A stretch of 64,000 bases of DNA, taken from assembly GCA_037481815.1 (NCBI GenBank), contig JBBFKX010000001.1, forward strand, positions 96,001-160,000, written 5' to 3'. The DNA is from a candidate division WOR-3 bacterium. Lineage in GTDB: Bacteria > Hydrothermota > 32-111. This document shows positions 1 through 64,000 of the stretch, piece by piece. Below the pieces are notes generated by a model. The model saw nothing but the letters and a program-made list of their open reading frames with translations, searched no databases and was not told the origin of the DNA. A program made the position numbers and the translations under genes. Numbering within the stretch: position 1 is the first letter of the stretch; the number at the start of each line of letters is the position of its first letter.

Positions 1-1029
1 GGGTTAACTCAAGGTGAAAATCAAAATATTGTTTTATTAAGTAAAAGAATAAAAGAGATTGCTGAAGGTAAAATCAATATGTTTGAACTTCTTACTAATC
101 TCTTTTATTCTCTTAGATTTCCAAATGATAATGAGATTAAAAATGTTTTACAAACAATGAACTTTTATGAAGAATTAAAACAGTATTCAAAATTTATTTT
201 AGGGAAAATCGAAGAACACAATTCAAAAGTATCTGTAAATTTTCGTAGTTCACAAATTACTATTGAACACATTATGCCTCAGAAATTAAATAACATTTGG
301 GAGCAGGAGTTAGGAGATAATTTTGAAGAAATTCATAAAAAATATTTGCACAATATAGGTAATCTTATTTTAACCGAATTTAATTTTGAATTGGGTAACA
401 AATCTTTTAATGAAAAGAAAAATAAACTAAAAAATTCTAATCTTTTTTATAGAAATTTTATTATTAATAAGAATAAATGGAATGAAACAAGTATTATTGA
501 ACATCAATCAAAAATGATTAACTGCTTCTTGGAAACCTTTCCTGTACCTGAAGAATATAAAGAAAAAAATAATTGGAATTCACAAATAAATTACAAAACA
601 AAATTTAGTCCTTTAGAAGATAATGTTGATGATTTTGTTCAAAGAAATAAACCCATCGAACTTACAATTTTTGATGAAACAATTAAAGTCAGTACTTGGC
701 AAGATGTATTTGTTAAGTTTTTGAAGTATATTTCAGATAATCCTAAATTTGATTTCAACTTTATTATTGATAATCAATTCGAATTATTTAGACGTGAAGA
801 TGTTATCTTAAAGTGGAATTCTTTAAAAGAAATATTGAATTCTAACCCTGAATTGTCCAATCGGTATAAAAATTTTAATGGTGAGACCTTTGAAAAAGTG
901 AAAGAGTTAAATGATGATATGATTTTTATACATATTAATATTTCTGCATCTAATTGTATTTCAAGAATTTCTAATGTTATGAATAAATTGTATATAGATA
1001 AAAATTCAGTAATGATAAAATTAAAATAA
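1..1029 (+). CDS. DUF262/DUF1524 (GmrSD-like) HNH nuclease, C-terminal part; 5'-truncated by window edge
   Basis: Frame is open from base 1 through the ATG at 79. Motifs TIEHIMPQ and LHNIGNLILT..N..LGNKSF.EKK are typical of the DUF1524 HNH domain. An extra C-terminal domain follows. Confidence 0.8.
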   Translation, partial: GLTQGENQNIVLLSKRIKEIAEGKINMFELLTNLFYSLRFPNDNEIKNVLQTMNFYEELKQYSKFILGKIEEHNSKVSVNFRSSQITIEHIMPQKLNNIWEQELGDNFEEIHKKYLHNIGNLILTEFNFELGNKSFNEKKNKLKNSNLFYRNFIINKNKWNETSIIEHQSKMINCFLETFPVPEEYKEKNNWNSQINYKTKFSPLEDNVDDFVQRNKPIELTIFDETIKVSTWQDVFVKFLKYISDNPKFDFNFIIDNQFELFRREDVILKWNSLKEILNSNPELSNRYKNFNGETFEKVKELNDDMIFIHINISASNCISRISNVMNKLYIDKNSVMIKLK

Positions 1030-1047
1030 AATTTTACATATATTTAT

Positions 1048-1081
1048 CCTCTTCGGGGACGGTTTCCTCTTTGGGGACGGT
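1048..1081 (+). repeat. Short tandem direct repeat CCTCTTYGGGGACGGT x2
   Basis: cctcttcggggacggt tt cctctttggggacggt read directly. Confidence 0.75.
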
Positions 1082-1102
1082 GCTTGACTTTTTGACATTT
1101 TT
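1073..1102 (+). repeat. 30-bp dispersed element GGGGACGGTGCTTGACTTTTTGACATTTTT, copy 1
   Basis: Exact reverse complement at 40510..40539. Confidence 0.9.
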
Positions 1103-1110
1103 ACAAACCT

Positions 1111-1407
1111 GTAGGCGCAGGCTTTAGCCTGCGAAATTTGGCGCAATCTAAAGATTGCGGCTACCAGAATAAAAACATAAAACACATAACGCAACCTAAG
1201 GGTTGTGGCTACCAGAATAAAATATATAAAACACATAACGCACCCTAAAGATTGCGGCTGCCAAAACAATAAAAAACAAAAAACCATGGTAGCCTCAGGC
1301 TTTAGCCTGAGAGAAAAAACATAAAACATATAGCGCACCCTAAAGGGTGCGGCTACCACAATCAATAAAACATAAAACATATAACGCACCCTGAAGGGTG
1401 CGGCTAC
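1111..1407. repeat. Cluster of seven 23-bp GTAG-type REP-like palindromes (BIME/REPIN-like)
   Basis: GTAG + 7-8 bp stem + mostly TTTA loop. Plus strand at 1111-1133 and 1289-1311; minus strand at 1142-1164, 1190-1212, 1239-1261, 1334-1356, 1385-1407. Related A-rich linkers. Confidence 0.85.
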
Positions 1408-1459
1408 AAGGCGAGGGATTTTCAAAATTTTTGCGTCAAAAATGTCAAAAGGAGAAAAA

Positions 1460-1915
1460 ATGAAAGAAAAAATTTTATACATCGTTCTTGCGGTCTCAGT
1501 TGGAATAAATATTGGACTTTTAGGTGTTTATATTTTTTTATTGGTTAACAAACCAAACTTTAATGATTTCCATTTTAATGACAGAGATTTTAAAGATCGT
1601 TTCCCGGGTTTTGAAAATTTAAGAACTGTTATGGATGATGTGAGGGAGTTGAATCAACCGTATTTTGAAAAACTTGATGATACAAAAGAGCAGATAATTG
1701 AGATTATCAAAAAGGATAAACCAGACACATCTTTACTTGATTCATTTTTAAGAGAGCAATCAAAAACGAGGTATATGATAGATAAAAATTTAGTTTATAC
1801 GATTATTAAGGTTAAAGAAAATTTAAGCGAAGAGGAAAAAGAGTTTTTGCAAGAATTTTTTGAAAACAGAGGAATGCCGAAAAGAATTATTATGAAAAGA
1901 AGGATAATCAAATAA
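1460..1915 (+). CDS. Membrane-anchored periplasmic Spy/CpxP/ZraP-like helical protein
   Basis: AAGGAG SD before ATG 1460. N-terminal TM (VLAVSVGINIGLLG), helical body ending LSEEEK. Context next to an ECF sigma/anti-sigma pair. Confidence 0.65.
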   Translation: MKEKILYIVLAVSVGINIGLLGVYIFLLVNKPNFNDFHFNDRDFKDRFPGFENLRTVMDDVRELNQPYFEKLDDTKEQIIEIIKKDKPDTSLLDSFLREQSKTRYMIDKNLVYTIIKVKENLSEEEKEFLQEFFENRGMPKRIIMKRRIIK

Positions 1916-1927
1916 AAAGGAGGAAAA

Positions 1928-2461
1928 ATGAAAAAACTTCTAACAGTTTCACTTGTTGCACTTTTTATTGCTGTGCTTTTCATCCCATCGTATTCACAGG
2001 GGATGAAGATTAAAGACAAAGATTTTCAGATTGTAAAGCAGAAAGAGGTGAAAATTTTTGCTGATGATTTTGATTTTTTGAATCTAACAGATGATCAGAA
2101 GGATAAGATTGATGATCTCAGGGCAGAACAGCACAAGAATTTGCTTGAACTAAGATATAAACTCGCTATGAAAAATTTTGAGTTGAACGAACTTATGAGG
2201 AAAAGCCCTGACGAGAAAAAAGCGTTGAAAATCGTTGAAGAAATAGGTAAAATTAAACTTGATATAGAAAAATCAAGAATAACGAACCACTTTAAAATTC
2301 GCTCAATTTTAACTGATGATCAGAAAAAATTGTTTGATAAACATTTTGGTATGGGAATGGGCAGGGGTTTTGGAATGAACAAAATGTTTAATTTTAAAAT
2401 AAACAAAGGAATGGGTTTTAACGGAGATTGTCCTTTTTTAGATGAGGATGAGGAAGATTAA
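1928..2461 (+). CDS. Spy/CpxP family periplasmic chaperone (LTxxQ motifs)
   Basis: Signal peptide; LNLTDDQK and ILTDDQK motifs; Gly/Met-rich tail; AGGAGG SD. Confidence 0.85.
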   Translation: MKKLLTVSLVALFIAVLFIPSYSQGMKIKDKDFQIVKQKEVKIFADDFDFLNLTDDQKDKIDDLRAEQHKNLLELRYKLAMKNFELNELMRKSPDEKKALKIVEEIGKIKLDIEKSRITNHFKIRSILTDDQKKLFDKHFGMGMGRGFGMNKMFNFKINKGMGFNGDCPFLDEDEED

Positions 2462-2473
2462 AAACTAAAATAG

Positions 2474-2507
2474 ATGTGGGGATTTTTAAAATCCCCACAT
2501 ATTTTTT
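2474..2507 (+). terminator. Rho-independent terminator-like hairpin
   Basis: ATGTGGGGATTT/AAATCCCCACAT inverted repeat followed by ATTTTTT. Confidence 0.75.
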
Positions 2508-3059
2508 ATGGAAAAAGTAAATTTATCAGACGAACAGTTGATTGACCAGTTCCTGAAAGGGGATGAGAGTTCTTTTAAGATTCTTTTTGAAAGATATTCA
2601 CAGAAGGTTTTTATGTTAGTTTTTTCATACACAAAAGATTATGAGGATTCAAAGGATATAACACAGGAAATATTTTTGAAAGTTTATACGAGTTTAAAAG
2701 ATTTTAAGAGAAAATCAAAATTCTCGACATGGATCTACAGAATCAGTGTGAATCATGCGATATCTTTTTTAAGAAAAAACAAGAAAGAAAAAAATCTTAT
2801 TTCTTTTGATCAAATAAATGAAACTGAAATTGAAAATTATGAGGAAGAAAAAATTGAATATGATAAAAAACTTGCTGAAAGGTTGCTTTTTGAATTACCT
2901 GAAAATCAGAGGATAGCATTTATCCTTTCACAGAAGGAAGGGAAAAAATACAAGGAGATCGCTGAAATTCTGAATGTTTCGGAAAAGGCAGTCGAATCGC
3001 TTGTTTACAGGGCAAGAGAAAATCTTAGAGAAAAACTTGAAAAAGAAAATAAGATGTGA
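2508..3059 (+). CDS. ECF RNA polymerase sigma factor (RpoE-like)
   Basis: Region 2 DITQEIFLKVY..FSTWIYRISVN; region 4 YKEIAEILNVSEKAVESLVYRAR. Confidence 0.95.
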   Translation: MEKVNLSDEQLIDQFLKGDESSFKILFERYSQKVFMLVFSYTKDYEDSKDITQEIFLKVYTSLKDFKRKSKFSTWIYRISVNHAISFLRKNKKEKNLISFDQINETEIENYEEEKIEYDKKLAERLLFELPENQRIAFILSQKEGKKYKEIAEILNVSEKAVESLVYRARENLREKLEKENKM

Positions 3060-3066
3060 GGTTTTT

Positions 3067-3507
3067 ATGAAACATCCTGATAAAATTTTGATTTCGAAAT
3101 TTATCGATAATGAAATAGTTGATCAAAAAAAGGTTGAAGAGATAAAAAAACATTTAAGTTCTTGTGAGATTTGCAGAAAGATTTATGAACAATATTTAAA
3201 GGTTAACAAACTTGTTGACATGGTTGATTTAGAAGTTTCCCCAGATCTTTATGGAGAATTTTTTCAAAAAAGGATTAACGCTCTTTCAAATCAAAGAAAT
3301 TCGTTGAAAATTTCATTATCTTTTGCACTTGTTCTTATTTTGGTGTTTATTATGAGTTTTTCTATAACTCTTTTAACTGGCAGAAAGAGTATTGAAAAAA
3401 AATATCAGGTTGCTGAAAAAAAGTCAATTGTTGAACAGTCATTTTCAAGTTTTCTTTCAGAGGACTATTCTAACATCTCAAAAAGTGTTAACTATATAAC
3501 CAAATAA
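3067..3507 (+). CDS. Zinc-binding (zf-HC2/ZAS) anti-sigma factor with TM helix
   Basis: HLSSCEIC (HxxxCxxC) motif; one TM; directly after the sigma; GAGG SD before ATG 3067. Confidence 0.85.
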   Translation: MKHPDKILISKFIDNEIVDQKKVEEIKKHLSSCEICRKIYEQYLKVNKLVDMVDLEVSPDLYGEFFQKRINALSNQRNSLKISLSFALVLILVFIMSFSITLLTGRKSIEKKYQVAEKKSIVEQSFSSFLSEDYSNISKSVNYITK

Positions 3508-3550
3508 TTTTAACCTATCCCTCCCTAAATACACTCTCAATTACTCTCCC

Positions 3551-3579
3551 AACCGGGGCAACAACCCCGGTTTAATTTT
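3551..3579 (+). terminator. Rho-independent terminator
   Basis: AACCGGGG-CAACAA-CCCCGGTT then TAATTTT. Confidence 0.75.
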
Positions 3580-3626
3580 GTTGATTTTTCTTCTAAAAAG
3601 TTTTATCATTTTTCCTTGGAGGTGTT

Positions 3627-6600
3627 ATGAAAAAATTTTTGTTTTTTCTTATATTTACTGTTTCAACTATCATTTTCTCTGAGCAAATTGTTGTTTATAT
3701 CAACGATGAAGGTGATTTCAATGAAATTGTAAAAATATATAACTCTCAATATTTTTACCATATCGAAGAATCATATCCCGTTATTCCATCATACAAAATT
3801 TTTATTCAATTTGATAATGACATATTGATAGATAGTTCCTATTTTTTGGTTGAAAGTATAGATACTTTAAAAGATTTTGCTTTGATCGCAGGTGAAAATC
3901 CGTTACCGAAAATTTTTTCTCCATTAAAAAGATCTTCTCTTAAACTTGTTAAGGGAGTTTTCCCTGAAGAAACTCATAGAATTTTCAAATCAAAAGCAAA
4001 TGATAAAATTTTTGTTTCAGGTTATGTAAACAATTTTTATTATGAAAATGGAAAGATTTTCAAAAGAAAAGGGAAACTTGTTATAGTTTATAAAAATCTT
4101 ACTTCCCCAGAAATTAATACCAAAAGTAAAAATGAATTTTTGATAATCACTTCTGACAGTTTGAAGTCATACTGGACTGACTATGTGAATTTAAAAAAAG
4201 ATTATACAGTTAACATAGTTGGTGTTTCCGAAATCTTTTCTTTGTATCCAGCAAAAACGAAAAGTCAGGCGATCAGAGAGTATATAAAAATTTTATATGA
4301 AACTGGAAAACTTGCTGGAGTTTTACTCGGAGGAGATGTTGATGTGATTCCACCTTTTTATGTTCAACTCGTTATAACGCCACAACTTTCTACTTCAGAT
4401 CAAACGATACCAACAGATAAATTTTTCTCATGTCTTGATGGTTATCCAAATTTTCTTAACGATACACTCTTTGATGATGCCGATTCGATTGACTTAGCAC
4501 CAGATATTCTTATCGGAAGAGTTCCTGTGAAAACAGGAGGTGATATTACAAATTTCATCCAGAAGGTTATAAAGTTTGAAAACCTCATTAACGATACGAT
4601 CCTTTTTGCTGCATCGTTTCTTGATCCCAATACTGATGGAAGTCAGAATATTGAAAATATGATAAAGAACATTCCCATCAAAAATCCCACAATCAAACTT
4701 TATGAAAGTTCAAACAATCTTTCCTCTTTTTCGTTCATCGAAAACATCAACAAAAGTCCATTTTTGATTTCACATGATGGACATGGTAATTATTCTGTGA
4801 TTCAAACTGGAATCGATTACACAACAAAAAGTAATTTTGATACTTTGAAAAATACAAACCCTGTTTTGATGTACTCCTTATCATGTCTTTCTGCTGCCTA
4901 TGATTATGATTGTGTTGCAGAGCATTTTATACTCTCTCCAAATGGTGGTGGCTTTTATATAGGTAATTCGAGATATGGATGGTATACTCCATATTTTGCG
5001 GGATTCGGAACAGGTGATATTTTAAACTATAACTTTTTCAAAATCATTTTGAACAATTACGACAATCCTTCTTTATCTTTAAATGAAACATTTTTGAATT
5101 TTATCGAAGAGATCAGATTGAAAAATGATTGGAGATGGCAGTTTTACACTTTGAACTATTTTGGGGATCCTTTGCTTAACCTGAAAACAAACAAAAAGAA
5201 GAGCACGGTTCAACTTGTAAAACCTGTTTATAAAAATGGTAATTTAAATCTTTCAGTTCAGACCAAAGATAGTTGTTTTGTGTCGATAGTTGGAAAAACT
5301 TTTTCGATTGATACTTTCGTTTATAAAGAGAAAAATATTTTATCTATAAAACTTGATAATTCCGACTCAATATTTTTATATGTAAAAAATAATGATGAAA
5401 CTGTTCTTGATACGACGATAATTTTAGATGATTTCTATTCAAAATCTATTTTTCTGAAAGATTACACTTTTCAAAAGATGAACGATACTTTTCTTTTAAA
5501 TCTTTATTTAACAGGTGATTCAACCGGTATTTTTTATATTAAAACTTTTTCCAATATTGATACTCTAAATTTCATAGATGATGATACAAATTTTGCTTTT
5601 CCTAATGATACGATTATCACTTTCAGATTTACAACAAAAAATGAACTAAAAAATTCAAGTTTGATAGGAGTAGTGCTTGAAGATGATACTTTGTATGTCG
5701 GGTATGGAAGGAATATTTCTGAAAACCTGAAAGTAAAATTCATACCTGAAAAACAACATTATATTTCTGGTGAAATCGTAAAATATAATGTTTATGTGAA
5801 CAGTTTTACAGGTGAAACACTGGGTTTAAATTTTAAAGGAAAGAACTTTCAGATATTGAAAGGTAAAAATATTTTTTCTGATAGTTTTACACTTGTTAAC
5901 ACTCAGCAGATTGAAACATTGAAACTTGATTTTACTTCTGCCCTTGAAACAAAAGTTTTAACATACAAACTTAACATCAACGATAACAATTCATACGAAA
6001 GTTTTGAAAATTCTCCTTCGATCAGGGTTGATTCTTCAACAGCGTTTTTCCATATAACGAACAGAAGAAACAACTTTGGTTTATATTCAATCTTTTCAGG
6101 ATACGAAACAGTTGAAACATATCCAGCAAACTATATAACAACATTTTATACTGATTCGTTTGTTTTTGATTCAAACTATATTTTTGGTTTCTCAGCGTTC
6201 GTTGATATAGAACCGGGAATGGATTACCTGGTTGTAAAACTTGTATCAGATTCTTTTGAGATGCCTTTGATAACTCTTTCACAGAGAACAGATGATTTTA
6301 AAAATTATATTTTCAACGCTTCCGACTTCAAAAATTTACACAACCAAAAAACGATTATTCAATTTTCTTTCTATTCTGAAAATGATCCTGTTCAATATAA
6401 AGGTGTTTATATCGATGATGTAACGCTTCCGGGTGAAAAAATAGATTTCTCTGGAGAAAAGTTTGTAAAAACTCCCGTTAGCAAAGATCTGTCGATTTCT
6501 TGTAGGATGGGATCACTTTTCATCGAGGGTGATTTTGATAAGATCAATCTTAAAGTTTATGATATCACCGGGAAAATCGTGTTTAGTAAAGAAATAAAGA

Positions 6601-6704
6601 AAGGTATCAAAACTTTAAAATTTGATAAACCTTCAGGGATATATTTTGTTAGAGTTGAAAACAAAGATAATGTCTCAACGAAAAAGATTATTCTGATAAA
6701 ATGA
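3627..6704 (+). CDS. Gingipain-like cysteine peptidase (family C25) with T9SS-type C-terminal sorting domain
   Basis: VLLGGDVDVIP, IGRVPV, catalytic HDGHG and SLSC, YFGDP. C-terminus VYDITGK...SGIYFVRV...TKKIILIK. Signal peptide. Confidence 0.9.
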   Translation: MKKFLFFLIFTVSTIIFSEQIVVYINDEGDFNEIVKIYNSQYFYHIEESYPVIPSYKIFIQFDNDILIDSSYFLVESIDTLKDFALIAGENPLPKIFSPLKRSSLKLVKGVFPEETHRIFKSKANDKIFVSGYVNNFYYENGKIFKRKGKLVIVYKNLTSPEINTKSKNEFLIITSDSLKSYWTDYVNLKKDYTVNIVGVSEIFSLYPAKTKSQAIREYIKILYETGKLAGVLLGGDVDVIPPFYVQLVITPQLSTSDQTIPTDKFFSCLDGYPNFLNDTLFDDADSIDLAPDILIGRVPVKTGGDITNFIQKVIKFENLINDTILFAASFLDPNTDGSQNIENMIKNIPIKNPTIKLYESSNNLSSFSFIENINKSPFLISHDGHGNYSVIQTGIDYTTKSNFDTLKNTNPVLMYSLSCLSAAYDYDCVAEHFILSPNGGGFYIGNSRYGWYTPYFAGFGTGDILNYNFFKIILNNYDNPSLSLNETFLNFIEEIRLKNDWRWQFYTLNYFGDPLLNLKTNKKKSTVQLVKPVYKNGNLNLSVQTKDSCFVSIVGKTFSIDTFVYKEKNILSIKLDNSDSIFLYVKNNDETVLDTTIILDDFYSKSIFLKDYTFQKMNDTFLLNLYLTGDSTGIFYIKTFSNIDTLNFIDDDTNFAFPNDTIITFRFTTKNELKNSSLIGVVLEDDTLYVGYGRNISENLKVKFIPEKQHYISGEIVKYNVYVNSFTGETLGLNFKGKNFQILKGKNIFSDSFTLVNTQQIETLKLDFTSALETKVLTYKLNINDNNSYESFENSPSIRVDSSTAFFHITNRRNNFGLYSIFSGYETVETYPANYITTFYTDSFVFDSNYIFGFSAFVDIEPGMDYLVVKLVSDSFEMPLITLSQRTDDFKNYIFNASDFKNLHNQKTIIQFSFYSENDPVQYKGVYIDDVTLPGEKIDFSGEKFVKTPVSKDLSISCRMGSLFIEGDFDKINLKVYDITGKIVFSKEIKKGIKTLKFDKPSGIYFVRVENKDNVSTKKIILIK

Positions 6705-6707
6705 TGA

Positions 6708-7913
6708 TTATAGTTTTCTTAATTTCAAAGAGAGAAATAAAGATACGAAAGAAACTATAAATGAAAGAAGAAAAGCGAAGTTAAAAGAGATCTTATCTAT
6801 AATTATTCCATTTATTACAGGGAAAAGGTAAATTGGAGATAGAAGGGTGTTGTAAAAACCAATATAAGTTGACCTTTTTTCAGAAGGTGAGATTGTCAAA
6901 AGCAAAGATGGGCTTGCGACCTGGATCCCTGAATAAAAGACTCCGTTGATGAAAAATAGTATAAAGATCAAAAAGTGGTGTTGGAATGAGAAGTATGCAA
7001 GGATTGGTATTATCATACCAGTTATTGAACTTATTATGAAAAGATGTTTTAAAGATTTTTTCTTCTGTATATAGTCCCACAAAAAGTTTGATATCAAAAG
7101 TCCACCCATTCTTAATGAAATCAAAATCCCCGAGAGTTCAACTCTCAAATTTAAAACTTTTATAACATAAATCATAAAGAAAGGTTCAAGTGCAAGAGAA
7201 ATACCAGCGAGTGTTCGGAGAGAAAAAAGAGTTGTAAATCTTTTATCTTTTAAAATTGTTAGAAATCCGGTTTTCAAAAATTTCAAAAAGTTTTTCTCTC
7301 GTTCCTTTTCAGGTTCTTCTGGTTCATAAACAAGACAGAATGAATAAAGCCCGATTCCAACAACTATTGAAGCGATTAAAAAAAGTATCGAAAAGTTTAC
7401 AGGGTAGTTGTATTTTGCGAGAACAAATTTTACGAGGAAACCACCGAGTATTGAAAGAAAACCACCGATAGCGATTCTTAGTCCCCAGAAAAGATGCTGC
7501 TTGTTGGGACTTATCGTTTTTGCGACTATATCCATAAACGGAAGCCCTGCGATTCCTCCTGATGTGTGGTAAATAAACATAGAGAGTAAAAATAATGGTA
7601 GAACATTTTTCGGATTTATGAAAATCAAAATTGACATAAGAAGGATTGAAAAGAATCTGATATAAGCCGTGATATCGTAAACAAATTTTTTTCTTTTTTT
7701 ACCTTCAAGGAAAAATGCCGTGAAAAGTTGTGGCATAGGCCATAAAAAATTATATAAAGATGATCCGAATCCAATTACAATCGAGGATTTTGTGAGATGA
7801 CTCAAATATAATGGAAGGACTGTTGAAGAACCTGTTATCGTATCAACAAGGTTCATGAGAATGCCGTTGATCACACCTAAAGGAAAATTCTTTTTATACT
7901 TTTTCTCTTCCAT
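6708..7913 (-). CDS. MFS transporter
   Basis: About 12 hydrophobic segments; MFS-like PSEKRSTYIG motif. Confidence 0.85.
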   Translation of the reverse strand: MEEKKYKKNFPLGVINGILMNLVDTITGSSTVLPLYLSHLTKSSIVIGFGSSLYNFLWPMPQLFTAFFLEGKKRKKFVYDITAYIRFFSILLMSILIFINPKNVLPLFLLSMFIYHTSGGIAGLPFMDIVAKTISPNKQHLFWGLRIAIGGFLSILGGFLVKFVLAKYNYPVNFSILFLIASIVVGIGLYSFCLVYEPEEPEKEREKNFLKFLKTGFLTILKDKRFTTLFSLRTLAGISLALEPFFMIYVIKVLNLRVELSGILISLRMGGLLISNFLWDYIQKKKSLKHLFIISSITGMIIPILAYFSFQHHFLIFILFFINGVFYSGIQVASPSLLLTISPSEKRSTYIGFYNTLLSPIYLFPVINGIIIDKISFNFAFLLSFIVSFVSLFLSLKLRKL

Positions 7914-7956
7914 AGTTTTTATATGTTAATTAAATCAATTTTAAAGTCAACAAAAT

Positions 7957-10764
7957 TCAGTAAAGGGAAAGAGTGAGCCCAAGATTCGGGATATCATAAA
8001 TGTGGTCATAAGAAATAAAAATCCCTGGAGCAAATGTTCCAAGTGCAAAAAGATCTGAGATCAGGTTTATATTGAATTTTGAAACTGAAATCCTTTCTTT
8101 TTGATCGAATGAATATCCTTCAGTATGGCTCAATGATAATGTGAGGTATGACAATTTTATCGGTGAAGATATGAATAATTTTATCGGAATCCCCCTGTTT
8201 ATATGCAAGGGAATGTTAAAAAGCCCAATCTTTACAAGATTCAGATTCTTTGAAACGAATGAAACAAAGTTCCCTTCGTCAAGATAGTTGTATCTCAGTT
8301 TGACATTTTTGAAGAAAAGATTTTCGTTGGTTGAAGGATTATAGATATTTATATTGTTGTTGTTAGTTAAAAAAGTTTCAAAGAAAGCAAAAAATGTAGT
8401 TCTCCAGTTAAAAGATTTATAAGTTTCAAGTTTTAAGTTAATTCCGAGATCGTTAATGGGATCATAACCTGAAGCGTTTGTGTTGGATAAAAATATGTTT
8501 GATAAAAACCTATAACCTGATGAAGGAATTATACTTCTTATTGAACTTTCAGTTTTTGAATATAGAAAATCAAAATATAAACCTTTTGAATACAAAGAAT
8601 CTGTTTTCAAAATTGAAATCGCTGGTGAAAAGGAGAACGAGTGTTCGAACTTTAATCGATCAAAGAATATTCCTGCTGAAATCGAATAACTGTCAGGAAG
8701 ATATTTTTTTATTCCAGTTTTGCTTCCTTCGTTGAGTAAATCGAAAGAAACAAAAATATCATGTTTAAATTGTGAAAAGACGATCTGGGAAAAGTTATAG
8801 TATTGAATATCGGATGGATTAGAATTCAAGTCGTATGTGTAGGAAAAGATTCCAAGTGTTAAAAAGGATAAAGATTGCGATATATCAGCATTTATGTTGA
8901 AGAATGGGAAAAGAAGTAGTATATCACTCATCGATAACGAATCATCAAAAAGTGGAACAACAAGAGGTAAAAAGTAATAAGTTCCGGGACCTGAAAATTT
9001 TGGTAGTATGTACTTTTTGTGATCGATTCTGTAATCGAAATTTTTGCTTATCGGTAGATAGTTCTGATACTCTTTCAACTCGATTTCATATTTTTTATCT
9101 TCAAGTTTTTTTAGTTTTGCATAAAAGATGTTATCACCATCTTTAGTTATATCCTGGAAATAAACTTTTCCATTTTCTTCATCAACTGAGTAGTTTGAAA
9201 TGTTGTTTATCGATCTGAGATATGGCTCAATTCTATTTGAATCGAGATCGTAGAAAAAGAGAGTGTTGAATCCATCTCGATCAGAGATAAAGTAAAAGCC
9301 GTTAAATTTTTTACTCCATTGTGGCAAAAAATCTGTCTCACGGTCAGAGGTTAAAAATCTTTCTTTTTTATTTTCAAGATCAAATAGAACTATATCTGTA
9401 AAACCTCCATCCTTGTAAACTGATAAGAGTATAGATTTTCCATCTTTTGTGGATATAGAGTTCAACCTGTAATTTTCAGGAAACTCGATTGAGTCAATCA
9501 AACTTTCTTTTTTTAAAGAATAAAGGATTATGAAATTTTTATTTTGAGTGTTCCTGATGAAAAATAATGTGTCTTTATAGATTTCAGGTGAAAAACCTCT
9601 GAAAGTATGTGGTAATTTTTTTATCTTTTTCGTTTTAAAATTATATGAATATATTGAAAAGAAATAGGATAGGTTGTCGTAAAGATCGATCATATCATAA
9701 ATGATAAAATCATCTGTGATCTGAAATTTTGTTGTGTATAAAGTTTTAAAAAGTTCAGTTTTTTTACCATCTTCATAAACTATTATTCTCTGTCTTCTAT
9801 GGAAATACGATTCTATAAAGTAAACTTTATTCTCTTTGTAAACAGGGTTCGTTTTTTCAAAGCCATCGTTGATAAGTTTTTCTTTTATATAGAAATCATA
9901 ATTTTTCATAATTTCAAATGTCTTTTTCTCAACATCCTTGTAAACTAAATCGAGAATCGTTGATGGAAGATAGGAATTTCTTATAAGGAAAAAGATATCT
10001 GGAAATAAAAATTCAACTGGTAAACATGTGCAAAAATTGATATCTGAAAGAGTGTAAATCTCTTTCCCTGAGATTTCTTTTGTTTTATCGAAGATGTAAG
10101 GACCATAAAGATAAGGCAGTGTTCCATAGGGATATTCACTATCATAATATGATACCGCTCGATCAAGTGGTGCTTTTTTGTTTTCAAGATACAAGGTTCT
10201 CAAAATCGCTTCAAAATTTGTGTCTCTCAATCGCCCTGATTTTATAGTTGATTCGTTATAGACGGTGTATCCTTCAAGGAAATACATAGGTTGAGCAACG
10301 GCGGGCAGATATAAACATGAGTTCAAAGTTTTACTCAGAATTTTTGGTTTTGTTTTTGTCAGATGAAATGTGTGAGTCAACTCATGTATCAAAACATACT
10401 CGATCCAATTCTCATGTTTTGATATGAAGGAAGGGTCGGGATTCGCAAGATAGATGTTAACTGTTGGATTGAGAATTGGAGTTGAAAACCCGTTTGGAAG
10501 ATCTGACTGATCTGTTATCAAAAGATTTATTTTGTTTGGAGGTTCAGTTTTCATCAATTTTTTCAATGTATCATAAACACCTTCAGAAATCTTAATTATT
10601 TTTTCAATATCGTTTGAAAGTTCTTTTTTGTATATGTAATTGAAATGTTCAGATGAAGCAAAAAAAGTGTTTGAAATATCGTTGAAAACTTTCGGAACAA
10701 GAATTTGACTCAAAAGAGGTATTGTGAATGAAATGATTATAAAAATATAAAAAATTTTTTTCAT
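7957..10764 (-). CDS. Large exported protein: zincin-like (HELTH) domain + TolB/PD40-like beta-propeller + probable C-terminal beta-rich region
   Basis: Signal peptide; IHELTH..EG motif; PQWS/FISDRDG propeller motifs; aromatic C-terminus. Confidence 0.65.
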   Translation of the reverse strand: MKKIFYIFIIISFTIPLLSQILVPKVFNDISNTFFASSEHFNYIYKKELSNDIEKIIKISEGVYDTLKKLMKTEPPNKINLLITDQSDLPNGFSTPILNPTVNIYLANPDPSFISKHENWIEYVLIHELTHTFHLTKTKPKILSKTLNSCLYLPAVAQPMYFLEGYTVYNESTIKSGRLRDTNFEAILRTLYLENKKAPLDRAVSYYDSEYPYGTLPYLYGPYIFDKTKEISGKEIYTLSDINFCTCLPVEFLFPDIFFLIRNSYLPSTILDLVYKDVEKKTFEIMKNYDFYIKEKLINDGFEKTNPVYKENKVYFIESYFHRRQRIIVYEDGKKTELFKTLYTTKFQITDDFIIYDMIDLYDNLSYFFSIYSYNFKTKKIKKLPHTFRGFSPEIYKDTLFFIRNTQNKNFIILYSLKKESLIDSIEFPENYRLNSISTKDGKSILLSVYKDGGFTDIVLFDLENKKERFLTSDRETDFLPQWSKKFNGFYFISDRDGFNTLFFYDLDSNRIEPYLRSINNISNYSVDEENGKVYFQDITKDGDNIFYAKLKKLEDKKYEIELKEYQNYLPISKNFDYRIDHKKYILPKFSGPGTYYFLPLVVPLFDDSLSMSDILLLFPFFNINADISQSLSFLTLGIFSYTYDLNSNPSDIQYYNFSQIVFSQFKHDIFVSFDLLNEGSKTGIKKYLPDSYSISAGIFFDRLKFEHSFSFSPAISILKTDSLYSKGLYFDFLYSKTESSIRSIIPSSGYRFLSNIFLSNTNASGYDPINDLGINLKLETYKSFNWRTTFFAFFETFLTNNNNINIYNPSTNENLFFKNVKLRYNYLDEGNFVSFVSKNLNLVKIGLFNIPLHINRGIPIKLFISSPIKLSYLTLSLSHTEGYSFDQKERISVSKFNINLISDLFALGTFAPGIFISYDHIYDIPNLGLTLSLY

Positions 10765-11468
10765 CCTAAAATTTTTATTCCTGTAAAAAATTTTTCAACG
10801 ATTTCTGTCGCGTTTCCCTCAATAAAAATATCTATATCCTCATTATAAAAACTTTCCTTGTTTAAAAATATAGTTTTTGCTTTGAATTTTTTTGCTATCG
10901 AAACAAACGCAGCAGCAGGGTAGACCTGACCGCTTGTTCCGATTCCGACGAAAAGTTTTGTTTTCGACAAAAGTTCATAGATTTCATTTAAAAAGTATGG
11001 AACTTCTCCAAACCAGACAATATCAGGCCTTAAAATGTTTCCACATTTTTTACATTTTGGAACACCTTCAATATCTTCTAAATGTTCCTCATAATGAGAA
11101 CATCTTGTGCATTTGATTCTGAGTAAACTCCCATGCATATGTATAACTTTTGATGATCCAGCTCGTTCATGCAGATCATCAACATTCTGTGTAACAATAT
11201 AAGTTTTTGGGTGTTTTTTCTGAAAATCAGCAAGAGCATAATGTGCTCTGTTTGGAACAACATCTTTTAACTGTTTTCTTCTTTTTGAATAGAACTCCCA
11301 CACAAGAGCAGGGTTTTTTTGAAACGCCTCGGGAGTAGCAACATCTTCAATATTGTATTGCTCCCAGAGTCCGCCTGAATCCCTGAAAGTTGAAAGCCCG
11401 CTTTCCGCACTTATTCCTGCTCCAGTTAAAACAAAAACTGTATCGTTTGAAGATATTGAAATTTGCAT
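10761..11468 (-). CDS. cobB: NAD-dependent protein deacylase (sirtuin)
   Basis: TGAGISAESG, TQNVDDLHERAGS, HG, two CxxC, RPDIVWFGE, GTSGQVYPAA. Confidence 0.95.
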   Translation of the reverse strand: MQISISSNDTVFVLTGAGISAESGLSTFRDSGGLWEQYNIEDVATPEAFQKNPALVWEFYSKRRKQLKDVVPNRAHYALADFQKKHPKTYIVTQNVDDLHERAGSSKVIHMHGSLLRIKCTRCSHYEEHLEDIEGVPKCKKCGNILRPDIVWFGEVPYFLNEIYELLSKTKLFVGIGTSGQVYPAAAFVSIAKKFKAKTIFLNKESFYNEDIDIFIEGNATEIVEKFFTGIKILG

Positions 11469-11490
11469 ACCTTACTATAATATAAATATT

Positions 11491-12279
11491 ATGGAGAGAA
11501 GTCAATATAAAGTCGGTTTTGCACAATTAAAAATCGAACATAAACGGATTGAGAAAAATTTAGATAAAATAATAAAAATCACAAAAGAAAACGATTTTGA
11601 CCTTCTCGTGTTCCCGGAACTTTCTCTTTCAGGATACGCTTTTGAAAACAAAAACGAATTGAAAAAATATTCGTTTAAAATGGATGATAAAATTTTTGAT
11701 GATCTTGTTTATCTGTGTAAAAAAGATTCAAAGACGATAGTTTTTGGTTTTTCTGAAAAAGAAAAAAATAACCTTTACAATTCAGCGATCGCTATAACCT
11801 GTTCGGGGAAAAAATATGTGTATAGAAAAACACATTTATTTTTCAACGAGAAAAAACTTTTCAAAACAGGGGATACAGGATTTTTTGTGATCGATATTGA
11901 TGGTATGAATGTTGGAATCATGATCTGTTTCGATTGGATTTTTCCAGAAGCGGCAAGAACGCTCGCTTTGAAAGGTGCAGATGTTCTGGCTCATCCATCA
12001 AACCTTGTGATGCCTTACTGTCAGAATGCGATGATCACAAGATCTTTGGAAAATCGAGTTTACTCTGTAACTGCAAATAGGATTGGAAAAGAGAAAGAAT
12101 ACAAATTCACAGGGCAGAGTCAGATAGTATCTCCACAAGGAGAAATCGTTTTCAGAGCAGAAAGGGAATATGAAAAAATTTTTATTACACAGATTGACCT
12201 AAAAAAATCAAGGGATAAAAAGATAAATCGTTTAAACGATCTTTTTAAAGATAGAAGGGGGGAGTGTTATGAGGTATAA
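11491..12279 (+). CDS. Carbon-nitrogen hydrolase (nitrilase/amidase family)
   Basis: FPEL, YRKTHL, ICFDWIFPE catalytic E-K-C motifs. True start is probably ATG 11491; the longer ORF overlaps cobB. Confidence 0.9.
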   Translation: MERSQYKVGFAQLKIEHKRIEKNLDKIIKITKENDFDLLVFPELSLSGYAFENKNELKKYSFKMDDKIFDDLVYLCKKDSKTIVFGFSEKEKNNLYNSAIAITCSGKKYVYRKTHLFFNEKKLFKTGDTGFFVIDIDGMNVGIMICFDWIFPEAARTLALKGADVLAHPSNLVMPYCQNAMITRSLENRVYSVTANRIGKEKEYKFTGQSQIVSPQGEIVFRAEREYEKIFITQIDLKKSRDKKINRLNDLFKDRRGECYEV

Positions 12280-12718
12280 AAAATTACCATGTTTTGATGG
12301 ATGTGTTGTCTGTGGGAAAAAAAATCCTGTAGGGCTGAAACTCGATTTTTACCTGAACGAAGAAAAAAATATTGTTTTTGCAGAAGTGGTTTTGGATAAA
12401 AATTATATCGGATACGACAACATAATCCATGGTGGAATAGTTACGATGGTTCTTGATGAAGCTATGGCATGGGCGAACATAGAGTTAACTGGGAAGATGG
12501 CTTTAACAAAAAATATAATGGTCAATTTTTTGAAACCTGTTAAATCTGGATTGAAATACAGAGTTGAAAGTCATCTGAAAGAAATGCAGGATAATAAAAC
12601 GATTACAGTTGCAGTTTTAAAAGATTCAGATGGTTCGCTATGTGCTGAAGGTGAAGGTGAGTTTATACTTATGAGTGAAACAAGAAGTGAGAAGATGAAA
12701 AAAGGGTTAACCTATTAG
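12269..12718 (+). CDS. PaaI-family hotdog thioesterase
   Basis: CVVCGKKNPVGL and HGGIVTMVLDE motifs. Confidence 0.9.
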   Translation: MRYKKLPCFDGCVVCGKKNPVGLKLDFYLNEEKNIVFAEVVLDKNYIGYDNIIHGGIVTMVLDEAMAWANIELTGKMALTKNIMVNFLKPVKSGLKYRVESHLKEMQDNKTITVAVLKDSDGSLCAEGEGEFILMSETRSEKMKKGLTY

Positions 12719-12726
12719 GAGGTAAA

Positions 12727-12975
12727 ATGGCTTTTGAAAGGGAAAAAGTAAAATCTTTAATATTTACAACGAACTCTGAAATTCGAGGTTTTGTTCATAT
12801 ACCGCCGGGTGGAAGGTTGACAGATTTTTTGAACAATATCGCAAAACCTTTCATCCCTGTTACGGATGCTGAAGTTAGAACCTCTGATGGAAGAATATTT
12901 AAAACCGATTTGATGCAGTTGAACAAAGATTTTATTATTGTGATCATTCCCGAAGAGGCGATGGAAAAAGAGTGA
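12727..12975 (+). CDS. Small conserved hypothetical protein (DUF6812-like)
   Basis: GGAGG SD; RLTDFLN..FIPVTDA motif. Confidence 0.6.
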   Translation: MAFEREKVKSLIFTTNSEIRGFVHIPPGGRLTDFLNNIAKPFIPVTDAEVRTSDGRIFKTDLMQLNKDFIIVIIPEEAMEKE

Positions 12976-13710
12976 TCATTCAGTATACTTTTTGATTAGA
13001 TCGTTTATATCCATCTCTTTACCTGCTTTTATCTCAAAAACTGAATCATCGATTTTTATATTGATATCTATTTTTTGCGTTTTCATCTCCATGATCTTTT
13101 GACCGTCTAAGGTTGCTGTTATTAAAAAAGGCATATAGTATTTTGAATCGATCTGTTTATAATCACTCATCACCATAACAACAGTGTCCTGATTTTCATT
13201 CTGATAATCAACAGTTTTAACAAGGAACAGGTTCTTCTTATCGATAAAAATCAGTGAATTGTTTAATTTCTTTTGGAAAACATAACAGTTATCCTGATCT
13301 TTTAAATATTTATACTCTTCACTCAGTTGTTTCCACCAGAGAATTCCTTTGTCCTGAATATAATTTTCTTTTTCCTTTTCTGTTAATTTAACTTTTCCTA
13401 CGATTGGATTCACAAGAAAAATTTTTTCTCCATCGTTTATTATAGTTGTTGCCATCTGTTCAACATCATCAATTTCAGATTTATCAGGGATTATGTCCAA
13501 CTTCATCTTTTTGTCTTTTACCCAGATGTATGTTGTCATTGGAACTTTCATATCGTTACTAAAAAATATACTCTTATATGTTGCCTCCATACTTTTTATC
13601 TCTGAATATGATGAATATTTTTGTTCAATCTTTTGTAAAATCTCATCTTCTGTCTCAGCATGGAAAATGATTGCGAGAATTACTATTGTGAAAAATAAAA
13701 ATTTTTTCAT
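12976..13710 (-). CDS. LolA-like outer-membrane lipoprotein-sorting family protein
   Basis: Signal peptide; NDGEK, IDK..LVK, NIKIDDSVF motifs. Confidence 0.75.
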   Translation of the reverse strand: MKKFLFFTIVILAIIFHAETEDEILQKIEQKYSSYSEIKSMEATYKSIFFSNDMKVPMTTYIWVKDKKMKLDIIPDKSEIDDVEQMATTIINDGEKIFLVNPIVGKVKLTEKEKENYIQDKGILWWKQLSEEYKYLKDQDNCYVFQKKLNNSLIFIDKKNLFLVKTVDYQNENQDTVVMVMSDYKQIDSKYYMPFLITATLDGQKIMEMKTQKIDINIKIDDSVFEIKAGKEMDINDLIKKYTE

Positions 13711-15095
13711 AACAACTCCTTTTCAAGTGATTCAATTTTAGAGATAAAAATTTTATTATCAATACTTTTAAAGTATTTTTTTATTTTTTGAAAATCTTTC
13801 TCTGAAACAAATTTTTTATTGGTTTTTGAAAAGTATGTTAAAAGTAACAGATATGATCTGTAAAAGTTGAAATTATCTTTTATCTTTTTATAGATTTTTA
13901 TACCTTTTTCAACCTCATTTATTGCTTTTTCAAAATCTTTTTTTGCAGCAAAAAATTTAGATTTTGTAACCAGAAATCTTGCCTTCTCTTTTTCAACATT
14001 GAATTTCTTTAAACCTTTTTCAGATAAATTCAAAAAGAGTTGTGCTTTTTTTAAATTTTTTTTCTTTAAAAAAAGTTCAGTTGAAAGATTCTGATACCAT
14101 AAAGTCAGGTCTGGAATGTTCACTTTTTTCACATAAAGCAAAACCTGTTTTAAGATTTCTTCAACCTTTTCTAACTCTTCAAGTTCAAAATAAAGATATC
14201 CAATATCGATAAGATTTATTCCCGATCTCCTTAGATCTTTTATTTGGTTTGCAATTTCGTTGGATTTTTTGAGAAACTCAATCGCCTGATCGATATTTCC
14301 TTTATATGTTTTCGCCGTTGCAATATTGTAGTAAGAGAGTGTTAACCCGTGTTTATCGTTTATCTCTTCCTGTATACTTTTTGCTTGCTCAAAAAGTTCG
14401 AGTGCTTTATCGTATTCTCCCATATCAAGGTAGATGTTACCAATGTTCGTGAGGTTTCTTGCTTTTTCAAGTGGTGAACCGATCTTTTCAAGTAATTCTT
14501 TAGTTTTTAAAAAATATTCGAGTGCTTTTTTGTAATCGTTCAAATTCTCATAGACAACGGCAATATTATTATAAGTCACAGCGATGCTTTTTGGCTCATT
14601 GAATTTCAATTTTATTTCAAGTGATTTTTTGTAAAACTCGAGTGCTTTTTGGTTGTTTCCTAAATAGTAATAGATTGACCCGATGTTGTTGTATCTTCCA
14701 CTTATACCTTCAAGTTGTTTTAATTTTTTTGCAATTTCAAGGGATTTTAAATAATATTTTAAACTTTTTTTATAGTCACCTGTTAAGTTGTAAATGTTGC
14801 CCAATCTGTTATAACATTTTGCAAGATCGTATTTGTCTTTTCTTTTTTTTGAGAGATTCTGTGCTCTCAAAATCAAAACTTTTGATTTTTCATAATTTGA
14901 AAGTGAAAAGTATATTTGACTCTCCTGAACCAATATATCTGTAAGGAGTTTCAGATCATTGAATTTTTTTATCTCTTTATGTGCTTCGTTAATATCTTTC
15001 AAAGCACTTTTGTTATCAGAAATCAGCGAGTAAACATCTGACCTTAAAATCAGTGATTTTATATACAGTTCTTTTGGATCTCTACCTGCTAACAT
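13707..15095 (-). CDS. Tetratricopeptide repeat protein (free-standing; overlaps the upstream cyclase-ATPase by 14 nt)
   Basis: Repeated YNNIG.IY...G.Y.KAL.Y..KSLEI units. Confidence 0.9.
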   Translation of the reverse strand: MLAGRDPKELYIKSLILRSDVYSLISDNKSALKDINEAHKEIKKFNDLKLLTDILVQESQIYFSLSNYEKSKVLILRAQNLSKKRKDKYDLAKCYNRLGNIYNLTGDYKKSLKYYLKSLEIAKKLKQLEGISGRYNNIGSIYYYLGNNQKALEFYKKSLEIKLKFNEPKSIAVTYNNIAVVYENLNDYKKALEYFLKTKELLEKIGSPLEKARNLTNIGNIYLDMGEYDKALELFEQAKSIQEEINDKHGLTLSYYNIATAKTYKGNIDQAIEFLKKSNEIANQIKDLRRSGINLIDIGYLYFELEELEKVEEILKQVLLYVKKVNIPDLTLWYQNLSTELFLKKKNLKKAQLFLNLSEKGLKKFNVEKEKARFLVTKSKFFAAKKDFEKAINEVEKGIKIYKKIKDNFNFYRSYLLLLTYFSKTNKKFVSEKDFQKIKKYFKSIDNKIFISKIESLEKELL

Positions 15096-17751
15096 TTTTC
15101 TTTAACTTTTTATAGGAATCGATAGCCCTTGTAAAATATTTTATAGCATCCTCGTTTGCGTATATCTTTTTTGCCTTTTCTCCTGCATGATAAGAATAAA
15201 GAAGTGACTTCTCATAATTTTTTGCCTGAAAATAATGGTGTGATAAGAGTTCATAATATTCATCAATGTTTTTGTTATACCTTTCCTCAATAAAGTTTCC
15301 TATTCTGTTGTGCAACTCCTCTCTTTTTGCAAACGATAATGTTCCGTAAGCAACTTCCTGTGTTAGAATATGCTTAAAATAGTAAGTGTTTTTACCGGTT
15401 TCACTTTTTTTTATAAGATCAAATCTTTCGAGATTTTTTAATGACTCTTCTAACAATTTTTTGTTCTCATAGATGTTTTCAAGAATATCAAGATCAACCT
15501 CTCTGCCTAAAACAGATGCTTTTTGTATCACATCTCGATCTGTGAAATCGAGAGTATCTATTCTCGATTGGATTATTGACTCAACACTTTCAGGAAGCAC
15601 AAGTTTCTCTATATCACCTTGAAATTCCCATTGATTTTCTTTTTCCTGAATGTAACCCTGTTCGATCAGTGATTTCACAAGTTCCTCAATGTAGAATGGG
15701 TTTCCCTGAGATTTCTTTATGATCAATTCTTTAAAATTTTTGGAGATGTTTTCAATGTTTAGCAGATTTTTAACGAGTTTTAAAGAGTCCTCTTTTGATA
15801 ACTCTTTTAAAACTATTTTTTCTGTTTGGAATTTTTTTTCTGCACTCTCAAGATCCTTTGATGGTCTGTAAACGAGTGTTAAAAGAATTTTGTGATTTGA
15901 AATTTTGTTTGAAACAAAATTGAAAAGTTCAAAAGATATAGAATCAGCCCAGTGGAAATCCTCGAGTATAATATTTAAAGGTTTTTTCGTTGAGAGTTCC
16001 AATAGGAGTTTACTTATAATATCAAAAGTTTTTTGTTTTTTCAGTTTTGTGTCAAGATATTTGAGATTTGACTGATCGGTGAAAGTTACTCCTAAAAGTT
16101 CACCAAATAAGGCAGACCATTCTTTTAATTCCTGATCCAAATTTTCAAGAGATTTTAAAATCTTTTGCTCTTTTGTTTCATTATCATCGCCTGACTTTAA
16201 ATCGAAAATTTCCTTCAAAATTTCGATCCATGGATGGTATGAAAAAGAACTTCCATAGGAAAAACATTCTCCTTTGAAAATCAAAAATTCATTTTCAGAA
16301 GAAATTTTTATCACCTCTTCAACAAGTCGTGATTTCCCGATACCAGGTTCACCACTTATTGAAAGAATGTATCCATTTCCATCTTTAACTTTTGAGAAAG
16401 TTTGTTTAATTCTTGTTATCTCTTCATCTCTTCCAATTATTTTTTCTGTCTGTGATATCCATCTTGTGATATTCTCTTTTTTCAATTCCTTTTTATTTTC
16501 GAGGATAAATGTCTTTTCTTTTTTTTCTTTTCCTTTCAGTTCAAGATCTCCAAAGTTTTTAAAATTGAAATAATGGTATGTTTTGTTAAAAATATTTTCA
16601 CTTACCAGAACTAGGCCATTTTCAGATTTTGCCGCAATTCTTGCGGCAAGGTTCACTCCATCTCCAAGAACAGTGTATTCGTATCGTTCTTTTCCTCCGA
16701 TTATTGAAACGAAAACATAATCAGAATTCACGCCCGCTTTGAGTTTTGAAAAATCTATCCTTGAATCGTGTTTCAAATCGTTTAAAAATAGCAGAGATCT
16801 AATTTCAGAGTCCTCATAGGTTTTGGGAAATCCAAATATTATTATAAATCTTTCTCCATCTTTATATGGATCTATACTTGTTATTATACCCTCATATTTT
16901 TCACAGTGTTCTTTAATAATCTCATAATAGTTTTTTAAAATCTGTAAACTTGTTTCGTGTTCGTTTTCGTAATCTAGTTGAGGAAGATGGATGAATATTA
17001 CGGAAATTTTTCTATGTTCACCATCTTTACTATCGATGGTGTTTTTAAATTTTAACCTTTCCTTCAGCCAGAGAGGGATATAATCATCTAAAATGTTTTC
17101 ATGAAAATTTTTCTTATACTGATTTATCTGAAATTTTTTGATCTTTTTTCTTCTCAAAACTTTATAATAATCACCTTCAGATTCGAAATCAAAATTTTTT
17201 ACATCTTTAAAATCGGTTGTAGTTATAATTTCACCTTTTTTAGCGATGTCTGATAGTTCTATAAGTTTATTTAATTGCCTTCCACCTGCAAAAAAGGTTG
17301 ACTTTAAATCAAAAATATGCACCTTCCCATAAACGAGTGAAATATGAACTCCGATTTTGAACTTTCCATTTTTAGTCCTAACATTCTCATTCTTTTTCAC
17401 ATACTTTAAAATCTCATAAGAACAGTACAAACTTCTCTCTTTTGAATCGATCGGAAGGTTGTCATCCTCTTTGAAAATCGCAAAAAACGCATCTCCAGCA
17501 AATCGATAGATGTCCCCACCATACGAATATGTTATTTTTACAAGGTTTTCAAAGTATGAGTTTAAAATTTTGTTAACCTCTTCCGATCCCTCTTTCCCAA
17601 GTTTTGAAAGTTTTTCACTCATCGCTGTGAAACCGGAAATATCAACAAAGATTGAAGAGCAGTTAAAAGAATCAAAAATTTTATTTTTGTTTTTCAGTTG
17701 TTTGAAGATATCGGGGACAAAAAGATTAAAAATATTTTTGTTTTCTCCCAT
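15082..17751 (-). CDS. Soluble-adenylyl-cyclase-like protein: two class III cyclase domains + STAND/AAA ATPase, ending at its first TPR helix pair
   Basis: FVDISGFT..RFAGDA; GDGVNLAARI; Walker A GEPGIGKS; Walker B ILEDFHWAD; GNPFYIEE; YYFKHILTQEVAY; GEKAKKIYANEDAIKYF. Confidence 0.9.
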   Translation of the reverse strand: MGENKNIFNLFVPDIFKQLKNKNKIFDSFNCSSIFVDISGFTAMSEKLSKLGKEGSEEVNKILNSYFENLVKITYSYGGDIYRFAGDAFFAIFKEDDNLPIDSKERSLYCSYEILKYVKKNENVRTKNGKFKIGVHISLVYGKVHIFDLKSTFFAGGRQLNKLIELSDIAKKGEIITTTDFKDVKNFDFESEGDYYKVLRRKKIKKFQINQYKKNFHENILDDYIPLWLKERLKFKNTIDSKDGEHRKISVIFIHLPQLDYENEHETSLQILKNYYEIIKEHCEKYEGIITSIDPYKDGERFIIIFGFPKTYEDSEIRSLLFLNDLKHDSRIDFSKLKAGVNSDYVFVSIIGGKERYEYTVLGDGVNLAARIAAKSENGLVLVSENIFNKTYHYFNFKNFGDLELKGKEKKEKTFILENKKELKKENITRWISQTEKIIGRDEEITRIKQTFSKVKDGNGYILSISGEPGIGKSRLVEEVIKISSENEFLIFKGECFSYGSSFSYHPWIEILKEIFDLKSGDDNETKEQKILKSLENLDQELKEWSALFGELLGVTFTDQSNLKYLDTKLKKQKTFDIISKLLLELSTKKPLNIILEDFHWADSISFELFNFVSNKISNHKILLTLVYRPSKDLESAEKKFQTEKIVLKELSKEDSLKLVKNLLNIENISKNFKELIIKKSQGNPFYIEELVKSLIEQGYIQEKENQWEFQGDIEKLVLPESVESIIQSRIDTLDFTDRDVIQKASVLGREVDLDILENIYENKKLLEESLKNLERFDLIKKSETGKNTYYFKHILTQEVAYGTLSFAKREELHNRIGNFIEERYNKNIDEYYELLSHHYFQAKNYEKSLLYSYHAGEKAKKIYANEDAIKYFTRAIDSYKKLKKNVSR

Positions 17752-17825
17752 ATTGATATTTTACAAAAAATATCGAAAAAATCAAATATGTTGTAATAAT
17801 TTTAACAAATTATATAATACTTAAA

Positions 17826-19565
17826 ATGAAAAGAAGAAAAGAGAACTATTTTCAAAAGATATTTTTTTACATAAAAAAAGAAAAACTATTTTTCATATTA
17901 GGTTTTATCATCACAATCCTGGTTTCGATTTCAAGGCTGGTAGATCCACTTATCCTTGCGCATATAGTTGATAAAACGATCCCTTCTGGAAGTGTTTCAG
18001 ATCTATTGAAATATTCGCTGTTTTTTGTTGGTGTTATCGTTATTTCGGGTTTTCTAACATACATTCAAAATTTAATCTTTGCCCGACTCGGTTTGAAACT
18101 CATAACATCTTTAAAAATGGATCTTTTTTCACATATGTTAAAATTACCGATCAGTTTTTTTGATACAAGGAAGGTTGGAGAGTTGATCGCAAGGGTTGAG
18201 AGTGATGGCGAAAGGGTAAAGCAACTATTTTCAAGTCAGATGATAATGATCTTTGGGAACATTATATTCTTTATAGGAATGATAACAGTTTTGATGTTAA
18301 AAAACAGTTTTGTTACTTTAATTCTGCTTATTCCATTATCGTTTGTTTTTATTTTTTCGATTTTATTGATCAGATACCTGACCAAATTTTTCAAAAAGAT
18401 CAGAGAACTTTACGCTGAACTTTCTGCACAGTTAACGGAATACATTCAGGGAATGATGGTGATACAACTTTTTAACAAAGAAGAAAAAATAAAAAATATT
18501 GTCGAAAAGAAATCGAAGGAAAAATTTAATGTTGAAACGAAAACATCGTTCATAGAATATTCGTTCTGGAGTTTACAAACATTTTTTGTTGAAACACTTT
18601 TTATCATAATAGTGATTTTACTCATATCGCCGAAAATTTTTTCAGGAATTTTGACTGTTGGAACACTTGTGATATTTATCCAATATGGATTGAGATTGTT
18701 TGAACCGATTATGCAGATCGCAGAAAATTTCAATATGTTTCAAAGGGCTTTTGTTTCACTACAAAGGATTTTTAACATAATAGAAAATCCAACAGAAGAA
18801 TCGTTCTCAGGTCATAAAAAGATATCGAAACTTGAACAGGATATAGTTTTTGAAAATGTTTCTTTTGAATATAAACAGGGTGAACAGGTTTTAAAAAATA
18901 TTTCGTTTAAAATAAAACAGGGTGAAAAAGTTGCTTTCGTTGGACCGTCTGGAAGTGGAAAAACAACGACAGCAAATCTGCTACTTGGATTTTATAAAAA
19001 CTATACAGGTAAAATTTTAATCGATGGGGTTGAATTAAAAGAGTATGACTTAAAATCTTTAAGGGAACTTTTTGCTTATATACCACAGGAAGGAATAATT
19101 TTCCCGGGAGATATTCTTGAGAATGTGAGATTATATGATGAAGAAATTTACGAAGATGTTGTAAAAAAATCATTAAAAGATGTTTATGGAGAGACACTGC
19201 TTAGCGGGGAGTTTGGCATCTACCGAGAGATCAAAGAGAAAGGCAGAAACATTTCGGCAGGTGAAAAACAGTTCATAAATCTTGCAAGAGTTTTAGTGTT
19301 TTCAAAAGCATCGGTTGTGATAATGGATGAAGCGACATCTTCGATAGATGAAATGACTGAAAAAAGGATAATAAGTGCACTCGATAGAATTCTTGAGAAT
19401 AAGACCTCGATCATAATCGCACATAGATTATCAACAGTCATAAATTGTGATAGGATTTTTCTTTTCGATAATGGAAACATAATAGCATCAGGAACACATA
19501 AGCAGTTGCTGGAAAAATCGAAAGAATACCAAAATATTGTGAAGCAACACATTTTAAAGGACTGA
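17826..19565 (+). CDS. ABC exporter, fused permease/ATPase (heterodimer half)
   Basis: 6-TM domain; GPSGSGKT; ISAGEKQ; MDEATS; IAHRLS. Confidence 0.92.
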   Translation: MKRRKENYFQKIFFYIKKEKLFFILGFIITILVSISRLVDPLILAHIVDKTIPSGSVSDLLKYSLFFVGVIVISGFLTYIQNLIFARLGLKLITSLKMDLFSHMLKLPISFFDTRKVGELIARVESDGERVKQLFSSQMIMIFGNIIFFIGMITVLMLKNSFVTLILLIPLSFVFIFSILLIRYLTKFFKKIRELYAELSAQLTEYIQGMMVIQLFNKEEKIKNIVEKKSKEKFNVETKTSFIEYSFWSLQTFFVETLFIIIVILLISPKIFSGILTVGTLVIFIQYGLRLFEPIMQIAENFNMFQRAFVSLQRIFNIIENPTEESFSGHKKISKLEQDIVFENVSFEYKQGEQVLKNISFKIKQGEKVAFVGPSGSGKTTTANLLLGFYKNYTGKILIDGVELKEYDLKSLRELFAYIPQEGIIFPGDILENVRLYDEEIYEDVVKKSLKDVYGETLLSGEFGIYREIKEKGRNISAGEKQFINLARVLVFSKASVVIMDEATSSIDEMTEKRIISALDRILENKTSIIIAHRLSTVINCDRIFLFDNGNIIASGTHKQLLEKSKEYQNIVKQHILKD

Positions 19566-19566
19566 T

Positions 19567-21312
19567 ATGGAACATATTAAATGGGTCTGGCGCGTTTGGA
19601 AAGAGGAGAAAAGGTTTCTATTCCTTCTTTTTTTTATGACTTTGCTTTCAACATTTGTAACAGTATCCTATCCATTTGTTTTTAAAATTCTGTTTGATAA
19701 CCTTAATAAAATTTTGAATTCAAAAATAGAAGTAAAAAATCCGATGGTAGAAATATACAGAATTGTATATTTTCTTCTCGGTGTTGGGATCGTTAGAATT
19801 TTTTCAGGGATGTATCCAACATTGAGAGCGTTTATGAATTACAGATTTGAACATAAACTTAGAATGAAATATTTTTCATATATACTCAAAAAGGACTATT
19901 CGTTTTTCAACAACTTTAGAACAGGAGATCTTGTTACAAGATTGACAGAAGACCTGTCAGATTTTCCAAAGATATGCTGGTTTTTATGTTCGGGAATCTT
20001 TCGAGCACTCGATTCATCTTCAAAAATATTCTTCTGTCTTTTTGTGATGTTTTTCTTGAACTGGAAACTTGCGCTGTTATCAATTCTACCGATACCTTTG
20101 ATGGTTTTAATCTTTTATATGTTAAGCAATAAACTCTATCTTTCGTTCAAAATGAATCAGGAAGCGATAAGTGAGATCAACAATCAACTTGAAATGAGTT
20201 TCTCAGGAATCAAAATAATTAAGTCATACAACAAAGAAAACCAGTACAATAGGTTTTTTGAAAAAGCATTGAATATAAGGATGAGAACCGAAATCGATCT
20301 GATTAAACTCAACTCGTTGATAAATCTTGTTTATGAATATATTGATAGGATCGCCCAGATTGTTGTGATACTTTATGGTGGAATGCTTGTTTTAAAAGGT
20401 GAAATCTCTGTTGGAACTTTTTATGCGTTCTATACTTATCTTTCGATACTTATCTATCCTGTTCTTGACCTCCCACAACTTTTTGTGTCGGGAAAGCAAT
20501 CTTTTGTTAACATCGATCGACTCGAAGAGATAAAGGATTATCCGGTAAAGATCTATAAATCAAACAAAAATTTAAAAATTGATAAAATCGAAAATATTGA
20601 ATTTGAAAATGTTTCGTTTGGATATGATGAGAAGAATCTGATCCTTGAAAACCTTTCGTTTAAGGTCAATAAAGGAGAAAAGATAATAATTGTTGGACAG
20701 GTTGGATCAGGTAAATCAACTCTTTTAAATCTACTCTCTGGCTTCCTTCTCCCAAGGTCTGGAAGGATACTGATAAACGGAATACCTTTTGAGGATATCG
20801 ATTTAAAAAGTTATCGGGAAAAGGTTGGATTTGTTTTGCAGGAGCCATTGTTATTCTCTGGAACATTGAAAGAAAATATTTTGTTTGGGGTTGAAGATTA
20901 TGAGAACGATTATTATGAAAGAGTTTTAAAAATGGTTAATATGAAACAAGAGATAAAAAAGTTTGTTTTAAAGGATGAAACACTGGTAGGGCAGAGGGGA
21001 ACATCGTTAAGTGGTGGGCAAAAGCAGAGAATCTCGATCGCAAGAGCGCTGATGAAAAAACCAGAACTCCTTATTTTTGATGATATCACATCATCACTCG
21101 ATACTGGAAACGAAAAGAGGTTATGGGAATCACTTACAGAATTTTTAAAGGAATCGATAACAATCGTTGTGTCTCATAGATTGGCAACGATCAAATATAT
21201 GGATAAAGTGATATTTTTGAATGATCGAAGAACAAAAGGATGTTGTTTACACGATGAACTTTACAAAAACGATTTAGAGTATAAAATTTTTATAGACAAG
21301 GAAAGAGATTGA
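19567..21312 (+). CDS. ABC exporter, fused permease/ATPase (degenerate half)
   Basis: GQVGSGKS; LSGGQKQR; degenerate Walker B FDD; SHRL. Confidence 0.92.
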   Translation: MEHIKWVWRVWKEEKRFLFLLFFMTLLSTFVTVSYPFVFKILFDNLNKILNSKIEVKNPMVEIYRIVYFLLGVGIVRIFSGMYPTLRAFMNYRFEHKLRMKYFSYILKKDYSFFNNFRTGDLVTRLTEDLSDFPKICWFLCSGIFRALDSSSKIFFCLFVMFFLNWKLALLSILPIPLMVLIFYMLSNKLYLSFKMNQEAISEINNQLEMSFSGIKIIKSYNKENQYNRFFEKALNIRMRTEIDLIKLNSLINLVYEYIDRIAQIVVILYGGMLVLKGEISVGTFYAFYTYLSILIYPVLDLPQLFVSGKQSFVNIDRLEEIKDYPVKIYKSNKNLKIDKIENIEFENVSFGYDEKNLILENLSFKVNKGEKIIIVGQVGSGKSTLLNLLSGFLLPRSGRILINGIPFEDIDLKSYREKVGFVLQEPLLFSGTLKENILFGVEDYENDYYERVLKMVNMKQEIKKFVLKDETLVGQRGTSLSGGQKQRISIARALMKKPELLIFDDITSSLDTGNEKRLWESLTEFLKESITIVVSHRLATIKYMDKVIFLNDRRTKGCCLHDELYKNDLEYKIFIDKERD

Positions 21313-21668
21313 AAAAAGGGGGAATAATTTTTTTTAAAACAAAAAATCTTGAAGAAATAAAAAAATTTTATATAGAAAATTTTAAAATGGAAGTTTTTAT
21401 CGATCAAAAAAAGTGTGTGATTTTGAAATATGAAAATCTTTTGCTTGGTTTCTGTGATTCTGATGAGGTCGAAAATTCTGGGGTGATAACATTCTTTTTC
21501 GAAACGAAAAACGATGTTGAAAAAATGTATGAAAAATTAAAAGATTATGTTTCAGTTGAGTTGAAAACGAACACATACTTTAAGATATACCATTTTTACA
21601 TCAAAGATCCTGAAGGTAGAAGTGTTGAGATACAACATTTTCTCGAAAAAGATTCTGATATTTGCTGA
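21309..21668 (+). CDS. VOC/glyoxalase family protein
   Basis: FFKTKNLEEIKKFY and FYIKDPEGRSVEIQ motifs; TTG start. Confidence 0.85.
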   Translation: MKKGGIIFFKTKNLEEIKKFYIENFKMEVFIDQKKCVILKYENLLLGFCDSDEVENSGVITFFFETKNDVEKMYEKLKDYVSVELKTNTYFKIYHFYIKDPEGRSVEIQHFLEKDSDIC

Positions 21669-21670
21669 TT

Positions 21671-22789
21671 ATGAAAAAAGATTTAGATATCATTTATATT
21701 GAAACATTGAGAGCAAGGGCACAGGTTTACAATTTGCTCGGGAAAACTGATCGAGCACTCAAAGATATTAAAATCGGAGAAAAAATCGCAGAAAAAAAGA
21801 ATCTTATGAGTAATCTTGCAAAACTCTATATGGAGAGAGTTGTTTCCTATGAGATTTTAAACGATTTTGATAATATGATGGTTTATGCGAAAAAGTCATC
21901 TGAACTTTTTAAATCAATAGGTGATTTAACGGGGTATGCAAACAGTTTGAATTCCTATGCGATGTCACTCGGGAGTAAAGGTGAGTATGACAAAGAACTT
22001 GAAATCCTGCAGGAGTGTTATTCTATTCTTGTAAAACAGTATCAAATAAGTGAGAATCAAGAAAAAAGCAGAGCAGGGTCCGCTTTTGGATTCGTTTTGA
22101 ATAATCTTGGTTTTGTTTACAAGGTAAAAGGTGATAATGAAAAATCTTTGAATTTTTATTTCGAATCTCTGAAAGTGAGAACAGAGATAGAGGATAAGTT
22201 AGCACAGGCACAATCTTTGAACAATATAGGAATGATCTACGCAAGGAATAAAGATTATGATAACGGAATTTTATATCTTGAGAAAGCAAAGGATCTTTTG
22301 AAAAAGATCGGTGAAAAAAAGATGTTATCATCAATAGTTTATAACCTTGGACACATTTATCTTTTTAAAAATGATTTTGAAAGAAGTTTAGAACTTTTTT
22401 TTGAATCGCTTCCGATTAAACGGGAAATTTTTGATCATTCAACCGAGGTTTTAAATCTTGCTTCTATAGGAGTTGTTTATGGAAAAAAAGGAGATTATGA
22501 AAAATCGATCAAATATTTAAAAGATGCGATCAGGTTAAGGATCAAAATAAATTTTTATCAGAATATCGATAAAAACTTTGTTTCACTTTTTGAAAGTTTT
22601 AAAGAAATAAATAGAATGAAAGAGTCATTTAGATATTTTTTAAGATTATTTGAAAAATTTCTAAGAAAAGAAAATAAAGAAATCGCAAAAATATTGTATG
22701 AAATGATTTTAAAACACAAAGATGAAAAAGATCTAACAGAAAAAGTTATCTCGTTTGAGCAAAAGTATAAAAATATTTTCTCTCAATAA
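21671..22789 (+). CDS. Tetratricopeptide repeat protein, paralog of 13707..15095
   Basis: LNNLG/LNNIG/YNLG TPR units; N-terminus aligns with that of the 13707..15095 protein. Confidence 0.88.
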   Translation: MKKDLDIIYIETLRARAQVYNLLGKTDRALKDIKIGEKIAEKKNLMSNLAKLYMERVVSYEILNDFDNMMVYAKKSSELFKSIGDLTGYANSLNSYAMSLGSKGEYDKELEILQECYSILVKQYQISENQEKSRAGSAFGFVLNNLGFVYKVKGDNEKSLNFYFESLKVRTEIEDKLAQAQSLNNIGMIYARNKDYDNGILYLEKAKDLLKKIGEKKMLSSIVYNLGHIYLFKNDFERSLELFFESLPIKREIFDHSTEVLNLASIGVVYGKKGDYEKSIKYLKDAIRLRIKINFYQNIDKNFVSLFESFKEINRMKESFRYFLRLFEKFLRKENKEIAKILYEMILKHKDEKDLTEKVISFEQKYKNIFSQ

Positions 22790-23364
22790 AATTTCATACT
22801 TCCAAGAATCTTATCAAGTATTTTTTGTTGATCTGTTGAAATAAATTCATTTTCAACTATATAGGTTATTACAATATCGTTTGCAAAATATATCAAGGAT
22901 TTTGTATATGTTGTGTAAATCTCATCCTCGTATTCATAATCATAACCAAGCAAAAAATCAAAATAGTAAAAACTTTTTCCATTGATCGTTTTTATCGATT
23001 TTTTCACATCATCGATAAAATATCCCTGATTTTCAAAAGATGTTGCGAACTCATATTCAATAAAAGACTGGATCGAATCAATCTCTTGAGCGGTTGATTT
23101 TGAAGGATCTTTTGTAAAATCGTTTAAAACACCTTTTCCAATGAAGAACCAGAACTTATCACTTCCAGAACTTTCTTTTTCTGGTGTCCATATCTTTTGT
23201 ATCAGTTTATCGTTTGTGGCTTCTTCGAATTTCCAGTTCTTTGGAACTGTTACTGACATTTTTAAATCTTTTAAATCATAGGTCTTGTAGGTTATTGTTG
23301 TTTCCGAGGAGATAAAAAGAGAAATTGTGAACACAAAAAGTAAAAAAAGAGTATATTTTTTCAA
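22783..23364 (-). CDS. Hypothetical exported protein
   Basis: AAGGAGG SD before TTG 23364; signal peptide; ends ILGSMKFY (PsbP/DcrB-like ending). Confidence 0.65.
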   Translation of the reverse strand: MKKYTLFLLFVFTISLFISSETTITYKTYDLKDLKMSVTVPKNWKFEEATNDKLIQKIWTPEKESSGSDKFWFFIGKGVLNDFTKDPSKSTAQEIDSIQSFIEYEFATSFENQGYFIDDVKKSIKTINGKSFYYFDFLLGYDYEYEDEIYTTYTKSLIYFANDIVITYIVENEFISTDQQKILDKILGSMKFY

Positions 23365-23424
23365 GAGCCCTCCTTTTTTAAAACTTAACAGATCGAAACA
23401 AAAAGTCAACAAAAATTTTTACTA

Positions 23425-23452
23425 TTGACAACCAGTAAAGTTTTAATATAAT
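23425..23452 (+). promoter_or_regulatory. sigma70 promoter of tRNA-Asn
   Basis: TTGACA-16nt-TATAAT. Confidence 0.8.
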
Positions 23453-23484
23453 AAATTTCAAAAATTGGTATTTACATTTGGCAT

Positions 23485-23560
23485 TCCTCGGTAGCTCAGT
23501 CGGTAGAGCGAGTGGCTGTTAACCACCAGGTCGGGGGTTCGAGTCCCTCCCGGGGAGCCA
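23485..23560 (+). tRNA. tRNA-Asn(GTT)
   Basis: 76 nt; acceptor TCCTCGG/CCGGGGA; D arm GCTC/GAGC; anticodon loop CTGTTAA; T loop GGTTCGAGTCC; encoded CCA. Confidence 0.97.
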
Positions 23561-23626
23561 AGTTTAAAAATTTTACTCATTACCTTTTACCTTGATTTCC
23601 TCTCATTTCTTACTATCATTTAAAAT

Positions 23627-24517
23627 ATGAAAAATTTTTTTAATTATATTTTTATCACTTGGAAAATTTCGGATGAAATTGTTACTGATAATAAAAAAAG
23701 AAAAAAATTAAAATATGTAGTTTTATTTGTTTCATTTTTGCTGGTTATTCTGCTTGGGATCATCGATCACAAAACCGGATTTGAAGTATCTTTCTCAATT
23801 TTCTATTTGATCCCTATATCCCTTTCAATTCTTTTTGGTGGTTTTTATGGTGGTTTCATTATTTCGGTGTTTTCAGCTGTAGTATGAGCTCTGGCTGATG
23901 TGTACAGTGGACACCAATATAAAAATTTTATGATTCCAATATGGAATGCTATAATGCGTTTTGGATATTTTTCTCTCCATTCATTTTTTATGTCCCGTTT
24001 TCTTGAAATGTATAAAAAGGTAAAAAAAGAATCGTTGACTGATTCATTAACTGGTACTACAAACAGCAGATTTTTTTACATTCTGTTTGAACAAGAACTT
24101 CTGAAGGCGAAAAGGAACAAAAAACCTTTTACACTCGCTTATATAGATCTTGATAACTTTAAATCTATGAACGATACTTTCGGACATCTTGCAGGTGATT
24201 CGCTTCTTATAAAAATTGCACAAACAATAAAGAAAAATATCAGGGAAACAGATATATTCGCAAGAATTGCTGGTGATGAATTTGTATTACTTTTACCAGA
24301 AACTGATTATAACCTCTCAGATAATATTTTAAAAAGATTAAAGGATGTTGTTGTGCTTGAAGTTAAAAAGAACAATTATCCTGTTACATTGAGTATTGGT
24401 GCTATAACTTTCAATAGGTTTGATTATGAGATAAATGAAATGATCAAACAAACAGATGATTTAATGTATAAAATTAAAAGGGAAGGAAAAAATAACATTG
24501 AACATTCATCAATGTAA
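23627..24517 (+). pseudogene. Membrane-anchored GGDEF (diguanylate cyclase-like) gene interrupted by an in-frame TGA at 23885-23887
   Basis: ORFs 23627..23887 and 23900..24517 are in the same frame (GTA GTA TGA GCT CTG GCT GAT GTG). DSLTG, DLDNFK.MND.FGH.AGD, AGDEF motifs. Confidence 0.75.
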
Positions 24518-24522
24518 AATAA

Positions 24523-25719
24523 TCACTCACTCAAAATATATCCAATCCCTATTGAAAACAGTACTCCGTCTTTTGTTGTTTTACCAGGTATATAACCCTG
24601 TGTTTTATAACCTATCTGTGCTTCTATGTTCCATTTTTCTTTTATGCGATATGACAGATCTGTTGAAACAAGAAAACCTTTTCCATAATATTCCTGTGTC
24701 CAGAAGTCAGAGGTTAAGCCGAAAGATAAATTTTTGAATTTTAAAACTTCTGGAATCGCAAGACCTATTCCATTATTTTTGAAGGGTAAACCGTATCTGA
24801 AATAAAGATTCATAAAACGATTGTAAACTTTTAGATAACTGTTAAAATAAAGTTCAACACCAAGTGGTGATGTATTGAAAAATGTTCCATAAGACCATAA
24901 AAAGTTTTTGTTTCCAATATAAAAAGGTCTTTTGCCTTTGAGTTCGTCTCCAAAGTATGATAAAACCTGTTGATAAAGATTTATATCCAAAAGATTCCAT
25001 AAGATTGAAAGGTATGCTGCATTGTTATAAAATTTTACAAGTCCTTCATTAACCGAACTATCGGGATTAAAAATATTTCTTCCATTCATCTCCCACACAA
25101 GTTTTGTAAAGTTAACAGGATCACCACCTGAATTTATCCATGTTTGTTTATCTTCTGGATTCTGTTTTGCTATAAGAAAAGCATAAAAAGGATACATTAT
25201 TCTGTTTCCAAAAGACATACTGTATTCATCGTTATATAAACCATCATATCTGTAAAAATCGAATTGAACATTTTTTGTTGTAAGATAGTTTGCTTCAAAG
25301 CCCCCGATAAGCGCAAGAGTGTGATCCTCTAATGTAGCATTTGATGGTAGATCCATGTCTCCGACAACACCGGGAAACTGAAATCTAACAAATGAAAAAT
25401 TACCGCCGACCTGTTCTGCTCTTAAATAATGGCCAAACTCGTGTGGCCATAACATCGAAAACCATCTTGATGTGAAACTGAATGTAAAACCAAGAACTCC
25501 TTTAATAAAACCATTTTCGATTTTTGACGAAATTCCTCGATAGTATATATCACTGAAAATTTTTAGACCTGTTCGAAAATTTTCGGATGAATTCATTATA
25601 TCGTATTTGTTGGCATAAAGGAAAATATAATCTCTATGGTAAAGATCTGAATTCATATTTTCCTGTGAAAAAATCTTTAAAGATAAAAAAAGGACAAATA
25701 ATAAAAAGATTTTTCTCAT
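24523..25719 (-). CDS. Hypothetical exported/outer-membrane protein with HExxH motif
   Basis: Signal peptide; PHEFGH; C-terminal amphipathic beta strands ending IGIGY. Confidence 0.65.
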   Translation of the reverse strand: MRKIFLLFVLFLSLKIFSQENMNSDLYHRDYIFLYANKYDIMNSSENFRTGLKIFSDIYYRGISSKIENGFIKGVLGFTFSFTSRWFSMLWPHEFGHYLRAEQVGGNFSFVRFQFPGVVGDMDLPSNATLEDHTLALIGGFEANYLTTKNVQFDFYRYDGLYNDEYSMSFGNRIMYPFYAFLIAKQNPEDKQTWINSGGDPVNFTKLVWEMNGRNIFNPDSSVNEGLVKFYNNAAYLSILWNLLDINLYQQVLSYFGDELKGKRPFYIGNKNFLWSYGTFFNTSPLGVELYFNSYLKVYNRFMNLYFRYGLPFKNNGIGLAIPEVLKFKNLSFGLTSDFWTQEYYGKGFLVSTDLSYRIKEKWNIEAQIGYKTQGYIPGKTTKDGVLFSIGIGYILSE

Positions 25720-25856
25720 TCCATCTCCTGTTTACGACTAATATTATTTAAAAATAAATAAAAAAAAAGTCAATGGTTTTCAAAATTCTTTCACTTATAA
25801 AAATAGTTGACTTGGATTGAATAAACGATAATATAAATTCTAAATCAGGAGTCGGT

Positions 25857-27059
25857 TTGGAACATATTTTTATAATCGCGTCGATATGGCTTGGACTTGC
25901 TGTAATTTCAGCCATCATCGCATACCATTTAAAAATATCTATAGCACTTGTTGAAATCTGTGTTGGAATTTTCGCAGCTTTTCTTTCAGATAAATTTTTT
26001 GGAACCGAACTTGTAGGCAACAATCAGGAATGGTTAAAGTTCCTTGCATCAGCGGGTTCAATATTTTTAACTTTTCTTGCAGGTGCTGAACTTGATCCAA
26101 AAGTTATAAAGGTAAAATTGAAAGAGGTATTTCTTGTTGGATTTATTGGCTTTTTTGCTCCATTTATTGGTGCATCATTGATTTCATATTTTTTATTAAA
26201 ATGGGATATAAGGGCGAGTTTACTTTCTGGAATCGCTTTATCAACAACTTCAATGGCTGTTGTTTATTCTGTTATGCTTGAAACGGGACTCAACAAAACT
26301 GAGTATGGGAAAGGAATTTTGGGCGCTTGTTTTATCAACGATCTTGGGACTGTTATAGCACTCGGACTGATTTTTTCACCTTTCTCAATTAAAACATTAG
26401 TTTTTGTAATATTAACTGTTATTGTATTAATATTGTTTCCAATAATTACACAATTTATTACGAAAATTTATGGGAACAGAACAGCTGCTATAAGGATCAA
26501 ATGGGTCTCATTTGTGCTTTTTGCAATGAGTGCTTTTGCAATCTGGTCAGGTAGTGAAGCAGTTTTTCCAGCATACCTTCTTGGAATGGCACTCGCTGAG
26601 TTCGCAACAAAAAACAACATCTGGGTTAGAAGAGTGAGAAGTTTAACTGTTGGATTTTTAACACCATTCTATTTTATTCGTGCTGGGTCACTTGTTGGTA
26701 TTTCATCTTTAGTCTCTGCACCATTTGTGTTTTTAATTCTATTCCTGAGTAAGGTAATTTCAAAAATTTTTGGGTTATTTCCTGTAATAAGCATTTTTAG
26801 AAGTGATCAGAAAGAAAGATGGTATTACACACTGTTGATGTCAACAGGTTTAACTTTTGGAACGATTTCTGCTCTCTTTGGATACTCTCATAATATCATC
26901 AACAAAGAGCAGTACTCATTGCTTGTCATAACTGTTATTGCGAGTGCTGTGATACCAACAATGATTGCAAACTTCTATTTTCTTCCAAAACATCTGATCA
27001 AAAAAGAGAAAGAGAGTGTGAATGTGTATGCGAAATTGGAAGATATAAATGAAGAGTAA
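25857..27059 (+). CDS. Cation:proton antiporter (CPA2 family)
   Basis: FLAGAELD, LSTTS, FIND motifs; about 12 TM; TTG start with AGGAG. Confidence 0.9.
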   Translation: MEHIFIIASIWLGLAVISAIIAYHLKISIALVEICVGIFAAFLSDKFFGTELVGNNQEWLKFLASAGSIFLTFLAGAELDPKVIKVKLKEVFLVGFIGFFAPFIGASLISYFLLKWDIRASLLSGIALSTTSMAVVYSVMLETGLNKTEYGKGILGACFINDLGTVIALGLIFSPFSIKTLVFVILTVIVLILFPIITQFITKIYGNRTAAIRIKWVSFVLFAMSAFAIWSGSEAVFPAYLLGMALAEFATKNNIWVRRVRSLTVGFLTPFYFIRAGSLVGISSLVSAPFVFLILFLSKVISKIFGLFPVISIFRSDQKERWYYTLLMSTGLTFGTISALFGYSHNIINKEQYSLLVITVIASAVIPTMIANFYFLPKHLIKKEKESVNVYAKLEDINEE

Positions 27060-27441
27060 AAGTTTTTTGATCAAAATATCATTTTTAATAGGAGGGATTT
27101 TATTATTCGTGATTGGAATATCGATTGCAAGATTTGGTGTTCTGATTGCAGAGATTTTTATTTTTTCAGGAATTCTGATAATAATTGTTGGAATAATTTC
27201 AGGATTTTGGCAGGATCGAAAGAAAAAAAGAAAGAGAAGAAAATTTTTTGAAGTTGATGGAGTTGATCTTTTATTTTTAGGTTTTATTCTTTTTCTTGTT
27301 TCTATTGGGCTCGTAAATCTTTCTTTTCGCAAGAATCCATTTACTTTGATTATCTATTTGATTGGATACTTAGGTATCTTCTTGATCGTTTTTGGGGTTT
27401 TCAAGATTGTTTATAGAATTGTAAAAAGATTTAGGAAATGA
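27049..27441 (+). CDS. Hypothetical membrane protein (4 TM)
   Basis: Hydrophobic segments with a basic loop; overlaps the antiporter stop. Confidence 0.6.
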   Translation: MKSKSFLIKISFLIGGILLFVIGISIARFGVLIAEIFIFSGILIIIVGIISGFWQDRKKKRKRRKFFEVDGVDLLFLGFILFLVSIGLVNLSFRKNPFTLIIYLIGYLGIFLIVFGVFKIVYRIVKRFRK

Positions 27442-27826
27442 CCTTTGAGTTTTTTCTTACCAATAATTTTTTAAATAAAACAATCACTCCAAATAGTTTT
27501 TTGTTGACTTTGTAGAAAATAGGGTTTAAAATTTATAAAAAATGATAGTTGTTTGTAATCAGTTAAAAAAGACCTTCCAATTTTTCACATTTTTGAAAAG
27601 ATGGTTGAATGAAAAATCTCACTCTTAAAAGATTTTTTCTTAATCTTTATTGGAGAAAAAATTAGAAATCGAAAAAAATTCCCGATAAAAATTTCCCCCT
27701 GTCATTTTAAGAGTATGGGAATATATCAAAAATTCAAATAGGAGGTTCTGGAAAATATTTATGAAAGTGTGTTTAGAAAATCATTTTAAAAAGATCATTT
27801 TAATGATCAGGTAAAAAGGAGAAAAG

Positions 27827-28951
27827 ATGAACTTAAAAAGTATTCCCCAACTTAAGATCGGGGATTTTATCGCAAAGATTCCAATCATACAGGGTGGAAT
27901 GGGTGTTGGAATATCATTATCAGGTTTAGCGTCAGCAGTAGCCAATGAAGGTGGGATAGGAGTTATAGCAGCTGCAGGAATTGGAATGCTTGAACCAGAT
28001 TTTGTAACAAATTTTAAAGAGGCAAACAGAAGAGCGTTAAGAAAAGAGATAAAAAAAGCGAGAGAAAAAACAGATGGAATAATCGGTGTTAATATTATGG
28101 TTGCACTTTCAGATTTTGAAGAACTTTTACTTGTAGCAATAGATGAAAAGGTAGATCTTGTTTTTATGGGTGCTGGGCTTCCTTTATTAAATCCTAATAG
28201 AATAACACCTGAGATGATAAAAAAATCAACTACAAAATTTGTTGTTATCGTTTCATCTGCAAAAGCCGCAAGAGTAATTTTTAGATATTGGGAGAATAAT
28301 TATAATTTGATTCCTGATGCGGTTGTTGTAGAGGGACCTATGGCTGGTGGTCATCTGGGTTTTAAGAAAGAAAATTTGAACGATCCCGATTATAAATTGG
28401 AAAAAATTGTTCCCGAAGTTATTGCTGAAATAAGAAATTTTGAAGAAAAATTCAATAAAAATGTTCCGGTTATCGCTGCTGGTGGAATTTTTAATGGGGC
28501 TGACATTTACAAATTTATACAAATGGGTGCAAGTGGTGTTCAGATGGCAACAAGATTTGTGGCAACTTATGAATGTGATGCTTCAGATGAATTTAAAAAG
28601 GAATATTTAAAATGCAGGAAAGATGATATAGTGATAATAGATAGTCCTGTGGGATTACCTGGAAGGGCGATAAAAAATAGTTTTATCAATGAGGTATATG
28701 AAGGAATAAAAAAACCTTTTAAATGTCCCTGGAAATGTCTTGCAACATGTGATTTTAAAAATGTTCCTTACTGTATCGCCTTGGCATTGACAAATGCGAA
28801 AAATGGTAAACTAACACAGGGTTTTACTTTCTGTGGTGCGAATGCTTATCTTGTTGAAAAGATAGTTTCAGTAAAAGAATTGATAAAGAATCTCGTTGAA
28901 GAGTATGAAAAAGTAAAAAATAATCCAGAGAAAACCCTAATATTTAGTTAG
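27827..28951 (+). CDS. Nitronate monooxygenase / FabK-like FMN-dependent oxidoreductase
   Basis: PIIQGGMGVGIS, VEGPMAGGHLG, IAAGGI, GVQMATRF, Cys-rich C-terminal insert. Confidence 0.9.
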   Translation: MNLKSIPQLKIGDFIAKIPIIQGGMGVGISLSGLASAVANEGGIGVIAAAGIGMLEPDFVTNFKEANRRALRKEIKKAREKTDGIIGVNIMVALSDFEELLLVAIDEKVDLVFMGAGLPLLNPNRITPEMIKKSTTKFVVIVSSAKAARVIFRYWENNYNLIPDAVVVEGPMAGGHLGFKKENLNDPDYKLEKIVPEVIAEIRNFEEKFNKNVPVIAAGGIFNGADIYKFIQMGASGVQMATRFVATYECDASDEFKKEYLKCRKDDIVIIDSPVGLPGRAIKNSFINEVYEGIKKPFKCPWKCLATCDFKNVPYCIALALTNAKNGKLTQGFTFCGANAYLVEKIVSVKELIKNLVEEYEKVKNNPEKTLIFS

Positions 28952-28966
28952 AAACAAGTTTTTAAT

Positions 28967-29134
28967 TTAACTTAAAAAGACAAAATATAAATGGATCAAG
29001 GCAAAGATCAAAGTAATGAATGCTAAAATTTTATGATGAATAAGTTTCAATTTAAATTTTCGTAAGAAGATGCCTGAAAGTAGCGTGATACTCATAAAAG
29101 TAAATGAAAGAATACCTGAAATCAAGAATTTCAT
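28967..29134 (-). CDS. Unannotated 55-aa two-TM membrane protein with HK...H histidines
   Basis: GAGGTG SD then ATG; translation MKFLISGILSFTFMSITLLSGIFLRKFKLKLIHHKILAFITLIFALIHLYFVFLS. Confidence 0.75.
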   Translation of the reverse strand: MKFLISGILSFTFMSITLLSGIFLRKFKLKLIHHKILAFITLIFALIHLYFVFLS

Positions 29135-29156
29135 AAACACCTCTTTATATTAAATT

Positions 29157-30029
29157 TTAAAGTTCGTTAAAAACTCTTAATCTGTTGCGCTTCAATAATC
29201 TTTCATCGTTTGGAACGATAAACTTCTTATTTCTTGGAGGAAATCTTCCATTTGTAAAACCCGCAATAATAAGTAAAAATCCAAAAATGAGTATCAAGAA
29301 AGAAGGTAAAATACTTAGAAGTAAAGACCAATTACTAAGATTCAACGAGAAGATGAAAGAAAAAAAGCCAGATTTTTCTGATTTTGGTAAAGTGTTCCAA
29401 TTATCAAAAATAACTTTAATAATCGATAGTCCAAGTAATGTTAATATTACCCCTGATATGAATGGTATAAGATGAAATTTTTTTCTTCTTGAAGTTGAAA
29501 TAGCGTCAAAAGGTAAAATTTCAGAATTTATGATTGGAGGTAACTCATCTGCGACTATTGTAAATTTGAAGTCACTCACAGATGGAGTGCCATTTATCAA
29601 AATTTTAGAGATAAAAAACTCACCACTGTTTAACAAAGGAAAAACAAATTTGATTTCATTTTTTTCTTTATTAAAGTTAAGATCTATTTTTCGACCTTCT
29701 GGAAATACATAGATAACACTTGAATCCAATATCTCAAAATCAGAGGGTAATTTCAAAGTTAATGGTTCAATAATATCCCTTATCGATCTGTCTCCTGTAT
29801 TTGCTATCAGAAATTGTATTTCATATAAATTGTCAATTTCTTTACCCTGATATTTAATTTGAAGATCTTTTTTGACATCCTTATCCATCCCTTCAAAAGG
29901 AGATGAATAGAATTGTATGTACGGGGTTAGCGATTTTTTTAAATTTTTTCTGTAAAAGTAAATTGAAACAAGTATTGTTGAAAATACTCCAATAACTATT
30001 CCTAAAATCGAAATTAAAAAATTATTCAT
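29157..30029 (-). CDS. Hypothetical membrane protein
   Basis: GAGG SD; N-terminal TM, soluble beta-rich domain, two C-terminal TMs. Confidence 0.7.
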   Translation of the reverse strand: MNNFLISILGIVIGVFSTILVSIYFYRKNLKKSLTPYIQFYSSPFEGMDKDVKKDLQIKYQGKEIDNLYEIQFLIANTGDRSIRDIIEPLTLKLPSDFEILDSSVIYVFPEGRKIDLNFNKEKNEIKFVFPLLNSGEFFISKILINGTPSVSDFKFTIVADELPPIINSEILPFDAISTSRRKKFHLIPFISGVILTLLGLSIIKVIFDNWNTLPKSEKSGFFSFIFSLNLSNWSLLLSILPSFLILIFGFLLIIAGFTNGRFPPRNKKFIVPNDERLLKRNRLRVFNEL

Positions 30030-30071
30030 TTTGACCTCGATTGTTTAATCAAAAACAGTAAAATGTTTCGT

Positions 30072-30422
30072 TCAATTTTTTGCCTCTTTTATCGCAAATC
30101 TCTCTTTTTTGCTTCCCATAATATTACATGTAGCGGAAACTTCAATTAGAGTATCCGTAGGAGAGTTTCGAAAAAGAAAATATGCTTCTTCAAACTCCTT
30201 TGTTGACTGCTTGTAGAATTTTTGTTCAATCGATTCTTTTCCATTAACAAAAAGTTTTATAGATTTTATGTAATGCGCAGCAGGAGAAGGTACGGAATGA
30301 AAAACTTTCACATAGACAAGGTCGATTGAATCATTAAAAGTAATTTCAATTTTTGATGGACCATGTGCAAAGAGAAAAATTGAAAGAATTGTTAATGAAA
30401 TAATCAGGATGATTTTTTTCAT
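30072..30422 (-). CDS. Exported desulfoferrodoxin/superoxide-reductase-like protein
   Basis: Signal peptide then AHGP, FHSVP..AHYIKSI, ATCNIMG, echoing the SOR His/Cys ligand pattern; AAGGAG SD before ATG 30422. Confidence 0.65.
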   Translation of the reverse strand: MKKIILIISLTILSIFLFAHGPSKIEITFNDSIDLVYVKVFHSVPSPAAHYIKSIKLFVNGKESIEQKFYKQSTKEFEEAYFLFRNSPTDTLIEVSATCNIMGSKKERFAIKEAKN

Positions 30423-30519
30423 ATTCACTCCTTTCTTTATTAATAATTTTATTCTATAGTATGAAATTTTACAAGAAAAAACATATTGACATCTAGAAAT
30501 TAGAACTTAATATTCTTAT

Positions 30520-31401
30520 ATGGGATTTCTAAATTTTTTTTACATTTCCCAGGTTTTTCTTTTTAGTTACTATTCCGAAATTTACATCGATAGTTTGAGA
30601 ATAAATTATTTTGAAACCGAAAGTAAAGATACTGTTCTAATCTGTCTTCATGGTTTTGGTTCTTATTCTTATTCTTTTGAAAAAATAAGTGAACATTTGA
30701 AAAACGATTTCCAGATTTTTGCTTACGATAGACCGGGATTTGGATTTTCAGACAGACCTGAAATAACAAAAAATAAAAATCCTTATTCTTATGAATATCA
30801 GGTAGAACTTTTAGAAAAGTTGATAGAAAAAAAAGGTTATAAAAACAAAAATATCTTTCTTGTAGGTAATTCACAGGGCGGATATATTTCTCTTTTATAT
30901 TCTTTAAAACATAAAAAAGATGTAAAAGGACTTATCCTGATAAATAGTGCAATCAATTCAAGAGATATAAATCGCGTTTTGAAATTTTTTTTGAAACTTC
31001 CTTTTGTTAAAAGTTTTACAATAAGAAAAATAAAGGACACTTTTATTGATCAAGGAGAAAAAATATTAAAAAAAGCTTTTTTTGATAGTACTAAATTAAC
31101 AAAAGAAATTTTAGAAAAATACAAAGAACCTACAAAGAAAGAAGGATGGGAGAGATCACTTTATTATATGACGATCAGTTCAAAAAATATTTTGAACAAA
31201 AATGATTTGAAAGAAATTGATATCCCAGTTTTAATAATCTCATCAACAAACGATTCAATAATACCTCAAAAGGTCAGTTTTGAAATAAAGGATTATATAA
31301 AAGGTTCAACGATAAAAATCATTGATGGTTGTGGCCATATACCACAAGAGGAGTGCCCTGAACAAACAGCAAAAATAATTATGAAATTTTTGGGAAGATA
31401 A
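30520..31401 (+). CDS. Alpha/beta fold hydrolase
   Basis: LHGFG, DRPGFGFS, GNSQGG nucleophile, CGHIPQEE. Confidence 0.92.
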   Translation: MGFLNFFYISQVFLFSYYSEIYIDSLRINYFETESKDTVLICLHGFGSYSYSFEKISEHLKNDFQIFAYDRPGFGFSDRPEITKNKNPYSYEYQVELLEKLIEKKGYKNKNIFLVGNSQGGYISLLYSLKHKKDVKGLILINSAINSRDINRVLKFFLKLPFVKSFTIRKIKDTFIDQGEKILKKAFFDSTKLTKEILEKYKEPTKKEGWERSLYYMTISSKNILNKNDLKEIDIPVLIISSTNDSIIPQKVSFEIKDYIKGSTIKIIDGCGHIPQEECPEQTAKIIMKFLGR

Positions 31402-31402
31402 G

Positions 31403-32296
31403 ATGAGAATTGGTTATCCATGCATTAATCTTGGTGTTGGGTGTTCTCCGAATGAAACATTTAGATTGAAAAATTATTCTGAAGAGAATTTAAAGGAAAA
31501 GGTAAAAAATAATCTTTCATGTTTATTAAAGATTCTTGAGTTTAACATTTCTAACAACATTTACTTTTTCAGAATCAGTTCTGATATTGTTCCATTCGCT
31601 TCCCATCCGATATGCAAATTCAAATGGCAGAAATTTTTTGAAAGGGATTTTAAACTTTTGGGAGAGATTATAAAAAATAATAAAATCAGAGTTTCGATGC
31701 ATCCAGACCAGTTTGTTTTGATCAACTCACCAGACGAAAAAATTGTTGAGAGAAGTATAAAAGAACTTGAATACCATTGTGACATTCTTGAACTTATGGA
31801 AACAGGTTATGATGCGAAGATCCAGATACATGTTGGTGGAGTTTATAATGATAAAGAAAAATCTATTTTAAGGTTTATTGAAAATTATGAAAAACTTCCA
31901 CAGCGTATAAAAAATCGATTGGTCATCGAAAATGATGATAGATCATTTTCTTTAAAAGATTGCTTGGTGATTTACAAAAAAACAAAAATACCAATCGTTT
32001 TTGATGTTTTCCATCACACATGTTTGAATAATGGAGAATCAATTTACGAGGGAATTAAAGAAGCGATAAAAACCTGGAAAAAGATAGATGGGGAACTCAT
32101 CGTTGATTACAGTTCACAGGGGGAAAACAAAAAAAGATGCTCACATTCTTATGATATCGACGAGAACGATTTTAAAGAATTCCTTATTAAAACAAAAGGG
32201 TTGGATTTTGATGTTATGCTTGAAATAAAAAATAAAGAAAAAAGCGTATTGAAGGCACAGAAAATTTTAAGAGAGGTAACTGATGGAAAGATTTGA
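31403..32296 (+). CDS. uvsE: UV DNA damage endonuclease
   Basis: RIGYPC, FFRISSD..PFASHP, SMHPDQF, IHVGG, IENDD, FDVFHH, MLEIKNKE. Confidence 0.93.
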   Translation: MRIGYPCINLGVGCSPNETFRLKNYSEENLKEKVKNNLSCLLKILEFNISNNIYFFRISSDIVPFASHPICKFKWQKFFERDFKLLGEIIKNNKIRVSMHPDQFVLINSPDEKIVERSIKELEYHCDILELMETGYDAKIQIHVGGVYNDKEKSILRFIENYEKLPQRIKNRLVIENDDRSFSLKDCLVIYKKTKIPIVFDVFHHTCLNNGESIYEGIKEAIKTWKKIDGELIVDYSSQGENKKRCSHSYDIDENDFKEFLIKTKGLDFDVMLEIKNKEKSVLKAQKILREVTDGKI

Positions 32297-33206
32297 TAGG
32301 CCAAAAATTTTAGTAAGTAGATGTCTTGGGTTTGAACCTGTTAGGTGGAACGGAATAGTTATTCAAGATGATTTTATTAAAAAGTTAGCCAGATATGTAG
32401 ATTTTGTAACTGTTTGTCCGGAGGTTGAAATCGGGCTTGGAGTTCCTCGAGATCCAATAAGAATAGTTAAAAAGGATAAATCTTACTTTTTGATACAACA
32501 TAATACAGAAAAGGACATAACTGATAGAATGGAAAAATTTTCAAAACATTTTCTCAAAAATCAGATAGATTTTGATGGGGTGATTTTAAAGGAAAAATCA
32601 CCTTCGTGTGGGATTAAAAATGTTAAAGTTTATAATAAGGATGGTAATGTTGTTGAAAATGGATCTGGATTCTTTGCAAAAAATGTTTTAGAATTGTATC
32701 CAGATATTCCTTTAGAATCTGAAGGCCGATTGAAAAATATGTATTTAAAAGAAAATTTTCTAACAAAAATTTTTTTAATTTCAGGTTTCAGAAAACTCGA
32801 AAAAAACATGAAAGAACTTATAAATTTTCATTCGAAAAACAAATATCTTTTTCTTGCATACAATCAAAGGATGTTAAGAGATTTAGGAAAAATAGTCGCA
32901 AACCATGAAAATTATCTTATCGATACTGTTTTTTTACTTTATGAGCAGGTTTTGCTTTCTGGTTTAAAAATAAATTATAGAAGAACATCTTTTTATAACA
33001 CTTTTCTTCATATTCTTGGTTATTTTAAAGATAGAATTAAAAAGGATGAAAAGGATTTTATCCTCGAAAACCTTGATGAGTTTAAAAATGAAAAGTTGGA
33101 TTTAACAACGGTTTTAAAACTTTTACAGTCGTATGTAATAAGATTTGATATTGAGTATTTGAAAGGACAAACTATTTTTAAACCATTTCCAAAAAATTTG
33201 ATATAG
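32283..33206 (+). CDS. DUF523/DUF1722 (YbgA / TudS-like thiouracil desulfidase domain) protein
   Basis: SRCLG..VRWNG, CPEVEIGLGVPR, KSPSCG, EGRL, FHSKNKY, HILGYFK. Confidence 0.9.
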   Translation: MERFDRPKILVSRCLGFEPVRWNGIVIQDDFIKKLARYVDFVTVCPEVEIGLGVPRDPIRIVKKDKSYFLIQHNTEKDITDRMEKFSKHFLKNQIDFDGVILKEKSPSCGIKNVKVYNKDGNVVENGSGFFAKNVLELYPDIPLESEGRLKNMYLKENFLTKIFLISGFRKLEKNMKELINFHSKNKYLFLAYNQRMLRDLGKIVANHENYLIDTVFLLYEQVLLSGLKINYRRTSFYNTFLHILGYFKDRIKKDEKDFILENLDEFKNEKLDLTTVLKLLQSYVIRFDIEYLKGQTIFKPFPKNLI

Positions 33207-33215
33207 GAGCCGAAT

Positions 33216-34172
33216 ATGTGGTTTGCTATTTACCCTTCTTCAAAATTGAAAAATAAACCAGTTGGCATCAAAAGATGTGGATTTGAACTCGTACTTTGGA
33301 GAGATCAAACTAATAAAGTTTGTTGTATTGAGGACTTTTGTGTTCATAGAAAAGCGAGGTTGTCAAAGGGAAAAATCTTTAATGGAAAGTTGCAGTGTCC
33401 TTTTCATGGTTTTGAATATGAAGGAAATGGTTCAGTTAAAACGATACCTGCTTATGGAAGAAACTTTAAGGTTGGAAGAGAGTTTTATGTTAAAAATTAT
33501 ATTGTTGAAGAAAAGGAAAATTTTATTTGGCTATGGATTGGGAATGAAACACCAACAGATTCACCAAAATTTTTTGATGATATTGATACTGGATTTTCAT
33601 ATTCTGAATATGAAGAAGAATGGAGTGTTCCATTTACAAGATCTGTTGAAAACCAACTCGATGTTATGCATCTACCTTTTGTTCATCATAACACGATAGG
33701 AATGGGAGGTAAAACTGTTGTGAATGGTCCGGTTGTCAAATGGATAGATGAAAAAAAATTTTTTTTCTATGTGTTCAATGAGAAAGAAAATGGATTTGTT
33801 GCAAAAAAACCAGAAGAGTTAAAGATTGAAGATAGTTCAATATATCTGGAATTCATTTTCCCAAATGTATGGCAAAACCATATATCGAAAAAAGTCAGAG
33901 TCGTTGCTTTTTTTGCTCCAGTAGATAAAGAAAAAAGTGTTGTTTATTTAAGATTTTATATAAAACTGTTTCCTCTGTCCTTTCTTAACAGAATAGTTGC
34001 TGATTTAGGAATGATATTCAATAAGATAATTTTGCATCAGGATAGAAGAGTTGTTCTAACACAGAGAAAAGATATTTTTAACGACAAACTTGTTCAAGGT
34101 GATCTACCAATAATCGAGTTCAGGAAAAAACTTTTGCAAGTAAAAGAAAATGTAAAAGATTTTATTCCTTGA
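33216..34172 (+). CDS. Rieske 2Fe-2S oxygenase alpha subunit-like protein
   Basis: CVH...CPFHG Rieske motif; ENQLDVMHLPFVH mononuclear iron motif; QD. Confidence 0.9.
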   Translation: MWFAIYPSSKLKNKPVGIKRCGFELVLWRDQTNKVCCIEDFCVHRKARLSKGKIFNGKLQCPFHGFEYEGNGSVKTIPAYGRNFKVGREFYVKNYIVEEKENFIWLWIGNETPTDSPKFFDDIDTGFSYSEYEEEWSVPFTRSVENQLDVMHLPFVHHNTIGMGGKTVVNGPVVKWIDEKKFFFYVFNEKENGFVAKKPEELKIEDSSIYLEFIFPNVWQNHISKKVRVVAFFAPVDKEKSVVYLRFYIKLFPLSFLNRIVADLGMIFNKIILHQDRRVVLTQRKDIFNDKLVQGDLPIIEFRKKLLQVKENVKDFIP

Positions 34173-34650
34173 TAAACTTTAAATCGTTTGGATTGCAATA
34201 AATTCTTTGAGAGTAGATACCTGTGTATAGATAATCTATAAATCCTTCCATAAGATCTGTTAAATAGTTTAGTTCACCAAATGTAGGATCATCATATTTA
34301 CTTAAATATATTCTTGTTCCATTGATTGTCCCGGTCAGATATATAGGTGATGGCTCAGGAACAATTCCTGTTTCGTCGACAAGAGGAGTAAATCCAGATC
34401 TTGTATATTTCCATTCTATATCAACTTCATTTGATGAATATGTTTGAGAAATTTTCATCTCAATATCCCAGTACTCGTATGCAACAAGTTCTAAAGTCCC
34501 TGTAAAATTGTTGTAGTCAGTTTCATAGTAAACTTTTACAGGGTATGTTGTTTTCCATGTTCCGACGATGTTTCTTACAGGTGAAAGAAGAGTACATGTT
34601 GAGAAAAATAAGGATAAAAATATTAATGAAATTTTGAAAAATTTTTTCAC
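34162..34650 (-). CDS. Hypothetical lipoprotein
   Basis: AGGAGG SD, GTG start, signal peptide with Cys. Confidence 0.65.
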   Translation of the reverse strand: MKKFFKISLIFLSLFFSTCTLLSPVRNIVGTWKTTYPVKVYYETDYNNFTGTLELVAYEYWDIEMKISQTYSSNEVDIEWKYTRSGFTPLVDETGIVPEPSPIYLTGTINGTRIYLSKYDDPTFGELNYLTDLMEGFIDYLYTGIYSQRIYCNPNDLKFIKE

Positions 34651-34746
34651 TACTCCTCCTTTTTATCATTTTAATCGAAATCGATTTTAAGTCAATTTAT
34701 AATTTTTTTGTATTGTAAAAAGGATAAAAAAAGGTAAAATAATTTT

Positions 34747-35088
34747 ATGGAATTAAAATTTTTTGATCAACTCGATATTGGTATTACAGTATGTGATAGG
34801 GAAGGAACAATAATTTACATGAACGAGAAAGCAAAAAAAATTTTTCAGGATTATGGAGAAAATTTGATTGGGAAATCAGTGTTTGATTGTCATCCTGAAC
34901 CTGCAAGATCAAAATTGCAGGAGATGATGAGCAAACAGGAAAAGAATGTTTATACAATCGAAAAGAAAGGGATCAAAAAATTGATCTACCAAAGTCCTTT
35001 TTATATCGATGGGGAGTACTCCGGTTTTTATGAACTCTCGTTAGAGATTCCATTTGAGATGAAAAATTTTAAAAGAGATAAGGAGTGA
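34747..35088 (+). CDS. Stand-alone PAS domain protein
   Basis: ITVCDREG.IIYMN, LIGKSVFDCHP. Confidence 0.85.
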   Translation: MELKFFDQLDIGITVCDREGTIIYMNEKAKKIFQDYGENLIGKSVFDCHPEPARSKLQEMMSKQEKNVYTIEKKGIKKLIYQSPFYIDGEYSGFYELSLEIPFEMKNFKRDKE

Positions 35089-35090
35089 AT

Positions 35091-35522
35091 ATGAAGAAAA
35101 AAAATAACAGTTTATTTTTCCTTGGATTAACAGGAGTAATAATCGTTGGTTCATTTTTTATTGCTGATCTTTTCAACACTTTTTTTGGAAACAAAAATAT
35201 CTATTGGACTGCAACGACGATGATGATGCCTTATGAAAAAAGCACAAACGATTTTGAAATTTTTATTAGAGGTGAACTTTTACAGAAAAGTATAACTGAG
35301 AATAAATTAGTTCTCTACGATAAAAATGAGACATTTACGAATGTTACACTTGACGATTTAAGTTACAGGTTGAACAACTATTATAAAGTGAAGTCGGCAA
35401 ATCTAACGAAACTAATCTTTACTTCATTTTTCTTTGGAGTTTTCGTTTCAATTTTTATAGTTTCTTTTTTTGTTCCTGCACCTCTTAAAGAGTCAGAAAA
35501 GGTTGAGCAAGAAAATAGATAA
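35091..35522 (+). CDS. Hypothetical membrane protein (2 TM)
   Basis: AAGGAG SD; two hydrophobic segments. Confidence 0.65.
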   Translation: MKKKNNSLFFLGLTGVIIVGSFFIADLFNTFFGNKNIYWTATTMMMPYEKSTNDFEIFIRGELLQKSITENKLVLYDKNETFTNVTLDDLSYRLNNYYKVKSANLTKLIFTSFFFGVFVSIFIVSFFVPAPLKESEKVEQENR

Positions 35523-35527
35523 TTTTA

Positions 35528-36910
35528 ATGGATTTTTTTAAGTTTAAAGTTTTTTTTGCAGATTTTGAAACACAAAATTTTTTAGTATTTTATCTTTTTT
35601 CAAAATACACTTTTAAACATTTTTCAAAGAGGGATATAGAAAATTACCAGAGAATTAAAAGAAATCTTGTTGTTGAGTATGCATTTAGAAAGTCAGAATT
35701 TTTCAACAAACTTTACAGTGGATATGATCTAAAAGATTTCAAAAAACTCCCGATAATAAATAAAAAGATTATGATGGATAATCTAACAGCATATAACACG
35801 CTCGGATTGAAGAAAGAAGAGATTATCAATTTTTGTTGTGAGGTTGAAAAAAGCAGGGATTTTTCAAGAAGGTTTAAAGGACTTAACATAGGAATGTCTT
35901 CAGGCACAAGTGGTAATAAAGGAGTTGAAATCGTTACTCCAAGAGAAGAAATGTATATGAAAGCAGCATTTTTAGCAAGATTCGATTTTCCAGAAAATCA
36001 AAAGATGAGAATCGCATTCATATTGAGGGTCAGTGCTCCGGCATTTAATTTTAACATTTTAGGACACTCTTTTAGTTATATCAGTCAACTTGATAGTATT
36101 GAAAATATCTGCAGAAAACTTGAAAATATAAACCCGAATATAATTTCAGCACCACCTTCGATGTTAAAACTAATCGCTAAACATGTTAAGAATGGCCTAT
36201 ACAAAATTAAACCGAAAAGAGTAATTTCTTATGCTGAAATACTTTATCCTGATGTAAAAATTTTTCTTAAAGAAGTTTTCAATTGCCCAATCCATGAAAT
36301 ATATAAAGCTACAGAAGGTCCTATTGGAATAACATGTGAGAAGGAAAATCTACATATAAATGAAGATCTTGTTTATGTTGAAACTTTAAACAAAGATTTC
36401 AGTGAAACTCCCGCAGGGCAACAATGTGAAAAACTTATTATCACAGATCTTCATAAAAGGGCACAGCCGATTATACGCTATAACCTTAACGATGTGATAA
36501 CGATAAGTCCAAAAAGATGTTCGTGCGGTTCGAATTTTAGGGTTATTGAAAGTATTGTTGGAAGAAACGATCATCTTTTTTATGGTGAAAAAAGCGATCG
36601 AGAAGGTTTACAGTTCATTTCACCGGATTACATTTCAAGAGCGATAATAACAAGTTCAGAAAAGATTGAGGAATATCAGGTATTTCAGAAAAATCCTAAA
36701 AAACTTTTTATCAAAATCGAATTAAAGGAAAACGAGAAAGATGAATCTTTTGAAAAAGAAAATTTGGTTATAAGTATAAAAAAGGTCTTCAAAGATTACG
36801 GATGTAAAGAACCTGAAATAGAAATATCTTTCGAAAATATAAGTGAAAATAGAAATTCTAATAAATTCATAAGAATGGTAAGAGAGTTTGAAGTGAAGGA
36901 GGATCTGTGA
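35528..36910 (+). CDS. Adenylate-forming enzyme, phenylacetate-CoA ligase/F390 synthetase-like
   Basis: SSGTSG, EIYKATEG, PIIRYNLND, CSCG, GR.D motifs. Confidence 0.85.
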   Translation: MDFFKFKVFFADFETQNFLVFYLFSKYTFKHFSKRDIENYQRIKRNLVVEYAFRKSEFFNKLYSGYDLKDFKKLPIINKKIMMDNLTAYNTLGLKKEEIINFCCEVEKSRDFSRRFKGLNIGMSSGTSGNKGVEIVTPREEMYMKAAFLARFDFPENQKMRIAFILRVSAPAFNFNILGHSFSYISQLDSIENICRKLENINPNIISAPPSMLKLIAKHVKNGLYKIKPKRVISYAEILYPDVKIFLKEVFNCPIHEIYKATEGPIGITCEKENLHINEDLVYVETLNKDFSETPAGQQCEKLIITDLHKRAQPIIRYNLNDVITISPKRCSCGSNFRVIESIVGRNDHLFYGEKSDREGLQFISPDYISRAIITSSEKIEEYQVFQKNPKKLFIKIELKENEKDESFEKENLVISIKKVFKDYGCKEPEIEISFENISENRNSNKFIRMVREFEVKEDL

Positions 36911-38106
36911 AAGATAGGATTTTGACTTTGGATATCATAAGAGGTTTAGCGATGATCTTCATTATATTTTTTCATTGTTCAATATACAACTACGATAGAA
37001 TTCATATGATAGATTTTTCTAATCCACCAATCTTTATAGTTTTGATAAGTTTTATGGCGTTATGGGGAGGAATCTTTATCATTTATTCTTCGATTGTGAA
37101 CACTTTTGTGTTTTTAAAAAGGGAAGAAGAAGATGAAAATAAAAATATGGGGAAAATTTTACTTTTTTCATTTTTAATTTACATTATAGTACATTTTTAT
37201 TTGAACCTTGTTGCTGGTAGATGGAATGTTGATTTCGTAAACAATAAACCTGACCTTACTCTATATGCTGCTTTGTTAAGAAGTAGTATGGACCAGTTTC
37301 ATCCTTACAAAAAACTTTTTGATGGATCATCGATTTCGACTATTGCTTTTAATATCGTTTTACTTTCATTTTTACAAATTATGTTCAAAAAATTAAAATT
37401 CAAAAGGGATTTGATTTACAATTTTTTGTTCATTGCAGGTTTTTCGATAATTTTTTTATCTTTTATTAGAGTTGATATTTATAATTATTTTGATCTGCTG
37501 AAAGTGAATAAAGTTTTCTTCCCTGCAATCGTGTTAACATTTTTCATAGCAAACCCATATCCTTTGATAACCTATTTTTCATATGGATTGTTCGGAATGC
37601 TTATAGGTTATTTGATATTTGATAAAAGGGAAGATATTTTAAAAAAAGTTGTTTTACCGACATCTTTGTTTTTAATTCTTTATGGCTTCTATGGAATGTC
37701 GAAATTTCCTAAATCGATTTCAAAGCCGGATTTATTCTGGTACTTCAAAACAAATTTTGAACTTGGATTTTTTATGTTTAGTATAATTTTGATCTATCTT
37801 TTATTTGAGAGAAAGAAAAATGTTTTAAAAAACTTTTATTTAATATATAATTTCAGTAGGGTCAGTCTTTCAATATATATTATGGAAGTTTTGCTTTCAG
37901 AATTGTTTAGAAAAATTTATTTAAAGTTGAACCCGGGATGGAACCTTGATATGAACAAAACCTTTTTGTTCGGGTTTTTCAATGTCTTGTTGTGGATGTT
38001 AATTGTGAATTTCTGGAGTAAGATAAATTTTAAATACAGTTTTGAGTATTTCTGGGTAAAGTTTTTTAAAATATTGGAGAAGAGTTCCACAAAGTTGAAA
38101 ATTTAA
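36907..38106 (+). CDS. Multi-TM acyltransferase-like protein (DUF418/HGSNAT-like)
   Basis: RILTLDIIRGLAM..H at N-terminus, SLSIY, YSFEY. Confidence 0.7.
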   Translation: MKDRILTLDIIRGLAMIFIIFFHCSIYNYDRIHMIDFSNPPIFIVLISFMALWGGIFIIYSSIVNTFVFLKREEEDENKNMGKILLFSFLIYIIVHFYLNLVAGRWNVDFVNNKPDLTLYAALLRSSMDQFHPYKKLFDGSSISTIAFNIVLLSFLQIMFKKLKFKRDLIYNFLFIAGFSIIFLSFIRVDIYNYFDLLKVNKVFFPAIVLTFFIANPYPLITYFSYGLFGMLIGYLIFDKREDILKKVVLPTSLFLILYGFYGMSKFPKSISKPDLFWYFKTNFELGFFMFSIILIYLLFERKKNVLKNFYLIYNFSRVSLSIYIMEVLLSELFRKIYLKLNPGWNLDMNKTFLFGFFNVLLWMLIVNFWSKINFKYSFEYFWVKFFKILEKSSTKLKI

Positions 38107-38119
38107 AAGGAGATTTTTT

Positions 38120-39343
38120 ATGAAGAAGTTTTTTAATTTGATGATTTTTCTTCTTGTTATTTTATCTTTTTCTTGTGCGAAATCTGATAATGTAAAAAAG
38201 GTTGAAAATCAAGATAACACTTTTTCAAAAAATCTAAATTTTTACAATCTTTTTGGTTTTGAACTTTTGAACAGGTTGTATGATAAAGATGAAAATGTAG
38301 TTATATCTCCCTTCAGTATATCGAGTGCATTGGCAATAACATATGAAGGTGCAGGTGGAGAAACAGAAAAAGAGATAAAAAAGGTTTTTCATTTTCCTGA
38401 CAAGGAAGTTTTAAGGGGTATTTATTCAAAGGAGATCAGGTATTTTGATAAAGAATCAAAAGAGATTACTGTAAAGATATCGAATGGTTTATGGATGGAA
38501 AAGTCGTATAGTTTTAAGGATGAGTATCCAAAAACTGTAAAAGAAAACTATAAATCTTTTGCAGAAAAAGTTGATTTTGTAAATCAAACCGAAGAGTCAA
38601 GGTTAAAGATAAATAAATTTATAGAAGATTTTACCGAGCAAAAGATAAAAGATTTTTTACCAAAAGGGATAATCGATAAATCAACAACACTTGTTATAAC
38701 AAACGCAATATATTTCAACGCAATATGGAAAAAGCAATTTGAAAAGAAATATACCTTTGAAGAAGATTTTATTGTAGATGGGGATAAAAAAGTAAAATGT
38801 AAAATGATGTCAACAGATCTTGAACAACCTTTAAAATATTTTGAAAATGATAAATTTTTTATTGTTGAATTTCCCTATGCAGATACAAACTACTCTGCGA
38901 TATTTCTTGTTCCTTTTGATGGAATGAAAAGTATTTTCCCGCTTGATTATGTCGACTTAAAAAATTGTTTTGATTCAATGAGATTTGAAAAATTTGATAG
39001 AATATCTTTCCCAAAATTTAAACTTGAAAAAAAATATCTTCTTAACGATGTTTTGATCGAGATGGGGATGAAAAAATCCTTTACCCCTGAAGCCGATTTT
39101 TCATATATGACAGATTATAATGACCTTTACATAAGTAATGTTATACATCAATCTTTTTTGAAAGTTGATGAAGAAGGTAGTGAGGCAGCAGCAGCAACTG
39201 GTGTCATAATAGTTAAAGAAACAGCTGTTATTCAGAAGAGAATTTTAAAAATAAATAGACCATTTTTGTTTTTTATAGTTGAAAATCAAACAGGAGATAT
39301 TCTTTTTGTTGCGAAAATTGAAAATCCACATTTTGAAGAGTAA
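38120..39343 (+). CDS. Serpin, lipoprotein
   Basis: Lipobox SFSC; NVVISPFSI, NAIYFNAIW, hinge DEEGSEAAAAT, NRPFLF. Confidence 0.95.
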   Translation: MKKFFNLMIFLLVILSFSCAKSDNVKKVENQDNTFSKNLNFYNLFGFELLNRLYDKDENVVISPFSISSALAITYEGAGGETEKEIKKVFHFPDKEVLRGIYSKEIRYFDKESKEITVKISNGLWMEKSYSFKDEYPKTVKENYKSFAEKVDFVNQTEESRLKINKFIEDFTEQKIKDFLPKGIIDKSTTLVITNAIYFNAIWKKQFEKKYTFEEDFIVDGDKKVKCKMMSTDLEQPLKYFENDKFFIVEFPYADTNYSAIFLVPFDGMKSIFPLDYVDLKNCFDSMRFEKFDRISFPKFKLEKKYLLNDVLIEMGMKKSFTPEADFSYMTDYNDLYISNVIHQSFLKVDEEGSEAAAATGVIIVKETAVIQKRILKINRPFLFFIVENQTGDILFVAKIENPHFEE

Positions 39344-39465
39344 TGTTTTTTGGACAGTGTATTGAAATAACAACTTAATTTTTTAAAGAAAAATTTTTAA
39401 ATATTTATTTTATTGGACTTAAAAATGGTATAAATTTTGATTATGATTTTTCAAAAGGAGTTTTT

Positions 39466-39945
39466 ATGGATGAAGTAAAAAAGGATATACAGGAACTCAT
39501 CCAGAAGGTTGAAGAGGAAGAAGATAAAAAGAAAAAAGAGGTAAAAACAAAAGATAAAAACATTGAAAAGGTCGCGAAAATAGTTACTTTTATTGTTATT
39601 TTTATCCTTTTTGTAGCATCGATATTTTTTAATATGAAAAAGTTTGAACAGATGAATAAACTTACTTTATCTGAGAGTGAAATAGAAGAGAACAAAAAGG
39701 TCTTTCTGTATCTTACGGTGATGAAGATAAAGAACTTTAAAGAACAGAATGGTTTTTTACCAGAAGATTTAAAAGATTTTGTGAATGAACAGGACTCTGT
39801 TGATTACAGTATTATGGATGATTCAATATTTGAACTTTCGATAAAACAAAATGGAAAGGTTATAATTTACAATTCAAAGGATGATCCCTTAACACTTCTT
39901 CCCGAGAAATTTAAAAATTTGATTTTAGAAGAGGAGGGAAAATGA
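39466..39945 (+). CDS. Hypothetical single-TM protein, pilin-accessory-like
   Basis: AAGGAG SD; one TM; NGFLPEDL segment resembling a pilin globular start. Confidence 0.6.
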   Translation: MDEVKKDIQELIQKVEEEEDKKKKEVKTKDKNIEKVAKIVTFIVIFILFVASIFFNMKKFEQMNKLTLSESEIEENKKVFLYLTVMKIKNFKEQNGFLPEDLKDFVNEQDSVDYSIMDDSIFELSIKQNGKVIIYNSKDDPLTLLPEKFKNLILEEEGK

Positions 39946-40406
39946 AGAAAGGATTTTCTTTGGTTGAGTTGATGGTTGTTATTTTGATTATATCAATAAT
40001 TGTTAATTTTGCACTTCCATCATTTTATGAAGCTAAAAAAACAGCAGAGGCAGCAAAAGTCATAACTGATTTTGAAGTTATTAGAGAAGCTGTTATCGCT
40101 TACTATGTTGATACTGGTAAATTCCCTCCTGATTATGGCCCTGGCACAGTACCAAAAGAATTAAAAAAATATTTACCAAAGGGATTTAAATTTAATTATA
40201 AACCACAAAAAGATATAAGGTATGACTGGGAAAATTGGATAGTCAACAATAAACCAAAACATCCAAAAACTGGAATACTCTATGGAATCTCTTTAACCAC
40301 AAAAGATAAAGCTCTTGTTAAAAAGGTTAAAGGTGTTTTTAAAGGTGCATTTCAGTACTCTTTAAATGATAATTATACTTTTGTTTTGGAGTATATCAAA
40401 AAGTAA
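39942..40406 (+). CDS. Type IV pilin / T2SS pseudopilin
   Basis: KKG|FSLVELMVV prepilin cleavage/methylation motif; YYVDTGKFP. Confidence 0.9.
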   Translation: MKKGFSLVELMVVILIISIIVNFALPSFYEAKKTAEAAKVITDFEVIREAVIAYYVDTGKFPPDYGPGTVPKELKKYLPKGFKFNYKPQKDIRYDWENWIVNNKPKHPKTGILYGISLTTKDKALVKKVKGVFKGAFQYSLNDNYTFVLEYIKK

Positions 40407-40509
40407 TCAAGAGAAAAACTTTTAGTAATTTCATTATTAACTTTGTGAATTACACCATTTTTAAAGGAAAGTATATTGTTGTAACTATTATAAATAATTA
40501 GATTTATAG

Positions 40510-40539
40510 AAAAATGTCAAAAAGTCAAGCACCGTCCCC
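40510..40539 (-). repeat. 30-bp dispersed element, copy 2 (inverted relative to 1073..1102)
   Basis: aaaaatgtcaaaaagtcaagcaccgtcccc is the exact reverse complement of copy 1. Confidence 0.9.
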
Positions 40540-40586
40540 GAAATTAATAATTGACATTGAAAAAAACTGGAGTAAAATTAAATAAA

Positions 40587-41126
40587 ATGAAAAAATTTAT
40601 TATAATTTTTTTAATTTTGTCTTTAACATCACTTTCAATCTATTCCCAAACAGAACAATCTGATAGTTTAAAATTCAAGGAAGAAAGATTAAACAAAAAA
40701 CCTTTCTGCTGTGTACAGGTTTCACCTCTGTCAAACAACCTCAACATAGCGAAAGACAATTTGGTTTTTGGTTGTTGTGTTGGATCACCTGTTACTGGTT
40801 CAATAGTGGTATCAATTGTTGGATTTGTTTTTGTTTTGGTTGTAGGAATATTTGAAGTAATTTTTACTTTAGGACAGAGTAAAACTATTATCAATTCTTT
40901 AGGTCAAATAGGTGTTCCAATTTTTATAACTCTTATTGCACTTTCAGGTTTACTCAGTTTATTCTCAATAATTTTTGTTCCGTATTATGATTATTCAGAT
41001 AAAGATATGAAAAAAACTTATAAAAATTTTATGGTTTTACTTGAAAGAGGAATCGGTTGCCTTGGTTCTGTAAGTGTTTCACTTATTTCAATCTATTTGA
41101 TTTTAAAAAATAATTCAACAGAATAA
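40587..41126 (+). CDS. Hypothetical exported/membrane protein with CC motifs
   Basis: Signal-like MKKFII start; several TMs; promoter TTGACA-16-TAAAAT just upstream. Confidence 0.6.
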   Translation: MKKFIIIFLILSLTSLSIYSQTEQSDSLKFKEERLNKKPFCCVQVSPLSNNLNIAKDNLVFGCCVGSPVTGSIVVSIVGFVFVLVVGIFEVIFTLGQSKTIINSLGQIGVPIFITLIALSGLLSLFSIIFVPYYDYSDKDMKKTYKNFMVLLERGIGCLGSVSVSLISIYLILKNNSTE

Positions 41127-41128
41127 AA

Positions 41129-41851
41129 ATGGTAGTAGTTAAAGTAGAAAATTTGAAAAAAAATTTTGGAAAAGTTCAGGCACTGAAAGGGATAAACTTC
41201 GAAGTTAATCAAGGTGAAATTTTTGGTTTGATAGGTCCAAACGGAGCAGGGAAATCTACATGTCTTAGAATACTTTCGACGATTCTGAGTAAAAGTGAAG
41301 GAAATGTAGAAATTTTTGGATACGATATCTCAAGAAAAATGGAAATAAAAAAGATAATCTCCTATCTGCCGGAAGATGCTGGTGCTTACAAAAACCTGAA
41401 AGGGATTGATTATTTAAAATTTTTTGTGAATTTTTTCAAAGATGGAAGAGATATCAAAAAAACTCTTGAATATGGAATTGAGATTTCATCTTTGAAAGAT
41501 AGGTTAAACGATAAGATTGATACCTATTCTAAGGGTATGATGAGAAAACTTTTGATAGCAAGAAGTTTGATGATCGAACCGAAACTTGCCATACTTGATG
41601 AACCGACTTCTGGACTTGATGTTATCAATGCAACCCAGATCAGAGATCTTATAAAACAAAAAGCAAAAGAGGGTACAACCTTTATAGTTTCATCTCACAA
41701 TATGCTTGAAGTCGATTATCTGTGTGATCGAATATCACTGATAAATGAGGGAATTATTGTTGAAAGTGGTAGTGTAAAAAAGTTAAAAGAGAAATACAGT
41801 GTTGAGAATATTGAAAAAATATTCGTTAAAGTTGTTGGAGAAAAAAAATGA
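41129..41851 (+). CDS. ABC transporter ATP-binding protein (NatA-like)
   Basis: GPNGAGKS, YSKGM, LDEPTSGLD, SSH. Confidence 0.93.
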   Translation: MVVVKVENLKKNFGKVQALKGINFEVNQGEIFGLIGPNGAGKSTCLRILSTILSKSEGNVEIFGYDISRKMEIKKIISYLPEDAGAYKNLKGIDYLKFFVNFFKDGRDIKKTLEYGIEISSLKDRLNDKIDTYSKGMMRKLLIARSLMIEPKLAILDEPTSGLDVINATQIRDLIKQKAKEGTTFIVSSHNMLEVDYLCDRISLINEGIIVESGSVKKLKEKYSVENIEKIFVKVVGEKK

Positions 41852-43101
41852 TTTTTAACATTATTAAAAAGGAAGTAAAAGAACTTTTAAATAGATCAAC
41901 AATAATTTCTCTTGTCTTTGTATCTTTTGTTTTAGGTTTTATAGGTAAATATGTTTCGAATGCTGAAAAAAATGTTGAGATAAGGTCTGCCAATATAGTA
42001 ATCGTTGATAAAGATTCAACAGAAATTTCAAAGAAATTTTCTGATCTGATTTTAAAATATTCGAAGAATGACTTTGAAGAAAAAATTTTTGAAGATAAAC
42101 TAAAAACACTCACAAAAGAAGGTGGATCTATAATCATTATACAAAAAGGTTTTCAAGATGAGATTTTGAAAGGGGGAAAAGGAGAAATAAAAGTAGAATA
42201 TTTTTTGAAAGGAACTGGACTTTTCGATTTTATGTCTTCAGATGTTATTGGAAACGCTCTTTTATATGCAAAAAATGAATTGACCAAATTTCTTCTTTTG
42301 AACAAAAGAATAAAGAATGAGAATATTCTTGATCCCATATCAGTCAAAGCACAGAGTATAAAGGTTAAAGAAAAAATTTTTCAAAATGTAGATCCTAAAA
42401 CCTTATACTCTTTTCTTGGGAATCAAACAAATTTTGTACCTGTTATAATCATGATGCTTCTTGTGATGTCGGGAGGAATGATAATATCATCGATGGGGAT
42501 GGAAAAAGAGAATAAAACCTTGGAAACTCTTCTTACGATGCCTGTTGAGAGAAGAGATATCGTTCTTGGAAAAATAATCGGTGGTGGAGTTGTTGGAATG
42601 ATAATGGCTTCGATATATATGGCAGGATTTTACAATTATATGAAAGGTTTTTCCGAAAATCTTTCATACATCCCCGATTTTAAAGTTTTTTATTTTTCAG
42701 ATTATATTTTGATAGGTCTTTCAATATTTTTATCATTGTTGTCTGGACTTTCAATGTGTTTATTGCTTGGTCTGTTTGCAAAAGATTACAAGTCGGCTCA
42801 GACATTGACAATGCCGGTGTCAATACTTGCAATAATACCTATGTTTTTAACGATGTTTAAAGATTTTGATACTTTATCTCTGCCTTTTAAAACAATAGTT
42901 TTTTTAATACCATTTTCACATCCGATGATGGCGATGAAACTTTTATTTTTTGATCAGTATAAAATGGTTTTTTACGGAATTTTATATAACCTTTTCTTTT
43001 TTATAATTCTGGTTATTATACTTGTTTATATCTTCAGTACTGACTATATAATTACAGGCAAAGAATTGGAGAGGTTTTTCAAAAGAAAAAAATCTCTTTA
43101 A
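41848..43101 (+). CDS. ABC-2 type permease (NatB-like)
   Basis: EKENKTLETLLTMPV..GK motif; TM pattern. Confidence 0.9.
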   Translation: MIFNIIKKEVKELLNRSTIISLVFVSFVLGFIGKYVSNAEKNVEIRSANIVIVDKDSTEISKKFSDLILKYSKNDFEEKIFEDKLKTLTKEGGSIIIIQKGFQDEILKGGKGEIKVEYFLKGTGLFDFMSSDVIGNALLYAKNELTKFLLLNKRIKNENILDPISVKAQSIKVKEKIFQNVDPKTLYSFLGNQTNFVPVIIMMLLVMSGGMIISSMGMEKENKTLETLLTMPVERRDIVLGKIIGGGVVGMIMASIYMAGFYNYMKGFSENLSYIPDFKVFYFSDYILIGLSIFLSLLSGLSMCLLLGLFAKDYKSAQTLTMPVSILAIIPMFLTMFKDFDTLSLPFKTIVFLIPFSHPMMAMKLLFFDQYKMVFYGILYNLFFFIILVIILVYIFSTDYIITGKELERFFKRKKSL

Positions 43102-43102
43102 A

Positions 43103-43134
43103 TCAAAAAACCCCAAAAGTTTGGGGTTTTTTGA
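43103..43134. terminator. Bidirectional intrinsic terminator between convergent genes
   Basis: TCAAAAAACCCCAAA-AG-TTTGGGGTTTTTTGA. Confidence 0.85.
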
Positions 43135-43166
43135 AAGGAGAGATGAGGTTTTATAAAGAGATGGTA

Positions 43167-43748
43167 TTATTTTAAAATAACAATTTTTTCTTTATAAATA
43201 TTTTTCCCACTCTTCAAGAGTATCAGATATTTCCCCGCTGGAAGAGAGGTTAAGTCACTTTTAATTATTTCACCGCTTAAATTATAAACTTCTATTTCAA
43301 ACTCCCCAGGATTTTTAAGATCTTTTGCCTTTGAAAAGGTTACAGGATTTTGAGGATTTACTGGATTTGGTGGAAGAATATTTTGCCTTCTCTTATCAGG
43401 AGATGATTTTAATTGTATTGAGTTTTCGTCATCAGGCAAAACTGGTTGTGGTGGAATAATATAGTTTCTGTGGTTGTCGGGAAGTGAATTTAATTGAGTT
43501 GAATTCTCCTCATCAGGAAGCACCGGTTGTGGGGGTATTATATAGTTTCTGTGTGTCTCAGGTAAAGAATAAAGTTGAGTTGAACTGTTGTCGTCAGGTA
43601 GAACCGGTTGAGGTGGAATTATATAATTTCTATGATTATCAGGTTGGGATTGAATATTATAATTAACAAATTCAGCATCATTTTTATCAGCCAAAAGAAC
43701 TATACTTGCAAGAAGTATCAAGAGTGAAACCGTTAAAAGTTTTTTCAT
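43167..43748 (-). CDS. Secreted protein with 3+1 tandem 27-aa proline-rich repeats and a T9SS-type C-terminal sorting tail
   Basis: AAGGAGG SD; signal peptide; HRNYIIPPQPVLPD x3 plus RRQNILPPNPVNP; tail EVYNLSGE..LPAGKYLI..KEKIVILK. Confidence 0.85.
   Translation of the reverse strand: MKKLLTVSLLILLASIVLLADKNDAEFVNYNIQSQPDNHRNYIIPPQPVLPDDNSSTQLYSLPETHRNYIIPPQPVLPDEENSTQLNSLPDNHRNYIIPPQPVLPDDENSIQLKSSPDKRRQNILPPNPVNPQNPVTFSKAKDLKNPGEFEIEVYNLSGEIIKSDLTSLPAGKYLILLKSGKNIYKEKIVILK
43353..43643 (-). repeat. Intragenic 81-nt tandem repeats
   Basis: 27-codon period; core protein-identical but codon-divergent. Confidence 0.9.
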
Positions 43749-43776
43749 AAAACCTCCTTTTTTTCTGTAATTATAC

Positions 43777-43792
43777 TCAATAATCGTGCCAA
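43777..43792 (-). promoter_or_regulatory. sigma54 (-24/-12) promoter of the repeat-protein gene
   Basis: Minus strand TTGGCACG-ATTA-TTGA, matching TGGCACG-N4-TTGC with one mismatch; about 29 nt before ATG. Confidence 0.7.
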
Positions 43793-43843
43793 ACTTTAAG
43801 TTCCTCTGAAAACATAATTTGAAATTTTGTTAAAAGGTCAAAA

Positions 43844-43861
43844 TGTAAATTTTATTTTACA
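43844..43861. promoter_or_regulatory. Palindrome TGTAAA-N6-TTTACA, candidate bEBP upstream activating site
   Basis: TGT-N12-ACA dyad about 50-70 bp upstream of the sigma54 box. Confidence 0.45.
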
Positions 43862-43945
43862 CCTGTCTTTATTTAAAACTTATTTTTTGACCTATTGATT
43901 TTTTCAATTTATGTGGTATACTTCACGAAAAAAAGGAGAAACTAA

Positions 43946-44137
43946 ATGGCTAATAGATGTGAAGTTTGCGGAAAAGGACCTCAGTTTGGCTCAAATATTT
44001 CACATGCACATAATGTGACAAAGAAAAAAAGGATGCCAAATTTAAGAAGAGTAAAAGCAAAAGTAGATAATAAAATTAAATATATCTATGTTTGCTCAAG
44101 ATGTCTCCGTTCAGGTTCAGTTCAAAAAGTTGTTTAA
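43946..44137 (+). CDS. rpmB: 50S ribosomal protein L28
   Basis: CEVCGKGPQFGSNISHAHN..PNL..VCSRCLRSG. Confidence 0.97.
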   Translation: MANRCEVCGKGPQFGSNISHAHNVTKKKRMPNLRRVKAKVDNKIKYIYVCSRCLRSGSVQKVV

Positions 44138-44195
44138 CTATTGACATCATAAAGTTATTCAATTATTATCCTAATATAAAATATTAGGAGTTGAA

Positions 44196-45284
44196 ATGAA
44201 AAAAATTTTAATGTTTATACTTTTGCTCTTTACATATGTACTTATCTTTTCAACCGCCTCCCAGGCAGGTGCAGTTTTTCTACTGATTTATCCCGGTTCA
44301 AGAGCAGTTTCTCTGGGAAACTCTTATACTGCGTTATCAGATGATGCACTCGCAACCTATTACAACCCTGCAGGGATGGGTTTGCAGGAAAAGAAAGATA
44401 TAGTACTTATGCATTCTCCATGGCTTGTAGGCCTTGGAGATGATATGTATTATGAATTTCTTTCGGCTGTTATTCCGACAAATTATGGAGTTTGGGGTGG
44501 AAATGTTATCTATCTTACAACAGGTGAGATATCAGCAGAAGAAAATAATGACCCAACTGCCATATGGACTACTTTTGACTTAGCTTTATCTCTTTCATAT
44601 TCATACAAAATAAAAAATGATATCTCCTTGGGAGTAACAGGCAAATTCATCTATTCGTATCTTGCTCCTGATTGGGTTATTCAAAGATACATGGGAGAGG
44701 AGAGAGGAGGGCAGGGACAATCGGTTGCTCTGGATTTTGGTTTTTTAAAGAAATTTGGAACAAAAACATCACTTGGTATCTCCCTTTCAAATCTTGGACC
44801 TGGACTCAAATATCTTGCTGATGGCTCAGTAGATGATCTCCCAAGAACTCTTAGAATCGGGTTTGCTCAAACGATTATCGAGAATGAGTTGAACAAGTTA
44901 CTTTTCACAACAGATCTTACAAAGGTCATTGCAGGAATAAAACTCGATTCACTTTCAAAATCTGATTTTATTTTTGAACCATCAAAAATTCTCGATAAAT
45001 ATTATAACAATGTGGACCCTGTAACCGGCGATACCTTATATCTCTCAATGCTTGAAGCTGAATTTCTTGACACCTGGCTTGGGGCTGGAATTGAATATAT
45101 TTATTACAATCTTCTTTCTTTGAGGTTGGGATATTTCCTTGACTATTACGGGCAAAGGATGGGATTCACATTCGGTGGTGGTATTCAGGTAAAAAACAGT
45201 TTCAGACTTGATCTTGGTATAGATTCTGATATCTATTCTTTTCCAACTTCAAACTATAGAATCTCAATCGGTTTCAGGTGGTGA
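44196..45284 (+). CDS. PorV/PorQ-family outer-membrane beta-barrel
   Basis: AVFLLIYPGSRAVSLG, YYNPAG, SNLGP, LPRTLRIG, LRLGY; terminal FRW. Confidence 0.85.
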   Translation: MKKILMFILLLFTYVLIFSTASQAGAVFLLIYPGSRAVSLGNSYTALSDDALATYYNPAGMGLQEKKDIVLMHSPWLVGLGDDMYYEFLSAVIPTNYGVWGGNVIYLTTGEISAEENNDPTAIWTTFDLALSLSYSYKIKNDISLGVTGKFIYSYLAPDWVIQRYMGEERGGQGQSVALDFGFLKKFGTKTSLGISLSNLGPGLKYLADGSVDDLPRTLRIGFAQTIIENELNKLLFTTDLTKVIAGIKLDSLSKSDFIFEPSKILDKYYNNVDPVTGDTLYLSMLEAEFLDTWLGAGIEYIYYNLLSLRLGYFLDYYGQRMGFTFGGGIQVKNSFRLDLGIDSDIYSFPTSNYRISIGFRW

Positions 45285-46144
45285 AAACTACTCTCGATCT
45301 TATATTCAACATAGACAAAGAAGAGAATCTACCATCGTTTGAAATAGTCAAAAGATTCAGAAATATTTTCAAAGAAAAAAAAGTTGGTTTTCTTGGAACT
45401 CTCGATCCCTTTGCCTCAGGTGTTTTACCTCTTTTTTCAGGAAACTTCACAAAAATTATAAGATTTTTAGAAGATTGTGATAAAGTTTATGATGCTTTTA
45501 TTGAGTTCGGGATTTTAACAGACACTTTTGATATTACGGGAAAAATAGTTGAAAGAAAAAATCAAAAGATAAAAGTTGGGGAACAAAGTATAGAGGAAGT
45601 GATAAAAAAATTTTTTCTCGGTGAACGGTTACAAACGATTCCAACATTTTCGGCTGTTAAAATAAAAGGAGAAAGAGCGTATAAACTTGCAAGAAAAGGG
45701 ATAATGTTTGAAGAAAAAAGAAAAAAGGTTTTTATGAAAGATTTTAAAATAGTTTATTTTGATGGTAAAAATCTTAATATCCAGATTAAGGTCAAAAAAG
45801 GATTTTATGTCAGATCGTTTGCAAAAGAACTTGGAGAAAAACTTGATACATATGGAACCGTTGTAAAGTTGAGAAGATTGGAGAATGGATTTTTTAAAAT
45901 AGCGGATGCAAAAAAAATCGATGATGTAAAAGTCGAAGATTCAAAAAAACTGGAGGAAGTTGTAAAAGATATAATGGATACGCTCGAAGTAGATCATAAA
46001 GATTTTAATATTTTAAAAAATGGGAATTTTTTGAAGTTGAAAAATGGTTATGAAAAAAAATTACTTCTTGTAAAACATGAAAACAATTATATTGTAACTG
46101 AAAATAAGGATGGTTTTATCTATCCTAAAAGGTGTATAGTATGA
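45278..46144 (+). CDS. truB: tRNA pseudouridine(55) synthase
   Basis: KVGFLGTLDPFASGVL, FSAVKIKGERAYKLARKG, GFYVRS. Start GTG at 45278 or 45281. Confidence 0.92.
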   Translation: MVKTTLDLIFNIDKEENLPSFEIVKRFRNIFKEKKVGFLGTLDPFASGVLPLFSGNFTKIIRFLEDCDKVYDAFIEFGILTDTFDITGKIVERKNQKIKVGEQSIEEVIKKFFLGERLQTIPTFSAVKIKGERAYKLARKGIMFEEKRKKVFMKDFKIVYFDGKNLNIQIKVKKGFYVRSFAKELGEKLDTYGTVVKLRRLENGFFKIADAKKIDDVKVEDSKKLEEVVKDIMDTLEVDHKDFNILKNGNFLKLKNGYEKKLLLVKHENNYIVTENKDGFIYPKRCIV

Positions 46145-47079
46145 ACATATTTTATGGATTGAATAAAATCGATGATAGTTTGAAAGGAAAGGTTATAACT
46201 ATAGGTTCTTTCGATGGGATACATAGAGGACATAAGAAGGTTTTAGAAAGTTTATCTAAAATTTCAAAAAATGAAGGAAAGAAAAATCTTGTGATCACTT
46301 TTGAACCACATCCGAGAATGGTACTTGAAAATATAAAAGAAAATTTTCTTTTAACTACACTTGAAGACAAACTTTATATGTTTGAAACATCGAACCTTGT
46401 TGACAATCTTTTGATAATACCTTTTGATAAAAATTTTGCTCAGATTTCTGCTGATGATTTTGTTGAAAAAATAGTTATAAATCGTCTTGCACCTTCAACA
46501 TTTGTTGTCGGATACGATACACATTTTGGAAACAACAGAAAGGGAGATATAGTAAAGTTAAAATCAATCCTGATGAAAGAAAGAGTAAAGTTTGAGATAG
46601 TTGAACCTGAAGTTGAAGATGCGCAGATTATTTCGAGTTCGATAATCAGAAAATTTATAAAATTTGGAAACATTGAAGAAGCGAATAAATTTTTAGGTTA
46701 CAAATATTTTGTTAAAGGTGTTGTTGTTAGAGGAGAGGGAAGAGGTGCGATACTTGGATTTCCTACAGCAAATATCGAGTTCGATGAAAAGATCAAGATT
46801 ATGCCTCAAAATGGAGTTTACGCTGTAACAGTTATATATGAAGGGAAGAAATATAAAGGAATGATGAATGTTGGAAAGAGACCGACTTTTGATGAAAAAT
46901 TATCCCTTGAGGTTCACATACTCGATTTTAACGAAAACCTTTATAACAAAACTTTGAAAATACATTTTATAAAAAGGCTAAGAGACGAAGTTAAGTTTCC
47001 TACGGAAAACGAACTAATAGAACAGTTAAAAAAAGATAAAGAAGAGATAAAAAACTTAAAGGAGGAATTATGGCTTTAA
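46141..47079 (+). CDS. ribF: Bifunctional riboflavin kinase/FAD synthetase
   Basis: [34 protein letters not shown]. Confidence 0.96.
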
Positions 47080-47339
47080 AAAAGGAAAAGAAAAAAGAGA
47101 TCATCGAAAAATTTGCAATCAAAGAGAATGATACTGGATCTCCAGAAGTTCAGATCGCACTTTTAACTGAAAGGATAAACCAGGTGACTGAACATCTGAA
47201 AAAATTCAAAAAGGATATCCATTCAAGAAGAGGTCTTCTTCTTATGGTTGGAAAAAGAAAAAGATTGTTAAACTATCTTATGCAAAAGGATTTTGAAAGG
47301 TATAAAAAGATAGTGAAAGAGTTAAATTTAAGAAAATAA
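47070..47339 (+). CDS. rpsO: 30S ribosomal protein S15
   Basis: [24 protein letters not shown]. Confidence 0.98.
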
Positions 47340-47351
47340 GAGGGGTAACTA

Positions 47352-49517
47352 ATGGAAGAAAAAAAAGTAAATGGGCCGTATGGTCGGTTCAATTTAGAGA
47401 TTTCAACAGGAAAACTTGCAAAACAGGCCAACGGTTCAGTGGTGGTAAAACTGAATGAAAACATACTTCTCGTAACAGCTGTTGCTTCAAAAACAAAAAA
47501 AGAGGGACAGGATTTTTTCCCTTTGACTGTTGATTATAGAGAGAAATATTTCGCAACTGGAAAAATTCCTGGAGGATTTTTCAAAAGGGAAGGAAAACCA
47601 CGAGACCGAGAGATCCTCGCAAGTAGATTGATCGATAGACCTATAAGGCCTCTTTTCCCTGATGATTTCATAAATGAAACACAGATAATCGCAACACTCT
47701 TTTCTGCTGACGGGAAAATCGATACCGATGTTTTGGGTGTAATCGGAGCATCAGCAGCACTTATGATTTCGGATATACCTTTCAATGGCCCTGTTGGAGC
47801 GTGCAGGGTTGCTCTTGTTGATGGACAACTTATAGATTCACCAACTTTTGATGAACTCGAAGATGCTGATCTTGAACTTGTCCTTGCTGGAACGGAAACA
47901 ACAGTTACAACTATTGAAGCATCGGCAAATGAGGTCTCAGAAGAGGATATGCTAAGGGCTATAGAATTTGGACATAACATAATCAGAGAATCTATAAAGA
48001 TCCAGAAACAACTCATAGAGCGGGTTGAAGTAAATAAGATGGAATATGAACCTTTCATCATCCCACAGGATTTAAAGGATAAAATAAAAGAAATAACGAC
48101 TGAAAGGCTGAAAATATTGAACAATATTTTTGAAAAACAGAAGAGAAATCAGGAGTTTGAAAAACTGATTAGAGAGGTTGTAGAAAATCTTAAAGAGCAA
48201 TATGAAGATTTTGTTAACCTTATCCCTTCTCTAATAGAAGATAATAGAAAGGAGATGATAAGGGAAAGAATCTTGAAGGAAGGAATTCGACTCGATGGAA
48301 GGAAAACAAAAGAGATTAGAAAAATAACATGTGAAGTTGGACTTATGCCAAGAACACATGGATCAGCACTTTTCACAAGAGGTGAAACACAGTCGCTCGC
48401 ATGTTTAACTCTTGGAACAGCATCTGATGAGCAGGTTATAGAAGATCTTGAGGGAGAATCAAAAAAATCTTTTATGTTACACTACAACTTCCCACCTTTT
48501 TCAGTTGGTGAAGTTTCACCTTTGAAAGGCCCTGGAAGAAGAGAGATAGGGCATGGATTCCTTGCGGAAAAATCTCTACAGGCGGTTATACCATCTGAAG
48601 AAATTTTCCCTTACACGATCAGAATCGTCTCTGAGATACTCGAATCAAATGGATCTTCAAGTATGGCTTCAGTGTGTTCAGGATCTCTTTCGTTGATGGA
48701 TGCAGGAGTCCCAATAAAATGCCATGTCGCAGGAATCGCTATGGGACTCATAGTTGAAGAAGGTTATGAACCGGTAATATTATCAGACATAATGGGTGAA
48801 GAGGATCATTATGGTGATATGGATTTCAAAGTTGCTGGAACGAGAGAAGGAATAACCGGTTTACAACTTGATACTAAGATTGAAGGTATAACCATAGATA
48901 TCCTGAGAAAAGGTTTCTATCAGGCGAAAGAGGGAAGAGAGCACATTCTCGATATAATGGAAAAAACGATCTCGAAACCAAGAGAACAGTTGTCACAGTA
49001 TGCTCCGAGATTGATCCAGTTTACAATCGATAAAGATAAGATAGGACTTGTTATTGGACCTGGTGGAAAGATGATAAGATCGATTATTGAAAAAACTGGA
49101 GTTAAAGTTGATATAGATGATACAGGAAAGGTCACGATCGCATCAACGGATCTTGCAAGTGGAGATGAAGCAAAAAGAATGATCGAATCACTTGTTAAAG
49201 ATATTGAGATGGGAGAAATCTATGAAGGTAAAGTAACCAAGATAACGAACTTTGGTGCTTTCATAGAACTTTTACCTGGAAAAGAAGCTTTGATGCATAT
49301 CTCTCAGTTTTCACACGAAAGAATAAATGATCTAAACGAGCATTTAAAAGTTGGTGATAAGGTCTCAGTTAAAGTTATAAATGTTGATGAAAATGGTAAA
49401 GTTAACGTTTCAAGAAAAGTTCTTATAGAAAACAAAAATCAGGATCAGAACAAAAATGAAGAGAGACATCATTACAGAAAGTTTGGAAGAAAGGATTATA
49501 GAAGAGATGGATCTTAA
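47352..49517 (+). CDS. pnp: Polyribonucleotide nucleotidyltransferase
   Basis: FFPLTVDY, RLIDRPIRP, RREIGHG, ESNGSSSMASVC, GDMDFKVAGT; KH and S1 domains. Confidence 0.98.
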   Translation: MEEKKVNGPYGRFNLEISTGKLAKQANGSVVVKLNENILLVTAVASKTKKEGQDFFPLTVDYREKYFATGKIPGGFFKREGKPRDREILASRLIDRPIRPLFPDDFINETQIIATLFSADGKIDTDVLGVIGASAALMISDIPFNGPVGACRVALVDGQLIDSPTFDELEDADLELVLAGTETTVTTIEASANEVSEEDMLRAIEFGHNIIRESIKIQKQLIERVEVNKMEYEPFIIPQDLKDKIKEITTERLKILNNIFEKQKRNQEFEKLIREVVENLKEQYEDFVNLIPSLIEDNRKEMIRERILKEGIRLDGRKTKEIRKITCEVGLMPRTHGSALFTRGETQSLACLTLGTASDEQVIEDLEGESKKSFMLHYNFPPFSVGEVSPLKGPGRREIGHGFLAEKSLQAVIPSEEIFPYTIRIVSEILESNGSSSMASVCSGSLSLMDAGVPIKCHVAGIAMGLIVEEGYEPVILSDIMGEEDHYGDMDFKVAGTREGITGLQLDTKIEGITIDILRKGFYQAKEGREHILDIMEKTISKPREQLSQYAPRLIQFTIDKDKIGLVIGPGGKMIRSIIEKTGVKVDIDDTGKVTIASTDLASGDEAKRMIESLVKDIEMGEIYEGKVTKITNFGAFIELLPGKEALMHISQFSHERINDLNEHLKVGDKVSVKVINVDENGKVNVSRKVLIENKNQDQNKNEERHHYRKFGRKDYRRDGS

Positions 49518-50760
49518 ACAGAATATATCAACTGAAAAATTGGAGAATGGAATCAGTTTTATCGGAGAACAGATCAAAATCTTCCATTCTCTAATTTTTG
49601 GTTATTATGTGAGAGTTGGATCAGATTATGAAAGCGAAAGATTGAATGGTATAAGCCATCTCACAGAACATTTGATTTTTAAAGGAACAAAAAAAAGGAA
49701 AGCAGATGAGATATCAAGGTTGATAGAACATTATGGTGGAACCATAAATGCTTACACTGCAAGGGATCACACATCGTTTTACTTTAAATGTTTACCTGAT
49801 AATTTTAAAAGGATTCTCCCGATTTTTCAGGAGATGCTTTTTGAACCGTTGATCCCTGAAGATGAACTTGAAAAGGAGAAAAATGTTGTTATAGAAGAGA
49901 TTAGATCAGCAGAAGATGATCCTGAGGATCTTGTATTTGAAAATTTGAATAGAATCGTGTTCAAAGGTTCCCCTTTTGAAAAGACAATACTTGGAAGTGA
50001 GGAGATAATAAAATCGATCACAAGAAATGATGTTTTGAATTTTATAGAAAAAAATTATATAGGTGAAAATTCCTTTTATTCCTATGTTGGCCCTTTGACT
50101 ACGAAAAACATCAAAGAATCTATCGACAAAAAGTATTTTCGAGATGGTGAGATAGTTGAAAAAAACAATATAAAAGTCAAAGATAATTTTTCACAAAAAA
50201 TTTATGTTTATAAAAATTCCTTACAACAATTTCATGTGGCGTTGGGTTTCAAAACCCAAAACTACTATTCCGATGAAAGATTCCCTCTGACAATACTCTC
50301 AGCCATTTTAGGTATAGGGATGTCATCAAGATTGTTTAAAAAACTAAGAGAAGAAAAAGGATTGGTATATACAGTTTATTCTTTTGTTGATATTTTTAAA
50401 GAAGCCGGGATGAGTGGAATCTATTTTGTCTGTTCTCCAGACAACTACAAAAAAACCATGGAAATTATCGAGAAAGAGATGTCAAATATAATCATCCATG
50501 GTGTTGAAAAAGATGAGATGGAGAAAGTGAAAAACCAGATTCTTGCGAACGTTGTGATGAGTTATGATTCACTATCTGGAAGGATGGGATTCAATGCAAA
50601 ATCTTTTTTGTATAAAAAAGGAATCGATAGTGTAAATTCAGTTATAAAAAAATTCAAAAGTGTAAGTTCAGATGATATTAAAGAAATTGCAAAAAAATAT
50701 TTCAAATTCGATAAGTTGAATATTTCGATAGTTGGAAATAAGAAAAATTTTAAAATATGA
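49507..50760 (+). CDS. M16 family zinc peptidase
   Basis: HLTEH inverted motif, INAYT, SSRLF..LREEKGLVY; usual position after pnp. Likely start ATG 49507. Confidence 0.92.
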   Translation: MDLKQNISTEKLENGISFIGEQIKIFHSLIFGYYVRVGSDYESERLNGISHLTEHLIFKGTKKRKADEISRLIEHYGGTINAYTARDHTSFYFKCLPDNFKRILPIFQEMLFEPLIPEDELEKEKNVVIEEIRSAEDDPEDLVFENLNRIVFKGSPFEKTILGSEEIIKSITRNDVLNFIEKNYIGENSFYSYVGPLTTKNIKESIDKKYFRDGEIVEKNNIKVKDNFSQKIYVYKNSLQQFHVALGFKTQNYYSDERFPLTILSAILGIGMSSRLFKKLREEKGLVYTVYSFVDIFKEAGMSGIYFVCSPDNYKKTMEIIEKEMSNIIIHGVEKDEMEKVKNQILANVVMSYDSLSGRMGFNAKSFLYKKGIDSVNSVIKKFKSVSSDDIKEIAKKYFKFDKLNISIVGNKKNFKI

Positions 50761-51182
50761 TAGATATAAAAATTGAAATCACAGAAAATGGCTTTTTACC
50801 AAAATATATGACGGAAGGTTCTTCAGGTGCAGATTTATTTGCTTCTGAAGAAGTTTGTATAGAGCCTTTTGATGTTTCATTGATCCCAACCGGTATAAGA
50901 GTTGAAATACCTTCTGGTTATGAAATACAGATAAGACCGCGTAGTGGTTATTCTTTAAAAAATAAAATCTTGATTTTGAATTCCCCCGGTACAATAGATT
51001 CTGACTATAGAGGTGAAATTAAAATCATAATGTTCAACCTAAATAGAGAAAGGTTCTGTGTTAAAAAAGGAGAAAGGATCGCACAGATGGTTTTATCAAA
51101 AGTAGAAAAAGCAAATTTTATTGAAGGTAAGATTAACAGCACAAAAAGAGGGGATGGCGGATTTGGCCATACAGGACAATGA
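50757..51182 (+). CDS. dut: dUTP diphosphatase
   Basis: GADL, QIRPRSG, NSPGTIDSDYRGE, RGDGGFGHTG. Confidence 0.97.
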   Translation: MIDIKIEITENGFLPKYMTEGSSGADLFASEEVCIEPFDVSLIPTGIRVEIPSGYEIQIRPRSGYSLKNKILILNSPGTIDSDYRGEIKIIMFNLNRERFCVKKGERIAQMVLSKVEKANFIEGKINSTKRGDGGFGHTGQ

Positions 51183-52000
51183 TCACTTACTATTATTTCA
51201 GAGTTATGAGTATTTTTTTATATTTCGTTCCATATGAGGTTATAGATTTTTTTTCTTTTGTAATAGGGAATCTTATCTATTTTTCAAACAACTGGAGAGT
51301 TGAAAGTATCAAAAAAAATCTCAACAGGATAGGAATATTCGATTTCAACTTAAAAGAGATTTTTGTAAACATGGTTAGAAACCATTTTGATCTGTTAAAA
51401 TCCTATTATTTGAAACAGGAGTACCTTTTGAAAATAACAGATTTGAGTAATGTAGATCTTGTAAGATTAAAAAATGATAAATATATTTTAATAACAGCAC
51501 ATTATGGAAACTGGGAATTGGCAGGAATAATTTTTGGTTATCTTGTAAAAAATACTGTTTCGGTCGCTGAGTTAAAAGGAGTTGGAGAAAAGAGATACAA
51601 AGCTTTATTGAGATTTAGAAATTTAACCGGTATGAAAATATTTCCACTTGAAGATCCAAAGACGATAATAAAACTTGAAGAACATTTACAGAAAGGATAT
51701 ATACCAGTACTTCTGTTCGATAGAGATATTACAAAAACAGGAACTCTTTGTGATTTTGGTAATTCAAAGGTTTTTATTCCAAAAGGCCCTTTTTATTTTG
51801 GAAAAAAATTTTCAAAAGATATAATGTTTGGAACCTTTTTTTACATAAAAAATAGAAGATATAGATATTTCGCTTTAATAAAAGAAGTTGAAAGAGATGA
51901 GAATCTTAAAAGATACGCGGAAAATGGTTTAAAAGTTTTATTCGATGTGATCAAAAGAAAACCTGAAGAATGGTTCGCATTTTCAATGAGGTGGGAGTAA
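51179..52000 (+). CDS. LpxL/PatA-family lipid acyltransferase
   Basis: TAHYGNWELAG; DRD; PEEWF. Confidence 0.85.
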   Translation: MITYYYFRVMSIFLYFVPYEVIDFFSFVIGNLIYFSNNWRVESIKKNLNRIGIFDFNLKEIFVNMVRNHFDLLKSYYLKQEYLLKITDLSNVDLVRLKNDKYILITAHYGNWELAGIIFGYLVKNTVSVAELKGVGEKRYKALLRFRNLTGMKIFPLEDPKTIIKLEEHLQKGYIPVLLFDRDITKTGTLCDFGNSKVFIPKGPFYFGKKFSKDIMFGTFFYIKNRRYRYFALIKEVERDENLKRYAENGLKVLFDVIKRKPEEWFAFSMRWE

Positions 52001-52001
52001 T

Positions 52002-53174
52002 ATGACTGAAAGAAAAAAATTAAAAATTTTGATGGTTTCAGATATGTATTATCCTTTACCTGGTGGTATCTCAGAACATATCCATCATCTTTATATAGAA
52101 ATGAAGAGAAAAGGTCATACGGTTCATATTCTAACAGGTAATCCAATTTTGAAGTCGATAAAAAATGAAGGAAGCGATATAAAAAGAGTCGGATACTCGA
52201 TCTCAATTCCTGCTAACAAATCTTTTGCCCAGGTATCAATCGGAATAAAAATGATCTTTGATATTAAAAATCTACTTGAAAGGGAAAAGTATGACATTAT
52301 ACACATACATGGTGCATTAGCACCTACTTTACCGTTGATAACACTGTTTTTTTCAAATTCAACGAACATAATAACATTCCATGCTGCTTTTGATCGGTCT
52401 ATTGGTTATGAAGCGTTGAGATCACCTCTAAAAAAATTTTTTGAGAGATTGGATGGTGTCATCGCGGTGTCCGAGGAAGCGAAAAGATCGGTTTATAGAT
52501 ATTTCCCTGGAGAATACACTATTATTCCTAATGGTGTTGACCTCAAAAGATTTTCACCATCAAATCCAAAACTTGAAAACTATATTGATGGAAGGATAAA
52601 CATACTTTTCGTTGGAAGACAGGATCCAAGAAAGGGTATAAAGTTTCTTTACAAAGCGATGGATTATATCGTTGAAGAGATATCTGATGTTCGATTGATA
52701 GTTGTTGGAAAAGGTTTTTTGAAAAAATATTATGAGTTGTCGATCAGTGAAAAAGCGAAAGAGCATATTGTTTTTGAGGATTATGTTGATTGGTCTTTAC
52801 TCCCACTTTATTACAGTACCGCAAATGTGTTTGTTTCTCCAGCAACAGGTGGAGAAAGTTTTGGAATCGTTTTACTTGAAGCTATGGCATCCGGAACCCC
52901 TGTTGTGGCAAGTAATATAAGGGGATATAGGCAGGTGATAAAACACAGGTATAACGGTTTTCTCGTGAAACCAAAAGATCCAAAAGATCTGGCTGATGGA
53001 ATCATCGAAGTTCTGAAAAATCGAGAACTGAAAGAAAACTTGAAAAAAAATGGTCTGGAATTTGTGAAAAGATTTTCATGGGAAAATGTATCTAACGAAA
53101 TACTTGAATTCTATTATAAAAAAATCGAAGAAAAAAATAATCATAAAAAAGATCGTTTGAGAAGATGGTTTTAA
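52002..53174 (+). CDS. GT4 glycosyltransferase, PimA-like
   Basis: PGGISEHI, TFHA, IAVS, IIPNGVD, FVGR.DPRKG, PATGGESFGIVLLEAMASG. Confidence 0.88.
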   Translation: MTERKKLKILMVSDMYYPLPGGISEHIHHLYIEMKRKGHTVHILTGNPILKSIKNEGSDIKRVGYSISIPANKSFAQVSIGIKMIFDIKNLLEREKYDIIHIHGALAPTLPLITLFFSNSTNIITFHAAFDRSIGYEALRSPLKKFFERLDGVIAVSEEAKRSVYRYFPGEYTIIPNGVDLKRFSPSNPKLENYIDGRINILFVGRQDPRKGIKFLYKAMDYIVEEISDVRLIVVGKGFLKKYYELSISEKAKEHIVFEDYVDWSLLPLYYSTANVFVSPATGGESFGIVLLEAMASGTPVVASNIRGYRQVIKHRYNGFLVKPKDPKDLADGIIEVLKNRELKENLKKNGLEFVKRFSWENVSNEILEFYYKKIEEKNNHKKDRLRRWF

Positions 53175-54007
53175 AATATTTTTTGCCATTACTTTTTGTT
53201 GTTGTACTTTATCTTTATGGTTGGATTTATTGGTATTTCAGATTTTATAAGAAAAAAATATATGCAAGGAATATAATCTCCTTTCATAAAATTTCAAAAT
53301 ACCCAGAATTCGGTGGAACGACAAATATCGTTTTTCAGTTTGAAAACTATTTGAAATTTTTAAAAAAAAATGGTTTTAAAACAACAACGATAGATGATTT
53401 TTTAAATTCTGAAGATGAAAAAAAAATTTTAATCTTTTTTGACGATGCTTATGAAAATGTTTATAAATATGCTTTCCCTATCATGAAAAAATATTCTTAT
53501 ACAGGTGTGTTGTGTCCTGTAGCAGGATATATAGGTAAAAGAAATGTCTGGGATACAAAAACAGGGAAATTCCGACATATGGATTTTAAAATGTTGAAAG
53601 AGATGGAAGAGAGTGGTTTTGAAATAATTTCACATTCATATTCGCATAAAGATCTCAGAAAATTGAATCGTGAAAAATTGAAAATAGAGGTTGTGCGTTC
53701 AAAAGAGTTACTTGAAAAAATTCTCAAAAAAAATGTTGATTATTTCCTTTATCCGTTCGGATTAACAAATGAACGCGTGAAGAAAGAGGTTAAAGATGCT
53801 GGTTACAAAGGGGCTTTTACATCTTATACGGATAATGTTGGTTTTGATATTTTCGAAATTCCAAGGAATACTCTCTATGTTATTGATACGAACATTGCTC
53901 TAAAAATTTTACTCAATAAAAAGCCAGTTTTTCTGTTTGGACATTTTGATATGAAAGGAAGGATAACAAACTGGTTTGGGAGATTCTCTCCAGTTATAAA
54001 ATTATGA
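53165..54007 (+). CDS. Polysaccharide deacetylase (CE4/NodB)
   Basis: FFDDAY, SHSYSH, YPFG; N-terminal TM. Confidence 0.88.
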   Translation: MVLKYFLPLLFVVVLYLYGWIYWYFRFYKKKIYARNIISFHKISKYPEFGGTTNIVFQFENYLKFLKKNGFKTTTIDDFLNSEDEKKILIFFDDAYENVYKYAFPIMKKYSYTGVLCPVAGYIGKRNVWDTKTGKFRHMDFKMLKEMEESGFEIISHSYSHKDLRKLNREKLKIEVVRSKELLEKILKKNVDYFLYPFGLTNERVKKEVKDAGYKGAFTSYTDNVGFDIFEIPRNTLYVIDTNIALKILLNKKPVFLFGHFDMKGRITNWFGRFSPVIKL

Positions 54008-54936
54008 AAAAGAAAACTCTGTTTATCGACTATATCTTTCTTTTAAGACCAACGATTCAGGTTGCCCTGTGGACCTTCTATTTTATTGGAGTTTATCTTG
54101 GATATAAAGAAGGTGGGAATTTAAAGTTTTTTAATTTTGCTTTCGATTTCAAAATATATTATATTCTTTTAGCATATTCACTTTTGATGGGTGGTATATA
54201 TATTCTTAACCAGATCACAGATATAGAAACTGACAGGATGAACAAAAAACTTTTTCTTTTGCCGGAAGGTATTATAAGTGTGAAAAATGCATACACAACT
54301 TTTATATTTGTTGTTCTTGCTGGTTTTTTTATGATCTTTTTTAACTTTAGTATACAAAAAATAATTTTGAATCTATTCATAATCTCATTTATAATGGGTT
54401 ATCTTTATTCAGCAAAACCTTTTTATTTTAAAAGTAAACCTTTTCTTGACCTTTTCTCTAATGTTATAGGTTACGCTTTTATTGCATCACTGATCGGTTA
54501 TCTTTCGGTAAAAGATGGTTTTCCAGAATTGATAATTTTTTTACCTTATATGTTTTCGATGGCTGCTATTTTCATAAACACAACTATTCTTGATTATGAA
54601 GGGGATAGAAAGGTTGGATTAAAAACAACAGGAATCTTTTTAGGTATAAAAACTTCTCTATTCGTTTCAACAATTTTTATGATACTCGCTTTGATCTCGG
54701 GTATCTTCAATAAAGATGTTCTTGCGATCGTAACGACATCATACTCTCTTATTTTTTTCATAATCTCATCATTTTTCAGAAATGAAAAATATGTGAAATG
54801 GTCTGTTATGTTTACATCTCCTTTTGTTTCACTGATACTCGGTTTAATTTTCCCTTACTTTTTGTTACTCTGTGCATTTACACTTTTTCTTTCCCTTTTA
54901 TATTACAAGAAAAGGTTCAACTATAATATAGTATGA
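54004..54936 (+). CDS. UbiA-family prenyltransferase
   Basis: NQITDIETDRMNK and DYEGDRKVGLKTT Asp-rich motifs; YS..P; multi-TM. Confidence 0.88.
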   Translation: MKKKTLFIDYIFLLRPTIQVALWTFYFIGVYLGYKEGGNLKFFNFAFDFKIYYILLAYSLLMGGIYILNQITDIETDRMNKKLFLLPEGIISVKNAYTTFIFVVLAGFFMIFFNFSIQKIILNLFIISFIMGYLYSAKPFYFKSKPFLDLFSNVIGYAFIASLIGYLSVKDGFPELIIFLPYMFSMAAIFINTTILDYEGDRKVGLKTTGIFLGIKTSLFVSTIFMILALISGIFNKDVLAIVTTSYSLIFFIISSFFRNEKYVKWSVMFTSPFVSLILGLIFPYFLLLCAFTLFLSLLYYKKRFNYNIV

Positions 54937-55901
54937 AAAAATTAATTCTTTTATCTGTTATAACAATTTTTTTTATTTGTTCTTACTCTTATCCTGTTTA
55001 TAAAGATGATGTTGATATTGTTATAGATTTTATATATAAACAAGATTACACGAAAGCATTTGAACATACAGAAAATATAAAAAATAAATATTCTCCGGTT
55101 CTATATTATTTTCTAAAATCTACGATATTATCAACCTATATGAGTGATTTTGAAACCGATTCATTATCTGAAATCCTGTTTTCAAGTTCTGATTCTGTTT
55201 TAAAATATGCTGATATGTTAAACTCGTATGATAACTTTTTTGTTGGTGGGATCTATCTATACAGGACTTACTTTTACCTGGATAGAGGTAATTATCCAAA
55301 AGTTATAAATACCGGTTTAACAGCGTTGAAATATTTTAACAGGTCAATTGAACTCGATCAAAAAATGTATGATAGTTATCTTGGGAAAGGCGTTGTGAGT
55401 TATTTCATAAACAAATTCAAAGACAAATTACCTTTTGTTTCTGGAAACGATGATGGTATAAAACTCATAAAATTTTCTGCTGATTCTGGAATTTTTGTTC
55501 AGTATCCAGCCTACAATGTACTCGCTATCCTATACCAGATGGATAAAAAATATAAAGAGGCGGAAAAGGTATGTGAACGGTTAAGAGATATCTACCCAGA
55601 AAACAGAATGTTTTTATTCACACACATAAAAATACTTCTTGAGCAGAAAAAATATGAGGATGTTCTTCCATTACTCGAAAAATTAAAAGAAAAAGTAGAA
55701 AATGAACAACCGAAAACTTATGTAAATCTATCTTTTGTTTACTACAATATGGCTCTTGTTCATTACGAATTAAAAGATTTTGAAAAAGCAAAACTTTATC
55801 TTAGAAAATTGAAAAAGGTCTATCTTTTAGCAGGTGATAACGGAAAAGTAAAAGAGTTTTATAAAAAAGGTGAAGTTTTAAAGAAAAAGTTAAATGAATA
55901 A
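54933..55901 (+). CDS. Exported TPR protein
   Basis: Signal peptide; TPR-like helices (YDSYLGKG, YPENRMF). Confidence 0.7.
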   Translation: MKKLILLSVITIFFICSYSYPVYKDDVDIVIDFIYKQDYTKAFEHTENIKNKYSPVLYYFLKSTILSTYMSDFETDSLSEILFSSSDSVLKYADMLNSYDNFFVGGIYLYRTYFYLDRGNYPKVINTGLTALKYFNRSIELDQKMYDSYLGKGVVSYFINKFKDKLPFVSGNDDGIKLIKFSADSGIFVQYPAYNVLAILYQMDKKYKEAEKVCERLRDIYPENRMFLFTHIKILLEQKKYEDVLPLLEKLKEKVENEQPKTYVNLSFVYYNMALVHYELKDFEKAKLYLRKLKKVYLLAGDNGKVKEFYKKGEVLKKKLNE

Positions 55902-57033
55902 AAAAAAAGTTCTGGTGATTTCTTATTATCTCTATCCTTTTTACAATTATGGTGGAGGAAGAAGGTTCTTTTCATTGTTGAAATTTTTTGATTCCAAAAA
56001 TGTGGATTATCTTGTTATAACATCATCTGAAAAAAACTTTTTCGATGGTAAAATTCTTTTTCTTAAAGATCCCTTTATTAAGGGGAAAAGAGTCGATCGT
56101 GGAAATGTTTTTTTAAGATCTGTTAATCCATTACCAGATTCGATGTTTTTATGGTCTTATGGAGTTTTCAAGTATATAAAGAAAAATAAAAAAATTTTTG
56201 ATAAAATAATAATTACAGCCCCACCTTTTTCTTTGCCTTTAATTTTATCTTTAGGTTTAAAAAAAGCGGATCTTGATAAATTCATTCTTGATGTTAGAGA
56301 TATATATTATGATGGAACTTTAAGGGATTATAAGGTTCCGTTTGTTAAAATTATCGATTACATTTTTGATAGAATCATATTTAAAAGATTTCGTAAAATC
56401 ACCACAAACATTCCAAGATATGTGAATCTGATAAAAAAAAGATATAATCTGAAAAGGGTTGATCTTGTTGTGAATTCTTTGGAAGATGAAGAACAGAAAG
56501 TTGAAAAGATAAATTTTAAAGAAAAAGTTGTACTCTATTCCGGTAAACTTGATAGGTTCAGATTTAATAAAGATTTTTTTGAAGTGTTCGAAAGAGTTTC
56601 TCCAGAAATTGATTTTAAAATCTTTGTTATTGGAAAAGTAGATGAAAAAATAAAAAATTACCTTGAGAAGAAAAGTTTTGTAAAACTGTTAGGGGAAATG
56701 GATTATGAGAAAACACAGAAGTATGTTTTTTCTTCAGATATTTTTCTTATTATGCATCCTTTCGATTTGAAAGATGGTCAGTCAATATTCTCTTCTAAAC
56801 TTCTTGATGGGATAAAATTCAAAAAAAAGATCCTTTATGTTGGCCCTGAAAATGATGTGTACCTTTTTGTTAAAAATAACAAAATTGGAGAAGTTGTTTC
56901 AAAATCAGAAGTTGGTGATCTGGAAAGAAAGTTGATGAGGTTGGTAAAAAATGAATATCATTATAACAACACTATCTCTGAACAATTTAAACAACCTTTC
57001 AAAAATAGCTATTTTACTGAGAATCTTTTTTAA
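55894..57033 (+). CDS. Glycosyltransferase (GT-B/GT4-like)
   Basis: SYYLYP..GG.R, ITAPPFS, DVRD, YSG, SKLLD. Confidence 0.75.
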   Translation: MNKKKVLVISYYLYPFYNYGGGRRFFSLLKFFDSKNVDYLVITSSEKNFFDGKILFLKDPFIKGKRVDRGNVFLRSVNPLPDSMFLWSYGVFKYIKKNKKIFDKIIITAPPFSLPLILSLGLKKADLDKFILDVRDIYYDGTLRDYKVPFVKIIDYIFDRIIFKRFRKITTNIPRYVNLIKKRYNLKRVDLVVNSLEDEEQKVEKINFKEKVVLYSGKLDRFRFNKDFFEVFERVSPEIDFKIFVIGKVDEKIKNYLEKKSFVKLLGEMDYEKTQKYVFSSDIFLIMHPFDLKDGQSIFSSKLLDGIKFKKKILYVGPENDVYLFVKNNKIGEVVSKSEVGDLERKLMRLVKNEYHYNNTISEQFKQPFKNSYFTENLF

Positions 57034-57343
57034 TGCTATCGGGATGTGGTGCCTTAAAAATGAGTAATGAACTTTGTTTATCGGATGTGTTCTCTATCAA
57101 CATTCTGTCGTATAGATTTACATTGAACAATGTCCCTTCTTTTAAATATGATTTTATACCGTTTACAGTAATTTCAACCTCTCCCATTACAGGTATAATC
57201 GTGAGAAAAGAGTTCGCATTGTGTTCCTTAACAGATTGTTTTGGATTCAAAGCGATTTGAAGTAACATGCAGTAACCGTTTTCGAAAAGTTTTCTGTAAC
57301 CAAAATTTTCTTCCTGAAATGGAATATTTTCAAATATATTCAT
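57014..57343 (-). CDS. Cupin domain protein
   Basis: AGGAGG SD; L.PKQSVKEH, GEVEI, KAPHP. Confidence 0.8.
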   Translation of the reverse strand: MNIFENIPFQEENFGYRKLFENGYCMLLQIALNPKQSVKEHNANSFLTIIPVMGEVEITVNGIKSYLKEGTLFNVNLYDRMLIENTSDKQSSLLIFKAPHPDSIKKDSQ

Positions 57344-57438
57344 AAAACCTCCTCTTGCTTTACATTATTCTTTACTAAAGAAAAAATGTCAACATTATCA
57401 ATCCTTGAATATTTATTTTTCTATTGTATAATTAAAAT

Positions 57439-57993
57439 ATGGAATATTTAGTTTTACATACATGTTGTGCTCCCGATCTAACTTACTCATACGAGTTCTT
57501 TAGCAGAACTTATAATGTTTTGCCACTTTTTGTTAACGATAATATTGATACTTTTGATGAGTTTCGAAAAAGATATGGGGAGGTTTTAAAAGTTGCAAAA
57601 CATTATGGTTTTGAATGTAAAAATCTTGAATATGAGAATGAAATTTTTCTTAAAAATGTTGTTGGTCTTGAAGATGAACCAGAGATGGGAAGGCGATGTG
57701 AAGTATGTCATCTTTTGAATTTCAGAAAAACAGCTAAGTTCTGTAAAGAGAATGGATTTAAGATATTTTCTACAACTTTAACGATAAGTCCTCACAAGAG
57801 TGTTGATCTTATAAACAGTATCGGCGAAAGAGTTGCAAAAGAGTTTGGCATTGAATTTATTAAAGAGAATTTAAAAAAAAATGATGGATTTTTAAAATCA
57901 GTAAAAATCTCTAAGGAGTTGAACCTTTATAGACAGAATTATTGTGGATGTATCTTTTCAAGGGGGAAAAGTGGACAGAGAGATAAAGTTTAA
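57439..57993 (+). CDS. queH: Epoxyqueuosine reductase QueH (DUF208)
   Basis: LHTCCAPD, GRRCEVC, STTLTISPHK, LYRQNYCGCIFS. Confidence 0.92.
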   Translation: MEYLVLHTCCAPDLTYSYEFFSRTYNVLPLFVNDNIDTFDEFRKRYGEVLKVAKHYGFECKNLEYENEIFLKNVVGLEDEPEMGRRCEVCHLLNFRKTAKFCKENGFKIFSTTLTISPHKSVDLINSIGERVAKEFGIEFIKENLKKNDGFLKSVKISKELNLYRQNYCGCIFSRGKSGQRDKV

Positions 57994-58441
57994 AAAGTTT
58001 TTAAAAAAGATGGAGGATTGTGAAGGATGTCCGATGAGGAGTTATGGAGAACCGGTATTCTCAGGTAATATTTTACAGGAAATAATGATAATCGGTTATG
58101 AACCTGAAAGCCATAATTTCTCGATAGATTCAAAACTTGTTGCAAAAGCATCATCTCTACTCACTCTCTATGAAACGGAAGTGAAGTATGGAGCATATAT
58201 AACATATCTTTACAGATGTTCTCTTATAATCCATGGAGAACTTACAGATGAAGCAAAAAAAAGATGCAAAAGGTATCTTGAAGAAGAGTTTGAAATCGTC
58301 AAGCCCAAATATCTTATAATTTATGATGAGAGAGTTTTAAAAGAGTTGGTTGAAGATTATGAAATGATAATAAACAGTGAAGTACAGCCAGTTGAAAGTG
58401 AAGTTTTTGATAGAAAAGTAAAGATCTATTTCATCAGATGA
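57971..58441 (+). CDS. Degenerate family-4 uracil-DNA glycosylase-like protein
   Basis: CEGC, PVFSGN..IMIIGYEP, YIT.L.RC, C..YLEEE.EIVKPK. GTG start after AGGGGG. Confidence 0.6.
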   Translation: MDREIKFKKFLKKMEDCEGCPMRSYGEPVFSGNILQEIMIIGYEPESHNFSIDSKLVAKASSLLTLYETEVKYGAYITYLYRCSLIIHGELTDEAKKRCKRYLEEEFEIVKPKYLIIYDERVLKELVEDYEMIINSEVQPVESEVFDRKVKIYFIR

Positions 58442-59547
58442 AAAAAGTATTTTCTTTTGAAATTTTTGATTATAACCTTGAAAAGATAGAATCGAATTTA
58501 AAACAGGTTTTTAAAAGTTTGGAACTTTTAAAAAATTTTTCAGACGAAAAAAAAATAATTTTAAAACCAAATCTTTTAACAAAACCCAGTTCAAATCTTA
58601 ATATTATAACAACAAATCCAATCGTTGTTGAATCGGTTATAAGGATATTACTTGCAGAGGGTATTAAAAAAGAGAGAATATTTATTGCCGATGGGTCCTC
58701 TGCTATCCATAAGGATATGGACCCTATATTCAAAGAAACGGGATATATGGATCTTGCTGGAAGGTATGGGATAAACCTTGTGAATTTGAACAAAACAAAA
58801 TACATAATCAAAAACAGAATAAAAATAAGTGATTTTTTGGAAGATCAACCACATATAATCAACATAGCAAAATTGAAAACCCACATGCTGACGACCTTAA
58901 CATTATCAGTCAAAAACCTTTATGGTTTGATTCCGGGTGAGAGCAAACTCTATTATCATACAAAATATCCTGATGTGGAAAGTTTTTCAGAGTTCTTGAC
59001 AAAACTTTACATTACGATAAAACCTGATATCAACATCATCGACGGAATTACTGGTATGCAGGGGAATGGCCCTGGTGGAGGTGATTATGCTGCGACAGGA
59101 CTTTTGCTGGTATCAGAGGATGGGTTTGCACTCGATGATTTTGTTACTTCGCTTCTTGGTCTAAAAACCGATGATATACCATTTTTGAAGATCGCAAAGA
59201 ATACAGGTATTTACAATGGTGACTATCAGGTGATTGGGAATTATCATAAACTGAATATGAAGATGCCTGACAGAAACAATTTTAAAGTTTCGTTGAATTT
59301 TGCAAAGCAGAAGTTTGTAAAACATTTCACATCAAATTATCCATTCATCATAAGAGAAAAGTGTAAAAGATGTTTCAAATGTTATAAATCATGTCCTGCG
59401 GGTGCTATAAATATAGTTGAAGGATACCCTCATATAAGAGAAAGGTTATGTATAACCTGTTATTGTTGTGTTGAGGTCTGTCAATTTAAATCGATAAAAG
59501 TTAAGAAGAGTATCCTTGAGAATCTTTATGAAAAGTTTAAAAAATGA
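58438..59547 (+). CDS. DUF362 domain protein with C-terminal 2[4Fe-4S] ferredoxin
   Basis: LKPNLL, TTNP, KLKTH, KNLYG, DGI.GMQGNGP; two CxxCxxCxxxC motifs. Confidence 0.9.
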   Translation: MKKVFSFEIFDYNLEKIESNLKQVFKSLELLKNFSDEKKIILKPNLLTKPSSNLNIITTNPIVVESVIRILLAEGIKKERIFIADGSSAIHKDMDPIFKETGYMDLAGRYGINLVNLNKTKYIIKNRIKISDFLEDQPHIINIAKLKTHMLTTLTLSVKNLYGLIPGESKLYYHTKYPDVESFSEFLTKLYITIKPDINIIDGITGMQGNGPGGGDYAATGLLLVSEDGFALDDFVTSLLGLKTDDIPFLKIAKNTGIYNGDYQVIGNYHKLNMKMPDRNNFKVSLNFAKQKFVKHFTSNYPFIIREKCKRCFKCYKSCPAGAINIVEGYPHIRERLCITCYCCVEVCQFKSIKVKKSILENLYEKFKK

Positions 59548-60334
59548 TCCAGTTGTAAAAATTTCACTTTTTCTTTTAAAATATACGCCTTTGAAAATTT
59601 TGATAATAATATCAAAATTGATTTCTATATTGTTTTACAATTTTGGAATAAAAAGTAAAAAGAGAGTGAAAGAGAATTTGAAAAAGTATCGTATAAAATT
59701 TTCAATAAAGATATATTTCAACAATGCCTCTTTTATTGTAGAAAATCTTTACCTTATGTTTCATGATCCTGATGAAAGAAGATTTGAAATAGAAAATGAA
59801 GAAATACTAGAAAATTTAAAAAGAAAGAATCAAAAGATTTCCTTAATCTCGATTCATTATGGCAATTGGGAGGTGGCGGGACAATTGTTGCAGAGAAAAG
59901 GATACAATATCTCCATTGTTTATCAAAAAAGAGATGAATGGTTTTATAGTTATATCGATAGTATAAGAGTCAAATATGGAATAAAACTTATAGAAAAAAA
60001 TTCCCCAACATATGTTTATAAAAAGCATATAGATGAAGGTAGAATTCTGTCATTTATGATAGATCAGAGGTTGAACAATCTAACAACGAAAAAAATAAAT
60101 TTTCTTGGTATAGAACAGGAGTTGCCAACCGGATGGTTCAAAATCATTGAAAAGTTTGATTTATATCCTGTTTTGATGATCACAAGGTTTGAAAAAGGAA
60201 AGCATAGAGTTTATTTTTATGATGCATCAGGGTTAACACTTGAACAGATATATGAGTTTTTTGAAAATCAGATTAAAAAGGATATATTCCAGTATGATTT
60301 CTTCAGTAAAATATTTCAGGATCATAACTGTTAG
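59528..60334 (+). CDS. LpxL-family lipid A/lysophospholipid acyltransferase
   Basis: SIHYGNWEVAG, DQ; upstream of lptCAB. Confidence 0.8.
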   Translation: MKSLKNDPVVKISLFLLKYTPLKILIIISKLISILFYNFGIKSKKRVKENLKKYRIKFSIKIYFNNASFIVENLYLMFHDPDERRFEIENEEILENLKRKNQKISLISIHYGNWEVAGQLLQRKGYNISIVYQKRDEWFYSYIDSIRVKYGIKLIEKNSPTYVYKKHIDEGRILSFMIDQRLNNLTTKKINFLGIEQELPTGWFKIIEKFDLYPVLMITRFEKGKHRVYFYDASGLTLEQIYEFFENQIKKDIFQYDFFSKIFQDHNC

Positions 60335-60806
60335 TTTTTTTCTTCTTCTCACTTTTTGTGGAAAGGAGGATGTCCAAAGTATTGCAAGCGATCAGAAAAA
60401 TATCGTTATAGATTTTAAAACTGAATACTATGAGAATAATTTGAAAGTTTATTCATTAATATCAGACACGGGATACTATATCGATTCTTTAAAAATGTAT
60501 GTTCTAAAAAATGTTGAGTATACAAGAGAGGATGGAGAAAATGTAAAAATATTCGCTGATAGTTCGTATGTTTATGAAAAATCTATCGAATATTTTGGAA
60601 ATGTTAAAGTTTTATTTTCTGATTCTATGATTTTGTTAACAAAATTTCTTCATTATGGTATTGAATCAGATACCTTAAAAACAGAAGATTCTATAATGAT
60701 CGAGAAAAAGAATGATAAAATGTTAACAAAAGGTTTTGTGTGTTTTGACAATTTTAAAAAAGTGGTTTTTCTTTCTCCAGTTTTAATTTATGATGAAAAA
60801 AATTAA
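60294..60806 (+). CDS. lptC: LPS export ABC transporter periplasmic protein LptC-like
   Basis: N-terminal anchor with Cys; ADS, GNVKV, L.TK.LHY jelly-roll motifs; position before lptA/lptB. Start uncertain. Confidence 0.65.
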   Translation: MISSVKYFRIITVSFFLLLTFCGKEDVQSIASDQKNIVIDFKTEYYENNLKVYSLISDTGYYIDSLKMYVLKNVEYTREDGENVKIFADSSYVYEKSIEYFGNVKVLFSDSMILLTKFLHYGIESDTLKTEDSIMIEKKNDKMLTKGFVCFDNFKKVVFLSPVLIYDEKN

Positions 60807-61701
60807 AATTTTTATCTTGATCCTGTTTTTATATTTCATTGAATATTTATACTCTTATACTCTTTATTCTGAAAAAGCATCGATAAATGGTGATACAATA
60901 TTTTTTTTCAAAAATGTTGATTTCAAATCAGATGAATATAATCTTATCACAGACTCATCTTACATTTTGAAAAAAGATTCCCTGATATATTTCCCTAAAA
61001 ATTTTCTTCTAAAAAGAGATGATTCTGTTAAAATAATAGCAAAATGGGGCGTTTACTTTATCAAAGAAAAGAGATTTCTGATAAATTTTCAAAAAACTGA
61101 AAAAGAAAACAGATTTTCAATTGAGAGTGAAACACTCAAAGTTTTTTTAAATGATTCATTGTTTGTTTTTACAGGTTATCCATTGTTTGAGAATGTTCAG
61201 GAAAATTTAAAAATTTCTGGTGATAGAATAGAATATTTCAAAAATACCGAAAAAACTTTTATTAAAGGTAATTCTATACTTCAAAAAAATGATTCTTCCT
61301 ATACCGTAAAATCTCAAAATATTGTTATAGATGATAGGGACTCCATAAACGTTTTTTCTTATGGTGTTGAGATATTCAACGATAGTTTTAAAATCAAATC
61401 TGACTCTGTTATATATGACAGGAAAAATTCTTTTTTTAAGACGATAAAAAGAGGAGAGATATTCTCAAACAGATCATTCTTTCAAGGTGATACTTTTGTT
61501 TTTTATTTTAAAAATGATAGTTTACACAGAATGGTTGGAAAAAATAATATTGTATTTGAAAATGAAGATGATAATATTATAAGAATAAAATGTGATTCTG
61601 TTGATGGATCTTTTAAATCTTCAAATGTTGAGCTTCTTAATTTCTTTATGATCAAGGAGAGTGAACTTTTGAAAAAGGAAAAAAATGATACTCAGATGTG
61701 A
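60790..61701 (+). CDS. LptA/OstA-like beta-jellyroll protein
   Basis: Signal peptide; repeated I.GD.I/SDS.Y beta motifs; between lptC and lptB. Confidence 0.65.
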   Translation: MMKKIKIFILILFLYFIEYLYSYTLYSEKASINGDTIFFFKNVDFKSDEYNLITDSSYILKKDSLIYFPKNFLLKRDDSVKIIAKWGVYFIKEKRFLINFQKTEKENRFSIESETLKVFLNDSLFVFTGYPLFENVQENLKISGDRIEYFKNTEKTFIKGNSILQKNDSSYTVKSQNIVIDDRDSINVFSYGVEIFNDSFKIKSDSVIYDRKNSFFKTIKRGEIFSNRSFFQGDTFVFYFKNDSLHRMVGKNNIVFENEDDNIIRIKCDSVDGSFKSSNVELLNFFMIKESELLKKEKNDTQM

Positions 61702-62404
61702 AAACCTTATAAAATATTATGGAAAAAGGAAAGTTGTTGATCATCTGTCTATTGAAGTTGAAAACGGGAAGATAATCGGACTTTTGGGACCAAATGGAGC
61801 TGGCAAAACAACAACTTTTTATATGATGGTTGGAGTAATTCCTGTATCATCAGGAAAAATTTTTCTTGATGAAAATGACATAACAGATCTTCCAATGTAT
61901 AAACGAGCAAGGCTGGGAATAGGATATCTTCCACAGGAGAGTTCGATCTTCAGACAACTGACTGTCAAAGAAAATCTTTTAGCGATACTTGAAATGTTGT
62001 TTTCTGATAGAGAAAAAAATGAGAAAAGGGCTGATGAACTACTTGAAAAATTTAAAGTTTCGCATTTAAAAGATCTCCCGGCGTACAAACTTTCTGGTGG
62101 AGAAAGAAGGAGGGTTGAAATCGCAAGGGCTTTGGCTTCAAATCCAAAATTTTTACTTCTTGATGAACCTTTTACTGGAATAGATCCAAAGGTCAAGGAA
62201 GAAATTCAAAATATGGTAATAGATCTTGCAAAAGAAGGTATCGGAATTTTGATAACCGATCATAATGTTAGGGAAACACTTGAAATAGTCGATGTAGCAC
62301 ATATAATATATGAAGGAAAGATACTGTTATCCGGAGATACTCACCAGTTGATCAACGATGAGAAGGCAAGAGAACTCTATCTCGGAGAAAAGTTCAGATT
62401 ATGA
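61685..62404 (+). CDS. lptB: LPS export ABC transporter ATP-binding protein
   Basis: GPNGAGKTTTFYM, LPMYKRARLGIGYLPQE, LSGGERRRVEIARAL, ITDHNVRETL. Confidence 0.97.
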   Translation: MILRCENLIKYYGKRKVVDHLSIEVENGKIIGLLGPNGAGKTTTFYMMVGVIPVSSGKIFLDENDITDLPMYKRARLGIGYLPQESSIFRQLTVKENLLAILEMLFSDREKNEKRADELLEKFKVSHLKDLPAYKLSGGERRRVEIARALASNPKFLLLDEPFTGIDPKVKEEIQNMVIDLAKEGIGILITDHNVRETLEIVDVAHIIYEGKILLSGDTHQLINDEKARELYLGEKFRL

Positions 62405-63804
62405 AACAGAAACTTGAGACCTCTTTAAGACAGGAAATAAAATTAACACCCCAGTTGTTAACTCTTGTAAAAATATTACAACTCCCTCTTCTTGAGTTGC
62501 AACAGGTTATAACAACCGAGATTGAACAGAACCCATTTTTGACAGATGATGTTCTTGAAGAAGAAGATGTTACATATGAGGAGGTTGAACCTGAACTACC
62601 TTTAAAGGATGAAATTGACTATGAATATTTTTTTCATGATGATTGGAAAAGGGCATCTTTACCTTCCGAAAGATATGATAGGGAAAGAGAGGAGTTTGAT
62701 CCGATAACAAATGTTGAAGAACCGGAAAGTTTACAGGATTACCTTTTGACACAATCACATATTTTTTTTGATGATCCAGATGAAATAAAAATCGCTGAAG
62801 AGATAACATTTTCTCTTTCAGATGATGGGCTTTTAGAAGTATCTTTATCCCAGATCGCAGAAAATATAAATATTCCCATTGAAAAAGTAGAATATGTCCA
62901 TTCAAAATACAAATTCTTTGATCCAGTTGGAATCGGTAGTAGAAGTGTTCAGGAGGTTCTTCTAACACAACTCGAAAATCAAAAAAAACAGGATACTCTC
63001 GAATATAAAATAATTAAAGATTTTTATGAAGAGTTTTTAACAAATAAACTTTACCTCATTGAAAACAAATTAAAAATCACAAGAAACAAACTTGAAAAAG
63101 TTCTTGAATCGATTAGAAGTTTGAATCCTAAACCAGCGAATGGAAGTTGGGGTAAAAGTTCAGATTACATTATTCCAGATGTTATAGTGGAACAGAGAGG
63201 AGAAGAACTCTTTGTGTCTTTAAATCTTCAATCTTTTCCCGAGGTTCATCTGAGTAAAAGTTATTTTGATATGTACAAAAATAATGAAAATCTTTCACAG
63301 GAAGAAAAAAAATTTCTAAAAAACAAATTCAACGCAGCGTTGTTTCTCCTTGAGGGTATATACAGAAGAAATAATACACTTTTAAAAATATCGGAAAGAA
63401 TAGTTCAGATTCAAAAGGACTTCTTCTTCAATGGTATTTCCTCTTTAAAACCACTCACTTTGAACGATATCTCAAGTTATATAGGAGTTCATGAAGCAAC
63501 GGTTTCAAGAGCTATAGAAAACAAATATATGGAAACGCCTGCGGGTATATTCCCGTTAAAATTTTTCTTCTCTAAAGGTGTTAAAAATACAACAGGTTTT
63601 GAAATTTCAAACAAAAAGATTATGAATATCATAAAAGAGGAGATAGAAAAGGAAGATCCAAACAATCCTTATTCAGATATAGAACTTGTAAAAATTCTTG
63701 AGGAAAAACATTCGATAAAGATTGCAAGAAGAACAGTTGCAAAATATAGAGAAAAATTAAATATTCTCCCTTCATCGAAAAGAAAAGGGATTCTCAGGAG
63801 GTAA
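62401..63804 (+). CDS. rpoN: RNA polymerase sigma-54 factor
   Basis: LTPQL..LQL; HEATVSRA; RpoN box ARRTVAKYRE. Confidence 0.97.
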   Translation: MKQKLETSLRQEIKLTPQLLTLVKILQLPLLELQQVITTEIEQNPFLTDDVLEEEDVTYEEVEPELPLKDEIDYEYFFHDDWKRASLPSERYDREREEFDPITNVEEPESLQDYLLTQSHIFFDDPDEIKIAEEITFSLSDDGLLEVSLSQIAENINIPIEKVEYVHSKYKFFDPVGIGSRSVQEVLLTQLENQKKQDTLEYKIIKDFYEEFLTNKLYLIENKLKITRNKLEKVLESIRSLNPKPANGSWGKSSDYIIPDVIVEQRGEELFVSLNLQSFPEVHLSKSYFDMYKNNENLSQEEKKFLKNKFNAALFLLEGIYRRNNTLLKISERIVQIQKDFFFNGISSLKPLTLNDISSYIGVHEATVSRAIENKYMETPAGIFPLKFFFSKGVKNTTGFEISNKKIMNIIKEEIEKEDPNNPYSDIELVKILEEKHSIKIARRTVAKYREKLNILPSSKRKGILRR

Positions 63805-63805
63805 G

Positions 63806-64000
63806 ATGAAATATCTATTTTTACTTTTTTCAACCATTTCACTCGTTATTTTCTCTTTTGGGCTAACAATTTATGATGTCCAATATACCGAAAACATTTC
63901 AGGAGCATCTCCATATTCCGGGCAAACTGTTACAATTTCAGGAATAGTCACAAGGGTTTTTGGAGTTAATGTGTATATTCAGGATGATACCTTACCATGG
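63806..64000 (+). CDS. Exported protein with N-terminal OB-fold of extracellular-nuclease type; 3'-truncated
   Basis: AGGAGG SD; MKYLFLLFSTISLVIFSFGLTIYDVQY...SPYSGQTVTISGIVT..VYIQD. Confidence 0.65.
   Translation, partial: MKYLFLLFSTISLVIFSFGLTIYDVQYTENISGASPYSGQTVTISGIVTRVFGVNVYIQDDTLPW

Follow-up and report, generated by a model that had tools for sequence, protein, structure and literature searches.

A conserved split sAC-like cyclase-STAND protein of WOR-3 bacteria and free TPR arms that may complete it in trans

Bacterial sAC-like proteins with a cyclase-STAND-TPR architecture are known; we describe a conserved split form of this architecture, which is new. In the window (the whole 64,000-nucleotide stretch of WOR-3 DNA analyzed here), a core of two cyclase domains and a STAND NTPase ends after a single TPR-like hairpin, and the repeat array that would be expected to follow is carried by a separate gene, TPR1, while a second free TPR gene, TPR2, opens with the same hairpin. 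An old gene fission in uncultured WOR-3 bacteria cut the protein at a short loop past its first TPR-like hairpin, and after the fission the TPR arm multiplied into several lineages per genome, TPR2 among them. We suggest, with a probability of roughly 0.7, that the outcome is a two-gene, here probably three-gene, sAC-like receptor, whose arms act in trans, restoring the solenoid and controlling the cyclase.

A cyclase-STAND core that ends after one TPR-like hairpin

The core ORF occupies 15082..17751 on the minus strand and encodes 889 aa, spanning cyclase domains C1 and C2, a STAND NTPase, a winged-helix region and a first TPR-like hairpin; it terminates with TAG, and the protein ends in AGEKAKKIYANEDAIKYFTRAIDSYKKLKKNVSR. 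Guanylate_cyc (PF00211) matches two stretches of the core at 71.2 bits against a cut-off of 21.9, the best being residues 245-418, and the Pfam models AAA_16 (75.8 bits, cut-off 32.6) and NB-ARC (27.5 bits, cut-off 23.5) also match. The core thus has the two cyclase homology domains in one chain that define an sAC-type class III cyclase, and the AAA_16/NB-ARC P-loop followed by helical and winged-helix modules that defines a STAND NTPase.

The catalytic residues are distributed between the two cyclase domains. C1 (17197..17706, minus strand; about residues 16-185, the region of the PADLOC PycC stretches) aligns with the sAC structure 4oya (core residues 19-155 against 30-168), and its motifs FVDISGFTAMSEK and FAGDA are the counterparts of the sAC metal-binding motifs. 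C2 (16498..17019, minus strand; residues 245-418, the best PF00211 stretch) is without the Asp pair and keeps the Asn and Arg of GDGVNLAARI. The Asp pair, the Asn and the Arg have well-known catalytic roles in class III cyclases, and by sequence alignment the complementary set is present here, Asp pair in C1, Asn and Arg in C2. Across 32 cores D37 and D87 of C1 and N367 and R371 of C2 are invariant, as are G470, G472, K473 and S474 of the Walker A motif GxxGxGKS (GEPGIGKSR in this core) in the STAND NTPase (15916..16440, minus strand; residues 438-612).

The core departs from the STAND norm in one respect, because the sensor repeats that would usually lie in the same polypeptide are encoded by a separate ORF. 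The first-pass annotation had read the core as stopping after its first TPR-like hairpin, with the array on its own ORF, and the ORFs and Pfam bear this out: Pfam TPR models gave no match to the core protein. Its C-terminal hairpin (15085..15231, minus strand; residues 841-889) is the proposed docking surface. The last 30 residues are the most conserved window of the core, scoring 0.91 against a mean of 0.705 across 41 short cores, compared with 0.66 against 0.60 for the equivalent tail window in 14 fused outgroup proteins.

Cores that end in this way are widespread in the phylum. Asked whether orthologous cores stop at the same place, we found short orthologues, at 43% identity or more, in 21 of 151 sampled genomes, with frames of 858-980 aa (the shortest ended by a contig end) in at least seven family codes, and a short form at 39% identity in an eighth family; fused orthologues in the same sample numbered three. 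Among 44 listed database clusters at 40% identity or more, 40 are 865-966 aa long and end 8-24 residues past the TRAI of YANEEAIEFFTRAI. In 15 of the 17 loci with downstream sequence, the start of a TPR ORF follows within about 150 nt 3' of the core, and in the f4 genomes G026 and G038 other genes lie 3' of the core. A sister group (P0048-P0051) also consists of short proteins, of 913-979 aa, with a different tail and with no TPR neighbor where one was looked for, and such cores may therefore work without an arm.

Free TPR arms and their relation to the core

TPR1 (P0002; 13707..15095, minus strand; 462 aa) is the free TPR arm directly 3' of the core. Its N-terminus reads MLAGRDPKELYIKSLILRSDVYSLISDNKSALKDI and it matches TPR_12 in Pfam at 154 bits. 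TPR2 (P0003; 21662..22789, plus strand) has 372-375 aa, starting at ATG 21671 or TTG 21662; from the ATG its N-terminus reads MKKDLDIIYIETLRARAQVYNLLGKTDRALKDI, TPR_12 scores 94 bits, and TPR_14 at residues 14-34 scores 22.9 bits, slightly below its cut-off of 23.5. Both proteins are genuine TPR repeat proteins, with several further TPR models above cut-offs, and they align collinearly from residue 1/2 (27% identity over 288 aa, E 3e-26). That TPR2 opens with the same N-terminal hairpin as TPR1 had been noticed at first pass and is upheld by this alignment and by a hairpin HMM, the two copies being KELYIKSLILRSDVYSLISDNKSALKDINE (14985..15074, minus strand) in TPR1 and DIIYIETLRARAQVYNLLGKTDRALKDIKI (21686..21775, plus strand) in TPR2.

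The hairpin shared by the two N-termini exceeds chance. A 30-column HMM, trained only on ten free TPR proteins from other genera, picked out the N-termini of TPR1 and TPR2 alone (32.9 and 24.8 bits) among the genome's 5811 open frames of 60 aa or longer, the next-best match scoring 11.4 bits. Whether the motif is generic to TPR proteins has a divided answer: the 30-column HMM is specific within the genome, whereas an 85-column N-terminal profile matches generic TPR proteins en masse, the hairpin being TPR-like in its own right. Against 1.84 billion representatives this longer profile gave 48,589 matches at E ≤0.001, the best of them with 5-17 stretches; the search is dominated by long generic TPR proteins and is uninformative on the number of proteins that start with the hairpin.

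Free TPR genes with the hairpin number one to four per genome. Frames at E ≤1e-6 were found in 18 of the 21 short-core genomes and, among the other 130, in G011, where the core is ended by a contig end, in G016 and G022, where the frames belong to fused genes truncated by the start of a contig, and in G070 and G086. The profiles were built from eight of the genomes later counted, and kin are not independent; among the 13 short-core genomes outside the training set, 10 have a free hairpin TPR, and in 7 there are at least two. The search of G038 (87% complete), G048 (77%) and G073 (99%) gave no strong free hairpin TPR, and the last of these has a single weak and apparently broken one.

Fused relatives connect these arms to the core. 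Fused proteins nest within the split clade, and three TPR lineages exist both free and fused to cores of the same clade (all trees being quick LG+G4 searches with SH-aLRT support only, on error-prone TPR alignments). TPR2 belongs to a different lineage from TPR1, and its sister is the arm of the fused G009/G012 proteins (SH-aLRT 95), which is 32% identical over 308 TPR2 residues (E 9e-41, against E 3e-26 for TPR1); the closest relatives of TPR2 beyond its genus are, in other words, arms covalently fused to a core of the same clade. The arm of P0047 groups with the free downstream TPRs of G006 and G007, and the free TPR adjoining the G050 core is 67% identical, from Met1 onward, to residues 899-1236 of the fused P0028. 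In an AlphaFold2 model of the C-terminal 546 aa of the fused G009 protein (pLDDT 90.8, pTM 0.78) the break point is placed in a loop of 6 residues (193-198, block pLDDT 74) that joins regular helices within a single solenoid, with mixed helix/strand elements predicted ahead of that solenoid.

We suggest that a free TPR packs its first hairpin against the final one of the core and would thereby restore the continuous solenoid of the fused relatives. A ligand in the TPR groove would then control STAND nucleotide exchange or oligomerization, the STAND state would set the output of the C1-C2 cyclase, probably cAMP, and the product could be read by the three cNMP-binding proteins that the genome encodes. 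Different TPR subunits would give one core different input specificities. Docking of TPR on core, interchangeability of arms, ligand and output are all predicted.

The first-pass annotation had gone further, taking the shared motif for a docking helix that lets one core pair with several TPR sensors. One core with several TPR sensors that would dock by the hairpin fits the co-occurrence of arms and short cores, the one to four arms per genome, the conserved core tail and the three lineages found both free and fused. The hairpin is no special docking invention; it corresponds to the TPR-like repeat that came next in the ancestral fused protein. Its window in free TPRs has a conservation of 0.48 against an average of 0.41, not above that of the central repeats. 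Separate repeat-protein genes may let one core use several sensors. A combinatorial STAND receptor, in which paralogous TPR sensors compete for or exchange on one core hairpin so that a single output integrates their inputs, is a tentative extension to which we give somewhat less than even odds. If it is true, the repeated fission and re-fusion of arms would be the evolutionary trace of modularity, and this would be the first known STAND/NLR-type protein whose sensor arms are bare, interchangeable and supplied in trans.

The strongest competing account, which we consider unlikely, accepts that the fission is real and that TPR1 may pair with the core, and takes TPR2 and the dispersed TPRs for independent scaffolds that share the hairpin by descent. 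Orthologues of TPR2 were found in two congeneric genomes only, and it is the last gene of a divergent row with ABC exporter and glyoxalase-like genes, but it is under purifying selection and has the fused arms described above as its nearest relatives outside the genus. Duplicates of a split-off arm would begin at the same repeat boundary regardless of function, and the hairpin stands just modestly above the rest of the protein in conservation; its R, G and D, however, are nearly invariant across lineages, each conserved in about 96% of 24 non-redundant free TPRs whose overall identity is only about 20%. Short cores without a TPR do exist, yet free hairpin TPRs are almost confined to short-core genomes, and in two congeners, G003 and G005, neither core nor free TPR was found.

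Gene neighborhood and the junction

Between the promoter region of the core and TPR2, at 17826..21668 on the plus strand, lie two genes for ABC exporters (579 and 581 aa) and one for a 119-aa glyoxalase-like protein, in an order kept in G002; there is no indication that they belong to the cyclase-TPR system. Scans of 12800..23600 gave no excess of promoters (58 sites against 47.5 ± 7.1 in shuffles) or of terminators (5 sites against 4.4).

The annotation had also raised a defense role, which did not hold up. We consider it improbable that this is an anti-phage, NLR-like system in which a Pycsar-like cyclase makes a cyclic nucleotide that activates an effector. According to the available text of one study (PMC13581612 / 10.64898/2026.01.04.697583), phage are commonly sensed by STAND-TPR proteins. 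The TPR arms are diversifying and variable in copy number, and the cyclase domains match PADLOC PycC models (E 1e-12 to 2e-4), but these matches do not rise above the similarity shared by class III cyclases in general, and the best structural relative is sAC. A Pycsar system pairs its cyclase with an adjacent cNMP-activated effector; here the PycC match is weak (best E 1.3e-12), PADLOC otherwise reports only generic TPR matches, and among the neighboring genes, namely the ABC exporters, the glyoxalase-like gene, a LolA-like gene and a GGDEF gene, neither an effector family nor any other defense gene was found. The cyclase-STAND family has six members in this 1.58-Mb genome and its core is strongly conserved across families, which is typical of housekeeping signaling and not of a mobile defense island. 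We reject such an island, which neither the Pfam nor the PADLOC scans of the neighborhood support.

The junction itself bears on whether the two genes are truly separate. The TAG stop of the core and the ATG start of TPR1 overlap by 14 nt (15082..15095, minus strand), the ATG lying in the +1 frame. This layout recurs in two congeneric genomes, there with a TAA stop, and in other genera the stop is an in-frame TAA or TAG with an ATG 9-24 nt further on, or the frames are related in other ways. With the stop codon, the frame and the spacing varying from genus to genus, the break is not a single inherited defect.

It is very unlikely that one fused protein is still produced through programmed frameshifting or stop-codon read-through. 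The TPR frame does continue in frame past the stop in G007, G010 and G020, but G010 has two in-frame stops, an additional TAA preceding the TPR start; and the core and TPR1 frames do overlap in this window, but a +1 shift would be required, and no -1 slippery heptamer leads into the TPR frame. Each TPR ORF begins at a start codon of its own, either 9-24 nt past the stop or overlapping it, and with junctions that vary by genus no conserved recoding signal is possible; we reject recoding as a conserved mechanism. Least credible of all is an artifact or recent pseudogene, that is, a one-base error or mutation in the junction A-run (aaagaaaaatg) of a fused gene: dropping one A would join both frames, the genome also has four fused paralogues (1163-1294 aa) and a further one, on contig C3, that is truly broken by a 10-bp deletion, but the identical layout, ended there by another stop codon, stands in the two congeneric assemblies at a dS of about 0.5, the junction is spanned with 0 differences by contigs from three sequencing runs (two of them possibly the source runs, one from another study), the orthologues of 21 genomes and 40 database clusters end alike while their junctions differ, and dN/dS between congeners at dS 0.5-0.8 is 0.06-0.08 for the core, 0.10-0.14 for TPR1 and 0.09 for TPR2. 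All three genes are under purifying selection. With the same stop in cores of at least seven to eight families, varied junctions and concordant runs, the split is strongly supported as genuine, as first proposed, and as neither sequencing error nor recent pseudogene.

Comparison with known systems

Human sAC (ADCY10) is the best solved relative of the core, one profile alignment spanning C1-C2 (12-431 against 15-462, E 1.2e-44) and the core motifs FVDISGFT, AGDA and VNLAAR aligning with it (core GDGVNLAARI against sAC VNLAARM). In full-length sAC, sACfl, C1-C2 is followed by a P-loop-bearing domain that is predicted to be of the STAND type (PMC12802110). The available text of that study reports that no sACfl-specific regulator was found, leaving the role of the C-terminal part of sACfl still open. 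sAC is one polypeptide, unlike the split core, and a trans-acting repeat subunit is not described in the same available text (PMC12802110). We found no description in the literature of a split cyclase-STAND with free TPR subunits; in the available text of the phage-sensor study, an analysis of adjacent sequences for "split proteins" of Avs7/Dsr1 is mentioned in the methods only (PMC13581612 / 10.64898/2026.01.04.697583).

The modeled arm of a fused relative resembles LGN/Pins-type TPR domains (E 2e-12) and the PH0952-type STAND-TPR protein 6mfv (E 4.7e-9, TM 0.42, 519 columns), a likeness at the level of fold only, with 14-20% identity, that is silent on ligand. The likeness would fit an arm that binds peptides or proteins in a groove.

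The restraint of STAND proteins by their repeat arms, and its release by ligand, are usually studied within one large, hard-to-handle polypeptide. A natural, conserved two-piece receptor would offer separable parts, with an arm that can be added, omitted, swapped or mutated at a defined interface and whose effect could be read directly from cyclase activity. Should several arms share one core, this would be a simple route to a wider input range without duplication of the enzyme, and the repeated fission and re-fusion at one loop make a clean case for how split genes stay functional.

Among bacteria, sAC-like cyclase-STAND-TPR proteins are single polypeptides of 1200-1450 aa, for example in Chloroflexus and Anaerolineae. 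The split system has the same order as these and as the four fused paralogues of its own genome (C1, C2, AAA_16-type STAND NTPase, TPR), is homologous to them over the whole core at 26-34% identity, and shares with them a YAN..A hairpin ahead of the array. It differs from them in that the array is one or several separate genes, and in the clade-specific, nearly invariant residues of the core tail and first arm hairpin, the hairpin R and D positions not being kept in the fused outgroup examples inspected. The TOMM kinase/cyclase fusion protein TIGR03903 scores 255 bits against a cut-off of 705.75, and over the C2-NTPase part only. A further likeness is to NLR pairs such as NAIP-NLRC4 and the sensor/helper NLRs of plants, in which both partners are complete NLRs that co-oligomerize. 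As in such sensor/executor pairs, one signaling ATPase would serve several interchangeable sensors; unlike them, and with no immune role indicated, the putative sensor is a bare repeat array that would complete a truncated solenoid.

A cyclase core parted from its TPR arm

The core (15082..17751, minus strand) is an 889-residue protein with two class III cyclase stretches (Pfam PF00211, 71.2 bits) and a STAND NTPase (AAA_16, 75.8 bits; NB-ARC, 27.5 bits); a Pfam scan found no TPR match in it, and it terminates after a single TPR-like helix pair (...YEKSLLYSYHAGEKAKKIYANEDAIKYFTRAIDSYKKLKKNVSR). The TPR array is encoded by a separate gene, TPR1 (13707..15095, minus strand; 462 residues; TPR_12, 154 bits; N-terminus MLAGRDPKELYIKSLILRSDVYSLISDNKSALKDI), which overlaps the core ORF by 14 nt in the +1 frame, its ATG being part of aaagaaaaATGttagcaggTAG. 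A second TPR gene, TPR2 (21662..22789, plus strand; ATG at 21671; N-terminus MKKDLDIIYIETLRARAQVYNLLGKTDRALKDI), is the final gene of a row with two ABC exporters and a glyoxalase-like gene diverging from the core, and its product is collinear with TPR1 from the first residues (27% identity over 288 residues, E 3e-26, pairwise alignment). The first-pass annotation had described this layout, a core ending at its first TPR-like pair, a separate TPR ORF and a second TPR gene on the opposite strand, correctly in every detail. Also in the window, a GGDEF diguanylate cyclase gene (23627..24517, plus strand) is interrupted by an in-frame TGA (23885-23887) at a position coding for Trp in the orthologue of the related genome G002 (SAVV*ALAD vs SAVIWALAD), leaving an 86-residue membrane part and a 205-residue GGDEF part; TGA serves as an ordinary stop elsewhere, and this one is probably a nonsense mutation or an error.

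The split is conserved well beyond the window. In a search of 41 related genomes, the best core matches (43-93% identity) lay in open frames of ~890-960 residues (G001, G002, G004, G006, G007, G008, G010, G020, G026, G032 and G038; the G007 frame, 858 residues, is cut by a contig end). Of the 44 clusters at >=40% identity listed from a large protein collection, 40 are 865-966 residues long and four are fused (1226-1244 residues); all 40 short ones terminate 8-24 residues past the TRAI within an YANEEAIEFFTRAI motif that is nearly invariant. When 151 genomes were sampled evenly across the phylum, 21 held a short core orthologue, covering families f1, f4, f6, f20, f21, f24 and f25, with f19 holding a 39% form, and three orthologues were fused (G009, G012 and G050:C62). 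Junctions vary: the 14-nt overlap is common to the window and its two closest relatives, with TAG or TAA as stop; in G004 a TAA is followed 19 nt on by an ATG in another frame; G006 uses a third frame; and in G007, G010 and G020 an in-frame TAG or TAA (two in-frame stops in G010) precedes an ATG by 9-24 nt. Comparison of three congeners (dS 0.5-0.8) gives dN/dS values of 0.06-0.08 (core), 0.10-0.14 (TPR1) and 0.09 (TPR2). At contig level, the junction showed no differences in contigs of three public runs, two of them a possible source of this DNA and one from a separate study.

We therefore reject a conserved recoding signal reading through the junction, as stop codon, frame and spacing all vary; a recent pseudogene, as the stop point is conserved and dN/dS is 0.06-0.14 across all three genes; and a sequencing error, as genomes with differing junctions share the stop point, dN/dS is low and the run contigs agree. 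The split is genuine, as first proposed, and orthologous cores stop at the same place; the fission is old and conserved, with selection on all its parts. A broken paralogue served as control. The genome (1.58 Mb, ~31% G+C, 95% complete; homologues carry the source label candidate division WOR-3) encodes only one short core, four fused core-family paralogues of 1163-1294 residues, and one more broken into 744- and 606-residue frames. This sixth cyclase-STAND-TPR paralogue (contig C3, ~106195-110183, L082, outside the window) has a 10-bp deletion in its winged-helix region and intact orthologues of 1344 residues in two congeneric genomes, so its break, in contrast to the conserved split of the window, is a frameshift specific to this lineage or else an assembly error.

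Free TPR arm genes

A TPR ORF starts within ~150 nt downstream of the short core in 15 of the 17 loci with downstream sequence (window, G001, G002, G004, G006, G007, G010, G020, G099, G131, G150, G138, G050, G062 and G073, the last with its TPR broken into two frames); at G026 and G038 this place is taken by other genes, and three additional short-core loci, outside the 17, terminate at a contig end. Several loci hold more than one arm gene: two in tandem and one divergent upstream in G006, two upstream in G008, one per side in G010, two in tandem in each of G099 and G050, and three in G138. All free TPRs at these multi-TPR loci open, 8-55 residues into the frame, with a hairpin of consensus xxxYxxALxxRAxVYxxIGxxxxALxDI.

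The first-pass annotation had suggested counting paralogues with an N-terminal HMM. A 30-column hairpin HMM trained on 10 free TPR proteins from other genera picked out, among the genome's 5811 open frames, only TPR2 (32.9 bits) and TPR1 (24.8 bits), with no other frame above 11.4 bits and the internal repeats of both proteins at <=8 bits. In the 151-genome sample, free hairpin frames (E <=1e-6) occur in 18 of the 21 short-core genomes, one to four per genome, three lacking a strong free hairpin TPR, and in 5 of the remaining 130, counts that are not independent, because the genomes are related, and eight genomes also gave profile training rows. Those five are G011, with a core truncated at a contig end; G016 and G022, on inspection fused genes cut by contig starts; and G070 and G086, whose profile matches sit in frames of 670-976 residues. 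Among profile-independent short-core genomes, 10 of 13 have a free hairpin TPR and 7 of 13 have two or more. In G003 and G005, of the window's genus, neither core nor free TPRs were found. Core and arm genes are adjacent in an operon-like arrangement, and arm genes have multiplied and co-occur with the short core.

G002 has a third free hairpin TPR gene (L061:2776-3744; 322 residues), between a nitronate-monooxygenase-like gene and a hydrolase gene, which is sister to the TPR adjoining the G004 core (TPR tree, support 99); the matching site in the window (29157..30428) encodes a 290-residue membrane protein and a 118-residue protein instead, so TPR gene content varies within the genus. In f4 genomes, a conserved gene of 550-574 residues precedes the core at all four loci read (L055, L056, L057, where it is cut by the contig start, and L058); it has a signal-peptide-like start and an ending ...YPESVEAELSRG..., no free-TPR hairpin match, and no counterpart in the window.

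Re-fusion and the seam

In a core-region tree (63 rows, LG+G4, quick search, SH-aLRT), the window core falls in a clade of 45 rows (support 100), 41 short and 4 fused, whose sister group is all fused except for a small short group with a different tail. This separate cyclase-STAND group, P0048-P0051 (L059 G020:C14, L060 G032:C82; 913-979 residues), ends ~35 residues past the YAN motif in a different helix (...GLLEKIWKRIKSEL), and at the two loci read the downstream gene encodes a membrane protein, not a TPR; it is an independent arm-less form. Fused members are nested within the window's clade: P0028, P0035 and P0041 form the sister of the window's pair (support 99), and a second tree (33 rows), which requires at least five changes between split and fused states, unites G009 and G012 with P0047 and with the short cores from G006 and G010 (support 100).

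The arms of the fused proteins belong to different TPR lineages, each known also as a free protein. Deep branches of the TPR tree are poorly resolved and TPRs are easily misaligned, so we relied on well-supported pairs and pairwise scores alone. The G009/G012 arm is sister to TPR2 (support 95), is its best match outside its genus (E 2.8e-34), and aligns to it at 32% identity over 308 TPR2 residues (E 9e-41, pairwise); the P0047 arm clusters with G011_C12 and with the TPRs encoded downstream in G006 and G007 (support 99); and the free TPR adjoining the G050 core matches fused P0028 (residues 899-1236) at 67% identity, starting from its own Met1. In this one clade, cores thus occur in covalent linkage with at least three arm lineages whose members are separate genes elsewhere, and the trees and alignments indicate that different arms have repeatedly re-fused to cores of the clade. 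By the classical fusion argument, the separate core and arm proteins would work together; the argument covers the TPR2 lineage and arms adjoining cores in other genomes, TPR1's own lineage not being placed. G050 itself (L087, L088) has two members of the core clade, a split 927-residue core with two tandem free TPRs and a fused gene of 1233 residues.

Fused P0028 (...YANEEAIEFFKRAIESYEILERDERSMDKKQKKELYIKALEG...) and fused G022 (...YANKDAIRFYTRAIESLDKTIKNRAVKEIECLKKRAEVLNLIGENKKAILDL) are continuous through the break point. An AlphaFold2 model covering the C-terminal 546 residues of G009, a naturally fused protein (25-row alignment; mean pLDDT 90.8, pTM 0.78), has a mixed helix/strand region, winged-helix-like by appearance, then regular 17-residue helices, and the break position is a loop of six residues (193-198; block pLDDT 74) that joins the AIEFF and RASVY helices; the model's closest structural counterparts are TPR superhelices of LGN/Pins and the STAND-TPR protein 6mfv. 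The solenoid is continuous in the model and the cut falls in one of its loops, fission having parted repeat 1 from repeat 2. The N-terminal motif, earlier read as a docking helix, is by this model no new docking device but repeat 2 of the ancestral solenoid.

Across 41 short cores, the last 30 residues are the most conserved window (0.91 vs a mean of 0.705), more so than either the catalytic or the P-loop regions; among 14 fused proteins of the outgroup that window does not stand out (0.66 vs 0.60). In 24 non-redundant free TPRs (overall ~20% identity) the hairpin R, G and D are each kept in ~96%, a modest point, the hairpin window as a whole (0.48) being no more conserved than the central repeats. 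This pattern suggests that the seam came under special constraint after the pieces separated.

Proposed cyclase control by exchangeable arms

Human soluble adenylyl cyclase is by far the best solved relative of a profile of 32 cores (E 1.2e-44, 155 bits, in a single stretch over both catalytic domains; next family 93 bits). The core motifs FVDISGFT, AGDA and VNLAAR align with it residue for residue, and the clade keeps the matching Asp, Asn and Arg without exception, so the core is expected to be an active single-site C1-C2 cyclase, and its product is probably cAMP; the genome encodes three proteins with cNMP-binding domains. A defence role, raised at first as one option, is not supported: PADLOC returned weak PycC and generic TPR matches and nothing else, and neighbouring genes at the locus resemble neither a defence island nor effectors.

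We suggest that the first hairpin of a free arm stacks on the last hairpin of the core, that arms may be exchanged on one core, and that ligand binding in the arm would gate the STAND switch and thereby the cyclase; TPR2 would use the same core as TPR1, the genome having one short core. Against pairing of arm and core count the two loci without an adjoining arm, the three short-core genomes without a strong free hairpin TPR, and the existence of a sister group of arm-less short proteins.

Database names of homologous proteins are generic, and those parts of the literature that our searches reached yielded no mention of a conserved split form whose TPR subunits are free. The fused cyclase-STAND-TPR architecture is already known; next to it, the split form is of moderate to good interest because it provides a natural two-piece system in which to study the control that a STAND arm exerts over its ATPase and effector, and, if one core is indeed shared among arms, it would represent a new way to widen sensor range.

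Follow-up and report, generated by a model that had tools for sequence, protein, structure and literature searches.

What does a bacterium export when a gene encodes what looks like a signal peptide, several copies of one short proline-rich peptide and a secretion tail, and nothing else that can be recognised? This question is raised by an open reading frame on the minus strand (43167..43748) of the window, a stretch of 64,000 nucleotides from a candidate division WOR-3 bacterium. The original prediction had described its product as a candidate secreted precursor of several peptides, possibly released by a C25 protease encoded elsewhere in the window. The gene belongs to a real, strongly selected and very narrow protein family. 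The best explanation that we can offer, and that we put forward tentatively, is that the protein is a minimal cargo of a type IX secretion system (T9SS), by which a short linear motif is presented in multivalent form at the cell surface.

The reading frame, its signal-like N-terminus and three internal units of 27 amino acids, all noted earlier, were borne out, and the fourth, variant unit RRQNILPPNPVNP is present in the protein. The layout of the gene and of its surroundings is given in Table 1. As claimed before, no enzymatic domain was found in the repeat protein with Pfam, and no Pfam or NCBIfam model covered the passenger, which spans about 113 residues between the signal peptide and the C-terminal sorting domain (CTD). 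A helix was predicted by AlphaFold at residues 3-22, over the signal-peptide-like start. Using Tandem Repeats Finder, the array was detected at 43426..43644, with a period of 81, 2.7 copies and 76% matches. The three copies are real and do not result from an assembly artefact, since independent contigs from two other studies cover the entire array without any difference.

Table 1. Features of the repeat gene and of neighbouring genes, with their positions in the window.
Feature	Position	Strand	Basis
Coding sequence, 193 aa + stop	43167..43748	-	Complete ORF, orthologues present
Shine-Dalgarno AGGAGG	43753..43758	-	4 nt 5' of ATG, from sequence
Residues 1-20, signal-peptide-like n/h/c region (MKK, hydrophobic run, LLA|D)	43689..43748	-	Sequence; putative cleavage
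Residues 21-38, variable N-terminal segment, least constrained	43635..43688	-	pN/pS about 0.5-1.2
Core 1 HRNYIIPPQPVLPD, residues 39-52	43593..43634	-	Codon comparison and orthologue pN/pS
Linker 1 DNSSTQLYSLPET, residues 53-65	43554..43592	-	Codon comparison and unit alignment
Core 2 HRNYIIPPQPVLPD, residues 66-79	43512..43553	-	Codon comparison and orthologue pN/pS
Linker 2 EENSTQLNSLPDN, residues 80-92	43473..43511	-	Codon comparison and unit alignment
Core 3 HRNYIIPPQPVLPD, residues 93-106	43431..43472	-	Codon comparison and orthologue pN/pS
Linker 3 DENSIQLKSSPDK, residues 107-119	43392..43430	-	Codon comparison and unit alignment
Terminal variant unit RRQNILPPNPVNPQ, residues 120-133	43350..43391	-	Runs into NP.. 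start of sorting domain
T9SS type A C-terminal sorting domain, residues 134-193	43170..43349	-	TIGR04183, AlphaFold pLDDT, Foldseek
Terminator-like hairpin, U-runs on both strands	43103..43134		dG -19.3 kcal/mol, z -6.7 and -4.1
ABC-2 permease gene, convergent with repeat gene	41848..43101	opposite to repeat gene	Hairpin between the two
rpmB, divergent from repeat gene	43946..44137	+	Gene layout
PorV/PorQ-family outer-membrane protein, behind rpmB	44196..45284	+	NF033709, 198 bits versus 90

Folding revealed a strong hairpin just past the stop codon, and none of 200 shuffled sequences was as stable. A simple terminator scan returned no site, although this hairpin is strong, and an Rfam search of 42500..44500 gave only two sub-threshold matches, both located on it. 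With this hairpin past its stop codon, a convergent ABC-2 permease gene on one side and the divergent rpmB gene on the other, the repeat gene looks like its own transcription unit, as judged from the gene layout. The PorV/PorQ-family neighbour is common to the genus members in this arrangement; because it is transcribed divergently and behind rpmB, it is a matter of context and does not belong to the same operon. Among the neighbouring genes, no RiPP-type enzyme was found.

The three cores HRNYIIPPQPVLPD are identical in protein and differ at synonymous sites only; their codons exactly match those quoted in the original prediction. Any two cores differed by 6-8 synonymous changes, with about 9.7 synonymous sites compared in each pair, and showed no real replacement; the 'nd 1.0' obtained for cores 2 and 3 is a path-averaging artefact of CTT versus TTG, which both encode Leu. 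In a direct count from the codons of the three cores, no replacement was found against 12 or more independent synonymous changes, while pN values of 0.19-0.34 were obtained for the linkers of the same gene.

A comparison of the selection acting on cores and linkers had also been proposed. Against four orthologues, the cores were the most constrained part of the protein, with a pN/pS of 0.03-0.09, compared with 0.06-0.45 for the linkers, 0.07-0.31 for the terminal unit, 0.17-0.35 for the sorting domain and 0.4-1.2 for the signal peptide together with the N-terminal segment. The core is therefore under tighter constraint than the folded secretion signal. Overall, purifying selection on the cores is very strong, whether copies within the gene or orthologues from different species are compared. 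The linkers, described earlier as drifting, change less than this description implies: a D-D-N-S-x-x-L-x-S-x-P pattern and a period of 26-27 residues are kept even between subfamilies whose identity is no more than about 34%. The whole 27-residue unit is to be regarded as a module, in which a very strong core is accompanied by a second, weaker motif.

The units follow the consensus S-x-P-[DE]-x-[HR]-R-x-x-I-I-P-P-x-P-x-x-P-D-D, which recurs with a period of 26-27 residues. We aligned 41 distinct units, from 13 proteins, on their PP. The arrangement I/V/L-I/V/L before PP was observed in all 41 (the exceptions being one LP and one GP), and a basic residue was present 5-6 residues upstream of PP in every unit (39 R and 2 K). 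Most units also keep S-x-P-[DE] before this basic residue and D-D-N-S after it. The spacing from one PP to the next was 25-30 residues, mostly 26 or 27, across the three subfamilies, and no defined C-terminal cleavage site of each core was visible in the aligned units. Besides one single chance match, the motif occurred in just 1 of the 8591 six-frame ORFs of the genome; this uniqueness to the repeat ORF rules out a generic linker or a generic processing signal preceding CTDs. From the absence of replacements in the cores, their low pN/pS, the conservation of the units in 41 cases out of 41, the fixed period and this uniqueness, we conclude that the motif is the functional element of the passenger.

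Two other explanations of the units were considered and set aside. N-glycosylation was suggested by two of the three internal linkers, which read D/E-x-N-x-S/T, but no STT3/PglB was found and the sequon is not conserved in the other subfamilies. Resemblances to SH3 class I ligands and to plant CLE peptides were dismissed as the spacing does not match.

To delimit the family, we used several searches. A word-indexed search returned 7 proteins, including the query, and every named one came from candidate division WOR-3. With a profile of the passenger, 9 matches were obtained among 1.84 billion representatives, 6 of which were real family members; three long matches in this search corresponded to unrelated low-complexity repeat proteins. 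No fused or longer form of the repeat protein was found among the same 1.84 billion representatives. Genome and metagenome scans led to the same lineages, with one record titled candidate division TA06 bacterium 32_111. Among 60 relatives, matches including the passenger were found in all five genomes of the same genus and, within the same family, in two of the three genomes of a second genus, and the other five relatives that were matched showed similarity to the sorting domain of large proteins only. The protein is named 'T9SS type A sorting domain-containing protein' or 'hypothetical' in databases, and in the open-access full-text literature we found no report on such a motif-array cargo or on T9SS in WOR-3.

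In every family member, a putative signal peptide is followed by 1-4 internal units, a single terminal RR-unit and the CTD, giving 2-5 motifs in total. The original prediction had called for core conservation to be examined in related genomes, and the cores proved to be kept in all homologues. Three sequence subfamilies, roughly 34% identical, were distinguished: HRNYIIPPQPV[LI]PD, [HNY]REGI[IV][IV]PPIYY and Y[KR][DE]NLVPPI. Motif number varies between near-identical strains. Indeed, one 90%-identity cluster contains proteins of 139, 166 and 220 aa (1, 2 and 4 cores, respectively), and a second one holds proteins of 199 and 225 aa. Such copy numbers may be wrong, as short reads make it difficult to assemble 81-bp units that are nearly identical; in one genome the array was divided over contig ends, and in another it was broken by an N-run. 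One family member carries three units that are almost identical in DNA, the few differences being I/V replacements, so this array is young and stems from a recent amplification. The array of the window protein is old, because its synonymous sites are saturated. Taken together, the young and the old array indicate that amplification occurred more than once.

The passenger seems to be devoid of a stable fold. In the AlphaFold model, which is based on an alignment of 9 sequences, residues 22-140 had a pLDDT below 50 and no secondary structure. Structure and disorder prediction, which had been recommended, thus yielded no stable fold for the repeats. The passenger contains 17.7% Pro and 33% N/Q/S/T, with a GRAVY of -1.16, a pI of 4.6 and a net charge of -7. 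It is unlikely to act as a linker, because there is nothing there for it to link. A feature search of the ESM Atlas with the passenger gave no usable match. A TonB-like reading, with an N-terminal helix, a Pro-rich spacer and a C-domain, was rejected, since no TonB family was matched and the C-domain proved to be a CTD of the T9SS kind.

The C-terminus was the only confident part of the model, with a pLDDT of 80-86 for the sorting domain. The tail had been described as T9SS-like and as resembling that of the C25 protease. The first part of this description stood, as a type A domain was recognised over the cut-off of TIGR04183 (24.7 bits, cut-off 23; residues 134-191 of 193); the score against Pfam PF18962 was 20.7, below its cut-off of 27. 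The second part did not, the likeness to the CTD of the C25 protease being of a generic kind (16 identical positions out of 58). The best Foldseek match of the sorting domain was 8glk_D, the CTD of the substrate NucA in the T9SS translocon (E 0.06, rmsd 2.4, 54 columns), and further weak but consistent matches were obtained with HBP35, the mirolase CTD and the FspA CTD.

We searched the genome (1.58 Mb, 95% complete) for an export machinery. TIGR04183 gave 52 matches, 44 of them over the cut-off. The repeat ORF is the shortest complete CTD-bearing frame of the genome, with 220 aa from stop to stop, followed by frames of 266 and 387 aa; the next-smallest CTD cargos have ordinary, non-repetitive passengers. 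Among the components of the machinery, we identified a SprA-like frame of 1816 aa (350 bits, cut-off 200) and six matches to the PorV/PorQ family, three of which exceeded the 90-bit cut-off. The best PorU-like C25 frame reached 227 bits, below the cut-off of 420. Neither GldK (TIGR03525) nor GldM (TIGR03517) was found in this 95%-complete genome, the GldM model having matched in none of the control genomes either, so that a lack of matches does not amount to absence. The machinery is therefore only partly recognisable, given the PorU-like match below cut-off and the two components not found, and the surface-attachment model of Bacteroidota may not transfer.

Display on the cell surface is favoured since a Sec signal, a disordered motif array and a C-terminal sorting signal together make up the plan of monoderm motif-display proteins. 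We infer the secretion, surface location and binding of the repeat protein as follows. It would be exported by the Sec pathway and its signal peptide removed; the sorting domain would then be recognised and the protein would pass through a SprA/PorV translocon, as suggested by family membership. By analogy with Bacteroidota, a PorU-like C25 sortase might remove the sorting domain just after the terminal RR-unit, and the array would then either stay attached to the cell surface or be shed from it. The 2-5 identical motifs at the surface would constitute putative multivalent binding epitopes, probably in a polyproline-II or extended conformation, and the gain or loss of 81-bp units would tune valency.

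A cleaved precursor would account just as well for the invariant cores, for the basic residue that precedes them and for the variable copy number. According to this second explanation, which was also the one originally put forward, a secreted Arg/Lys-specific protease, either a C25 paralogue or another enzyme, would cut the exported protein after the basic residue of each unit, releasing 2-5 copies of a proline-rich peptide of 26-27 aa, or trimmed forms of it, as signals, inhibitors or toxins. We consider both this cleavage and these products unlikely. The R or K before the core in each of the 41 distinct units, with a dibasic RR always in the last unit, is what such a protease would require, and 1-4 cores followed by a terminal unit recall the multi-copy prepropeptides of apidaecin and yeast alpha-factor. 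It is also consistent with a precursor that constraint within the protein is highest in the cores, and the passenger, being predicted to be unstructured, would be accessible to a protease. Against it, the linkers are conserved in pattern and length, with a pN/pS down to 0.06, which is unexpected for disposable spacers, and a strictly Arg-specific enzyme would skip the two units in which the basic residue is K. The products would, moreover, be acidic or neutral: the 27-aa pieces obtained by cutting after Arg have net charges of -2.1, -3.1 and -0.2. An antimicrobial function, one of those originally suggested for these pieces, is not supported by such charges or by the pI of the passenger, whereas proline-rich antimicrobial peptides of the apidaecin type are strongly cationic and rich in Pro and Arg. 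Finally, no description of a T9SS cargo as the precursor of peptides was found in the open-access full-text literature.

As for the protease itself, the genome encodes several secreted C25 peptidases. The one in the window (3627..6704), which had been proposed as the processing enzyme, is a protein of 1025 aa with its own CTD, located 36 kb from the repeat gene. A profile of its catalytic part reached gingipain R (1cvr_A, E 7e-14); a phmmer search of the whole protein against the PDB gave no match. Its His/Cys pair is kept: H236 and C270 (numbered in a 410-residue piece, window 4077..5306) are invariant and belong to two stretches of the profile consensus, 'GHG' and 'slsC', which align to 'GHG' and 'vaC' of the gingipain (RgpB) chain. 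An invariant Asp, which bears on a possible Arg specificity, was found two columns from the column that we take to hold the RgpB S1 Asp, with an indel of 8 residues next to it. C25 homologues were present in 59 of the 61 genomes searched, and orthologues of the window copy (47-55% identity) occurred in four relatives in which the repeat protein was not found. With this distribution, its distance and its several paralogues, the window copy does not stand out as the processing protease, and no dedicated protease was tied to the repeat protein, whether by position or by co-occurrence in these 61 genomes. A complex prediction with the C25 catalytic domain and residues 30-95 of the repeat protein gave a score of 0.00, which counts neither way.

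A third explanation, which seems to us quite unlikely, needs no external target: the sorting domain and the terminal unit would occupy PorV, the translocon or a sensor kinase, or report on them, so that the protein would act as an accessory or regulatory cargo of T9SS. No CTD protein of the genome is smaller than the repeat protein. In all genus members for which the context is available, its gene neighbours the PorV-family gene with the highest score, and in the second subfamily the repeat gene adjoins PAS/histidine-kinase genes. A precedent is provided by PorA of Porphyromonas gingivalis (PGN_0123), a cargo of 246 aa whose CTD binds PorV and the kinase PorY, according to PMC7712824 and PMC12152298. 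The gene is, however, divergent from rpmB-porV and possesses its own terminator, and the PorV neighbourhood is not conserved outside the genus. Moreover, selection peaks on the repeated motif and not on the sorting domain, and 2-5 copies of a motif have no obvious use for a regulator. The folded FimH-like N-domain that precedes the CTD of PorA, as described in PMC7712824, has no counterpart here.

A passive coat or spacer, in the form of a protease-resistant, acidic, proline-rich brush or of a mineral- or cation-binding layer devoid of any specific partner, would agree with an acidic, Pro-rich and hydrophilic passenger in an organism that exports many peptidases, but is highly improbable, as a bulk role leaves unexplained both the fixed period and a 14-residue core that is letter-perfect at saturated synonymous divergence.

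Large folded enzymes or adhesins are what one usually expects as cargo of T9SS. The repeat family would be an extreme form of such cargo, a secretion tail that carries nothing but a letter-perfect linear motif in variable copy number, and it is restricted to a single family within an uncultured phylum whose genomes are small. It offers a handle on the role of T9SS-type export outside Bacteroidota, in a genome with about 44 cargo genes and no recognisable GldK or GldM, as well as on the use that diderm surfaces may make of disordered multivalent motif arrays or of secreted multi-copy peptides. If the protein were a precursor, type IX secretion would gain its first multi-core secreted peptide precursor, and the WOR-3 candidate phylum its first candidate for peptide signalling. 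As the motif is short enough to be synthesised, a search for partners or a cleavage assay would be straightforward.

Among known systems, the closest are the T9SS cargos with a type A CTD (PDB 8glk and 8glj), with which the repeat protein shares a putative signal peptide, a terminal beta-sandwich sorting domain and a genome containing SprA, PorV-family and PorU-like genes. Those cargos belong to Bacteroidota, whereas the repeat protein comes from WOR-3, where GldK and GldM were not found in the genome searched. They usually comprise folded enzymatic or adhesin domains and an Ig-like domain, as stated in PMC7712824, and here the passenger is a disordered motif array alone. PorA resembles the repeat protein in being a very small cargo with a large share of sorting domain and in its association with PorV, which is paralleled here by a PorV-family neighbour; in the same paper, it is described with a folded N-domain and without repeats, whereas in the repeat protein constraint lies in the repeats, within a region of low pLDDT. 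The two proteins show no sequence similarity beyond the CTD class.

The multi-copy precursors, such as apidaecin prepropeptides, yeast alpha-factor, fungal KEX2-processed repeat proteins and Bacillus Phr pro-peptides, have in common with the repeat protein a signal peptide, putative in the latter, identical cores after a basic residue, acidic spacers and a variable copy number. They have proven proteases and detected peptides; the repeat protein, known from its sequence, differs in its conserved spacers, its acidic putative products and the folded secretion domain that follows the array. Disordered tandem-repeat surface ligands are also known in monoderms, such as the fibronectin-binding repeats of S. 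aureus FnBPA and the FPPPP repeats of Listeria ActA. These rely on an LPXTG/sortase or membrane anchor, carry other motifs and have known host partners, whereas the repeat protein ends in a T9SS CTD and is not homologous to them. What they share with it is a common plan, suited to multivalent binding: a signal peptide, putative in the repeat protein, an unstructured array of short conserved motifs in variable copy number and a C-terminal signal for surface sorting.

The window gene for the repeat protein was compared with its closest orthologue, at locus L002. Over positions 43635..43748, which encode the signal peptide and the N-terminal segment, pS was 0.11-0.13; for the remainder of the gene, it was 0.42-0.68. 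The low value at the 5' end may reflect a recent recombination patch covering this end of the gene and the promoter.

In the window, the 159-aa ORF and the pilin-like gene were followed by a gene for a multi-pass membrane protein that is rich in Cys and belongs to no Pfam family; next came the ABC ATPase and ABC-2 permease genes. This order, from the 159-aa ORF to the permease, was the same at L001 and L016. A serpin gene was also observed a few genes upstream in the window, in a host genome that is rich in secreted peptidases. In the other genus, which carries the second subfamily (L008, L009, and L018), a histidine-kinase gene was convergent with the repeat-protein gene; at L018, the latter was also preceded by a gene for a large membrane PAS sensor kinase.

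Features located in the window and at locus L019
Feature	Coordinates	Strand	Description
Serpin, full-length	window 38120..39343	+	PF00079, 340 bits
159-aa ORF, pilin-like gene and Cys-rich membrane-protein gene	window 39466..40406 and 40551..41126	+	ORF without Pfam match at the threshold used; pilin-like gene with N-terminal methylation motif
191-aa protein	L019:464-1036	+	other metagenome; unrelated to the repeat protein; similar minimal plan

In the protein encoded at L019, the passenger was of low complexity, contained three copies of D-T-L-x-[FY], and lay between a signal peptide and a T9SS CTD; motif-only mini-cargo may form a wider class. The database protein P0005 (109 aa, from a 2233-nt contig) agreed with the window protein through unit 2, beyond which its sequence was unrelated; this departure probably stems from a frameshift in the short contig or from the collapse of a repeat there.

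C25 peptidase homologues were identified in 59 of the 61 genomes of the phylum sample (G000-G060), mostly as frames of 1000-2500 aa, with at least 10 matches in several genomes and a maximum of 13. PorU-like genes were among the C25 genes of the window's genome, G000.

Neither GldM nor GldK was found in this genome, which is 95% complete (the GldM model had no match in the control genomes either). In the same genome, a SprA-like gene was present, three genes of the PorV/PorQ family scored above the cut-off, and the T9SS type A sorting domain TIGR04183 had 44 matches above its cut-off. Overall, this WOR-3 bacterium may possess a reduced T9SS-type system, with the PorKLMN-type motor and ring either missing or very divergent.
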